Below are positions 1 through 64,000 of a stretch of DNA of 64,000 bases, piece after piece. The notes beneath the pieces are model-generated. The model saw only the letters and a program-made list of their open reading frames with translations, had not been told where the DNA came from and did no database searches. This DNA comes from Felis catus (lineage: Eukaryota). The DNA is taken from positions 8,060,001 through 8,124,000 of the forward strand of contig NC_058383.1 of assembly GCF_018350175.1 (NCBI RefSeq). The letters run 5' to 3'. Positions within the stretch are counted from its first letter, which is position 1. Each line of letters opens with the position of its first letter. A program made the position numbers and the translations under genes.

Positions 1-893
1 AAAGTGGGTGCACAGGTTATCACAAGACGGAGAAACACAGAGCATAAACTCATAGAGATGAAAAGGCTTCAGGCCACCCCCCTGCCAACCACCGCAGGAA
101 CCACCGCTACAACCAGGTGAGGGAAGGCTCAGGGAGGTGTCGGCAGGGTTTGTAGGGTGACAATACAAATTAGTCATCAGCGTGAGTTGATTGGCCCATT
201 TCAGGCACCTCTCCAATTTGTAACTCTCCATTTCATCTTTGTGCCTGGATTCCCAAAGATGATCTTCCAGCCTTCCATTTATCCTTTCATATTGTCCCCC
301 AGATTACTGTAAGGTTAACCTTCTTAAAAGTGTTCTCGCCAAGTTATTCATCAGCTCAGGCAACCATAGTGACTCCCAACTGCCCACGGCCTCGAATCCG
401 AACTCCTCTCTGCAGACACAAGCCACGCTGGATCCACTAACTCACAGATTCGCTACATTCACCGTTTGCTAACAGTGAAGAAATCCAGCCCACTGTCTTC
501 AAAATGATGTAAACCACTTGAAGTCTAGGACTCTACATGAGCAAAACCCGTATTTCTAACAATTCTCTCACAAATCTTCTCTTTTCTGCAGCGAGGCAAT
601 GCCACGCTGAGACAAGGAATTCTAGAAAGTATCAGCTTTCCAAGGAGTGTAGGAGTTCACATCTCTAGAGCTTCCAAATTTCCACAGGCTGTTGCTCAGC
701 TCTCTGCTTTACGTCTTTGCCTCACAGCTCATTACTTCCTTATCTACAACCTTCTCCTCTTCCCACCAGGAGCACATTTCTTTCATTCCTTTTGCCTTCT
801 GCCCTTCTTACACATTTCCTTGCCTTTTTTTCACTCCCTAATGATTTACCCTTCCTAACGCCAACAGCTTGCTTTATTGATCTTATACTTGAC

Positions 894-932
<39 letters not shown>

Positions 933-1989
933 AACAACTATGAAGATACTTCCGCCAACATGTATGCCATTGGCAAGCTGAAGGCAGAGGAGAAAGGGGA
1001 ATGAAAAAGAGGAAGAAGACAAAGGAGTAGACCAAAAAAAGTTGAGAATGGGAGAAAATGACCAGCGCCACCGTTAACAGGCGTTGACAGTATGCCGGAT
1101 ACTCTGCACATCCTCAAAACCATCTTGCAAGGCAGGTACGGCCATCCTCAGTTTTCAAATGAGGAAACTCGGCTGAAATGACTCACCTGAGGCCGCACAT
1201 CCGGTAAGGGTCAGAGACCACACTACATGCCAGATGCATTAGGCCCCCTGTCTTGCCACAATAGCATATGACTTCCATATCCAAGAGGAAGAAAAAAAGA
1301 ACATAAAATGGAGACAGGCGAGGCCTTCCCAACAATTGTTTCAAGTGGTACCCGAAAATTAAAAAACGTCATTTTCCACGTGACAAAATTTAAGATTTTC
1401 TCTTAGGTGCGAACCGCTTTACTTGACCGCAAGGAAAGGTACACGCACATGGACAGCCAAAGAGCCCGTAGCCCAATCCACAGCCTCCTCATTTTTAAAC
1501 TTGGGTCTAGGCTACCTGTGTCCCTTTTCAGTTTCGACCCATGCTCACCTTGTAAGATGCTCTACATTCCTCTGGCCTTCGTTCATGCCCCTCTCCCTTT
1601 TCTTCACATCGCTTAAATATCAGCCCCTCCTTTTCTTATTTCCCGTCTCCCTCATTACCTGTGCATTTCTTACTTGAGGAGAGTGCTGCATCTGGCAGGT
1701 TCTCAGTACATGTCTATTTTGGGCTCCATCCTTATCTTATGTCAGCCCCACCACCGCGCTTTGTCTAGCCTTCCCCAAGTCATCGCCCCTACCCCAAATC
1801 CAGTTCCCACCCTGCTCCGTCTCCATCGCCCCAGGCCCTCCATTAGTCCTCCCCGCTTCCTCACAAACTCCAATGGTCGTCCCTTCCGCCTCTCACCCCT
1901 TTTCCCGCCTTTTTCCCCCTCAAGGTGCAGAAGCGCGAGGACCGCATTGTCCACCCCCCCATCCCCCAACCAGCCTACCAGAAAGCCTT

Positions 1990-2960
1990 GTTACCATGAC
2001 GATAGAGCTACTCAAAGCCGAAGTCGGGGACCTGGTTGCCATGGCTTCCGCTTCTCCGCCTCCAGCCCCGCCCGCGCGCCCCGCGGCGCTGGCGCCTGCG
2101 CAGTACGCCACTCGAAGGGCCTCCGAGCCGGGGCGGGACGGGGCGGGGCTTCAGGCTAGAGGGAGGGAAGGAGGAGAAAGGATAAGAAAGGGAGTGGAGC
2201 TGGCGCGTACGGTGGCCGAAGAGGGACGCGCCGAGCCGGAGGCTGCAGGATGGTAGGCTGTGCGGAGAGGGAGGGGAGGGGGAACCGAGGGGCGTGGGTT
2301 GCACCTGCGGGGGTCCTTGGGGGCCGCCCTCTGTGCGGGCCGCCCTCTCTTCCTCCGGTCCTCACAGGCCCCACTTACCTGAGCGGGTGGGCGAGCCGGC
2401 CTCGGAAGGAAGAGCAGCTGGAAATGGCTTTAGGGAGAAGGGGCGGGGAGGGGCGCATTTGTGGGGCAAGAGGGGGGTGACTAGGGGCGGCGGGACCGTC
2501 CCGAGTCGTGGGGACGTCGCGGGTGGCGGTCCAAGGGGACCTCCCGACCACTGCCGCAGGGAAGTCGCAGGAGGAAGAGGGGCGCGGGGGCCTGCCGGCG
2601 GAGGGAGGCGGCGGGGTTGGCGGGTCACCAAGACCCTCTGTTCCCGAGCAGCCCAGAGGAGCGGCGGCCCGCAGGGAGAGCCGTGTGTGGGAGGGGACAG
2701 TTTCCGGGTCCGAGGAGTGGACGTCCTGCCTCGCTTTATCTCCCAGCTCGCCTACAGGCTGGGGTGAGATGGGAAAGCCAAGTGGGCTCGAGGTCTTGCT
2801 CTCCCGGACCCAGGCTTCGGATCCCCCGCTCCCGTGTTCTTGGCTCTCCGCCCCCCATCCCATTCTCTTTCCGGAGCCCAGGCCTTCCGTCTTCCTGCTG
2901 GCTTCCCGCTTCCCCGCCCCCCAATCTCAGACGCGCAGGGCTCCCTTGCGCCCGTCTGCT
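1990..2960 (+). promoter_or_regulatory. AP1S1 CpG-island promoter/exon 1 region
   Basis: CpG/GC-rich; GC boxes near 2066 and 2131-2148; X-box-like GTTACCATGAC (1990-2000) and GTTGCCATGGC (2035-2045); NRF1-like GCGCCTGCGCA near 2092-2102; directly upstream of and around the AP1S1 ATG at 2250. Confidence 0.8.
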
Positions 2961-5900
2961 GCCCTCCCACCACGCTAGCAGTGTTTTCCCTTCCCCACCG
3001 CCCCAAACCCTAAAGTAGTATTGTTTCAAACACCCACGGATTCCAGCCCTGGTAATGCCCGGGGAGAGGAGCACTGGAGGGACAAGGCGATAACTCCAGG
3101 ATATATAGACTGGACCCCCTGGAACTGGGAAACTGAGGGTGCACAGGGTAGTGAGGGCTCTGCCCTCCTCCCCGCTCAACTCAGCCTGCACTGTGTTGCA
3201 CAAAGCTTCAGGAACCACCCTGAATGGCAGTGTCCTGAGGAACTGAAAGGGAAATTGTCACCTGGTGTCTGGAGAGGTGTCGGTGCCTAACAGGAGTCAC
3301 CCTAAAAGGAAAAAAAAAAAGAGGACTGTCAGTGGCCAGATGCCTGGATGGCTGAGGAGAGAGGAGGGTGGAATTTGGGGGTCCCAATGCCCCTGGGCAT
3401 ATGACTGGCAATTGAAGGCAGTGCACTGGGGACATCAGCAAGAATGTATGTCCAGGATGGGGTGGAGAATTGAGGTAGCTTTTCTAGAGACAAAATACCC
3501 TATTTCAGCGTGGTGGTGGACAGAAGGACCATGGAAGAAAGCAGACCTCTCTTTGACTTCAGCTATGGGCTGTTTGTCACTCTATTAGGCATTTTAATGA
3601 CCTGTGGAAGACAAAAGTATGAGACAGAAGGTGAAGGGATAATAATACTGACTCTTAATGTGTTACAGTGCTTACCACGTGACAGGCACAGTTGCATATA
3701 TCAACTCGTTTAATCCCTCCAAACAGGAAGGTACTTTTATTACATCCATCTTACAGACCAGGAAACTGAGGGCCAGAGACATGAAATAATTGCCCAAGGC
3801 AAATGACTCAACTAGTAGAGCCAGGGTTTGAGCCCAAATGACAGACTCAGAAGCTCTGACATGTTCCAGAAGGAAGGGCACCTGCTGGCGGGAATACCCA
3901 GAGTTGATGGCAAGGGCTGATTTTCGAAGCAACCGGGGCCATGAATAGAGAAGAGTTAGATGTGTGTGGATGTGATGGATGCATTTGTGGCTGTGTTTCT
4001 GGAGTAAACAAACTCAGAGAACCAAATCTCTGACCCTCTCTGGGGTCTCTGGCCCTCTCTGGGCTCTGCCCCCTCTCCCTAGATGCGATTCATGCTGCTG
4101 TTCAGCCGGCAGGGGAAGCTGCGGCTGCAAAAATGGTACCTGGCCACATCGGACAAGGAGCGAAAGAAAATGGTTCGGGAGCTTATGCAGGTGGTCCTGG
4201 CTCGCAAGCCCAAGATGTGCAGCTTCCTGGAGTGGAGGGATCTCAAAGTCGTCTATAAGAGGTGACTCACCACCGGCTTTCAGACCGGTCTGGACCCTGC
4301 TTGATTGGAGCCTGGCAGTGGGTTCAGATGGCCGAGAAATAAGGCATCCCTTCGGGTCAGGGAGGATTGGAAACTAAGGGCATCCGGAGGGCAGTGATGA
4401 ATTCCAGCTTCTTCCTTTACTCTCCGAACTTCCCTTGAAGACCTTCTTGTTCCCCACTTGTATTGCTCAACCTGACACCTACTTCACCTCTGTCGCAAAG
4501 GCCCTATTCTTGTCCATTGCACACGTCCCTCGCAGCCTCATTCAGCAGTCCTAGGTCCTGCACCACCTTTCCCAACACACACACACACCCCGTCCAGTTC
4601 CTTCTTTGAGCAGGTGGATTAGTTCACTCAGGATTTTGCTGAATCAAACTGAACAGGTCAGAGGGCGAGAGGGAAAGAGTGTGCATGCCTGTCTTTGCCT
4701 GTGCTTGTGAGAGCCACCTCGAGGCAAAGTGAGTTACTATTTGCATACCCTGGGGTCACCCTGCCTGTGTCCTGTAGGGACATAGACCCTGAGCTGAAAA
4801 TGAGGGCAAATGGGAGGTTTGAGTGCAGAAAGCCTGGATCCGGAAGCAGACCCAGCAGCCCCCCCAGCTACCCCGCATGTGCCCCTGTCCACAGATATGC
4901 CAGCCTCTACTTCTGCTGCGCCATCGAGGGCCAAGACAATGAGCTCATCACGCTGGAGCTGATCCACCGATATGTGGAGCTCCTGGACAAATACTTCGGC
5001 AGCGTAAGTGTCCCCACCCACCTTTTCGTACCCAGCAGTCCCCTCTTCTACCAAACCCTGGGACCCTTCCAGGCTCTGCCTAGAAGATTTGGGCGAGGTG
5101 AAATTGGAGCAGTGAGAACAGTAATTAATTTCCCATTTTAAGCCTTAAGCCTATTAGCCATATCCCTTAATCGGCCCCTGGGCCCAGGGGGGGCAGATCA
5201 GAATCTGCCACTTAATCAAGTGGAGCTCAGCTCGGACCTCTCCCATAAGGACAGAAACCAAGTTCAGATTTTATCAGTGGATCCTGACCTTGACTTTGCA
5301 TTGGAATTTCCTGGAGAGGTTTGTTGTTGTTGTTGTTGTTGTTGTTGATTAGTGATGCCTGGGTCCCACCCCCAGCAGTTCTGAATTAACTGATCTGGGG
5401 TATAGCCTGGACATTGACAGCTCAGATCTTAGATGGAGAATAGTAATGACTCCATAATTTGTATTCCACTTAATGGTTTACAAAGGGCTTTCAGGCTCTC
5501 GTGTCTGCTCCTTATTCTATCCTGCGAGTAGGTGTTGTTATCTGCATTTTCAGATGAGAAAATTGAGGCTCAGAGAAATGAAGTGACATGTGCATCTAGC
5601 TGCCTAGGGGCAGAGCCTTGCTTAGAACTCAAGTCTTTCTACCTGTGATTCAGAGTCTCCTCCTCTGCTCCATAGTGTCTAGGAAGGGAGACTAGCCAGC
5701 CTCTGGTGGGAACAATGTCACAGATTTGGAGGGGAAGGCAGCAGGAACTACAGTCAAGAAGGAAAAGTCAAAATGAACGCTAAGGCCTATGGGTTGGGGA
5801 GGTCATCGACCTGCGTGGCAAGAGCCCGAGGTGGGAGAAGTGGTCCCAAAGAGAAGACCATGGAGCCATGATGAGAAAAGAAGTGGGCAGGATACCTGTG

Positions 5901-6681
5901 TGGCTCAGTGGGTTAAGCGCCTGACTGTTGATTTCAGCTCAGGTCATGATCTCTTGGTTGTGAGATCAAGCCCCATGTGGGGCTCCACACCGAGTGTGGA
6001 GCCTGCTTGAGATTCTCTCCCTCTCTCTCTGCCTCTTCCCACCCTCAAATAAACATTTAAAAAAGAAAAGGAAAAAAAAAGAAAAGAAGTGGGCGGCTGG
6101 GGTGCAGGTGGGGTGGGAACGCACCTTGACACTCAACCCTGCCTTCTCCCTCCCCCTCCTCCCAGGTGTGCGAGCTGGACATCATCTTCAACTTTGAGAA
6201 GGCCTACTTCATCTTGGACGAGTTTCTGATGGGGGGAGACGTCCAGGACACCTCCAAGAAGAGTGTGCTGAAGGCCATCGAGCAGGCAGACCTGCTGCAG
6301 GAGGTACGGGCCTGGGACAGTGAGGAGGAAGATGAGTACCGTGGTGGAGGGTGCCCTCCCTGCCCTGGACACCTTGCCTGCCAGCCACGGCTGCCCCCTT
6401 CCCGCCACCAAGGGGGCCCCCCTCCCTGTGGTGTCTGACCCCCACAGCACCCAGTTGGCCAGCTTGCCCTCAAGCACTGACTGCTCGGGGTGGGAGGTAT
6501 GGGTGGCAGGCAGCCCGCTGGGCCCGCTCCCCCTCTTTCTCCCAAGACCCAAGGTGTCCCATCCTAGCTGAATCTCCCGTGTCCCATCCTTCTCTAGGCA
6601 TTTAGGGTTGCTCAGGGAATTGGAGAAGGGGCACATGATTCTTCACTCTCCTGGTGTCTTCTCCTTCTCCATTTTTTCTTA

Positions 6682-6730
<49 letters not shown>

Positions 6731-7021
6731 CCTCTGCTCCTCAGAAGCGAAGGGTGGCGGGGACTCGGGGGTTGGGGTAGAGGGTGCCTGGCTGGGGGTT
6801 CTCCTGCTCTCTGACGCCCCCGCCCTCACCCCATTACTGCCTGCCCCCTCTCTGCTGTGCCACCGCTGAGACTTGGTGCAGGGAGATGAGTCACCGGAAT
6901 CTGCAATGACAAGCAAGCTGGCCCGAGCTGGCTCTGAGGAGGGGGAAAGATGGGGGCTCATCTCTGCAGTAAGAGAAAGAGCAGAATTGAACTTGCCACC
7001 TCACTGGTCTGACTTCCCCTT

Positions 7022-7072
<51 letters not shown>

Positions 7073-7647
7073 CCTGGCACACACCCACCCCTGTTACTAG
7101 TGCTCTGCTCAGACCCTAATGACTCATTTCTCTGCAGTCTGGTTCACCTTCCCTCAGGGACCTGATGCCAACTGATTACTCCCTGCCCCCACTCTGAATA
7201 AAAGAACCCAGCCAGCTGGCACCCCCAGCCTTCAGAAAGCAGGTTCCCTCCCCTGCCCGCCCCCGTCCCAGCTTCACACCCTTCCCCCTCAGATACTGAG
7301 ACTGCGCCCCTGCTCACCAAGCTCCTGGTTTGGGATTTTCTGGGTGGTGGTGGACTCAACCTGGACCTCCTTCCTCGCCACAGTTGGCCTCTGGGGGGTG
7401 GTCCCTGGAGACTGGGGAGCTCCCCGGAAGGGTCCCCAGCTGTTCCAGCCTCGAGCTCATGTTGGCTTCTCTCTCCCCTCCCTGTGTCTCTCTGCTTCCC
7501 CGACTCGTGATGTTGTTGTCTTGCCCACCCTCCTCTGCCTCATTCCCTGTCCGCCTCTCCTGGTGTCTCTGCGTCACCCTCTGTCTGTCTCTGCCTCAGG
7601 AGGATGAGTCGCCTCGCAGTGTGCTGGAGGAGATGGGTCTGGCGTAG
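2250..7647 (+). CDS. AP1S1: AP-1 complex subunit sigma-1A (158 aa)
   Basis: Coding exons 2250-2252 (ATG only), 4083-4261, 4895-5003, 6166-6303, 7600-7647; all GT-AG; 477 nt gives [20 protein letters not shown]...[16 protein letters not shown], matching recalled AP1S1. Confidence 0.98.
3640..3870 (-). mobile_element. MIR SINE (representative)
   Basis: MIR core TTACAGACCAGGAAACTGAGGGCCAGAGA...TTGCCCAAGG...GGTTTGAGCCCA; similar remnants near 1140-1230, 5445-5650, 23430-23570, 39110-39250 and 54690-54880. Confidence 0.7.
5885..6085 (+). mobile_element. CAN-SINE in AP1S1 intron 3 (representative of further copies)
   Basis: SINE head, CT tract and A-tail. Further copies near 8770-8969(-), 22820-22995(-), 29790-30000(+), 33766-33900(-), 36862-37055(-), 37578-37798(+), 39358-39619(+), 44210-44406(-), 44868-45077(+), 60568-60670(+), 60698-60911(+). 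Confidence 0.85.
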
Positions 7648-8349
7648 CCCCCGCCTGGGTCGCGTGGAGATGTGGGGAGCTGGTGGAGAGGCAGGGCATG
7701 AGTGCCCCCTTTTCTCGACGGGACCCAGCTGTCCCTCCTCTGCTGCCTCACCTTCTTTCAGAGTGAGCTGTGGGCTCAGGACCCTCAAACATTCCCTCCC
7801 TCCACCTCTATCTCCTGTTTCCCCTTTCCCCAATGAAGGTTTTAGGAGGTAGGCAAATGTGACCAAAATGGGGGTGCTATTTGGCTTTCATTCCTTGCCT
7901 TTGAAGAACTAATGTTACCCCAAACTCACTCCCCTCCCTTATAACTGTAAATATATAAATATGTCAGGTTAAAGGGAAAAGGTTTTCAGGGTTCTTCTCT
8001 GCTCCCTGCCCCAAAACCTACCTCCACCCTGCCCCATAGTCAGCCAGGGCATCTTCTCTGCCTGGGGCAGGGGCGGGGAGGGGGGGTCCTGTGTATTTGA
8101 GAGGGAAGTCCTTTCCCCTCATCTGCCCTCCTCCTCCCTCCTCCTTGGCTGCAGTGGGGACTCTGTCCAGTGCCAGGGGAGGGACAGCGTGGTTAATTTT
8201 TTTCTAACCTTGCCACTTTGAGGGAAGTGAGCTTTGGGGGAAGGGCAGGCTTTATGGGAGACTGTCCCTCCCTCACTCCGTGTTCTGGGTGAGGCAGGAG
8301 CTAAGAGGTGGGGTGTGGGAAGTGGCTGACTTTATTTCCTTTCCTCTGA

Positions 8350-8355
8350 AATAAA
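8350..8355 (+). terminator. AP1S1 polyadenylation signal AATAAA
   Basis: AATAAA about 700 nt after the stop codon. Confidence 0.8.
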
Positions 8356-8463
8356 AGGAAAAGCATTTCTGGACTTTGCCTGCTTAGGCTCTGTGAAGGA
8401 AGGAAAAGCTTCTGGGATCAGTCAGGAGGGGACGGGAACACTGCCTCTTCACCTCCCTGGAAC

Positions 8464-8628
8464 TAGGTTTGCCAGAGTTAGAGAGAGAGAGAGGAAGAAA
8501 AAAATACAGGACACCCAGTTCAATTTGAGTGATAATATTTTTAGTTTATGTGTCCTACGCAAACACATCCGCTATTTATTCAAAATGAAATTTTAACCGG
8601 GTGTCCTGTACTTTATCTGGTACCCCTA
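8464..8628. mobile_element. MER53-like hAT MITE (palindromic)
   Basis: Ends TAGGTTTGCCAGA...TCTGGTACCCTA; internal inverted repeat TACAGGACACCCAGTT (8505-8520) / AACCGGGTGTCCTGTA (8595-8610); resembles recalled MER53 consensus. Confidence 0.7.
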
Positions 8629-9491
8629 TTCCAAATGGGTTTGTGAGCTCAGTGCCTTTCTGAACACGGTGTCTCCGGCTCTGGAGCTGCCTTTGGCCAG
8701 GTAGGAGCCATTCCTGGGGACATAGTTTCACACCTCTGAGGTTTCTTTGTGGAACATTTCATTCGGCTGTTTTTTGTTTTTGTTTTTATTTCTTTTGAGA
8801 GAGAGAATGCTGGAGCGAGGGGCAGAGAGAGGGGGGTCAGAGAGAATCCCAAACAGGCTAAGTGCTGTCAGCGCAGAGCTCAATTCGGGGCTCCATCTCA
8901 CCGTCCATGAGATCGTGACCTGAGCCAAAGCCCAGAGTTGGACGCTTAACTGAGCCACCCAGGCGCCCCTCAGCTGGTTTAGTTCTATTTGGAGAGAGGA
9001 GTCAGGAGTTCAACAGTATATCCAACCCTGTGTGCTTTGCAAAGGGTTGAGAAATGTCTAAAAGCAAGGTGTTTCTATAGCTGGAGGCCCTTCCTCCCTG
9101 TTTGTTGCGAAGTATGTAGGACCAGGGAATTTAGGGGGCAGTTAAGGGAGGCGAGTAGGTGGAACAGGGACTGTGGGGAGCCACCAGTACTGCCTAAGAG
9201 GCCAGAAGATCATGGACAGAAGAGCCTTCAAAGTGGCCTGGAGCTGCCCCACCCTGGGGACCAATGACTTTACCCCCCGCCACCACCCCTAAGCTGGAAG
9301 TGGAATTTAGGCTTTCTTAGTAGATGTGGGTCATATTCTACTCTTGAATATGGTTGAAAGTGGTTCCACTACCCTCACTTTTGAACAGGGTGTTGTGGCT
9401 GGCGCTTCCCTCACCGCCCCTTGGGGAGGACCACGGAGGCCCAAGGGGACGGGTGAATAAGGGAGAACAAAGTCCTAATAAAATAGTCACT

Positions 9492-9497
9492 TTTATT
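9492..9497 (-). terminator. VGF polyadenylation signal AATAAA
   Basis: TTTATT on the + strand about 490 nt downstream of the inferred VGF stop. Confidence 0.8.
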
Positions 9498-9972
9498 TCT
9501 TAGCAAAACTATTTCCTCCGTGAGGGGTATTTACAACAGAGAAGGGAAAGAATAGGTAAATTCACACCGAACTGGAGAGGGTGGAGAGGCTCCTGGGAGG
9601 CCCAAAGGGCAGGAGACAGACACTTCTTCACACAATTAACTGGAATAGCTTTTTCCGGTTTTGGACGGGGACGTCCCGAGAGGGACTAGTGGGGACCAGA
9701 GGCCGTGGTAGGAGAGGGAATTCGCACAAACCACCCGCCCGCCTGGGATGGCCCCGGGAGCCCCCTTGAATGAATTTGGGGGAGTTCGGGCTTCGAATCC
9801 GGGAAGCTGTCTGACAGGTCCCGGCGCAGCCCTGGGGCTGGGCGACCCGGGGGTAGGGGCGGGGCCAGGCGGCGGCCAGGGATGGGGCTGGGGTGCATGC
9901 AAACACCTAGAAGGGGAGAGGAGCAACACGGAGGGGGGGTGGCAGCGCGCGCGTCTCCGGCGCGCGGGGGCG

Positions 9973-10120
9973 NNNNNNNNNNNNNNNNNNNNNNNNNNNN
10001 NNNNNNNNNNNNNNNNNNNNNNNNNNNNNNNNNNNNNNNNNNNNNNNNNNNNNNNNNNNNNNNNNNNNNNNNNNNNNNNNNNNNNNNNNNNNNNNNNNNN
10101 NNNNNNNNNNNNNNNNNNNN
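9973..10120. other. Assembly gap (148 N) in VGF 3' CDS
   Basis: N run. Confidence 1.
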
Positions 10121-11842
10121 CGGCAGGGCGTGGTGGTAGTGGCGGCGGCGCGAGGCAGCGGGTGGCTGCAGTGTCCGCGGCCGGATGTAGTTGGGAAAAG
10201 GGTGGTAGGGCCCCGGGGGAAACAACTCGTCCTCCTCGCGATCCCAAGGCGGGAGCACCTCGTTCCAGTCGGGCAGCTCCTCTCGGGCGGGGGCGGGGGC
10301 GGGAGGCGGGGGCTGCGGGGAACGGACGTGGGTGGGGGCGGGGGCGGCCCGGGGGTGCGGCACGGGCTCGGGAGGGGCGTTCTTCTTCCGCTTCCGCTTC
10401 TCCTCCACCTCTTCGATGATGCTGACCACGTCGTCTGCTGGCAGATGGAGTTTGGTGGACAGCTCAATAAGGCTGTCGATCGTCTGAGGGTCCATCTCTT
10501 CGTCGTCGTCCTCCTCCTCCCCGCCCTCCTCTGCCCCCTCAGCCTCCTTCCGACGGTGGCCGGGCATCTCCTCCTGGGAGCGCTTGTCCTCGGCTCCGGC
10601 TTCTCCGTCCTCCTCCTCNNNNNNNNNNNNNNNNNNNNNNNNNNNNNNNNNNNNNNNNNNNNNNNNNNNNNNNNNNNNNNNNNNNNNNNNNNNNNNNNNN
10701 NNNNNNNNNNNNNNNNNNNNNNNNNNNNNNNNNNNNNNNNNNNNNNNNNNNNNNNNNNCGCTCTCTCGCTCCTCCTCCTTCTCCTGCAGCCCCCGACCCC
10801 CAAGGCCGCGCTGCCGGGCCCCGCCCTGCAGCAAATATTGGAGCAGCAGGTCCGAGGCGAGGTCTGCCAGCCGCTCTTCCTGCGCCGCGGCCTGCCGTGT
10901 GGCCTCTGCCTGTCGCCGCCCGGCTTCTACCTGCGCCAGCCCTTGCTGTAGAAGGCGCTCCCCAGCCTCAGAGCCGCCCAGGAGTGAGCTCTCCGGACGG
11001 CGCGCCTTGGGGAAAGGGGCGCCCAGGCTTTGGTACGCCTTGGATAGGGGTGCCAATGCCTCACCTAGATGTGTTTTGGGGGAGGATACCCCTTCCCCGA
11101 ACTGGTGGGCTTCAGGAAGGGACCCGCTCTCGGGCATACGCGCCTGGAATTGCGGGGGAGCGGGGGGTGGCAGGGGCGCGCGCTCCGGAACGCGCGCCTG
11201 GAACTCTCCCCAGGAAGCGCGCCACACGCGCTCCGGCCCGGGGCTCTCCAGGTTGACTCGGGTCAGAGTGTGCGTGCGAGTTTCCGTTTCTGCTGCCGCT
11301 GTCTCTTGCTGGCGCTTGGCGCTGCTCGGACTGAAATCTCGCAGTTCCTGGAGCAGAGAAGCTAGCGCCTCGAGCTCCTCGGAGGGGTCTCCAGCCTCGG
11401 GACCATTCTCCTGAGTCTGAGGGCGAGGCGGGGCCGCAGGTGCCTGGGTCTCCGGCGCCGGCAGGCTGTGGGTCTGGCTGCGCACGGTCTCGGTCAGCAG
11501 AGCTTCTGCTGCTTCTTCCTTTGGCCCCTGCTGGGAGCCGCCGGGAGCCGGGGGCGAGGCCGGGCGGTCAAGTGCCTGAAGCAGCACCGCGGCCAGCGCC
11601 CGGGGATCCACGCCCTGGAAAAGCTCTCCCTCGTCCTGCGGCTCAGAATTTCGAGCGGCTCGGACCTCTGGGGCGCTAACATCGTTCGGCCCGGGTGCTG
11701 CGTCCCCAGCTACCGGCTCTTTATGTTCAGAGCTGAGGGGAGGTGGCTGCGCCTCAGGGTGCCCCGGGGGCGCTGCTCCCAACCCCTTGATCAGTAGAAG
11801 GAAGCAGACGAGGGTGGAAGCCTGCAACCTGAGCGATTTCAT
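9986..11842 (-). CDS. VGF: Neurosecretory protein VGF (granin-like prohormone); single coding exon; stop inferred inside N-gap
   Basis: ATG at 11842 (MKSLRLQASTLVCFLLLIKGLGA signal peptide); NERP-1 (RPESSLLGG...QVEA-GRR), NERP-2 (QAEATRQ...QRGLG-GR), KRKRKK-NAPP and RPR-TLQP peptides; exon 2 starts at 11862. End near 9986 is estimated from the ~44 further residues in human VGF and lies in gap 9973-10120. Confidence 0.95.
10619..10758. other. Assembly gap (140 N) in VGF Glu-rich region
   Basis: N run; reading frame is preserved across it. Confidence 1.
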
Positions 11843-12369
11843 GACCAAAGGACTGCCGGAGACTGTGAAAAATAGAAGGGACCAAAGAAAGAGAGGGTTT
11901 CTGTAAGAATTTTCCGCTCTCTGATTCTATATCCCCTTCCCCCACCTTTAATCAGGAAAGCCAGGGCTTCCCTCATCCCCCTAACCTTACCCAGAGGAGG
12001 GACGTTTAGAAGCAAAGGAGGAAGATGTTGTGCCGATCTCTGGAGTCGTGTAAATGGGAAAACGCCCGCAACCCTCGCTCCCCCAATGCCTCTTCGCCCC
12101 CTTGCCTAAGCCATCTCACTGCCAGCGCCCACGTACTAAGCAGCTAAGATAAGGTGGAAAAAAATCTCTGCTCCCTCCCCACAGGACTCCCCGGATGGTG
12201 CGTGGGCGACTTCAGCAGCAAGAGAAAAGCGGCGACTCCCCCACTTATCAGGGACCCTTACCGGGGTCTCCCCGCTGTGTTTTTAACACCCCCATCCGGG
12301 AGGAGAGAGAAACCCTCCCTCACGCCCACGGCTGCTGAGGGTTTGAGGGATGGACAGCGGAGTATTTAC

Positions 12370-12565
12370 CAGCTGGTGTCACGATGCGGGAGGTGGAGAG
12401 GAGGGTCGGGGCGGGGTGGGGACAGGGAAAGATCGGGACGCGTCCGCCTCGGCTCCGAGCAGTGGCTGGGATAGGAGCGACGGTCGAGTTCTGGCGTCCA
12501 GTGGGTTGGGCTCAGCTGGGTCCGCGCGGCTCTGGGCGACTCGCTCGCTCCGGCTTCAGCACGCT
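12370..12565 (-). other. VGF: VGF non-coding exon 1
   Basis: Donor CTG|GTAAAT at 12370/12369; begins about 25-30 nt downstream of the TATA box at 12591-12597. Confidence 0.75.
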
Positions 12566-12900
12566 GGACAGCGCCCGCGCCGCTGCCGCCTTATAAAGGG
12601 GAGAGCGCAGGGTCACGTGGGCTGGCTCCGCCCCATTGACGTCAATGTTCATTCATGGGGAAGCGGGCGGGTGCCTCGAAGCGGGGGGCTGCCCAGTGAT
12701 TGGAGGATGTGGTCTTCTCCCGGCCTGCGCCTGCGCACTGGGAGCCTCGGCTAGAGGGGCGTGCGTTAGCCTAGCACCAGGGAAATGAATGAATGAATGA
12801 ATGAATGAAATCGCCGAGGCGGGCGGGGCAGGGGGCTATGAATGAATGAAGGAGGGACGAGGAGAAAAGGATGAATGAATGAATGGGAGAATGAATGGAA
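12555..12900 (-). promoter_or_regulatory. VGF proximal promoter: RE1/NRSE, TATA, E-box, CRE, CCAAT, (TCAT)n repeats
   Basis: RE1 TTCAGCACGCTGGACAGCGCC 12555-12575; TTTATAA 12591-12597; CACGTG 12614-12619; TGACGTCA 12637-12644; CCAAT 12699-12703; TGAA arrays 12786-12900. Confidence 0.9.
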
Positions 12901-14126
12901 GGGTGGATGCGGAGACGCTGCAAAGCGGGAGGGTGGGTTACAGAGCAACTTGCAGCTGCGGCAGCCCGCGTCGCTGAGCCAAATAGGATGGGGGCACTCC
13001 CGGAGTCTGACTGGGTATCAGTAGGAGATCCATACTGGGGAGGGGGAGGATAAAGATTCCAAAGCCGAGGAAGGGGCTGGACTCCCCATCCCCCGACCGC
13101 ACGCACGGTCCATAGGGAACACACCCAAGGACGGCGTGAACCCGAGAGAGGAGGGACGGATCTGCGCGCCTGCGGGCGCTGTTCGCGGATCTACGGTGCG
13201 GGGTGCCAGTCCTGGGCCGGGGCAGATGGGTGGATCTTGCGGTTTTGGTAATCCCGTTGGAAAGGGTCCGAGTCAGAAGAAAGGGGAAAGATTGAGGATG
13301 TGTGTGCCTCTGTCTTGTCTGTTCACAGTCGGTGCGTGTTTGGAGAAAAAGGTGTGTCTGTCCTTCTGTCCATCTCACTCTGTAGCGTATGTTGGCGCCC
13401 CCGCTTGCCCCTTGTCAGCCCACTTCTCCCCACCCTCCTCCTGCTTCTTTCCCTCCCTCTGCTTCCCCCCCAAAGGACGTTTGGAGGGCGAGAGCAGACC
13501 AGGTGGGGAGGGGGTTGCGCAGGTTGGGGGGGTGACTCAACTCCAGCTCTCTCCACCGCTTAAAGGGAAGGGAAGGTTTGAACGCGGTGGGGTGGGGGTG
13601 GGTGTGCAACGTCAGAGACAGCCCCTCTCTACCACCAGACCCCTCGTCCGTATCTCCTGCCAGAAGGGTTGGGGTTGGGGGCTTGGACAACTAGAGGTTG
13701 TGGTGGGGGGGGGGGGCGATGACGCACAGATTGCGCAAAGAGAATCCATCAGCGAGCCGGGTCCAGTGAAGGGAGACCAGCCGTGGGCGGGGGTGGGGGG
13801 GGGAGGACGGAAATGGGGAGGGGGTAGGGGAGAAGAGAGGAAGGCAAGGGGAGCAGCCACTGCAGGAATGAAGGGGAGGAGGGAGGTTGAAGGGGGCTGC
13901 GGTGCAGGCAGAAAGCTGTGCGGGGGCGTGGGCAGGGAAAGGGGGGAGTGACAATGACACATGCCAGACACACAAGAACTGCGGACACAGGGGTGCCTGT
14001 GGGCACACGCAGGACACCCGCGCCCTAAGACTCTGGAAACCGAGATCAGGGCAGTCTGTCAGGGCTCAGAGACTCTTTCTGAGCTAGTCCTCAACCCCCT
14101 CCTCATCTCTTCCTAGCACTGACCCT

Positions 14127-14130
<4 letters not shown>

Positions 14131-14199
<69 letters not shown>
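14131..14199 (+). repeat. (CT)n(CA)n compound microsatellite
   Basis: Directly visible; other (CA/TG)n tracts near 6688-6726, 7025-7067, 15187-15222, 21774-21812 and 39538-39584. Confidence 0.95.
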
Positions 14200-14201
<2 letters not shown>

Positions 14202-15184
14202 ACGTGCTTTCCCTCTATAGCCAGCAGTGGCTTCTCGGTTCCATCAGTGGCTCGACTTTCCCAGAAGAAAGCCCATCAGCTCTGCAGGGAAAGAGGTGGG
14301 GAGGAGCAGAGAGAGAGGCAAGAGAGAGGAGATGGGAGCAGGAGAGGGAGGGAGGGAGGAAGGAATCTGGAACAGGTAGAAGGAACAGGCTAAAGGAGAG
14401 GGGGGAAAAAAAAAAGCCCTGAGAACCAAGGTGACTGTAGAGATGCCAAAGAAAGCAGAGAGAGGAGGGGGCAGCAGACCCCAAGGCTGTGATTAACCCC
14501 CATCCCCCAACACACACAACTGTCTAGGACCACTCCCTAACCCTGTGAGCTCCCCTCATTCCTTTCTCCTCCTCTTCTCCCCTTTATCTTCCCAGCCTGG
14601 TTACTGAGAGCAGTGGAATGGGGAGGGGGTCACGTTACCTTCCCGAGGAGGATGAATCAGTGAAATGGCTCTGACATCTGGAGGGGGGAGGGGAAACCAT
14701 CCAAGAGAGAAGGGGGGAGGGAAGGAGCCAAGGGGGGGGGGGCAGACTGAGAGCTGATGGGGCTAACAACTAAGTGTGAGATGAGGGGAGACAGGCACCT
14801 AGAGAAACAGTTTGTGTTCCTGGGGGCTTGTGTACGTCCCCATCCACCTGTGTGTGCATGTACATATATGTGCATGTGTGTTTGTGTGTGTGTAGAGATT
14901 GATGAAACATAAACGGGTGGGGAGAAAGGGAATTGGAAGACCAGTTGTGTATTTAATCAGATAGAGTGGATGGGCATGGTAGTGTTCCAATTTAAATATG
15001 AAATCTCTCCCAATCTGTGTGGCCGTGTGTTTTGCCTGTGTCCAGATGTCTTTGTAGAAGTATGAGTGTGCAGGGGTTCTGATCCTTCTGAGTGTCCATA
15101 TACTTGCGTGGTTGGGAGACTTTGAGTGCATCCAGTCTGGGCATCTGCTGGTGTCTGAAAAGTGAGCCTGGCTTGATGTGTCAA

Positions 15185-15224
<40 letters not shown>

Positions 15225-17718
15225 ACGCATGTGTCTTTGTGCATTTCCCTGGGTCCTTCCATACCTTCTGATATATGTTAGAAGTTATGTGGATGTTTCT
15301 GTCTTTGATCTTGCTCGCCCCTCCCCCACATCCACCATGTCTAGATTTCTGTAAAGTAAAGCCACTCATCTGCAGCCCCCAAGTTTGGGTCCTTGCCCCC
15401 CATTTTCAGATCATTCCTCCATTCTTCCCCAACTCTTCACCCCTTCCTTCCTTCACTCAGCCCAGAAGCTCAGGAGAGCTTCTCAGACACTGACATTCCA
15501 AGAATTTCAGTCAGCATGGGGTGGAGTAGGGGACAGCAAGGTGGAAGCCAGGCACCCAGGGTGATAGGCTTGGTCATTCCACAACCTGGATCATGCCTGC
15601 ACAGACTCTGAATCTCTGGGTCTGTTTCCGCCTCTCTTCGTCTCAGTTCCCTACCTGGGTCTGCGCATTCACACACACCCCACCTCTCAGAGATGTGATG
15701 CGCCCTTCATATCCTGCTGCCTCTAGGGGCTTCTGGAAAAAAGCTGGACTGGGGACAGAATCCTGGAATCGGTAGAGGAGGGAGGTGGCAGGAAAGAAAG
15801 AAAATGGAGAGACAGAGCTGGAAAAGGCATTGCTGAGATGGGAACCTGGAGGGTACGCCTGGTGCTTGCTCTGAGTTATTTGTATAAATCCATCTCTGTC
15901 TTTGTTTCTGAATCTCTCATACTCTCCAAGAGGCTAGCAGGAGAAGCTGGGGTCCGGTGGAGTAGTGATCCAAGCTGAAGATTTGGAAAGCCAGGAGAGG
16001 GGGGACAGAGCACTGTGTCTTTTCCCTGAGAAGCTTTGGAAGAGAACAACAGGCCAGGGGCTTGGGGACCCTGCAGCTCACCGTCCCCCCATCTTTCCCT
16101 TCCCCCCAACTGGTGACTCACCTCTGCAGCCTTTCATTGCGTCAGCGATGGGGGGACAGGCAGGGAGGGGGCACTTTATGAGAGGGGAAGGGGTCTCCAC
16201 TTAGAACTGAAAGAAGGCACAGGAAGTCCCCCTGAAAATGGCCCCATTAGAAAACATCATTGCCCTATCGCCTGCCCACCCCAGTTCAGTAGGGTGTAGG
16301 GTGGGCAGTCCTGGGGAGGGGACTGAGAGGGGGCTGAGGGCCACTGGTGGGACTGGGGATGATGAGTGATAGGAAGGGGGTGCTCACCCTGATTTTCAGT
16401 TCCGGGGTCCCATTCCCTCATACCCCCACCCACTCCTGAGTGGGGGATGGGAGACCCAGCAAGCCGGGGGAGGGCAAAGCCGCAGAGATGAGTCACCAAG
16501 AGAATGAGAGAGGGAGAGAGAAAGAGACAGAGATGAGGGGAGACACAAAGAGAGACAGCTTCTGGAGAGACTGAGAAGGGAAAACACACACACCATGAAG
16601 ATGATATCCACAAACTAATCAGAGAAAGCACATTACTTTCATAATCCTGAACCAGCCTCCTCCAACACCCACCGGTCACATACAAACATACTATTATTCA
16701 GAGTTACACTGATATTCTGAGACACACCCACTTACACAAACACAGTATCACACCTAGCCTCGGCAGTGTCACTCAGACACATGCTAAGATGTGACCAGGG
16801 TAATGGAGATTTGCGTTGAGAGCCCTCGTTTCTTTTACATGGGATGGTGGGAGGGGGCAAAAACCCTGAGGGAATGTGACTTCACAAATCCAAGATGCGG
16901 CTTCAGGGACTCGCAGGCTATGCCTTGCACACACCACGATACACAGTTGCCTACCTCCCCATCCACACATACATAGTAACATATCAAGCATCCTCCTCAT
17001 CAAAAAGCCACTTGGAGTACCTGATTCTGGGGTACACCAGGCACGTTGTCCCGAATACATCCCACCCGGACACCCTCTGACTTGTACACACATGTACAGA
17101 AACGCAGACACACAAAGACTCCCATGGACACACTCACACGGACGGAAACCACCTTGCGCTGCCTCGCCTGCGTCCACACGTCCTGGCGCCCCCTCGCGTT
17201 ACTTTTCGGAGTCGCAGTCTCCGGCGCTCTGGAGCTCGGCTCCCGGGGGGGCGGTGCCCAAGCTCCCTCCACCTCCTCCCCCTTCCGCGCGTTGCCCACC
17301 CAGGAATCCGGAAAGCCAGCGCGCTGGCCCAGAGAGCTGGGAGTTAGACGCCTGGATGGTGGGGCTGAGGGAGGCCGGTCCTGGATGCCAAGGGGAACTT
17401 GGGAGAAAAGCCCACAGAATTTGGATAGCAGCGGACTCCCAGGCCCAGGGGAAAGCGAGACCCAGGCTTGTCAGGGCGCCGCGCAGCTGCCCGCCTCGCT
17501 TCTGAGCAACTGCTTCTTTCTGCCGCTTGGCTGGGGTGGGGGTGGGGGCGCGCAACGGCCAGCAGCCCTCTCCAGCTCCAGGAAGTCATTAGCCCCATTG
17601 CCACAGGGCTTAGAGATCCTCTCTAATACAGGCTGCTGGGGAAGGGGGAAGGATAATGCGCCTCATCCCTTCCCCGCTGAGAAGTGAAACAGACACAGAG
17701 GGTGGGCTAAGGGTCCTT

Positions 17719-17724
17719 TTTATT
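17719..17724 (-). terminator. Probable ancestral NAT16 polyadenylation signal
   Basis: TTTATT on the + strand, 1.5 kb downstream of the ancestral NAT16 stop. Confidence 0.5.
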
Positions 17725-19213
17725 GTAATACAGCCACGGCTGAAGTGACAGGGAGGGTGGCAGCATGGCCAGGCGCTGAAGGCAGACAAGCACAACAGCA
17801 AAACCGGAACTGGGGGAAGTGATGGAGCAGCGGCTGTCCTCTGCGCCCACCTTCTTCCACCTCCTGGCGCCCTCCTCTGCCCACGTCTCTGATTCCATCC
17901 CCAGCGACCCCTGTGCTTACTGTCAACAAATCCCTAGCAACTGTCCATCGTCCAACAAGAAGTTCAAACAGTCACCGCCACAACGAGTGAGGTTCTGAGG
18001 CATGCTCTGGCTTGGGACAGACCTGAACTCCAGTCCCTGCCAGGCTCCCAGCTGCTCTGAATGACTTGGAAGTCACTTTGATCTTTCTGAGCCTGTTTCC
18101 TCCCTCGGTGGTAGATGTGAGGATCCAGTGTAGAAGACAGCGCTGTGCAATTGCAGCTGTTACTACTTGCATTGAAATAGAAAACTGCTAAAGTCCAAAA
18201 AAAAAAAAAAAAAAAAAAAACCCATAAAGGAACCAGAGGAAGGGAGGGATGTCCAGAAATATCTGGAGGCAGGGGTTCCAGTTGCACTAGAAGGAAGCCT
18301 GGTTAGAGCCAGAAGACAGCCCCATACTGGGCTGAGGAAACTGCCCTTCCCAGCTCAAGCCCCCTGTTTCATGTCCTGCTTCAGGCACTGGTTGGGGATA
18401 TAGGAAGGGGGCCCGGGAAATAGCAACATCGTGCAAAGTTGGACGAACCCCATCATGGGGGCAGGCTTGTAAAGATGTGTCACCAGAGGGTCAACAGGGC
18501 ATTATGATTGTTTCACTTACAGGCTCTCTCTCCGTATTGCACACAGGGCGGGTGATGAAGAGTTCATGGGGAAGAGGAAGGGAGGAGCAGACAAATGGGC
18601 AATGAGGAGCTAAGTGTCTGGGGGGGGGGGGGTCCGGGGAATAGGAGGAGGGGAGCTCAGAGAGAAGGAGAGAGGGGACACTGATGTAGAGGTGCAAGAG
18701 ACTGAGAGGGCGGCAGGAGGGGAGCGCGGGGCAAGCTCTGAGAGCTTGAGAAAGGGCGGGAGGAAGAAAAGTAAGACGTGTTGGGCAGCTGGACCTTGCA
18801 CATCCCTCTACCCGCTTCCGCCCACGAGGAGGCAGAAGGGAGAAGCCAGGAAGGACGGAGTTCCCCGCCAGCCCAGGGCGACGGACAAGAAAAGGCTCTG
18901 AAGCCTGTGAAGGAACCCATTCTTTGGCCCGTGAGGGGAACGGGCGGACCATAGCAGAGCAAGGGCCTCCCCCAAACCCGGCGATCGGATCCAGTTGTGG
19001 GCCATAGAGTGGGCGCGCTAGAGGCGAGATGGCAGAGAGGCAAGGCTAAAAGGGGGGGGGGGGGGGCTCCGGTAAGGGTAAGCAGGCTTCCCAGCAGACC
19101 ACGGAGAGTAGGGGGAGGGGGCGGAGCTTGCAAACACTGGGGGGCGGGGCTTTCTGGAGAGCAGCGAAAATGGACGGATCTAAATGCTCCTCTCGCCTCC
19201 GAGAGGAGAGGCC

Positions 19214-21690
19214 CTAGATGTCGGCCTCCAGCGGGTACTGTTCTGTGTAACCCTTGACCAGCTCGAGCCCCAAGCCGGCCTGGCAGAGGTCAGCCAGCTG
19301 CGACCATAACTGGGACGCCAGGAAAAGCTGGCGCATGGCGTTGAGACCGGCGAGGCGCGGGGCCTGGCCCTAGAGGTGCCGCAGAAGCCGGCTCTGCGCC
19401 TGCGCACCAGCGCTGCGCACGGCGTCGACGTTGAGGTAGCGCCACGTGCCGTCACCGCCGTGCAGGATGGGGAAGGGGAGCGTGCACAGCGTGGGTAAAC
19501 GCGGGCGCGCGGAGCTGTCTACGTGCCACTCCAGGCCCTTGGCCACCAGCAGGCGCAGGTTGCTCTCACGTGGCCGGTAGGGCTGCCAGTCCTGGGTGAA
19601 CGTCGCGCTGCACGGAAGGCAACAGTAGGAGGCGGGCCACGTTGCCGCCAGTCTCCGACACGGTCTCGGTGGGCAGCGGCGAGGTGACGGAGGCCCGCAG
19701 CGCCGTCAGCTGCACACGCCCAGCCGCGCCAGTAGCACGGAGGCATTGACTCAGACCCAAAGGATGCTCCTGTTGGGGGCAAGAGTGAGCGCGGAGTGGG
19801 CAGCGGAAGGGCTGGAGAGCCCAGCGCCTCAGCATCTTCACACCCACGGGCTCCCAGCAGGGCCCCTCGGAAGGACCGACTGTGCCGGGCCAAGTGGAGT
19901 GGGGTATGTGAAAGCCTGCCCCACCCCCGAGGGTAGCATGGAGGACCCAGGGGCAAGTCCTCAGGATAGGTTCCTGGAGCCCCAAGGAGGGGCGGGGTTA
20001 GTGTGCGGGAGCCAGGGGACTGGGGGTGTGGGCCCCTGGGTCTCGGAGGGGAGTGGAAGGGAGGAAAACAGATCAGTCGGTAGGATAGGGGAGCCGGACG
20101 GAAAGGACAAAGATTCACATTAGGATGTTTGGATCCCTGGAGGGAGGCCGGATCAACAGAGAGGAGTCCCGGTCACGGAACTCCGGACGCTTAGGCTCCT
20201 CAGCCATCTGGAGTAAGGACTGAGGGTTTGACGGCTGGGAGTCGGGAACTTTTTGACTTCCCCTGGGCAAAAGGGCCTGGGTAAGGACTGGGAGTCCGGG
20301 GGCGGGGCTCACGGGCGCCCCCACTCGGTAGAGCCAGCAGAGAAGGAAAGCCGGTGACTGGGCTCGCGGGGAGGACGCCCGGCTACCCGAGCTCCCTTGT
20401 CCTTCTCACCTGCTTGGTGATTAGGCCGTGTTTCTTGAGCTCCCGGGGGCCCACTTGGTCGTCCCGGGTGAGCCGTGCCACCTTGACCCCCGGGTTCTGT
20501 GTCTTGACCAGCTGCGGGCAGAAGCGCCGCAGCAGCCCGGCCACGCCCTTGCCGCGCTCCCGGGGAGCCACGCACAGCCCGTCCACCAGCGCTGTCTCCC
20601 CGGAGTCGATCACGTGCGCCGACTCCAGCGCGATCGGCGGACCCAGGCCGTTAGGGGGCCCTCCGCCCCTGCCGGGACTCTCGGCTCGCAGGGCTCGCCT
20701 CTTCCCACAAGCTGAGCACTCCGTCGTCACCACCCCGGGCGCCAGGCCAGGCCCGGGCCTGCCCCAGATCTCCTCAGCACTTGGGTCTCGAATTCCAGAG
20801 CCGGCAGAGAGGGAGCTCATGCGCCGGGCTCTCGTCCACCTCTCGAGATGCTCCAGCTCCGCGTGCACCCCGTGCCTGAGCACTGGCCACGCCCCCTTCC
20901 CTTGGATCCACCCCAGGAGCTGGCTATGCCCTCCCGCCCCGGGCCTTGCCACGCCCTGCTTCTTCTTAGCTCCGCCCCGGACCCCGTCTAGGGGCTGGTC
21001 CTGCTAACCGCGTCCAGGTGCTTTTTCGTACGCGAGTTCGGTCTATCTGGGGTCCTGACCCCACTCTTGCTCTCACCCCCGGTCTACCCTCTCTTGCCTG
21101 CTCTCTTCTTTTTGTGCTCCTGCTCCCAGGAACTCCAAATGAATGCTCAAACACCCAAGCTATCACCAGCCCCTCCCTCGGGTTCCTCTGCTACCCGTGT
21201 TGTCTCCATCCCACCCTCATTGGCTGGGGCCCTGGATCCGCACATCCTACTCTTTGGTTCCAAGGCCGACTGGCTCCTCAGCATCCGGACGGGGGCTGGG
21301 GGAGAGGCTCGCCTCCTCTCTTTCTTAAGGTCCACTCACCCAAACGTAGCTTCACCCCCTTTTCACCTGGGCCCCGGCTCTCCTCACTCCTGTTTCGCTT
21401 GGCCAGCACACGGTGCCGTCCTGTTCTGTTGCCACCACGAAGTCCAATGGCTGGGCCGTGGCCTCAGGCCCCGATCCAGACCTGGGGTTGGCCCCCAAGG
21501 ACTTGGCCTTGGCCTCAGGCCCTGATTCAGCCCCCAGGGGCTCAGTCTCAGCCTCAAGCCCCCATCCGGATCTGAACTTGGCCTCCGCCTCCTGTAGTGG
21601 GGTGTTTGAGTGTGGCTCGACATCTGGCTGGGCCTCTTTTTCAGGCTTAGGGAGCTCTGAGCTGGCTGAATCACAACTGGATTGTTTCAT
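19214..21690 (-). pseudogene. NAT16: NAT16 (histidine N-acetyltransferase, GNAT) unitary pseudogene
   Basis: Exon remnants 21690-~21388 (MKQSSC...PLDFVVATEQ), 20634-20410 (IALESAHVIDSGETALVDGLCVAPRERGKGVAG...LITKQ) and 19769-19214 (...GYTEQYPLEADI*). Lesions: ~30-codon deletion plus frameshift near 21410-21420; acceptor AG>CG at 20635-20636; in-frame TGA 19751-19753; TAG 19370-19372; further indels near 19713 and 19595. Confidence 0.9.
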
Positions 21691-21770
21691 CACCCTGCAG
21701 AAAATAGACAACCCAGTATCATGGTCAGAGCCCCTGTTTCCACATATAGCACCTGACACGCGCATGCGCG

Positions 21771-21815
<45 letters not shown>

Positions 21816-24800
21816 CCCACAGTACTTTGCTACACAAATACCCCTTCTCTTTCTCTCTCCACATTAACCCTGGGAATTCAGGGCCTCCAACTCTGACCAA
21901 ATCCCAATCCTACCCTGCCCCACCCTACCAGGGTGCTCCTCAACAGTGACAAACTCAGGAATGCCATGAGCTCCTCACGGACTGGCCCCAAATCTCCTTC
22001 AACCCCAGTCACCCCCAGGGACTCAGGCAAGGGGCAGAAGGTCCTTGGAGGGGTTAAAAAAAAAATGGAAAGGCATCCCTCTAGGGTCCCACCATCTCTC
22101 TCAGGCCTCTGCAAGAACATGGGAAAGCCCCATCATCCCCACTCCTCCTACAAGAGGGTTCCCTGAGAAAAGCAGAGGGTTCAACCTCCTCCCTTTCCTA
22201 CCGCTGCCACTCTCAATCCCCAGGGCAAAGGGAGGAGGATGTAGACGCCAGATCTTCCCCCTATGTCCACTCCAGTGCCCTCCACTCCCCTCCAACACAT
22301 ACATTCAAGCATAAGCCAGAGGAGTGGACAGGTGGACAGCTCCATTAAAAAATTTCAAGTCATTTCTCCCAGGCTAATCAAACCTGCCTTTCCCTTCCTT
22401 CTGCTGGAGTTTGTCCTCTCCTTCTCCATAGGAAGACCTGGTTCCACTCTAGGGCTAGATGACTATTTGGAAAAGGGCTCTGTTGGAACTCCTGCCAACA
22501 AGATGTGCACAGGGATCACCGATGCCCCCTCCCCCCATTTACCTTCCCTACAGAGAGTCTCTGTGTTCTCTCTCTCCCTCTGTTCTGCTTTTAGTTTCTC
22601 CCTATAATTCTTGCTCTGTCTCTTGCTCAATACTTTCTGTGCCCTTCCCCTTCTCGTTTTTGGGTCAACTCCTATGGATCTAGTACCCTTTGGCCTCCAG
22701 CTCTTCTGTCTTCCCTGCCAGAGACAGGGCCAAAGAGAAAGGCCCCTCCCCAAGTCCTGAAGACTCCTCATTTCCAGACCTCTCTCCTTCAAACCAACCA
22801 AATCAACTAATCGTTATTAATTTTTATTTGACTGGGGGAGGGGCAAAGGGAGGGAGAGAGAAAGAGAAACAGAATTCAGGCTCCATGCTCAGCACTGAGC
22901 CCAACGCAGGGCTTGATCCCAGGACCCTGGGATCCTGACCTGAGCCAAAATCAAGTGTTGGAAGTTCAACCGACTGAGTCACACAAGTGCCCACCCAAAT
23001 CCTCCAATTAAATCCTCCTCTTTCAGCCAATTATAACTGTCCCTTCATATAACCTACATTAAGCCTCATTAACCAACATCCCAGGGGACACACATACCAG
23101 CTACTTTGTGAGAGATAATATGGTGTTGGTTGGCTATTTATTTATTGTTATAATAAATATAACCTAGGCTTGACCTAGGCTTGGGATAGGGGACAAACAA
23201 TGACACCAAGGAGTTTAGGGATGATCTTAGCCTCCATGCCATAAACATAGTTTACATGAACACAGCGTGCCTGCTGTACAGACAAACCTTTAAAACAAGA
23301 GCTCCATCTCCCTCTTTCTTTTCAGTCTGATGCTGATGTCTAAGGCTCTCCCAGGTAAGCCTGGATGAAGTAAGACAGCATCAGGCCAATGTCATCAGAG
23401 GTGGGGGCAGCACAGGCTCAGAGGATCCTAGAGCCCCTGCTAGAGTTGGGGACCATCAGGTTCAACCCACTTCTTTCACAATGAGGAAACAGACCCCCAA
23501 GGAGGCTAAGGTCTTGCCTAAAGTGACTCAGCTTGGGCAGAGCCAGGCTAACAGTTACGCTTTCCTAGCCCCCAGGCTAGTGGTGGGGAGACCTCTTTTT
23601 GGTGTATATTTGGATCTCCAAACCCAGCCTGAAGAGCAAGGAATTACTGGGTCCTTGGCAGGAGTCAAAGGTCCCAAGGGTTAAGGGCTAAGAACCAGAG
23701 ATGGGACCATGGGAGGAATCCCCACTACCCTCTGCCCATGTCAGCAGTTCCTATGCCAACAACAAGCCGGGGACCAGCTCAAGCATCAGATTCCTTGTGA
23801 CAGGCAGGAATGACGAGGCTCAGAAGAGATAAAAGCAAGTTAGCTTGTGGCTCCCATCTATGTCTCCAGGCAACCTCACCAGCTGTTCCTGAGTCCCTGG
23901 AAAATAACAAGCTGGTAGTTCTGTGCTGACTCCAGCGATTCCCCACTGCCCCAAAAAGGGACAGAAAGTGAGCAACTTGTAGACTGGGACACATCCAACG
24001 AATAATTCGAGACACGAGGTTTTGGTTACCCCTCTTGTGCTTTCAAGATGGGGGAGAGTATTTCCAAAGGGTGTGTCTATGCCTTGGATAAAGTGGTTTG
24101 TAAGGGGGTCGCAGGGAAGAAGGAAGCGCCTGCAAATTCATCTCTTCATTTTTCCCCCAGTCACTCTTCTACACCTGCTCCCTTTGGTGGGGAGGCGGGG
24201 GACAAAACAGTTCCAAATTCCTTAAGCCCTGGGGGAGGTGGGGACTGGGAAAAAAGCAGGTCGGGGGTTCCAGGCTAAGCCAAAGCTGCTGGCTGGCCCC
24301 ACAACCCTGGCTCCACACTCTGATCCCTTCCCATCCCTCAGAATAGCGCCCTCCAACCGGGCTCCTTGAACTATCGCTCCCATAGGTGTCTAGGCAGAGG
24401 AAGGGGCAGCCCTTTGCGTCCAGGGCACTGTGGGAGATGTAGTTCCGGCATCTCCTGGACCAAGCTCCAGGAAGAGGGGCGGCACATCCCCTCCATATCC
24501 TCCGCATCCTTGGACCTATTCTTTCAATCTTATAAATATAAATGATCGCTCTGGGAGGGGATGATTCTAGTCCTCGCTGGGCATGCTGGGAGCCCCCCTA
24601 CCCCACCTCCACCGCACCCCACACACCTGAAATATTGATGCCCTTGAGGTCGACAGCTTCTCGGAGCTGGAAGAGGGAGCAGAGGGAGCAGAGAGCGGAG
24701 AGGCGGGGACAAAGAGACGGCAGTTACACAAAGCGCCCAAAGAACAGAGCGGGAAGGACAGGAAGGGAGGCAGGAAGGAGACAAAGGCGGACAGGGGGAT

Positions 24801-25199
24801 GCGAGGCAGAAGAGGATGGGAGAGGGGAGTGGCAGCAGGCATGGATATCAGACACAGACATGACACCTCGTGACTCAGGGCCCAGCAGATGCCAAAAAAA
24901 GTCCTAGCGCTGCACCCCCTCCCCAGAGAGACCATAAATAGAAAACAGCGACACACCCCCTTCTCCCAACGGTGTGCGATGGGGGAAGGGGTCAAGGGGA
25001 AGAGAAAGCCAGAAAAGGGTCTGGAAGAGAACAGAGACCTGGGGACAGAGGCAGGGAGACAAGATAACATGGGGCAAAGGCAGGGGGTGAGGAAGATAGA
25101 CCAACGAGCGGTGTGTGCGTGGGGGTGGGGGGAGGGTGCTCCAGGGCCACAGTCATGGACTGGGGACTGTACTCAGGGGTCTTCCCCAGTTTTCCCTCT

Positions 25200-26600
25200 G
25201 CCCCGTTCCAAGAGTGGGGGTGGGGGCGGCAGGCGCGCGAGATTCCGAAGGAAGCGGTCTACTTGACAGGGATCCCTCTGGGCACCAGGCTCTGGGGACA
25301 GGTGGGAGAGCAATGGCGACGGGGTGGGGGAGGGATGACGGACAGCAAAGTGTCTCTGAACACCTAGGCGAAGTCCAGGTCCCAGTTATCTAGGTCACCG
25401 GACAGGGAGAGGTTGGGCTGTAGGGGGCGCAGCGGCTGACTTCCCCGGGCGGGGGTGGGGGGTGGGGGGTGGGGGACGGTGGCCTTCTGCTGCCCCCATT
25501 CCGCGGTGGAGGAGCACGCCAGCCCCGAGGCCCGCGGCCCCCTACCTCGCCGGAGCCGGAACCGGGGCGGGGAAGCCCAGACACGGAGCGGGGCCGGCCA
25601 CGCGGACAGCGAACGGTGCCGGTAGAGGGGTCTCTTCGGAGCCCCGAGGGTCGAGCTCGGGTGACGCGCGGGGACCGGAGCAGTCCCAACTCGGAGTGAG
25701 AATGTAGGGTCTGCGCTGCGGCTCAGTTCGGCACGCGGGCGCGAGCGGGGACATTCGGGGTTCGGGCGCTACGGGCACCTCCCGCGGCGACGCTCCGCCG
25801 GGCCGGGCGGCGGCTCCGAGGGGCGGAGACCCCAGCGACGTGGAGGAAACCCGGCCCGGATCTGGAGTGGACTCGGGGCGGCCTTGGGGAGGTGCGGGCG
25901 GAGAGCAGGTGCCCTGGCGGGGCGGGGGAGGGGGGGGGGGCGTGTGGACCTAGGTGGCGGGCGCAGCAGGATAGCCTCAAGTCTGGCGGACGAGACTCCG
26001 CCCCTTGTCCTGGCTAGGGAGCCGGACCTTAGGTGGAAGTGCCTTGGGGTTTGGGGGGGGGGAAGGGGGTACTGCTGGCTTAGTTATTGCCCCCACGTCC
26101 CTAGCACCTCTATGCTCTGTCCCGAAGCACCCCCCTCCCCCAATCTCGCAGTCCTCCCTCCGACCTCCCGCCGCCAGATAAGTCAGAGCGACTGGAAAGG
26201 GCACGCAGAGCCCTGGGGACCAGGTCAGAGAAACTGATCAAAGATACTGGAAAGTCGTGAAGATGGGGATGTGAGGGGACACCAGGAGACAGAAGCAGAG
26301 AGGCGGAAGGGAGCAGAGCGAGGCCAAGACCGGTCAGAGTGTCCACCCCTCCCCGGGGGGGGGGGGGCGCAGGGTAGCCTCGTCCCGCAGGTGCATCAGA
26401 GGCCTCAGCTCACGCTCAGCGGCTGGCCGGCAGGCAACCAGGCCCCCACAGGGCAGCACGCAGAAAGAAAAACTCCAGGTACACCCACGAACCCACTCCC
26501 TCACCCCCAGCACACGAACACAGACCTCTGCGCGCGCGCACACACGTCCTGGGGATCTCCGCACACGCTCTGCACCTCGTGCTAAACCGGGTGTGTGGGG
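25200..26600. promoter_or_regulatory. CpG island, probable NAT16 promoter/non-coding exon 1
   Basis: Very CpG-rich with GC boxes; minus-strand donor GAG|GTAGG near 25545, facing the NAT16 acceptor at 21695-21696. Confidence 0.5.
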
Positions 26601-26913
26601 GAAGGGTGGGAAGAACAGGCAAATGTGTCCAGGAGCACTGTCCCCAATGAGCTGGTGGCCCGGGCACTTAACTCCCGAGGGGGTCCTTCCCACCCTCCCC
26701 CCCAAAATGAGGTAAAAAACACCTGCAATTCTACCCTGTAAGGAACCAGGTAAGTGATGGATGGGGAAAGCCCTTCAGTGACTGTAAAATGCTGCAGGGA
26801 TTATTAAGGTCTGTTAGGGGTGAGAGCCCCTCTCCCTCGCCCTCCCTCCAGGGTCTGCCCAGCTGTCGTGCTCCTCCTGCCCCCAGAGTTAATTTCTCAC
26901 CTATCTCATTCCA

Positions 26914-27134
26914 CTTTTTTTTTTTAATTTTTTAAATGTTTATTTATTTATTTTGAGAGACAGAGACAGAGCATGAGCAGGGGAGGAGCAGAGAGAGAGA
27001 CACAGAATCCGAAACAGGCTCCAGGCTCCGAGCTGTCAGCACAGAGCCCGATGCGGGGCTCGAACTCACAAACCGTGAGATCATGACCTGAGCCGAAGCC
27101 GGGCGCTCAGCCGACTGAGCCACCCAGGCGCCCC
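26914..27134 (-). mobile_element. CAN-SINE (SINEC) with TSD CTCATTCCACTTTTT
   Basis: tRNA-derived head GGGGCGCCTGGGTGGCTCAGTCGG, (CT)n, AATAAA and A-tail on the minus strand; flanking duplication visible. Confidence 0.95.
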
Positions 27135-27489
27135 TCATTCCACTTTTTTCTACACTTTCCAATGGGCTGTGATCAGATGAAGGTTCATGTCGTGTTCCTC
27201 GGCTCCCACACACATGGCCACACAATAAGTAACTTGACAAGTTACTCAACCTCCCCCCACCCTCCTCCTCCTCCTTTTCTTAATAGGACTTCTCCCCATT
27301 TCTATTTTTTTTTTCTATTTCTGATTTTTAAAACTGCTAACACACTGCACATCTCAAAGCCGCAGTTCAGGTGGAACTTGCTCAATTGTGGGATAGCACG
27401 TCAAAAAGTTAGAGGAATTGGAGGAAAAAAAATCACTAGTGGCAGGCGGTAGATGCAACCAGGCTCTAATCCTCCCCCTTTTCACCAGA

Positions 27490-27645
27490 AGCCCCGCCTT
27501 CTGCTACCAGAAACTCTGGGATTGGTCCAACGTCCTCCACTTCCAGTTCCGTCAACCAATCAGAATAGAAAGTCCCCCCTCGCCCCGCCCCGCAAACTCT
27601 TCAAGTCCAAACCACTCTGAAGGAAGAAGTCAGCGCCCATTGGGC
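27490..27645. promoter_or_regulatory. CCAAT/GC-box-rich promoter-like element
   Basis: ATTGG 27521-27525, CCAAT 27556-27560, ATTGG 27639-27643; GC boxes near 27492 and 27583. Confidence 0.5.
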
Positions 27646-29057
27646 CGATCAAACACCGTCAGGGGCCCAAATCACCAAGCTCAGACTTCTGAAGTCTCAG
27701 CTCCCCAGAGGGGCTAGCGGGTGGTAGTGGTTGGAAGATGACTAATCTCTTGGCTGCCCCTCCCAGCGAGGGAGAACAGGAGGCTGTCAGCATCCTTAAG
27801 TGCTCTTAGGATGTTGGCAAGTGGGACATCACCCTGTGCCACTGTGCTTTAAAAGAGGCCGAGGTTAAGACCGGTGGGGATGGAAGAGTGCTCTGCTGGT
27901 AGAGGTCTGGGTTCCAGAGCCACCCTGTACCCCCTCCTGATGGTGAGCCACAGCACCACCCAGAATGTTTACAGAGCACTTTGACTTAATTCTCACAGCA
28001 CTGTAGGATGGGTGAGGCTGTATAGTAGGGGTTCCGAGAGGTCGCATGGTGTGGGCTAGGGACGCTGGGGGGTTTTCTGACTGCAAACTCAGACCCCACT
28101 GCCCACTCACCTCTCGGAGGTGCTTTGCAAGCTGTAAAGCAAGCAAATGTCAGTGCTGTTAATGTTGGAGATTTCCCTTAGTTGCTCTGAATTTTGTAAA
28201 CACCTATACCTTGGGGTCCCTATTGGCTTTGGCCCTCACGCTGGGCTTGCTTATTTGGGCCTTTTATTTGGGAGAGCTTGATGTTTTGTTTGCCTTCTCT
28301 CAGGGCAGGTGGGCCCTACTGTCAGCCGGGCAGTGCTGTCGCTCTCTGTCATTTCTTTTGGGCCCATCCTCTGCCGCAGGGGCCTCCCCATCCTTGCCTT
28401 TCTCTCCCACCCCTCATCCCCAACAGACCACCTTGGGTCTTCCTCCCTACCTTCTGAACACCTCCGCACCCCAGGATTCTTGTGTCCAGGACTTCCTCCT
28501 CCAGAGTTTGTGGGGTTTGACTTTTCTCCTCTCTGACCCCTCTTCACCCTCTGACTCTCCAAGCTGTGAGATCGAGGCTGAGACCCCTGCCCTCTCCCTG
28601 ATCCAGTGACCCCTCTGTCTGGGCAGTTCCCTAATCCACAAGTCAGGTCTTGACTTCCCAGGTCGTCTCCAGCTATCTGTGGGATGACATCAATTGGCTG
28701 ATAGCAGAGAAATAAAATATGCTTAACAGGAACTGAACTGGGCACCTCGTATGCTTTTTGTCGTACAACTTTCGTGACCAGCTCATCTGCAGATAAGGAA
28801 GGAGACCAAAGATCAGAGGGTTAAGTAATTGGCCCCAAGTCACAGAGCCAGAGAATCCATAAAAGTCTTACTTAGGATTATAACACTGAAAAGAATCATC
28901 CAGATCATCTCAGAAGGCAAAGTATCACAGATGCCACATACTCCTGGTGACTCACGGTTTCCTCATTTGTAAAGAGGGCATAGCACCTAACTTCCAGTAA
29001 AGATTGAATAAGATAACAAATGAAAAGTGCCTGACATTGCATAGAAATTCAATTAAA

Positions 29058-29276
29058 GGGGCGCCTGGGTGGCGCAGTCGGTTAAGCGTCCGGCTTCAGC
29101 CAGGTCACGATCTCGCGGTCCGTGAGTTCGAGCCCCGCGTCGGGCTCTGGGCTGATGGCTCGGAGCCTGTTTCCGATTCTGTGTCTCCCTCTCTCTCTGC
29201 CCCTCGCCCGTTCATGCTCTGTCTCTCTGTCTCAAAAATAAATAAACGTTGAAAAAAAAATTAAAAAAAAAAAAAA
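29058..29276 (+). mobile_element. Young felid SINE (SINEC_Fc-like)
   Basis: GGGGCGCCTGGGTGGCGCAGTCGGTTAAGCGTCC...CTTCAGCCAGGTCACGATCTCGCGGTCCGTGAG...GGGCTGATGGCTC; CpGs intact; long A tail. Confidence 0.9.
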
Positions 29277-30166
29277 GAACAAGGCTGATGTTACAGTTAA
29301 CTTTATGCCTTTGGCACTTTGTTCAAGTCTTGGGCACATAGTAAGACCTTAATAAGTATGTTACGAATGAATGAATGAATGAATGAATGAATGAATGAAT
29401 GACTTCAACCTGTTTCTAGAGTGGGGTAAGGCAATCACTTTGATCACTTATCAAAGGTCACCCACTGGGTAGAGGTAAGACCAGATTCCCGGTATCTTAA
29501 CCCCAAGCCAATGCACAACCCAGCCTCACGCTACATTTCTAAAGGGTCAGCGTGATGGCTCTGCTTAGAAGTCCCTGAAGTTCCGCCTCGTCTCTCCCCA
29601 CTCATCACCAGGTTCCTCTCTCCAGTCCACATCATGCAACACCAGTAACATCTGTCATTCATTCATTCGGCAAACATTAATGTCATCTTCTATGGGCCTG
29701 GTTGACCCACTTCTGCTCTCAAAGACTTCAGTCGAGTTAGCCATCCACTTTTATTCTGGACAATACCTAATACAAACAAAAACAGAACAGGGGCACCTGG
29801 GTGGCTCAATAGGTTAAGCGTCCAACTCTTGATTTAGGCTCAGGTCACGATCTCATGGTCGAGGGATGGAGTGCCACACTGGGCTCCTCACTGAGTGTGG
29901 AGCCTGCTTGGGGTTTTCTCTCTCCCTCCCTCTTTGCCTCTTCTCTACTCACATGCACACCCTCCCTCAAAATAAATAAATAAACATTAGAAAAAAAAAT
30001 AGGACAGTATAGTGAAGCCCCACTAGCCTATCATTAGCTTCAACAATTATCAACTCATAGCTGATATCGCCCTACATGGCAAGCATCCCAATATTTTGAA
30101 ACCAATTTCAGACATCGTATTGTTTCACTGGTATTGCAAGAAATCATTTTAATGGCATTATCACAG

Positions 30167-31142
30167 TGATATGGATGGAATTGTGCCTTCCCCCCAAGTC
30201 GTATGTTGAAGCCCTAACCCCTAATGTGACTGTATCTGGAGACAGAGCCTGTAAGGAGGTAATTAAGGCTAAATGAGGTCATAAGGGCGGGGCCCAAATC
30301 CCACAGAATTATAAAAGGAAGAGACACCAGAGATTTCTCTCTACCCATTACGCATTTGCAGAAAGAAAGGTAGAGGAGGCAGAGAGAAGTTGGCTGTCTA
30401 CAGTTCAGGAAGAAAGCTCTCGCCAGAAGACGAATCTGCCAGCACCTGGATCATCACGGACTTCTAGCCTCAGAACCATGAGAAATGAATGTCTGTTGCT
30501 TACACCCTGTGTGTGGTGTCTTCTTATGATGATGCCTGAGCCGACTAAACACACACCTAAAACACTTCCTCCCTCCCTCTCTCTCCCTTTCCTCACTCAC
30601 TCTAGGGGAAGCCAGCTTCCTTGTCTTGAGAGACTCAGCCAGCCCTGTGGAGAAGCCCATTCAACAAAGACCTGAGGCCTCAATCGAACCACGGGGAAGT
30701 GAGTCCTGTCACCAACCATGTGAGTGAACTTGGAAGCAGATCCTTCACCCCCAGTTGAGCCTTGAGATACTACAGTCCTGGTCAGTAGCTTTAACGCAGC
30801 CTGAGAATTCTAGACCAGAATCTCCCAGCTAAGCCCGAAACTATGCTACAATAAATGTTTGTTCTTTTTTTTTTTTTAACGTTTATTTATTTTTGAGACA
30901 GAGAGAGACAGAGCATGAACGGGGGAGGGTCAGAGAGAGGGAGACACAGTATCTGAAACAGGCTCCAGGCTCTGAGCTGTCAGCACAGAGCCCGACGCGG
31001 GGCTCGAACTCACGGACCGTGAGATCATGACCTGAGCCGCAGTCGGACGCTTAACCCACCAAGCCACCCAGGCGCCCCAGTGTTTGTTCTTTTAAGCTGG
31101 TAGGTTTAGGGGTTATCTCCTCTGCAGGAACAGGGAACTGAT
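30167..31142 (+). mobile_element. MaLR (MLT1/MST-type) LTR remnants with a minus-strand CAN-SINE inserted at 30866-31078
   Basis: TGATATGGATGGAATTGTG...TATGTTGAAGCCCTAACCCC MaLR start; AATAAATGTTTGTT 3' region split by the SINE with TSD TGTTTGTTCTTT. Confidence 0.7.
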
Positions 31143-31349
31143 CAAGTTGATACATATTTTAGACTTATTTTAATCTACATAGTTCCCTTCCACCTCTCCC
31201 TTTTTGCAACTATTTGTTGAAGAAACAAGATTGGTTGTTCCCTATAAATGTCCTCACCATCTGGATTATGCTGATTACACCTCCATGGTGTTGTTTACCA
31301 TATTTTTCTCTCCTCTGCTTTTCTTGTAGGCTGGGAATTAAATCAACAT

Positions 31350-32367
31350 GCCCTGTCCAGTATGGTAGCCATTAGTCACTCGTGGCTATTGGGCATCTGA
31401 AATGTGGCAGGCACAACTGAGGAACAGAGCTTTTTATTTCATTTCATTTGAATTAAAATTTAAAATAGATAACTGATCTAGTTATTGGAAAACTTGAAAA
31501 AAATGTACTTTTAAGTCATGTCTGCACCCAACGTGGGGCTTGAACTTACAACCCCAAGATCAAGAGTAGCTCACTCTTCTGACTGAGCCTCCAGGCAACC
31601 CTGGAAAACTTTTAAGTATGTTCAGAGTAACTTTTTCACTTGTGAATTTTACAAACTTTAAATATGGATCAAACATTTCCAGTGGATGTTTAGCGTCTAA
31701 ACTGAAATATGTTCTTTTTTTAAAATTTTTACTTTTATTTTAGAGAGAGACAGAGAGTGAGAGAGAGCAGAGAAGGGGCAGAAGGGGGGAGGGAGAGAGA
31801 ATCTCAAGCAGGCTCCACACTTGGTGTGGAGCCTGACGTGGAGTTTGATCTCACGACCCCAGGATTTCGACCTGAGTCGAAATCAAGTCAGACGCTCAAC
31901 CGACTTAGCCACCAAGATGCCCCTAAATGGAAATATGTTCTAAGTGTACAATACAAACCAGATTTCAAGGACTTAGCCCCAAAGGAAAGTGTGTAAAATA
32001 TCTCATTACTGTTTTTGTATTACACATTGAAAGAATATGTTGGACATATTGGGCTAAATAAAAAATATTATTAAAATTAATTCCACCAATTTTCTCTTTA
32101 TCATTTTATTGTATTATTTTATTTTAATGTATTTATTTAAGTAGGCTCCACACCCAACATGGGGCTTGAACTCATGATCCTGAGATCAAGAATCACAGGT
32201 GTGGGGCACCTGGGTGGCTCAGTGGGTTAAGCAACCAACTTCTGCGTAGGTCATGATCTCTTGGTTGGTGGGTCCGAGCCCCTTGTCAGGCTCTGTGTGC
32301 TGACAGTTTGGAGGCTGGAGCCTGCTTCGGATTCTGTGTCTCCCTCTCTTTCTCTGCCCCTTCCCCA

Positions 32368-32409
<42 letters not shown>

Positions 32410-32530
32410 AATAAATAAACTTAAAAAAAAAAAAAAAGAATCACACGCTCTACCAACTGAGTCAGCCAGGCACTCCTCTTTCTCTTTTTAAAGTAGTTAC
32501 TAAGAAAAGCTTAAATCATACATGCACTTT
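31350..32530. mobile_element. Fragmented hAT-Charlie (MER3/MER33-like) element interrupted by several CAN-SINEs
   Basis: CTGTCCAGTATGGTAGCCATTAGTCACTCGTGGCTATTG...AAATGTGGC motif; SINEs near 31510-31602, 31715-31924 and 32130-32476. Confidence 0.6.
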
Positions 32531-33923
32531 TTTAGGAAGGACTGTATTCTTCCATCAAAGGCTCAAATGTAGTTTATCTTGTTGGAATCTTACCAGATGC
32601 TGTCGCTCAAGACTTCAATCCAATCCGTTATTAGGGCCTGCAAAATGTTGATACTCTTATTCTGTCATTCTAGGTGTTTCTGTGTTTGTTTTAACTAGTT
32701 GGAAAACACCTATAAAAGAAAACTTGTTCTTCTGTGCTCTGATTACCCTGAGGCATAGTTTGTGAAGGACAGCCAGGATGAATGCTTAAAATGTTTCCTT
32801 TTATTTGTTAATTTTCAAAATAACAAGTTGATGCCTTAGCAATTTTCAGTGGTGATCAACTCTTCTTTTTAGAACCACTATGAACTCATGGACTTTTAAA
32901 CACGTTTAATGTGATACAGTTACTGTCCCTTCCTGATGTCTCGAGGTATCCAACTGTTCGGATAAACTGGTGCTTTACAGTGACACAGAAGGGTCATGAG
33001 CGATCCTTACAGAGAGAGTTACCGGGATGCAGAGGTGGGATGGGCTGAGCCTGCCTGGCAGGCTGGTAGGTTAAGGGAGGTGTCCTGGAAGTGGGACCTG
33101 AACTGAGCAGTAAACATTCCCCCCCCAGAGGATGAAGGACAAGGTCCCGCCAGCAGGAGGGGAAAGCGAGAGCAAAGCCCGAGGCAAGCAACAGCCGGCT
33201 TCACCAGAACAAGCAGTTCTGGGTTGCACGCATCCATCCGGTAGGTAGGGGCTGGCCAGCAGGGGGCGTGTGGTGGAGGGCCGGGGGAGGCAGTGGGCAG
33301 GGGAGGGAGGGAGAAGGGAGGAGAGGGAAGGAGAGGGGAAGGGTTTTAAGCAGGAGTGACACCTTTGCCTTGCGAGTAGAGACAGCCCTCTGGTGGCCAC
33401 ATGGAGGATAGCAGGGAAGGAAAAAGCCTGAGAGCAGGCAGAGAGCCGAACTCGTGAAGTTTCTTGGGTTCGTGTATTTATAAGTTAGACTCTTCCAGAT
33501 CAGGAGGAGAAATTACAGTGTTGGGGCTTATTATCCAGCTACACCGGAGGAGGAATGGCACAGGGAAGTTCAGTAACGGTTGAAAACAGAACAGACCCTC
33601 AGGACAGGCTAGTGATCCATGTTCTTTCTGTGCACCTGCCCGGCACACGTCCTCAAGGAAAGATCTCATGGCAAATGCTGACCACTTGCACCGAACATAA
33701 TTTCTACAAGAGACCACCCCTGGATGGGTGCAGTCCCAGGCACAAGCAGAGAGGACTTTTGTGTGATTTTTTTTTTTTTTAAGTATGCTCCACGCCCAGC
33801 GCAGAGCCCAGTGCAGGCCTTGAACTCACGACCCTGAGATCAAGACGCGAGTTGTGATTGAGAGTCGGGTGCTCAACCGCCTGAGCCACCCAGGCACCCC
33901 TGTGTGAATTTTTAAAAAACACC

Positions 33924-34340
33924 TGTTGTGGGTTGAATTGTGGTCCCCTGCCTCAAAGAGATATATGGAAGTCCTAACCCCTCCTACCCATGAAAGAGAC
34001 CTTATTTGAAAATAGGTTCTTTGCAGACATAATCCTATCAAGCTGAAGTCACCCTAATCAAGTATGACCGATGTTCTATACGGAGAGGGAACTTTGGACA
34101 TGACACAGAGGGGAAGGCCGTGTGACAACAGAGGCAGAGACTGGGTGATGTCGCAGCAGCTGAGGTTGATGACACCACCAGGGGCTGGAAGACGGGAAGG
34201 AGGGCTTCTCTACTGGTTTCAGAGGGAGCAGACCCTGCTGACACCTTGATTTTGGCCTCTGAACAGTGAGACAATAAACTTGTTGTTTTAAATCACCAGA
34301 TGAGTGGCACTTTGTTACAGCTCCCTAGAAAACCAGTATA
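33924..34340 (+). mobile_element. MLT1B/C-like MaLR solo LTR
   Basis: TGTTGTGGGTTGAATTGTG...GAAGTCCTAACCCC...GACCTTATTTGAAAATAGG...CCCTGCTGACACCTTGATTT...ACAATAAAC...TTTGTTACAGC. Confidence 0.75.
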
Positions 34341-37300
34341 GCTCCCTTCCTTCCCATGATGGGTACGCTGGCCCCCTCTCTGGCTCTGTGAAGGGACCCC
34401 CAAGCCCTCCCGGCCCTCTGCTGGGCTTCCCGGTGCTGGGCACAACCTGCACACCGGGCGGCTGGTTCCCTCCACAGCAGGTCTCTTGGACCAGGTCCCT
34501 TCATCTGTTCGGCACTCGTCATGCACTAGGCGTGGCGATCGCCATAACGTGGTCGAAACGCAAAAACGAGCAAGACATACTTCCTGCCCTCAACGTTAGC
34601 ATTTAGGAACATGAGATGAAAGATTATGAGCAAGCCCGATGTTGGGGTAGCAGAACACCTAATGTGATGGTGCCCGTAACGTGATCACGTAATGCAATGC
34701 AATGTAATTTCACGCAATGTAATTCTTGTGAGGTGGCTGTGGTCAGGAAAAGATCTTGTGTCGAGATAATAGTGACACCAGCTGATGTTTGTTGAACACC
34801 CTGCCAGGTGCCACGCTAAGCCCTTTGCACGTGTACCTCATTTAGAGCTCAGTGTGGACACTGTGGTGTAGATGACAGGATCAGAGCCTGCCACTATCCG
34901 CACGTGGTAAGTGCTCAACACCGGGGTGGGGGCTTGGGGGAGGGGTTGGGCTGTGACTTGACGGTAGGGGTTCCATCTAGTCTCCAGGCAGGAAGGAGAG
35001 GCGAGTCAGGCCCGGTTGGGAAGCTGGACTGGGCTCTACCTGAGGGGGACCTCGAATGCTCTGCTGAGGATTTTTACACCTTTTAACAACAAGGATCCAA
35101 AGAGAGTGGGGATCCAAAAGGGAGAATTAGATGATGAAAACAGCATTTTAGGAGGAGCGTCTTGACAGCAAGAGAGGGTGTTGGATGGGAGACAAGAGAC
35201 AAGACCCCTGATCGCTCAGGAGTGGTCCCAGAGGGAGTCCACGGAGGGATGGGGTCATGGAGGAGAAGGAGACGCTAAAAACCACTTAGCAGGAGGACAC
35301 AAGAGGCCAGGAATTTTGAGTGCGGTTCTGGAAGGTGGGGAGAGAGGAAGGAGGTGAAGCCAAGACAGATGCATGAAAAACAATGGTTGGAAAGCAGGAT
35401 GACAGAATAAAAATGGGACCAGAGGACACTTAACCGTCAGCGCAGCTAGGATCAGAGCATGGCTGCAGAGGTTACTTGGGGAGGCTCAGGAGAGGGTAGG
35501 AGGTGTGCCAAGGCCTCCTGAAACCTATGGCCTCCACCCAGTCTGGGCTGGCTTCCAGGAGAGGAAGGCTGCTGGTGGAGGTGCCTCCAGGGCCAACCCA
35601 GTTGTAACTGGATGTCTAGGCTTCTGTTTCTCTCCAGCCTCGAGCCAATCCCTCCCACCCCCTGACTTTATTGGTCTTGGATTTCAGACAGGGGCAACAA
35701 ATGATGGGGAATGAAGTCCCCTCCTCCCTCTCTCCCTGAGTCCTCAAAGGTCCCCTTCCTCACCTGTCACCCAGCCCAACCTCCCCTCCCTAGAGATAGG
35801 CACCTACCGCTCACAGGGGACAATGGCAGGGGGCTTCTTGGAGGAAGGCCCGTGGCAATCTAATCCCCATACTGCCAGCTCTTGGTGGCCAGTTCTCACT
35901 AGAAGTTGGTGCTTTTGTCCCTCGGGGGAAGAACCCAGAGAAAAACACATGTGATGCTACCCTTAAAGTTTGGGATGAGGCACAAAGGTCCTGCATTCCA
36001 AAAGGGGCCAGAGCAGATCGCATGCAATGAGCAAGAATGTATTGCCCAAGCAAATAGTTGAGAAGTGACCCTTGAGTCCCTGACCCATGACAAGGATTGG
36101 ACACAAAGGAGAGAAGTGGGTGGGGGGAGGGGGGCTTTCAGAGCTCGAGGGCAAGGCTTACTTCCACAAGATCGGTGACATAGGTTGCAAGGCTCAAAGA
36201 GCTCGGTACGCCCCTGTGTTTGTTGGACGTGCCCACAGAGAAGTCTAATGGCCAGACTGTAGCTGACTGGAGGTTCCCTCCAGGAAAGAAGGAAAGACAG
36301 TGGTTGCATTGAGGTCAGCCTGTACTCTAGTCGCATCTGGGCTAAGGGTGTTCAAACCTGGGGCGCCTGGGCGACTGGTTGTCAAGCATCTGACTTCGGC
36401 TAGGTCATGATCTCATGGTTTGTGAGTTCGAGCCCTACATCAGGTGAGCTCAAGTCCCGCTTCGGATGTCAGACGTTCAACTGACTGAGCCACCCAGGTG
36501 CCCCTCTATAGTACAACTTAAGGTGGATGAAGAAGTTATTACCTGAGAATGACCCAGATAAGTCACAGGAGTGCCCAGATTATCATGCGGGAACAAGAAA
36601 AACTTCTCCCACTGAATGTATTGTACAGGACAATATAGGACAGTGGGAGACAGGTATGGTTACGTCCCAATTACATTTCAACAAGGTATTCTTACGTCCT
36701 GGACACAGACGCACAGCCAGTCCGTAAATGGGACTGACATAGTCAGAGGACGCTATGACCACACGAGGTCCCCCTAGACTGTTCGGTCTTACCCTCTGGT
36801 TGGACCGATGCCATGCCCATCATGGGGATGACAATATTTTGCCAATCTCTGTCCTAAGCCCTTAATTTTTTTTTTTTTTAAGTTTATTTATTTCGAGAGA
36901 GACAGAGACAGAGATAGCACAAGCAGGGGACGGGCTAATAGAGAGTGAGGGAAAATCCCAAGCAGGGGCTTGGGGCTCAAACTCATGAAACTGTGAGATC
37001 ATGAACCTGATCTCAAGAATTGGACACTCAGCCGATGGAGCCCCCCAGGCGCCCCAGCCCTTCAATATTAATTCTTTGATCTTGACCGGAGTTCTGTGCT
37101 TGTTGGGTAACTGGGTTCCTGTTGACCTAATGCTGGGCTCGCAGTAAGTAGGGCTCAATGCCGGTCAGGTAGGTCCTCGTTTCCCCTCAGCTCCCAGCTA
37201 CGAGGCGACCCAAAGGACAGAGAGAGGGGGTGGAAGCGAGCAGCGTACCTTTCTCGTACAACTGGAGATCATTTCCCTCCCCACGAGGCCAGATGCCCTC

Positions 37301-37911
37301 GACCAAGCTCAGCATTTGCTCACGCTCTTGCGCCAGGCATCCTGTCTTCTGCAGCCCACCCTGCAACGCCTAGCACGCCCCCCCCCACCCCCGCAAGAGC
37401 CACCCTCCTCAACTCAATCCTGAGACCCTGCGGCTCTCCGCGAAGCAGATGCCTTCATTCACAGAGATAAAAGGGCTCAGCAAAGGAAAGAAACCTATGC
37501 ACGATCCTGCAGCAGGATTAAGTCTTGCCGGGAGGAGAATTCAGGATTCTGACACCCAATCTAAGGCAGCAGCTCCAGGGGCGTCTGGGTGGCTTAGCCT
37601 GTTAAGCGTCCGACTTTGGCTCAGGTCATGATCTCGTGGTTCGTGGGTTCGAGCCCCGCGTCGGGCTCTGTGCTGACAGCTCGAAGCTTGAAGCCTGCTT
37701 CGGATTCTGTGTCTCCCTCTCTCTCTCTCTGCCCCTCCCCCGCTCACATGTTTTCTCCGTCTCTCAAAAATGGATCAATGTTAAAAAAAAAAAAAAAAGA
37801 TACTAGAGCAGCTCCGTGGCACGTGAGAGTGGGGGCGGGTTACCCACGGAGGCACAGCGTGAGCCCTGCAGGCAGCCGGTTCTACAAAGCAGTGGAGGGA
37901 GAGAAGCAGCT

Positions 37912-37917
37912 TTTATT
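37912..37917 (-). terminator. MOGAT3 polyadenylation signal
   Basis: TTTATT on the + strand, 65 nt after the stop. Confidence 0.8.
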
Positions 37918-37982
37918 GGAGTGGTACAGCTGGCCATAGGTGGAGGTCCCAGGGGGCTGGGGGCTGGGGGGCGGGGAAGAGG

Positions 37983-39534
37983 CTAGACAAAGGTGAGGTG
38001 AGTTGAGGCAGGGACGCCACAGGTTTCCTTGTGCTCCTCAAACAGTGTCTCCAGAGCCTGCATGTAGAGCGTGTGGTAGTGGCTGACCTCCTCCTCGGTG
38101 GGGCAGAGGATCCGGGGCACCGGAATGGGGCGGCCCACTGCAGGGAGAGGGCAGACGGGGTGAGGTGCGGGATTGCCCGTACAGCTGACGGCCGCTCTCC
38201 TCCCCCCCCCCCCCCCCCCGAGACGGGCGCTCACCCACGGTGGTGATGGGCCTGGCAAAGGGCAGCAGGCCCCAGGAGTTGGCCGAGAAGAGTCCGCGAC
38301 CCCAGAAGATGCAAGGCGAGTAGCTCGTGAGCTTCTTGAAGGCAACCTGGCACAGGTATTGCCAGGAGCCGGGGGCAAAAGCCTTCAGATGGAAGATATC
38401 ATTCTCTCCAAAGGAGTACGCGGGCACCAGGGAGGCGCTGAGCAGGGACAGCAAGAGAGAGGAGGCGTGTTCGGGCCAGCGGCTCTCGGGGAGCCCCCAG
38501 ACGGGGCTGCAAATCCCTCCCACGCCTGGCTCCCCTTCCCGAGGCCTTTTCGAGCAAATGACCAAGAAAGATCTGGAAGAAAGGACTCACAATTCTTGAG
38601 AAATGATTGCGTACCGGGCCTTCCTCCCCAGCTGAGCCTCGAACCACATGGCGCTTAGGGGGCCCTGACCCCCCACCCTGGTACAGACAAAACTCCTCAT
38701 ACAGCTGCCCCAAAACTCAAGTCCGAACGGCATGACCGGTGACACGAACAGTCGATTAACACACACTTGTACCTGTTCTTTCTACTGGATTTTTACCATA
38801 AAGTGAGCTAGAGGAAAGAAAGTGCTATTAAGGGGCGCCCGGGGGGCTCAGCCGGTTGAGCGTCCAACTTTGGCTCAGGTCATGATCTCACTGTTTGTGA
38901 GTTCAAGCCCCGCACTGGGTTCTCAGCTGTCAGCACGGAGCCTGCTTCGGATCTTCTGTCCCCCTCCATGGCTGCACCTCCCCTGCTCTCGCTCTCTCAA
39001 AATAAATAAATAAACTTAAAAAAATGTTTTAAAAATACCCATGCAGAGGGGACCCGTGCAGCTCAAACCTGTGTTGTTCAAGAGTCGACTGTACACATTT
39101 TCTTATCTAATCTTTGCAACCACAATATCGTTGTAAAATTAGGGATTAGTCCTATTTCGCAAGTAAAGAAACATGTCCGAGGTCTCGCCTTTGAGGTAGA
39201 GTCAGAAAGGGATTTGAACCCGGGGCTTCTGAGCACAAGGTCCTGCTACTCGAGCTATGATCCTGCCTCTTTCAGAGAGGGAAGACTGGCCGAAAGTGGA
39301 TATGGTGTTGAAACAGAGAAAACCCTCAAGTGTTGACATGAGAGGGGGTGCCGGCCGGGGCGGATGGTGGGGGGGTGCTCAGTCTGTTGAGCCCCCGACT
39401 TCAGCTCAGGTCACAATCTGGAGGCTTGTGAGTTCAAACCCCGCGTCGGGCTCTATGCAGACAGCTCAGAGCCTGGAGCCTGCTTCGGATTCTGTGTCTC
39501 TGTCTCTCTCTGCCCCTTCCTCACTCACACTGTC

Positions 39535-39586
<52 letters not shown>

Positions 39587-41295
39587 TCTCTCAAAAATAA
39601 ATAAACATTAAAAAAAAAAGTGCTGACATGAGAAGCCAATACGCAGGGCACAGTGTGGGCTCTGGGGACACAGAGGCCCAGCTACAGGGACCTGGATATG
39701 TAGGGACAGAGAGCGTGGGCCCCCAGATGCAATGCAAAATTCACCAGCACCCCCGGGCTGGGCACTTGCGCCCCACTCACCCGTGTCTCAGTGCCAGGCG
39801 CACGAAGCCTTTGCGATTCCGCAGAACGAGGTGGTGCGTCCCTGGGATTGCATACAGGGCCTCCTGGGCGCCCCCAATTATGATGACCACAGCCTGCCCT
39901 GGCTGGGGCTGAGAGAGAATAAAGTCCAGGCTCCTCTGATTCACAGAACAAATTCCTGCATGCATGTCGAGGTGGGGAGCAATCACCACGGGCTCCCGGG
40001 CTGCCTGGCCCCTCGCTCACCCTTTTGGCGCGTGAGCCCCACACCCCCATTCCTTCGAAGTCTGCTGTCCCGTGCCCGTGTCAGTGTGACCTATAGTGCC
40101 TCTCCCCGCAAGGAGGCAGGACACTTGCCCCAAAGCTACTCCTTGCCACCTACTGTGAGCCCGGCCAACATTACCGCTGGGTGCCAGGCCTGGCTTCATC
40201 TTCCACTTCCCAATCAGCTGGCCGGGTGGGAGGCAGTCTGCCTCGGGTGGGGGAGGGGCGCCTCACCGTAGGACGAGACATAGTCTCGGTAGATCGGGAA
40301 GTAGAAGATGAAGCTCAGTCCCACCGACGTGAGCCGAATCCCGGGGAAGTGCTTGGAGAAGCCGTTCATCTCCGTGTTGAAATTAGTGAAAATTCCCACG
40401 CTCATGATCCCGTGTGGGTGACCACCGATCACATAGTTCCGGTCCGGGGGCAGCTCTGCTGTTTTCACCAGCTTGGGGGCGTCGGGCAGGAGGAGGAGGA
40501 AGAGGCGTGGACGGCAAGAGAGCAGATGAAAAGAGTCTCCCTCCACCCCAAGCAGGCTTCAGAGTTCAAGGTCCTCCCTGGGCCAACAGCAGGGGCGGGG
40601 GCTACTCTGGAACACCATTCGGCCCCCCTTCCGCATGCCCCATTGTCTGAGTTTAGAAAGCCCAGGGGTGCATAGGCAGGGGTGAGCGGGTGTGGGGGGT
40701 GAGGGTGGGGGGAGAGGGAGGAGGCAGAGAGTCTCTGTGGATGGTGACCTCTCACCTTGACCGGAAAATAATCCCTTAGCTCTTTCCACATACTCCAGGT
40801 TTTCATGAAAGCAAAGCGCCTTCCACCTTGGGGCAGAGAGGTGGGTGGAAGAACGCCTGGGGCGCTCAGCCACCTTTCTTCCTCCCCCAGTGCAAGTCCC
40901 GCCGCGCTCACCTCGGTTGGGAGTGTCCCAGTCCAGGAAGAACCACACCAAGTAGAGCACAGAGAAAGACCAGAGTGGAGTGAAGAGGAGGAAGAGGAGG
41001 AGAAGGGAGAAGAAAGGACCTGGGTGAAAGATGAGAAAGAAAAGTCACTTCGCTTTTGAAGCTGGGCCATCGCACCCAGCGCCTGCTCTCCTCCCCGCTC
41101 CGATCGCCCTGGTGCAGCCAGCCACCTCTGGCTCTCTCCTGCTCCCTTTGCAAGGGGGGCTCTAGCTTTCCTGCCCCCCCTCCCTGCTCTCCTTGGGGAC
41201 CGCAGGCCAGCAGGCCTCTCACCCATGAAGAGGAAAGACAGCACGAATTGGTAGGCGCTTATTGCTTCCCGCCACTGCTTCCGCACGGTTTTCAT
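37983..41295 (-). CDS. MOGAT3: 2-acylglycerol O-acyltransferase 3 (329 aa)
   Basis: Exons 41295-41223, 41019-40912, 40826-40756, 40471-40267, 39955-39781, 38437-38235, 38137-37983; all GT-AG; 990 nt; DGAT2-family motifs YFP, HPHG, GGAQEAL, RKGFVRLAL and FGEND intact; ends ...GVPASTHLTFV*. Confidence 0.95.
38750..39093. mobile_element. Tigger2-like DNA transposon fragment with a SINE (38831-39024) in MOGAT3 intron 5
   Basis: TIR-like GTGTTGTTCAAGAGTCGACTG followed by TA near 39071-39093. Confidence 0.55.
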
Positions 41296-41518
41296 GGCGA
41301 GGCGCAGCGGGGGCGTCGGAGACTCCTCTGCCAGTAGCTCCCCTCTGCCAGCGGGGCTCCAGGCGCCCGAGCACAAACCAGGAAGGTTTGGGCACCGACG
41401 GGATGGCTTTCTCCCGAGAAGGCCAAGCCCTCGGGGCCCCCTCGGAACCGCGGGTGTGTTGTGCGCGTTTGTGGAGTGCACTGGGGAGATCTTGGATCCG
41501 AAGCGCCAGTCTCCAGCA

Positions 41519-41531
41519 TGATCTTTGAACT
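41519..41531 (-). promoter_or_regulatory. DR1/HNF4A-type site upstream of MOGAT3
   Basis: AGTTCA-A-AGATCA on the minus strand, about 225 bp upstream of the ATG of an enterocyte/liver gene. Confidence 0.5.
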
Positions 41532-41852
41532 TGCAAGGAGGTCCTCGGGGTGGAGGTGGGAGGCGACAGGAAGTGTGCGAGGGAGGTGGGGCGTCGGTTG
41601 TGGAAAGGAGTCTCAGGAGAAGCTGGGGAGCCCGCCGACTGGGCCCCCGCCGCCGGCCCGCCGTGGCCAGAAGCCCCCGCCGAGGCCGTGCGCTCTCCAA
41701 GCGCGCGTCCCGGAGAGCAGGTCTCCGGGGGTGTCAAGGTCATCCGGAGGCACTGCCGCGCAGGAACACGCACGAACACGCACACGTTGCGGCTCTGTTC
41801 CCACGTTTAATTTCCCTCCCCTCCCCAAGTCGCCGCGGGGACCTGCGTGCCC

Positions 41853-43654
41853 TGGGGAAGGCGAGGGGCGGGTGGGCGGGGAAGGCGCAGCGCGCCTTGT
41901 GCTCCTGGAACAGCTGCGTGAGCCTCTCCACCTAGAGCGCGGGCAGCGCGTCCACCTGCGCCCCGCTGGGCCGCGAGCAACGGACGGCAGGATTGGGGGG
42001 TGGGGCGGTGGGGGGGGGCACTGCGGGCAGAACGGGAGGTGAGAGGGGCGGTCGCTGGCTCCCTCATCCCGTCCCCTTCCCGCCCACCCGCCCGACGGTG
42101 AGGGACGGAGTTCAGGCCCGGAGCAGTCGCCTAAGGCCAGCCTGTGGGGGAGGGGGGTGGGTGGAGCCGGCGCGGCAGAGGTGCGGCCCGCAGCCGGGGA
42201 CCTTCACCTCCCGGAGCTGGGAGCGCGCGGGGCCCGAGCTCCGGGGGGGAGCCGGTGCGCGGGCGGGGGGAGGAGTGGGCCGAGGCCGGGGCTCCCCGCC
42301 GGTGCCGGGGGGCGTGCGAAAGGGCGGGAGGAGACGCAGGCACCCGTGGAACAGCCTCAGGGCGACCCTCAGCAGCGGCCTCGGCGCCTCCTGCGCTCTC
42401 AGCGCCAAGAGCCCGGAGGGCTCGGGAACTGCTGGAAGAGCTGGTTCTCCCCGAGAGAGAAGACAGGCCCCAGGAGAGCGAGGGGGCATGCCTGACTCTG
42501 AGTCCCTCACCCTCCCACCCCCCACCCCCATCCCTGACCGGGGCCGGCCCTCTGCACTCCTCCCGGACAGGGCAGCCCGCGGGTGTCCCGCCCGGCCACT
42601 GGCCGCTTCCTCAGTGCCAACTTGACAAACCCCTTCTGATTCCGGATCCGCAAGGTTAGCGCACTCGCTTTGGGGTCCAGCGCTTCCAGGGGCCCTCCCG
42701 CGGCCAGGACTGCCACCTGGCCGACCTCAGGCCGGGACAGCAGATAGGCGGCGCTGGCCTTGTCAGAGGACAGCAAACCTGGGGTGAGGGCAGAGGCAGG
42801 GGGCCTGATGCCTGGGTCCTTGAGAAAAGGGGTAGGAGGACACCAGGCAGGTAGAGCTGGGACCCAGAGGCCCCCCCCCCCACGCCCCAGGGCAGGAGGT
42901 TGAAGTAGGAGTCGCCAGCTAGGACTGGGGGGTGCTGAGGCTGACCTGCCCCCTCCTCACCACTACACATGGTGTAGTCCCGGAAGCTAGGGAGGTGGAA
43001 CCAACCTGACAGCCTGAGCAGGTGCGGCCAGAGGCCTGGAAAGAGGCCCAAGAAGCCCGTGGTCTCTGTGCAGAAGTTGCTGGCTTCTGCAGGGAACATA
43101 CCCCCATCCTGGCAGTGAGATCAGACTTTCAGGGGTGACCAGAGAAGAGTCGGTTCCAAAGCCTTGCCCCCACGCGGCACACTGTTCCTGGGTGCCCCTC
43201 ACCAAGACAGGAAAGCCATCTTGGAAATGTCTCCAGATGGCCCAGTTGCCCACCCAGGCAGAGCAGTGGCCTCCTGCGTGTGGCCAGTCCCTGTCTCCAG
43301 AGAGCCAGACCAGGTAGAGGAGGGCTAAGATCCAGGCTCTGCCTAGGATCGCGGGGATGAGTGCGGCCGGGCACACCTGGGCTGTAGAATGGAGCGGCAG
43401 GGGGTGATACTCAGGACCCCCTCTTGCCTGTTGCATGGTTTCAGGCCCTTCTGTCCCGGCTCATTCCTTCTATGCCTTCAAGGGCCCCCAGAGATCCCGG
43501 CCCTGCCTCCCTCCTGGAAAGGGGAAAGTGGGTGCCAGATGCTGGGACTCACTCACCGAGCCCCAAAAGAAGATCCGCTGAAGGACGGCCACCGCTTGGA
43601 GACCCTGCAGGAGGCCGGCACGCTGTGGAGGGGTGATCCCACAGGGGCTGCCAT
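41853..43654 (-). pseudogene. DGAT2L7P: DGAT2/MOGAT-family pseudogene (MOGAT1/2-like; positional orthologue of human DGAT2L7P)
   Basis: Six exon remnants: 43654-43557, 43381-43203, ~43105-42961 (NFCTETTGFLGLFPGLWPHLL..FRDY), 42778-42604 (GGPLEAL..RNQKGFVKLAL), ~42475-42297 (SLGENQLF..LFHG), 42020-~41853 (LFQEHK). HPHG absent; frameshifts; TGA 42399-42401; TAG 41932-41934; altered donors; ATTAAA at 41806-41811. Confidence 0.85.
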
Positions 43655-45266
43655 GGGCTCTTAAGTACTCTCCTCATGGTCCAGCCCACCAGCCCTGGCC
43701 CTTGGTCCTGGTTCGGCCCGTTTCCACCCTCTTTGCTGCACACTGTACCCTTGTGAGCCCCAGGATGAAGAGTTAACCACTCTGTGAACCCAATAGGACC
43801 TCCTGTGAACCCAATAGGTCACTCCTGTGACCAATAGGACCAAACAGAAATGCCCAGGAGTGTGGCCAGGAGCCTGGGGGTGAGGAAGGTGTTTGGGCCT
43901 TGGGCCTTTGTGAATAGCCAGGCTGACAGAGGTCTGGGAAAGCGGGTATCACCAATGGCAGAGCTCCCCACACGAGTGAGAACAGTTAGAAAACTCTTTA
44001 GTAGCCCTGGCCGGCCCCTAAGGAGTAGCTCAGGCCTCCATGGGGGAGACATCCCAGAGGGAAGGGTTTTTTGGCAAAGGCCAATGATTGGTGAGCCCCG
44101 AAGAGCACACCCTCCAAGGGTGCCTCACATTGCCATGGTCCTCCCCCCAACACTGGCCAGAGCTGTGGACTGCTAGCTTCTCCAGGTCAGGGAATGACAC
44201 TTCTTAAATTAAGAAAAAAAATTTTTTTAGTGTTTATTTGTTTTTGAGAGAGAGAGAGAGAGAGACAGAGACACAGAATCTGAAGCAGGCTCCAGGCCCT
44301 GAGCTGTCAGCACAGAGCCTGACACGGGGCTCGAACTCACAAACCGTGAGGTCGTGACCTGAGCTGAAGTCGGACGCTCAACCGACTGAGCCACCCAGGC
44401 GTCCCAGGAATATCACTTCTTTAGAAGAGTCTGACACAGGCCCCATTCGGTGCCTCTATCACTCGCTCGCTCTCCTAGCATAAAAGACGTTCCCACTTTC
44501 ATCCCTCATGGTGATTTTCTGACTGAGGTCTCCCCCAGGCTGTAAGCAACCAGAAGACAGGTCTGGTTCCCATCAGCACAGCTGACAAGTGCCCAGCAGA
44601 TAGGGGGTGCTCAGTGCACGAGACAGGATGAACCAGCGTCTTCCAGTGCCACAGACTGACACATCGTTTCTGTCCCTGTCCCCTGATTCACTCTCGTGCG
44701 GGTTTCCCCCTCCAGGGACCTCACCAGGAGGTATTTTCTCCCGTCCTTACTCAGCCGTCTTCCGTCTGCAGGGAGACCGGGGGGGAGATGTGCTGAGAAG
44801 TATGGCCAGAGAGATGCTCAGTCCACATGGAGGGGTGACCAGCCCCACCCATCAAGAAGGCAGGCTTGGGGCGCCAGGGTGGTTCAGTCGGTTAAGCGTT
44901 CGACTTCGGCTCAGGTCACGATCTCGCGTTGGTGGGTTCGAACCCGGCATTGGGTTCTGTGCTGACAGCTCGGAGCCTGGAGCCTGCTTCGGATTCTGTG
45001 TCTCCCTCTCTCTCTGCCCTTCCCCCCACTTGCGCTCTGTCTCTCAAAATAAAGAAAATAAAACATTAAAAAAAAAAGAGGCGGGGGGAGACAGATACGG
45101 GATCCACGGAAGTTTCCAGGTTCCCACACTGCTCTACCATCTGCTTCTGCCTTTTCCTCTTCTCTGGTGTTTGTCTTTGGCGTCCCCTCTTCTCTGGTGG
45201 CAGGAGGGATCTGGGGTCAGTAGGGAGGCGAGAGACTTACAGGGACTCAAGGCTTACAAATCCTCC

Positions 45267-45272
45267 TTTATT
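45267..45272 (-). terminator. PLOD3 polyadenylation signal
   Basis: TTTATT on the + strand, 270 nt after the stop. Confidence 0.8.
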
Positions 45273-45542
45273 GAGAGGGTGAGAAACAATAATTTATCAC
45301 ACGGGGAGCCCTCAAAGCCTTCTCCCCAGGGGTCCTTGGGGACTGTGGGGAGGGGCAAGGGGGGGGCTCCAGGAGCTTCCTGAGAGGGCCGCGTGTTGGG
45401 GGAGGGGGGGAGGCGACACATTCAGTCCCAGGCACACCGAACATCCGCTCAGGAAGCGAGGCGCCAGACAGACCCCCTTCCACGGAGGGGGCCCCCCCGG
45501 GAAGGCACAGCGGCAGGGCAGGTCTGGCAGAGTGGTTGAGTG

Positions 45543-52119
<6,577 letters not shown>

Positions 52120-53131
52120 GGCGAGGAGCCGGCAGAGAAGGCACAGAGGCCCGCAGGGCGCCTGGGCTGTGCGCCTGGATCCCAACTCCGGGGAGGGGCT
52201 GTGGGCAGAGGGACCGGGGCTGCCTTGCGGCCCGCTGTGAGGAGGTACAGGGCTCGGGCTCCGCCCTGGAAAAAAGGCGTAGCCCGAGGCTACTGAAAAC
52301 TCGAGAAGCCGGCGCCGTAGACAAGGCGAGGATTGTCCCCGGGCGTGAGCGCGCGGGCTGCACGGAGCCAGCAGAGGGGGCGCCCGGCCGGGAGGCGGGG
52401 GCTCGGGCCGGCGGTCGCGAGCCGAGGACTTCGGTCTGAGCCAGCCCGGCCCAGCGCCGCCTGACACACGAGGAAACTGAAACCCGGAGAGGGGAAGTGA
52501 CCCCCAGCAGGTCCGGCGGGATGCGGAGGCGGGTCTTTGCCACAGCTCTGCCGGGAGCGGCTGGGCGGAAGGCCGGGCGAGCACGGCGTGGGGGCGCTCG
52601 GAGCGGGGACGAGCGGAGCAGCGGGCGGCAAGGAGGGAGAAGGCCGAGGAGTCTGCGGCGCCAGGGGCGCAGGGGGTTGAGGTTTCGGCAGAGGGTCACC
52701 AAGGGCCTCTCGGATTGCCCACTCAAGCCTACGCACTCTCTTTGGTAGTCCAGCCCATCATCTCTGCCGCCCCGGGAAGAATCTCCAGGGACTGCCTTTG
52801 TGATGGTGGCATCTTCAGAAGGACGACGAAAGGGAAATAACATTTCTCAAAAGACCACTGGTACCACCTCTTTAAAATGATCCACGTAGGGGACCCCACA
52901 AAATACACAGCCACCCTGAGGCCGGAAGTGGTTTTGCCCCTATAAAATATGGCGGAAAGCTTTCTGGTCTCCTAGGGAACATCACGTAATGGGTGGAAGC
53001 TTTGGGAATTCTAGTGGGATAATTCTGCGCACGCGCAAAAGCACGCGCTGCCGGAAGTGATGACACGCCTTCCACAGCGGGTGCTTTAGCACGCGTGCGC
53101 AGGAGGCTCTTCCGTCAGCTGTGTTGTGGAA

Positions 53132-56100
53132 ATGGTGGAGAAGAAAACTTCGGGTAGGTGAGCCCCGGGCGGTTGGCCCCTTACCGCCTCCCGAATCCGA
53201 ACCTGGCCTAGGATGTTCTCAGCCAGTTATTAGTCTCAAATCCCTTCCCCGGCGCTCGGGCCCTGGCGTCGGGGTCGCTCCTCAGACCATCCATTCATGT
53301 TTAATTGATGCCTGCCTGCTCCACGTCGGGCGCCTGGGTTGGAGAGAGGAAAAAGATCCCTATCGTCCCCAAACTGCCTTTCTGGGAGGGGAACAGACAC
53401 GCAGGCCTGCCACTGCACTTCAGAGTGATACGTGCGATGGCAGAGGGGAGCACAGCTCCTGGACGCGGGGAGGAGTGGCACCTAACCTAGCTTCTGGGAT
53501 GGAGGGCACCGGGAAGGGGGCGGGGGAAAACGCTTGGATGGAGGCTTGAAAGTCGGGTTAAGGTTTCACTCGGTGCAGTTGCGCCGAGGCTCATTCCCGG
53601 CAGCGTGAACCGCGCGTGCAAAGGCAGGAAAGCAAGAGAAAGCAAGTCGCTTGGGGAGCCAAGTTCACAGTTCGGGGCTTGCGGAGGAATAGCAAGAATA
53701 GTCTGGAGGGTTGGGGAAAGGTACACCTGAAAGGCATCCCATATAGTGCCAGAGAGTTTGAATTCTCTGGAGAGGGCAGTGGGGAATCATTACAGGCTCT
53801 CTTAAAGCAGGGGAGTGACCGAAAGAGATTTATCTTTTAGAGAGGCAGTTCTGGCTTCAGGGCGGAGCAGCGCTGTACGGCGGAACTTTCTAGAATGATG
53901 GGAATGGTCTTACTCAGCACCGTGTAGGATGGCAGCCTTTAGCCACATGTGGCGGTTGAGCATGTGAAATGTGGCTAGTGCCACGGAGGAACTGAATTTT
54001 AAATTTTAAACTTACTTAATCTACAGCATTTAAACAACCACAGGTGAGTAGTGGCTACCCCCTTGTACAGCGCAGGTCTAGAGACTGGAAGGCAATTAAG
54101 GAGCCATTGAGTAGTCCCCACGAGAGATGTGGGTGGAGCAGTCCGCCAGATTGACTTTTTAATGAATCCAATCGTGTCAGCATTTCTTAAACTCTTTGCT
54201 GGATCTCCATTGTTCTCAGTATAACTCCCCAAATCCAAAGTTCTTTAGACACTTACAGGTAAGACTGTTAACAGCGGGCCTGACTTTATAACCACACAGC
54301 ACCCCCTCCCTACGTGCTTTATATTACCAGCCATACTGAACTTTTTATAATTTATTGAAGGCACCACAGTCTGCCATCCAAGCCTTCTCCCGTGCTGGTA
54401 TGAAAGCCTGAAACACCCTTTTCTCTCCCCCAACCAAGGTAACTTCTATTCATTAGTCAGATCTCAACCTAGACTTCTTATTTTCCTCTGGAAAATCTTT
54501 TGACTACCCCAGGGCCAGTTGGGTGTTTCTGGCATGTGCCCCGTAGCACCATGTACTTCCTTGTGCTAACATATCCTGTGCTCTGCTCATTTGTTGGATC
54601 ATTTGTATTCCCCACTAGACTGTAAGCTCATGTATTCCCAGAACCAAGGGCACCGCCTGGTACTTGGGAGGGAGGCAGTATACAGTGATCCAGAGCTGGG
54701 AAGCTCTGCGTTCTTCCCAAGCCACATACCAGCTACATGAGCTTTGGACATGTTTCTTAACCTCTGAACTTTAGTAAACTGGGGATGATAATGATATCTC
54801 TCGCGTTGGGTTGATAAAGAGTTAAAGCTCTCACACAAAGAGCTTAGCATAGCGTCTGGCTCATAGTGCGTGCCCAGTGTTAGCCCCTGGTGCCGATGCT
54901 ATTTATGTTGGTCACAGGCACTCGATAAATATCTGTTCAATGAATAAAGAGATAATTTTGTGTAGAGTTGTGAGACCCTGATAAAGAGCCTAGGTTTCTT
55001 GTTTAGGATGCCTGTGCAGATGGTTCTGTTTACTTAGAGAGTTCAGGAAGAGAAGCAGACTTGGAGGGGAAGATTTAAAATTTGGGGCTGCAGTGCCGAA
55101 GGGGTCATCTCTGATTACTGCTCGAAGCCTGTCATGTGGCCTGCCCTCTCGCCTCTAAGGAGAGGGCTGTCCCCATCTCTTTCTGAGTCTGATCTCTCTT
55201 CCTGGGATTGCAAACCCAAACATAGGGCTGTCTCTCCCAAAAGCAAATGACTCCAAAAAGTGGTTCTCTCGATCCTGAACCTTCTCCTGAGCTCCACAAC
55301 TGGCTGTTCAACTGGTTGCAGGAAGTCAGGTGCTGACCTCACCATTTAATTTTTAAGGTTATTTATTTTGAGAGAGAGACAGAGAGAGAGAGAGAGGAGT
55401 GGGGGCAGAGAGAGAGAGGGAGAGAGAGCATTCCAAGCAGGCTCTGCACTGTCATTACAGAGCCCAACGCGGGGCTTGAACCCACAAACTGTGAGATCAT
55501 GACCTGAGCTGAGATCAAGAGTCGGATGCTTAACTGACTGAACCACCCAGGCGCCCCACTGACCTCACCATTTTAAACCTCTCTCTTCTTACCTACCGGC
55601 TGTTCACTGGGATCAGATAATTCTACACAAAATGTCTCCTTCTTCATTAAACACATTTGCTGAGTGCTTTTCACCATCAGAAAAACCTGAAGTCACATCA
55701 GGGATGCAAATGAAGGGATTCTTTCCACCAGAGGGAAATAGTCAGTAAAGTCTCAGGGTGTAGTAGAAGGAAGATTTTAGAAACACACACTGGATTTGGC
55801 CCAAGGGCATCGCCAGGGTCCTGAGCGTGAGTAGCTCCCACTGAATGGGAGTCATTTTGCTGGGGGTTGAAGAGTGGATGGGAGGTGAGGAAATGAAGCT
55901 TCCCATGGGCGATTCTCTCAAAGATGAGTCTTTGTGAATTTGGGTCAACACGTGAGGGTTTGGCAGGTTTTTCCAGTGAAGGGAAGGTCCCTGTTGGGGA
56001 AGAGGGTTTGAAGATGCAGGAGGGACAGAAGGACCCGAGCTGGAGAAGGAGGGTTGGGTTTAGCAATGGGACTCAGTGGAGGGGTAGGGGGTGCATCCTC

Positions 56101-58309
56101 TTGGAATGGAGGGAAGGCGGGTGCCAGGCAGTTATATTTGAGAGCGGGCTGGAGGATGAGCATCTCTACGTGTGTCCTTTGAAGTAGGAAATGAGATTGC
56201 TAAGCATGACGGCTGAGTGCATGAAGGTCCCCGTGGAGGCTGCAAGCCCTGCGTGTACAGTGGTCCCCATCTGCACGGTTGTATGATTTCTGCCAGCAGT
56301 GAGAGGTCTCCAGGAGGCATCTCTTTGGCTGGGTCTGGGGGTTGGGAGGAAAGGCCAGGGCCAAAGGCATGAGTGACTGAAATGACAGCCTTGTTAGCCA
56401 GGAGGGAGGCAAGCCAGAGGGGCTAATATATTGGGAGAAGGTACAGGCGCCAAGGGCTTGGTGACTCAGATGACATCAGAGAGCTGTGGTTCCGTCCGCA
56501 CGCTTCCCGGAACCAAGGCCAGCCCAGCTTCTCTCTTCCCGTGCCCTCATGACTCCCTGGCTCTGCCCCACCCAGTTCGCTCCCAGGACCCTGGACAGCG
56601 GCGGGTGCTCGACCGGGCTGCCAGACAGCGCCGCATCAACAGGCAGCTCGAGGCCTTGGAGAATGACAACTTCCAGGACGACCCCCATGCAGGACTCCCC
56701 CAGCTCGGCAAAAGGCTGCCTCAGTTTGATGATGATGCAGACACCGGTGAGGCAGGGGTAGAAGGAGGCGGGTGGAGGGAGGGAGGACCGGGCTGGGGAG
56801 GCAAGGCCAAAGGAAGGGGAAGGGGTCTGCCTGGAGACAGATTGTAGAGGGACATCGGGTTGGGGCAGGGGGTGGGGGGGCAGATGACACAGGAGCCCCT
56901 CTGGCTTTGTCAGGGACTGGCTTCTGTGACTTCTGTGACTGTGAGCCAGCTGCTCTCCCCCTCTGCGTCACCTTCCTCTAGCACATGTAGAGTAAAGAAC
57001 ATGGAGAGCTGAGCTCCGGGAGCACTTCCAGCTCTGACTTAGAGCCTTGGACTTAGGGGAGCGTGGAGATGAATGTAGGAGCAGGTTAGAGAAGTGAGGG
57101 GAGGGATACACGGTAGTGAGAGGCCGACTCAGAACCCAGGTGAGCGTGTGCGCAGGGAGTGGACACATGAGTGTCGGGAACGATGGCACAGAGAAAGATG
57201 GTGTCTTTCTTGGCACGTGCCAAGTAACTATAGTTGACCTTTGAGCAACAGGGGTTTGAGCTGCAGGGGTCCACTTGTACGTGGGATTTGTTCAGTCGGT
57301 GCTGTAAATATATTTGCTCTCATGATTTTCTTTCTTTTTTCTTAAGTTTTTTTTTTTTAGTGTTTGTTTATTTTTGAGAGAGGTAGAGACAGCATGAGCG
57401 GAGGAGGGGCAGAGAAAGGGAGAGAGAGAATCCCAAGCAGGTTCCATGCTGCCAGCACAGAGCCTGATGCAGGGCTGGAACCCCATGAAACTGAGATCAT
57501 GACCTGAGCCGAAAGCAAAAGTTGGACGTTTAACTGACTAAGTGCCCCCCCCCTTATGATTTACTTAATATTTTGTTTTCCCTAGTGTTGTTTTAAGAAT
57601 ACAGTATATAATACATATAACATACAAAACATACGTTAACCGACTGTTTATATTGTCAGAAAGGCTTCTGGTCACCAGTAGGCTATTTGATGTTGTTTTT
57701 TGGGGAGTCCAGAGTTATACACAGGTCTTGGACTACGTGGAGGAGGCCAGCACCCCAACCCCTGTGTTGTTCAAGAGTCAACTGTAATTAATTGTTCTTC
57801 CTCTGTAGGAAAGAAAAAGAAGAAAACTCGAGGCGATCATTTTAAACTTCGCTTCCGAAAGAACTTTCAGGCCTTGCTAGAGGAGCAGGTGAGAGGGCGT
57901 GGCCCCGGGGACTGGGGGGGCCCCACGGGGAAGGAAGGAGCCTGCAGAGGTCCTTGTCCCAGGTCGGTGTTTGCCACGTGGGTGGGCGGAGGAGGTGTGG
58001 AGCCTTCCCCTTGTCTCTACAGAACCTGAGCGTGGCCGAGGGCCCCAACTATCTGACAGCCTGTGCGGGTCCCCCCTCCCGGCCTCAGCGGCCCTTCTGT
58101 GCCGTCTGCGGCTTCCCCTCCCCGTACACCTGCGTCAGCTGTGGCGCCCGGTACTGCACGGTGCGCTGTCTGGGCACCCACCAGGAGACCAGGTGAGCTC
58201 AGAACCTCCCCCTGCGCCCACATCCTCTCCTTCCTATCCTCCAGCCTCCCGGCACCTCTCCTCCTCCTGGGCCTCCACTGCCTGCAGGTGCCTGAAGTGG
58301 ACTGTGTGA
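53132..58309 (+). CDS. ZNHIT1: Zinc finger HIT domain-containing protein 1 (SRCAP subunit, 154 aa)
   Basis: Exons 53132-53153, 56576-56746, 57809-57888, 58023-58192, 58288-58309; 465 nt; MVEKKTSVRSQDPGQRR...CAVCGF..CVSCGARYCTVRCLGTHQETRCLKWTV*. Confidence 0.98.
53868..54075. mobile_element. MER3-like hAT-Charlie MITE
   Basis: About 208 bp; TIRs CAGCGCTGTAC / GTACAGCGCAG; internal AGCCACATGTGGC. Confidence 0.75.
55347..55557 (-). mobile_element. CAN-SINE with TSD CTGACCTCACCATTT
   Basis: Head, CT tract and tail on the minus strand; duplication at 55333-55347 and 55559-55573. Confidence 0.9.
57231..57784 (+). mobile_element. Tigger2a-like Tc1/mariner element (TA-flanked) containing a CAN-SINE near 57345-57550
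   Basis: TA|TAGTTGACCTTTGAGCAACAGGGG ... GTGTTGTTCAAGAGTCAACTG|TA terminal inverted repeats. Confidence 0.8.
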
Positions 58310-58512
58310 GCCTGGGCGTCCCCAGAGGGGAAGGCCCTCTGCACCCCACCTCAGCCTCGGAGAAGGCTTGGCCAAGGAGAGAGGTGCTCTTCTGGACCGA
58401 GAGAGGAGCCGTTCACTCGCCCAGCAAAGCTGTGTCCTACCTGCCAGGGAAGACAGGCCTAGTCCCGGGGGCTGTTGGGGGGAAGTGGGCTGGGCCCTCA
58501 GCGTGCTGTTGT

Positions 58513-58518
58513 AATAAA
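58513..58518 (+). terminator. ZNHIT1 polyadenylation signal
   Basis: AATAAA about 200 nt after the stop. Confidence 0.8.
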
Positions 58519-59439
58519 AGGTGTCATCCGGGGAGGAACCTGCCTCTTTGGTCACGTGGTGGTTTGGGCATGAGGGTCACGGGTCTCTGTGCTGTTCACT
58601 GCTCCGTGGGTTTTCCTTCTATGCGTCAGTCACCCCTCCCACTGTCTGTCTCCCTGGGTTCCCTGACCGAGGAAGATTTTGTCCCATTCTGCTGCCACGC
58701 CCACATCTCAGCCTTCTTTGGCTGTCGCTTTATGTCATTTTTTGATGATGGATTCGGTGCATTTGCTTTTGCTTTTTGTTTCTGTAGTTCTCCCGAGTAT
58801 CATTTGAGCACAGTTAGGACTGGGTGACCGGGAAGTGGAGTGAGGGCTGGGGGTGGGGCACAGGAGGAGACTGAGGGAGGAGCCAGTCCCCTGTCTTCAT
58901 CCTCTTGATACTCAACCGGGTAGAGAGATCAGCCCTCACCCTTGGTGCTGCCTCCAGAAGAGGCTGCTGTTACCAGGGGCCGCAGTGTGCAAAATTATTA
59001 GTATCCGAGAAAACCCAGACATTTCTGGAGGCATGGGGGAATTCACGATATAGAGGCCTCTGTTCTTGGTGGCCCTGGGTGCTGTAATTCTTGTTTGCTG
59101 TGAAAGCTTCTTACACTCAGGCCTCCTCTAAGTGGATTGTGTGCTATGAGCTTATAAGCTCCTTGGAGTTGTTGTCTTAAGGCTCTGTAGCCTGTTGGAA
59201 CTTAGCAAAGCACATGCTTAGGAAGCATTTGTTGAACAAGTAACCTCAATGAGATATTAATGAGATCCAGTAAATTCGGTGTTAGGCATCTTTATAGGCT
59301 CTCCTCCCCCCTTTTGGGACTTTCCTACAGCTGGCTCAGGTGTCCCAGGGCCTGCCTGAGAAACTGCCTGCCCTTTCTCTGGAGACTTGAGGTGGGGTCA
59401 GTGGTGTCGGTGGCCGCCCCAAGTTGAATGGTGGTGAGG

Positions 59440-60455
59440 ATGCGGTTTGAGGACAATCCCAAGTGGTTTTAAAAGATGGCTGTACATTTTTTTTGACAAC
59501 CCTTTGATCGAAAGGTAGGGTCTTTGTCCCCTTTCCCTGGGATCTAGGCAGAATTCTGACTGCTTCAACGAGTACAGGGTGGCAGAGGTGAGACCATGTG
59601 ACATTCAAGGATAGGTGATAAAAGGCAGGGAAGCTTCTGCCTTGTCAACTAGGACACTTGAGTTTTAGATCCCTCAGCCACCATGTAAGAAATCCAGCCA
59701 TCCTCCAAGCGCCTGGGTGGCTCAGTAGGTTAGGAGTCCAACTCTTTAAAAAAAAAAATTTTTTTTTTAATGTTTACTTATTTTTGAAGGAGAAAGAGAC
59801 AGAGCATGAGCAGGGGAGGGGCAGAGAGAGAGGGAGACATAGAATCTGAAGCAGGCTCCAGGCTCTGAGCTGTCAGCACAGAGCCCGATGCAGGGCTTGA
59901 ACTCCTAAGCTGTGAGATCATGACCTAATCCGAAGTCAGATGCTCAACTGACTGAGCCACCCAGGTGCCCCAGGGGTCCAACTCTTGATCTCAGCTCGGG
60001 TCTTGATCTCAGAGTTATGAGTTTGAGCCCCGTGTGGGGCTCCACGCTGGGTGTGAAGTCTACTAAGGAGAAAGGAGGAAAGGAAAGAAAAGGAAGGGAA
60101 AGGAGAAAGGGAGAGGCAGAGAAAGAAAGAAAAATCAAGAAATCCAACTAGCCTAAAGCCGCCTTGCTATGAGGAAGCCTAGGCCACACAGAGAGGCCAC
60201 ACGCAGGTGGCTGAGTCAAGCCTTCAAGCCGTTCTGGCCTAGGCTTCCATTGTGATAGTGAAGACACATCCAGGTAATTCTGGCACCCAGGCATCAAATC
60301 ACCCTCAGCTGTTTGAGTCTTCGTGACTGTGTCCTCACTGTCACAAGCCATCCCTGCCACACTCCAAATTCTGACCTACAGAATCCATGTGTATAACCAA
60401 ATGGTTTATGCCACTGAGTCTTGGGATGGTTAGAAAGCAATAGTAACTGGGACAT
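59440..60455 (+). mobile_element. MaLR LTR remnant with nested CAN-SINEs (59706-60070)
   Basis: MLT1-like segments (CAAATTCTGACCTACAGAATCCATG..., GCAATAGTAACTGG); nested SINE TSD GTCCAACTCTT. Confidence 0.6.
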
Positions 60456-62366
60456 ACTAACTTCTGGCATCTAACTTCTGGCCTCAATTTGTGTCTCCCT
60501 CCCACAAAAGGAAACTTTTCTAGGCCCTAACCTTTTTATTTCCCTCTCTATCGAGAAGTACATGCAAGGGGGAACGTTGCTGGCTCAGTCAGTAGAGCAT
60601 GCGACTCTTGATCTCAAGGTCGTGAGTTCAAGCTCCACACTGGGCGTGGAGCCTACTTAAAAAAACAAAACAAGTACATGCAGGAAAGAAAATAGAAGGG
60701 CACCTGGGTGGCTCAGTCAGTTAAGCAGCCGACTCTTGATTTTGGCTCAGGTCATGATCTTGTGGTTCGTGAGTTCGAGCCCCGTATTGGGGCTGACAGC
60801 GCAGAGCCTGCTTGGGATTCTCTCCCTCTCCTTGTGCCCCTCTCCAGCTCGCATGTGCGCGCGCGCTCTCTCTCTCTCTCTCTCTCTCTCTAAATAAACT
60901 TAAAAAAAAAAGAGGAAGGAAGGAAATAGAAGAAAAGACTATTTCTTGGTGGAGAAATACATCAGTGCTTCACTGTGATCACCTCCATTGGAACTCCTGT
61001 CAGATTCGCACTGAGTTAGTAGTCTCTTTGGTTTCTTTCCTAAATTCACTGGCTTTGTTTCATATTTTGCTGATATAAAAAGAATCACTTCGATTCTGCC
61101 TGGTGTAAGATGTGTCTACTCAGGGACATACCCAACTGACCTTCATAGGACAGAGCCGGACCCAATGGCTTCCCATTGCTCTGAGCTAAGTGGCTCCAGG
61201 AGTCATCTGTTGACATCCTCTAGGAAGGGATCACTGGACCCCTCCACTTAAAAGCACACATCCCTTAGGGAAAGCCTTGAACAATTTTTGCCCGCTCCCC
61301 GTGTGCTAGGGAGATGGGTTTTCACCCGGGTCTTTGGGAAATCTACACTGTGCCAAAAGCTTGTAGGGGCTGGACCCAGTGTCATGTGATGGAGCAGCAC
61401 AGCCTCCTCCTGGGTACCCAGGGGAAGGAGAGGCTAACCCTCTGGACTGGAAGGCTAGAGCCCAGGGGCTTACTCCCAAAGCCCTCAATGACAGGTGAAT
61501 TCAGTTGACGGGAATGAGTTTGGAAAGCCAAACATTCCAGGAAGCAGGCCAGTTGTATCTTTGGTCTTGAACAGATCGTGGTCATACTGCTTGCTAACTG
61601 TGTAGCTTGGACAGGTCGCTTCACCTCTCTGAACCTCTTCCAGCCACTAGCCAGATAGAGGGAAGAATAAATGGGATGGTGCACCAGCCCAGTGCAGGGG
61701 CTAGGCGCGGGCGGGGGGCGGGGGTGTCCCTCTCCTTCCATTGGACGCCAGGCCCCTCTCTTGTGGCCTCGTTTTCCTGTCTCCCAAGCCAGCCCAGGGC
61801 CCAATGCCATGTCTGAGCTGGACACCATCAAGTCAGACACGCACCAGCAATATGCGGGCCTCTGTGAAGAGATGTCCAAAGACCGCTGGAAGTTATTGAA
61901 CCTTTCCCTAGAAAAATCTGCCTGCACCAGACGTGGTTGATTTGACGCACAGTTTCAAAGGGCTCGTTGGTTTGTGGTGTCCACTCGTAGGCACAGCCGA
62001 AGCAAGTGTTCAGGACCAGCTGTCTCCTTGTACTGCTGCGGGAAAAGCCGAGAGTAAAGAGAGTGAGTTGTCGTCTCGGGCCGGCCAGGGGGCGTCTCTG
62101 CCATTTCCAGTTTCCTCGAGGTGGGTCTTACCCTGCCTGCTGCTCGATGACTCTTGGCCATAATCATGGGTGCCCCACTCTTGAAATCACTTGCAACCCC
62201 TCCTCTCTTTTTCGGATGAGACAGTCCGAAGGGGATAGAGAGAGGGACAGGTGGCAGCCTGAGGTCCAAGAACTGAGACGACCCTGGGGGCACCCCAGCC
62301 AACCCTTGCTTGTCCAGCCCCTTCATGACACGGACACCCCAAACCCTGAACAGTTCACAGTACAAA

Positions 62367-62372
62367 TTTATT
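62367..62372 (-). terminator. CLDN15 polyadenylation signal
   Basis: TTTATT on the + strand, about 260 nt after the stop. Confidence 0.75.
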
Positions 62373-62634
62373 TCTGCATAGATCATACAGAATACAAACA
62401 GTCGGGGTCGCCTCTGCTCCCTTAACCAACCAGAGCCCAGCCCCAGAAGGTCCTGCCTCAGGAGTCCGAGGTGAGTTCTCAGGAGGCAGGTTCTCGGTCA
62501 GAGGAAGGAGGCGCGGTCAGAGCCGGGCGTGGCTCGGGGGCACGGGGCGGAGTCGGGGCGTGGCCTGCAGCCCGGGGTTGGCGGGACCTCCGGCCGCTGG
62601 GGGCAGAGGCAGGGGCACGGGGTCCACGGGCCTC

Positions 62635-63103
62635 CTACACGTAAGCGTTCTTCCCGTATTTGCCAAAGCTGCTGTCGCCTTCTTCGTCCGAGACCGCGGG
62701 GTGCAGGGGGGCGGCGAGGCCGGGGGACCGCACCGCGGAGGCCTCGTAGGGGAGCCTGGGTCGGAGGGGCCTGGGTCAGCGGTGGGGCGACCCCGCTCCC
62801 GCCCCTCCCCCTCACCGCCACGCGCGCCGGTCCCTACCTGGGGGCCGGGGCCGCGTCGGGAGTGCGGCAGCAGGTGGAGCCGAGGCAGACGCCGCCCAGG
62901 ATGGCGAGCAGGGAAGCGCTCCAGCCCAGGTAGAGGGCGGGGCCCAGCTCGTACCTGGGGACAAGGACGGTGAGGGCCGAGTCCCACCCACTGCCTCCCA
63001 GGCCGGGGCTCCCACACTTACTTGGTCCCGGGATACAAGGGGTCGAAGAATTCCCGGGTGATGTTGAAGGCGTACCAGGAGATGGCCACCATCCCGCAGA
63101 AAC
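62635..63103 (-). CDS. CLDN15: Claudin-15, last three coding exons (5' part lies beyond the window)
   Basis: Exons 63103-63022 ([27 protein letters not shown]), 62954-62838 ([21 protein letters not shown]) and 62755-62635 (...[16 protein letters not shown]-binding YV). Confidence 0.95.
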
Positions 63104-64000
63104 CTGGGGAGGGAGAGGAGGGCGGCGCTCGCGCCCCAGGCCCAGCGGAGGAAGGGAGCTGGGGGAGGGCCACACGGGGGCGGCCCCGAGATCTGGACGC
63201 CCCAGAGCAAGTTGCACTCCCTCTCTTTCTTTTGCGCTCCCTAGCTCATGACTTTCCCCTCGGGTCCCGACCGCAGCCCCCCTTTCTTGCCTAGTCTCCC
63301 ACGCTCTGCCCTTCCTGCCCAGCATCTTGATCACATCGTTGCCTCGTTTGGAATCTGCCCCATCCAAATCCTACCCACCCTGGAAAGTCCGGCTGTCCGG
63401 GCAATCCTCCCGCAGAGTCTGCCCCGACACCACTTTCCTTCGGCCTCCCCGACCCCCCCGGGAGCCTGTGACCTGCCTCTGTCACCCAGCGCAGTGAAGG
63501 CCTGAGGCCAGTGAGACCCCTGGGCTACAGGACCAGCCTTGCCGCTCTCTGGGGGCGCCTCCAGTAAGTCACCTGAGCTTTCTGAGCCCGTTCCCACATC
63601 TGGAGAACAGGGCAAGACCCACCCTACCTCGCAGGCTGGCTGTGAGGCGATAGCGTGCGCGTGCTTTACAGACTGACAAAGGTGCTGTTGCTGTGCGCAG
63701 TGTGCTTGCACCCCGCGCACCCCAGACTCCGGTATCCCCGGCCAGGCTGTAACCTCTGGGGGACAGTCGCTCACTCACCTTTGCTCATGCCTGGCTCCTA
63801 GTGGGGGCTCAAGAAACATTGCTGATGGATTGATTTAGGGAGCATGAGTGAGGCTGGGGTGAACGGGGAGGCAGGGAAGAGCTGAGCAGAGAGGGCGGGT
63901 GTCCATTCAATGGGGAGGGTGAGACGCCCGCCGGAGTGGGGAGTTGGAGGCGACAGGGGACCCCGGGTCCGCTGGCACCACTCTCAACACCCCCCCCCCC

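Follow-up and report, generated by a model that had tools for sequence, protein, structure and literature searches.

The NAT16 locus of the domestic cat is an old unitary pseudogene and a documented case of the loss suspected in non-primate mammals

Introduction

Two unitary pseudogenes of the cat, TAS1R2 and UGT1A6, derive from single-copy metabolic or sensory genes and carry indels that are fixed across felids. The NAT16 locus described here is likewise single-copy with fixed indels. Unlike in those two cases, the loss extends to herbivores, bats and whales, and an explanation by carnivory therefore does not fit.

The closest described system is the human histidine N-acetyltransferase HisAT/NAT16, which makes N-acetylhistidine (EC 2.3.1.33; PDB 9EMD, 9EMO; PMC12219266). 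In its structure, histidine is stacked between Tyr74 and Trp246, its carboxyl group is held by Tyr74, Tyr79 and Gly123, and helix 1 contains Phe63 (PMC12219266). The cat locus has the orthologous sequence with the same order of three coding exons and, like its human counterpart, adjoins a gene of the DAGAT family. It keeps the codons for Gly123, Leu124, Thr160, Arg161, Asp163 and Trp246, but lacks Phe63, Tyr74 and Tyr79 and has no full reading frame.

The available text of PMC12219266 proposes that NAT16 may be a pseudogene in most non-primate mammals, and calls for independent confirmation. Supplementary Table 7 of that paper classes as low-quality or truncated 39 of 40 entries for Carnivora, 41 of 41 for Cetartiodactyla, 6 of 6 for Perissodactyla and 20 of 23 for Chiroptera; the accessible part of the source-data file holds no species-level data behind the table. 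The cat locus is a case of that proposal. Where the available text counts RefSeq flags by order, without lesions, dates or a cat-level statement, the lesions are resolved here. Literature searches, with subscription journals and TOGA tables outside their reach, retrieved no cat- or lesion-level account of NAT16 loss. To judge from the same text, the loss was largely anticipated in print by PMC12219266, and what is new is its confirmation at the level of lesions, together with protein-level evidence that horse, muntjac, bats and whales do not have these lesions in common with the cat.

Results and discussion

Identity and copy number of the locus

The NAT16/HisAT orthologue occupies positions 21690-19214 on the minus strand of the window (the whole 64,000-nucleotide stretch of DNA that was analysed), with a sequence match across both GNAT domains. 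The middle exon matches the human NAT16 crystal constructs (PDB 9emo/9emd; E 4e-33), and the last exon matches both NAT16 in the PDB (E 3e-28) and the Pfam family Hisat_C (PF24066; E 1.9e-11). With three coding exons and the introns kept, it is the ancestral locus that carries several inactivating lesions. Searching the cat's own genome with the Chlorocebus protein P0008 gave four matches, all at the NAT16 locus (29 top candidates scored), and a family search with Hisat_C gave one match, again at this locus (7 top candidates scored). An intact NAT16 paralogue elsewhere in the genome, which the preliminary description had named as a possible refutation, was not present among the top candidates scored in either search. 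The earlier assignment of the DNA to a felid is borne out by a Feld-I_B match in this genome that is identical to Fel d 1 chain 2 (PDB) at 58 of 58 residues.

Lesions in the coding exons

Lesions were located by frameshift-aware alignment of the primate NAT16 proteins P0008 (Chlorocebus) and P0007 (Microcebus) to the minus strand. When the alignment was repeated with the armadillo protein P0009, the same lesions were found in the last exon (exon C), and the gap in the first exon (exon A) was placed differently. The remnant of exon A (21388-21690, minus strand, ATG at 21690) corresponds to the disordered N-terminus and the start of GNAT domain 1. It has a 30-codon (~90-nt) deletion with its junction at 21421/21420, which takes out Phe63, Tyr74 and Tyr79 (human numbering; helix 1 and the histidine-binding loop, PMC12219266), followed by a 1-nt deletion and frameshift at 21410-21411. 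The preliminary description had reported the absence of a ~30-residue block and a 1-nt frameshift after it, both in agreement with the alignment. It had missed the remodelled end and donor of exon A (21365-21391, minus strand), where protein read-throughs indicate that the ancestral GT has probably gone; substitute GTs are present at 21387 and 21366, the latter being the donor used by the gene model of P0330 (see below). Elsewhere in the window, nothing credibly matches the deleted block (best E 0.013).

The middle coding exon (exon B; 20410-20634, minus strand) is open, without indel or stop, and 62 of its 75 residues are identical to the reference. It keeps Gly123, Leu124, the ERGKG acetyl-CoA motif, Thr160, Arg161 and Asp163. 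Hence two features of an active HisAT, the acetyl-CoA motif and the β-bulge (Gly123, Leu124), are retained, and the substrate-binding Phe63, Tyr74 and Tyr79 are gone, all within the 30-codon deletion. The splice acceptor of exon B reads CCG where NAG is expected (20637-20635, minus strand), as previously noted, and may be a recent change, because the P0330 model splices at the same position. In the baleen whale models P0020, P0028, P0156 and P0157 this acceptor is read through as GPLIAL; other models give GPQIAL and the cat GPPIAL, which suggests separate hits at this site in baleen whales and the cat.

The remnant of exon C (19214-19769, minus strand; second GNAT domain, Hisat_C), recognized by its matches to PF24066 and to NAT16 in the PDB, ends with the native stop at 19216-19214. 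One nucleotide is inserted directly after the acceptor (19768-19769; context CAG/GAGCATC, with the alignment starting at 19768), a frameshift that had also escaped the earlier reading. The Arg185 codon is a TGA in the ancestral frame (19751-19753), which would be out of frame in a spliced transcript because of the inserted nucleotide. Further along the minus strand lie a +2 nt frameshift (19713-19717), a 3-nt deletion (19682-19683) and a 17-nt frameshifting deletion (19598-19599) four codons ahead of Trp246; the first and last of these are common to P0330, P0199 and P0337, and the 3-nt deletion has the same reading in P0330 and P0199. The Trp246 codon is present but would be out of frame, since it lies beyond the 17-nt deletion. 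For a transcript spliced at the 19769 acceptor the first stop would be a TGA at 19566-19568 (minus strand), 67 codons into the exon, and no open frame runs through the second GNAT domain including Trp246. A TAG occupies the Gln318 codon (19370-19372, minus strand). This codon reads Gln in seven of the eight cluster members (see below) that span it, including four of five near-identical fragments, and the TAG is therefore not old but recent or polymorphic. The last-exon TGA (19753), TAG (19372) and two or more additional indels of the preliminary description were thus all recovered.

A further TGA, at 19708-19706 (minus strand), falls in the frame that P0330 and P0199 keep open as far as the native stop; among these sequences it is private to the window's lineage. 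Two pairs of compensating frameshifts might have been taken to indicate selection, but this reading was discarded: the indels of exon C do not cancel out, leaving a net shift, and the substrate loop is missing in any case.

Presence of the lesions in other assemblies

Fourteen contig sets from eight studies contain 0.99-1.00 of 282 sampled 31-mers; 11 of them were flagged as possible sources of the window and three, from three studies, were not. About 28 of the 282 words (~10%) span a lesion point, and the 14 sets therefore cannot miss most of the lesions, although each could miss one. The fraction present in RNA-labelled contig sets was 0.24-0.91, which was not counted as evidence of expression. 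The 30-codon deletion occurs in all eight members of two clusters of near-identical open reading frames from other assemblies, one of which is identical to the window and possibly its source; the intact frame that would have spoken for a functional gene was thus absent from these frames. The -1 frameshift is found in seven of the eight and is absent from P0172. Compared with window positions 21765-21145, P0172 has the deletion without the -1, an almost identical 5' part and a diverging intron, and may represent a secondary change, a mosaic contig or an error. From P0172 it might have seemed that the deletion came before the -1 frameshift; this idea was dropped, as the Prionailurus protein P0330 and the more distant P0171 both have it. 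The fixed lesions are the indels, the TAG being either not fixed or recent.

Comparison with Prionailurus, age and decay

Relatives were compared as protein sequences. A search of 50%-identity representatives led to P0199, the cluster of which includes P0330, a model from Prionailurus iriomotensis. P0330 is a stitched model of 378 aa, named 'probable N-acetyltransferase 16' and devoid of the substrate loop; it has the same 30-codon deletion and the same -1, +2, -3 and -17 readings as the window, and Gln at the TAG site. Over 21690-21367 all 108 codons are identical between the two. Across 202 codons P0330 and the window have 30 derived residues in common versus 9 private to either side; Asn111His and Thr204Ala, artefacts of a primate-heavy consensus, were rejected as shared derived residues and removed from the counts. 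P0199 and P0337, which are deeper than P0330, also have the last-exon indels. The age ratio of 5.6-6.7 translates into 39-61 My (limits 24-125 My) if, as we assume, Felis and Prionailurus split 6-8 My ago, and the last-exon block alone gives 30-46 My. The loss is thus not species-specific, with a rough age of 40-60 My and wide limits.

The coding sequence has also drifted from that of working genes. Fifty of 257 aligned window codons (two of them consensus artefacts) differ from the consensus of nine intact placental proteins, which themselves differ from it at 2-22 codons, whale models doing so at 21-32. The excess over the most divergent intact protein, that of the armadillo, is significant (p = 5e-4), and the minimal dN of the window is ~0.10. 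Changes in the window are not depleted at deeply conserved sites (17 of 105, versus 33 of 152 elsewhere; p = 0.34), whereas in the intact set they are (11 of 105 versus 44 of 152; p = 3e-4); contrasted directly, the window and the intact proteins do not differ significantly in conserved-site changes (p = 0.13).

Between the window and P0330, exons A and B differ at 1 of 183 codons and exon C at 10 of 177 (p = 0.005). This unevenness counts against uniform neutral decay, which does not predict it, and may reflect haplotype sharing, a difference in mutation rate or a new constraint. Low CpG content accounts for part of the slowness of exon A, but not for that of exon B. The dead exons keep the character of a CpG island (19214-21387), with a CpG observed/expected ratio of 0.88-0.89 in exons B and C and a GC3 of 88%.

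Comparison with other mammals

Identity and length filters left 54 of the 150 proteins examined, and 53 of these fragments have at most three derived residues in common with the cat. Models from three bats, a muntjac and two sirenians retain all or part of the block deleted in the cat, as does an equid-linked fragment. In P0162 the block is present behind a frameshift of its own, with 43 of 45 residues compatible, and in P0291 it is interrupted by a deletion other than that of the cat. The horse models are truncated forms without Trp246. At the level of these protein sequences, horse, muntjac, bats and whales do not appear to share the cat lesions, which points to separate decay in each order, possibly after a brief shared relaxation on a stem branch. 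A placement of P0162 as a carnivoran sister to cats was not supported, and a metagenome scan with P0162 for orthologous DNA gave 335 pattern hits, none of which was confirmed.

Interpretation of the cat locus

The cat NAT16 locus is a real and old unitary pseudogene, and a new documented case of the suspected non-primate loss. With a probability of about 0.9, it would make no active enzyme and has likely been dead for tens of millions of years, from before today's cat genera split. Enzyme inactivity is what we infer from the sequence, because of the 30-codon deletion, four frameshifts, damaged splice sites and stops. Viewed on the human structure (PMC12219266), the deletion would take away helix 1 together with the histidine-holding loop of Tyr74 and Tyr79, and the spliced transcript would stop 67 codons into the last exon, ahead of Trp246 and of the strand that completes the first GNAT sheet. 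Selection was probably lost on the branch of the feliforms or on the felid stem. Fixation of the large indels would have preceded the separation of Felis and Prionailurus, with the TAG, and probably also the CCG of the acceptor, arising afterwards, and other laurasiatherians appear to have decayed separately. The preliminary description of a multiply inactivated unitary pseudogene 'in this felid' stands as to the single locus and its many lesions, but its framing was too narrow, most lesions being common to Prionailurus.

An assembly error, or a loss private to an individual or species, would explain why the TAG is missing from most near-identical fragments, but is so improbable as to be negligible given the word sharing across 14 contig sets from eight studies and the same deletion in eight of eight frames, and it is already contradicted for the indels by their presence in Prionailurus. 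Sequencing error, against which the preliminary description had argued, is very unlikely on all three lines. A dead enzyme gene whose 5' part is newly constrained, whether for a shortened protein encoded by exons A and B, for a non-coding RNA or for regulation by a CpG island close to VGF, would fit the single difference in 183 codons from Prionailurus, an exon B free of indels and stops with its acetyl-CoA motif, the high CpG ratio and GC3, and the fact that a 378-aa model can be stitched in Prionailurus. The exon B acceptor, however, is CCG in this genome, exon B has 11 shared derived residues, several at conserved sites, and P0171 differs at 3 of 86 exon A residues; slow change is expected of the CpG-poor exon A, and the pattern would look no different if cat lineages had shared haplotypes. 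We regard such a constraint as improbable, and simple decay of the cat gene as the better reading.

Whether the decay began once or repeatedly is a separate matter. A single loss, regulatory or coding, on the stem of the laurasiatherians or of the carnivorans, with every visible lesion arising later, would be in keeping with the low quality of nearly all laurasiatherian RefSeq models (PMC12219266), and few shared marks are to be expected from a stem branch that was short. Such a single loss is nonetheless rather unlikely, considering that 53 of 54 fragments have so few derived residues in common with the cat, that the cat-deleted block survives wholly or partly in bat and muntjac models, the equid-linked fragment, P0162 and P0291, that one carnivoran and three bat models are not classed as low-quality in Supplementary Table 7 of PMC12219266, and that the age estimate centres on 40-60 My. 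The lineage-specific loss put forward earlier was not borne out, since 39 of 40 carnivorans and 41 of 41 cetartiodactyls look broken in RefSeq according to that table.

N-acetylhistidine in cats

One of three cat metabolomics supplements lists N-acetylhistidine in serum (PMC10899575), where it stands at 0.78-fold, and histidine at 0.85-fold, in cats with late kidney disease; it is absent from the accessible supplements of PMC8483406 and PMC11164369. The metabolite was detected in beagle plasma but not in dolphin plasma (PMC6089887), is annotated in cow plasma (PMC12846448) and, according to the available text of PMC12219266, also persists despite enzyme loss in rats and guinea pigs. Since it is still found in cat serum, loss of the enzyme does not abolish it. 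The suggestion of a metabolic gene loss stands for the broken enzyme gene and does not extend to the metabolite (PMC10899575). Another source of N-acetylhistidine in cats is likely; the compound in serum would derive from diet, gut microbes or another acetyltransferase.

We tentatively propose that NAT16 was lost many times independently in laurasiatherians (cats, horses, deer, bats and whales) and that a second histidine-acetylating route keeps N-acetylhistidine in cats, a combination that is possible, if somewhat doubtful. If true, cats would be a natural knockout for finding that route, and would allow a test of the connection with kidney disease that the human Phe63Ser variant has suggested for acetylhistidine. 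The lesions lend support to the conjecture in print that most non-primate mammals have a dead NAT16, and the stitched Prionailurus model illustrates how such a loss can escape notice in automated annotation. As with mice and rats, human HisAT biology is not modelled by cats. The loss is no adaptation peculiar to cats, and no phenotype has been connected with it.

Genomic surroundings

A Pfam scan of the neighbourhood covered 120 long stop-free frames outside the NAT16 locus, out of 425 of at least 70 aa, and identified the domains Clat_adaptor_s (AP-complex small chain), DAGAT, GT_PLOD, 2OG-Fe(II) and zf-HIT. The order of the AP-complex, DAGAT, PLOD and zf-HIT domains is as expected and would fit the position of NAT16 between MOGAT3 and VGF that is stated in PMC12219266. 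A MOGAT3-like gene at 37986-41044 adjoins a second, partial DAGAT-family copy (42510-43460, minus strand), which has Pfam hits in three frames and looks like a degenerate duplicate. A further CpG island at ~25500-26000 may be the old promoter. The open reading frame at 10760-11926, which gave no Pfam hit, is putatively VGF. Finally, tRNA-like elements at 22815-22995 and at the ARAGORN hits at 27044, 29063, 30988, 37583 and 44315 are presumably carnivore SINEs.
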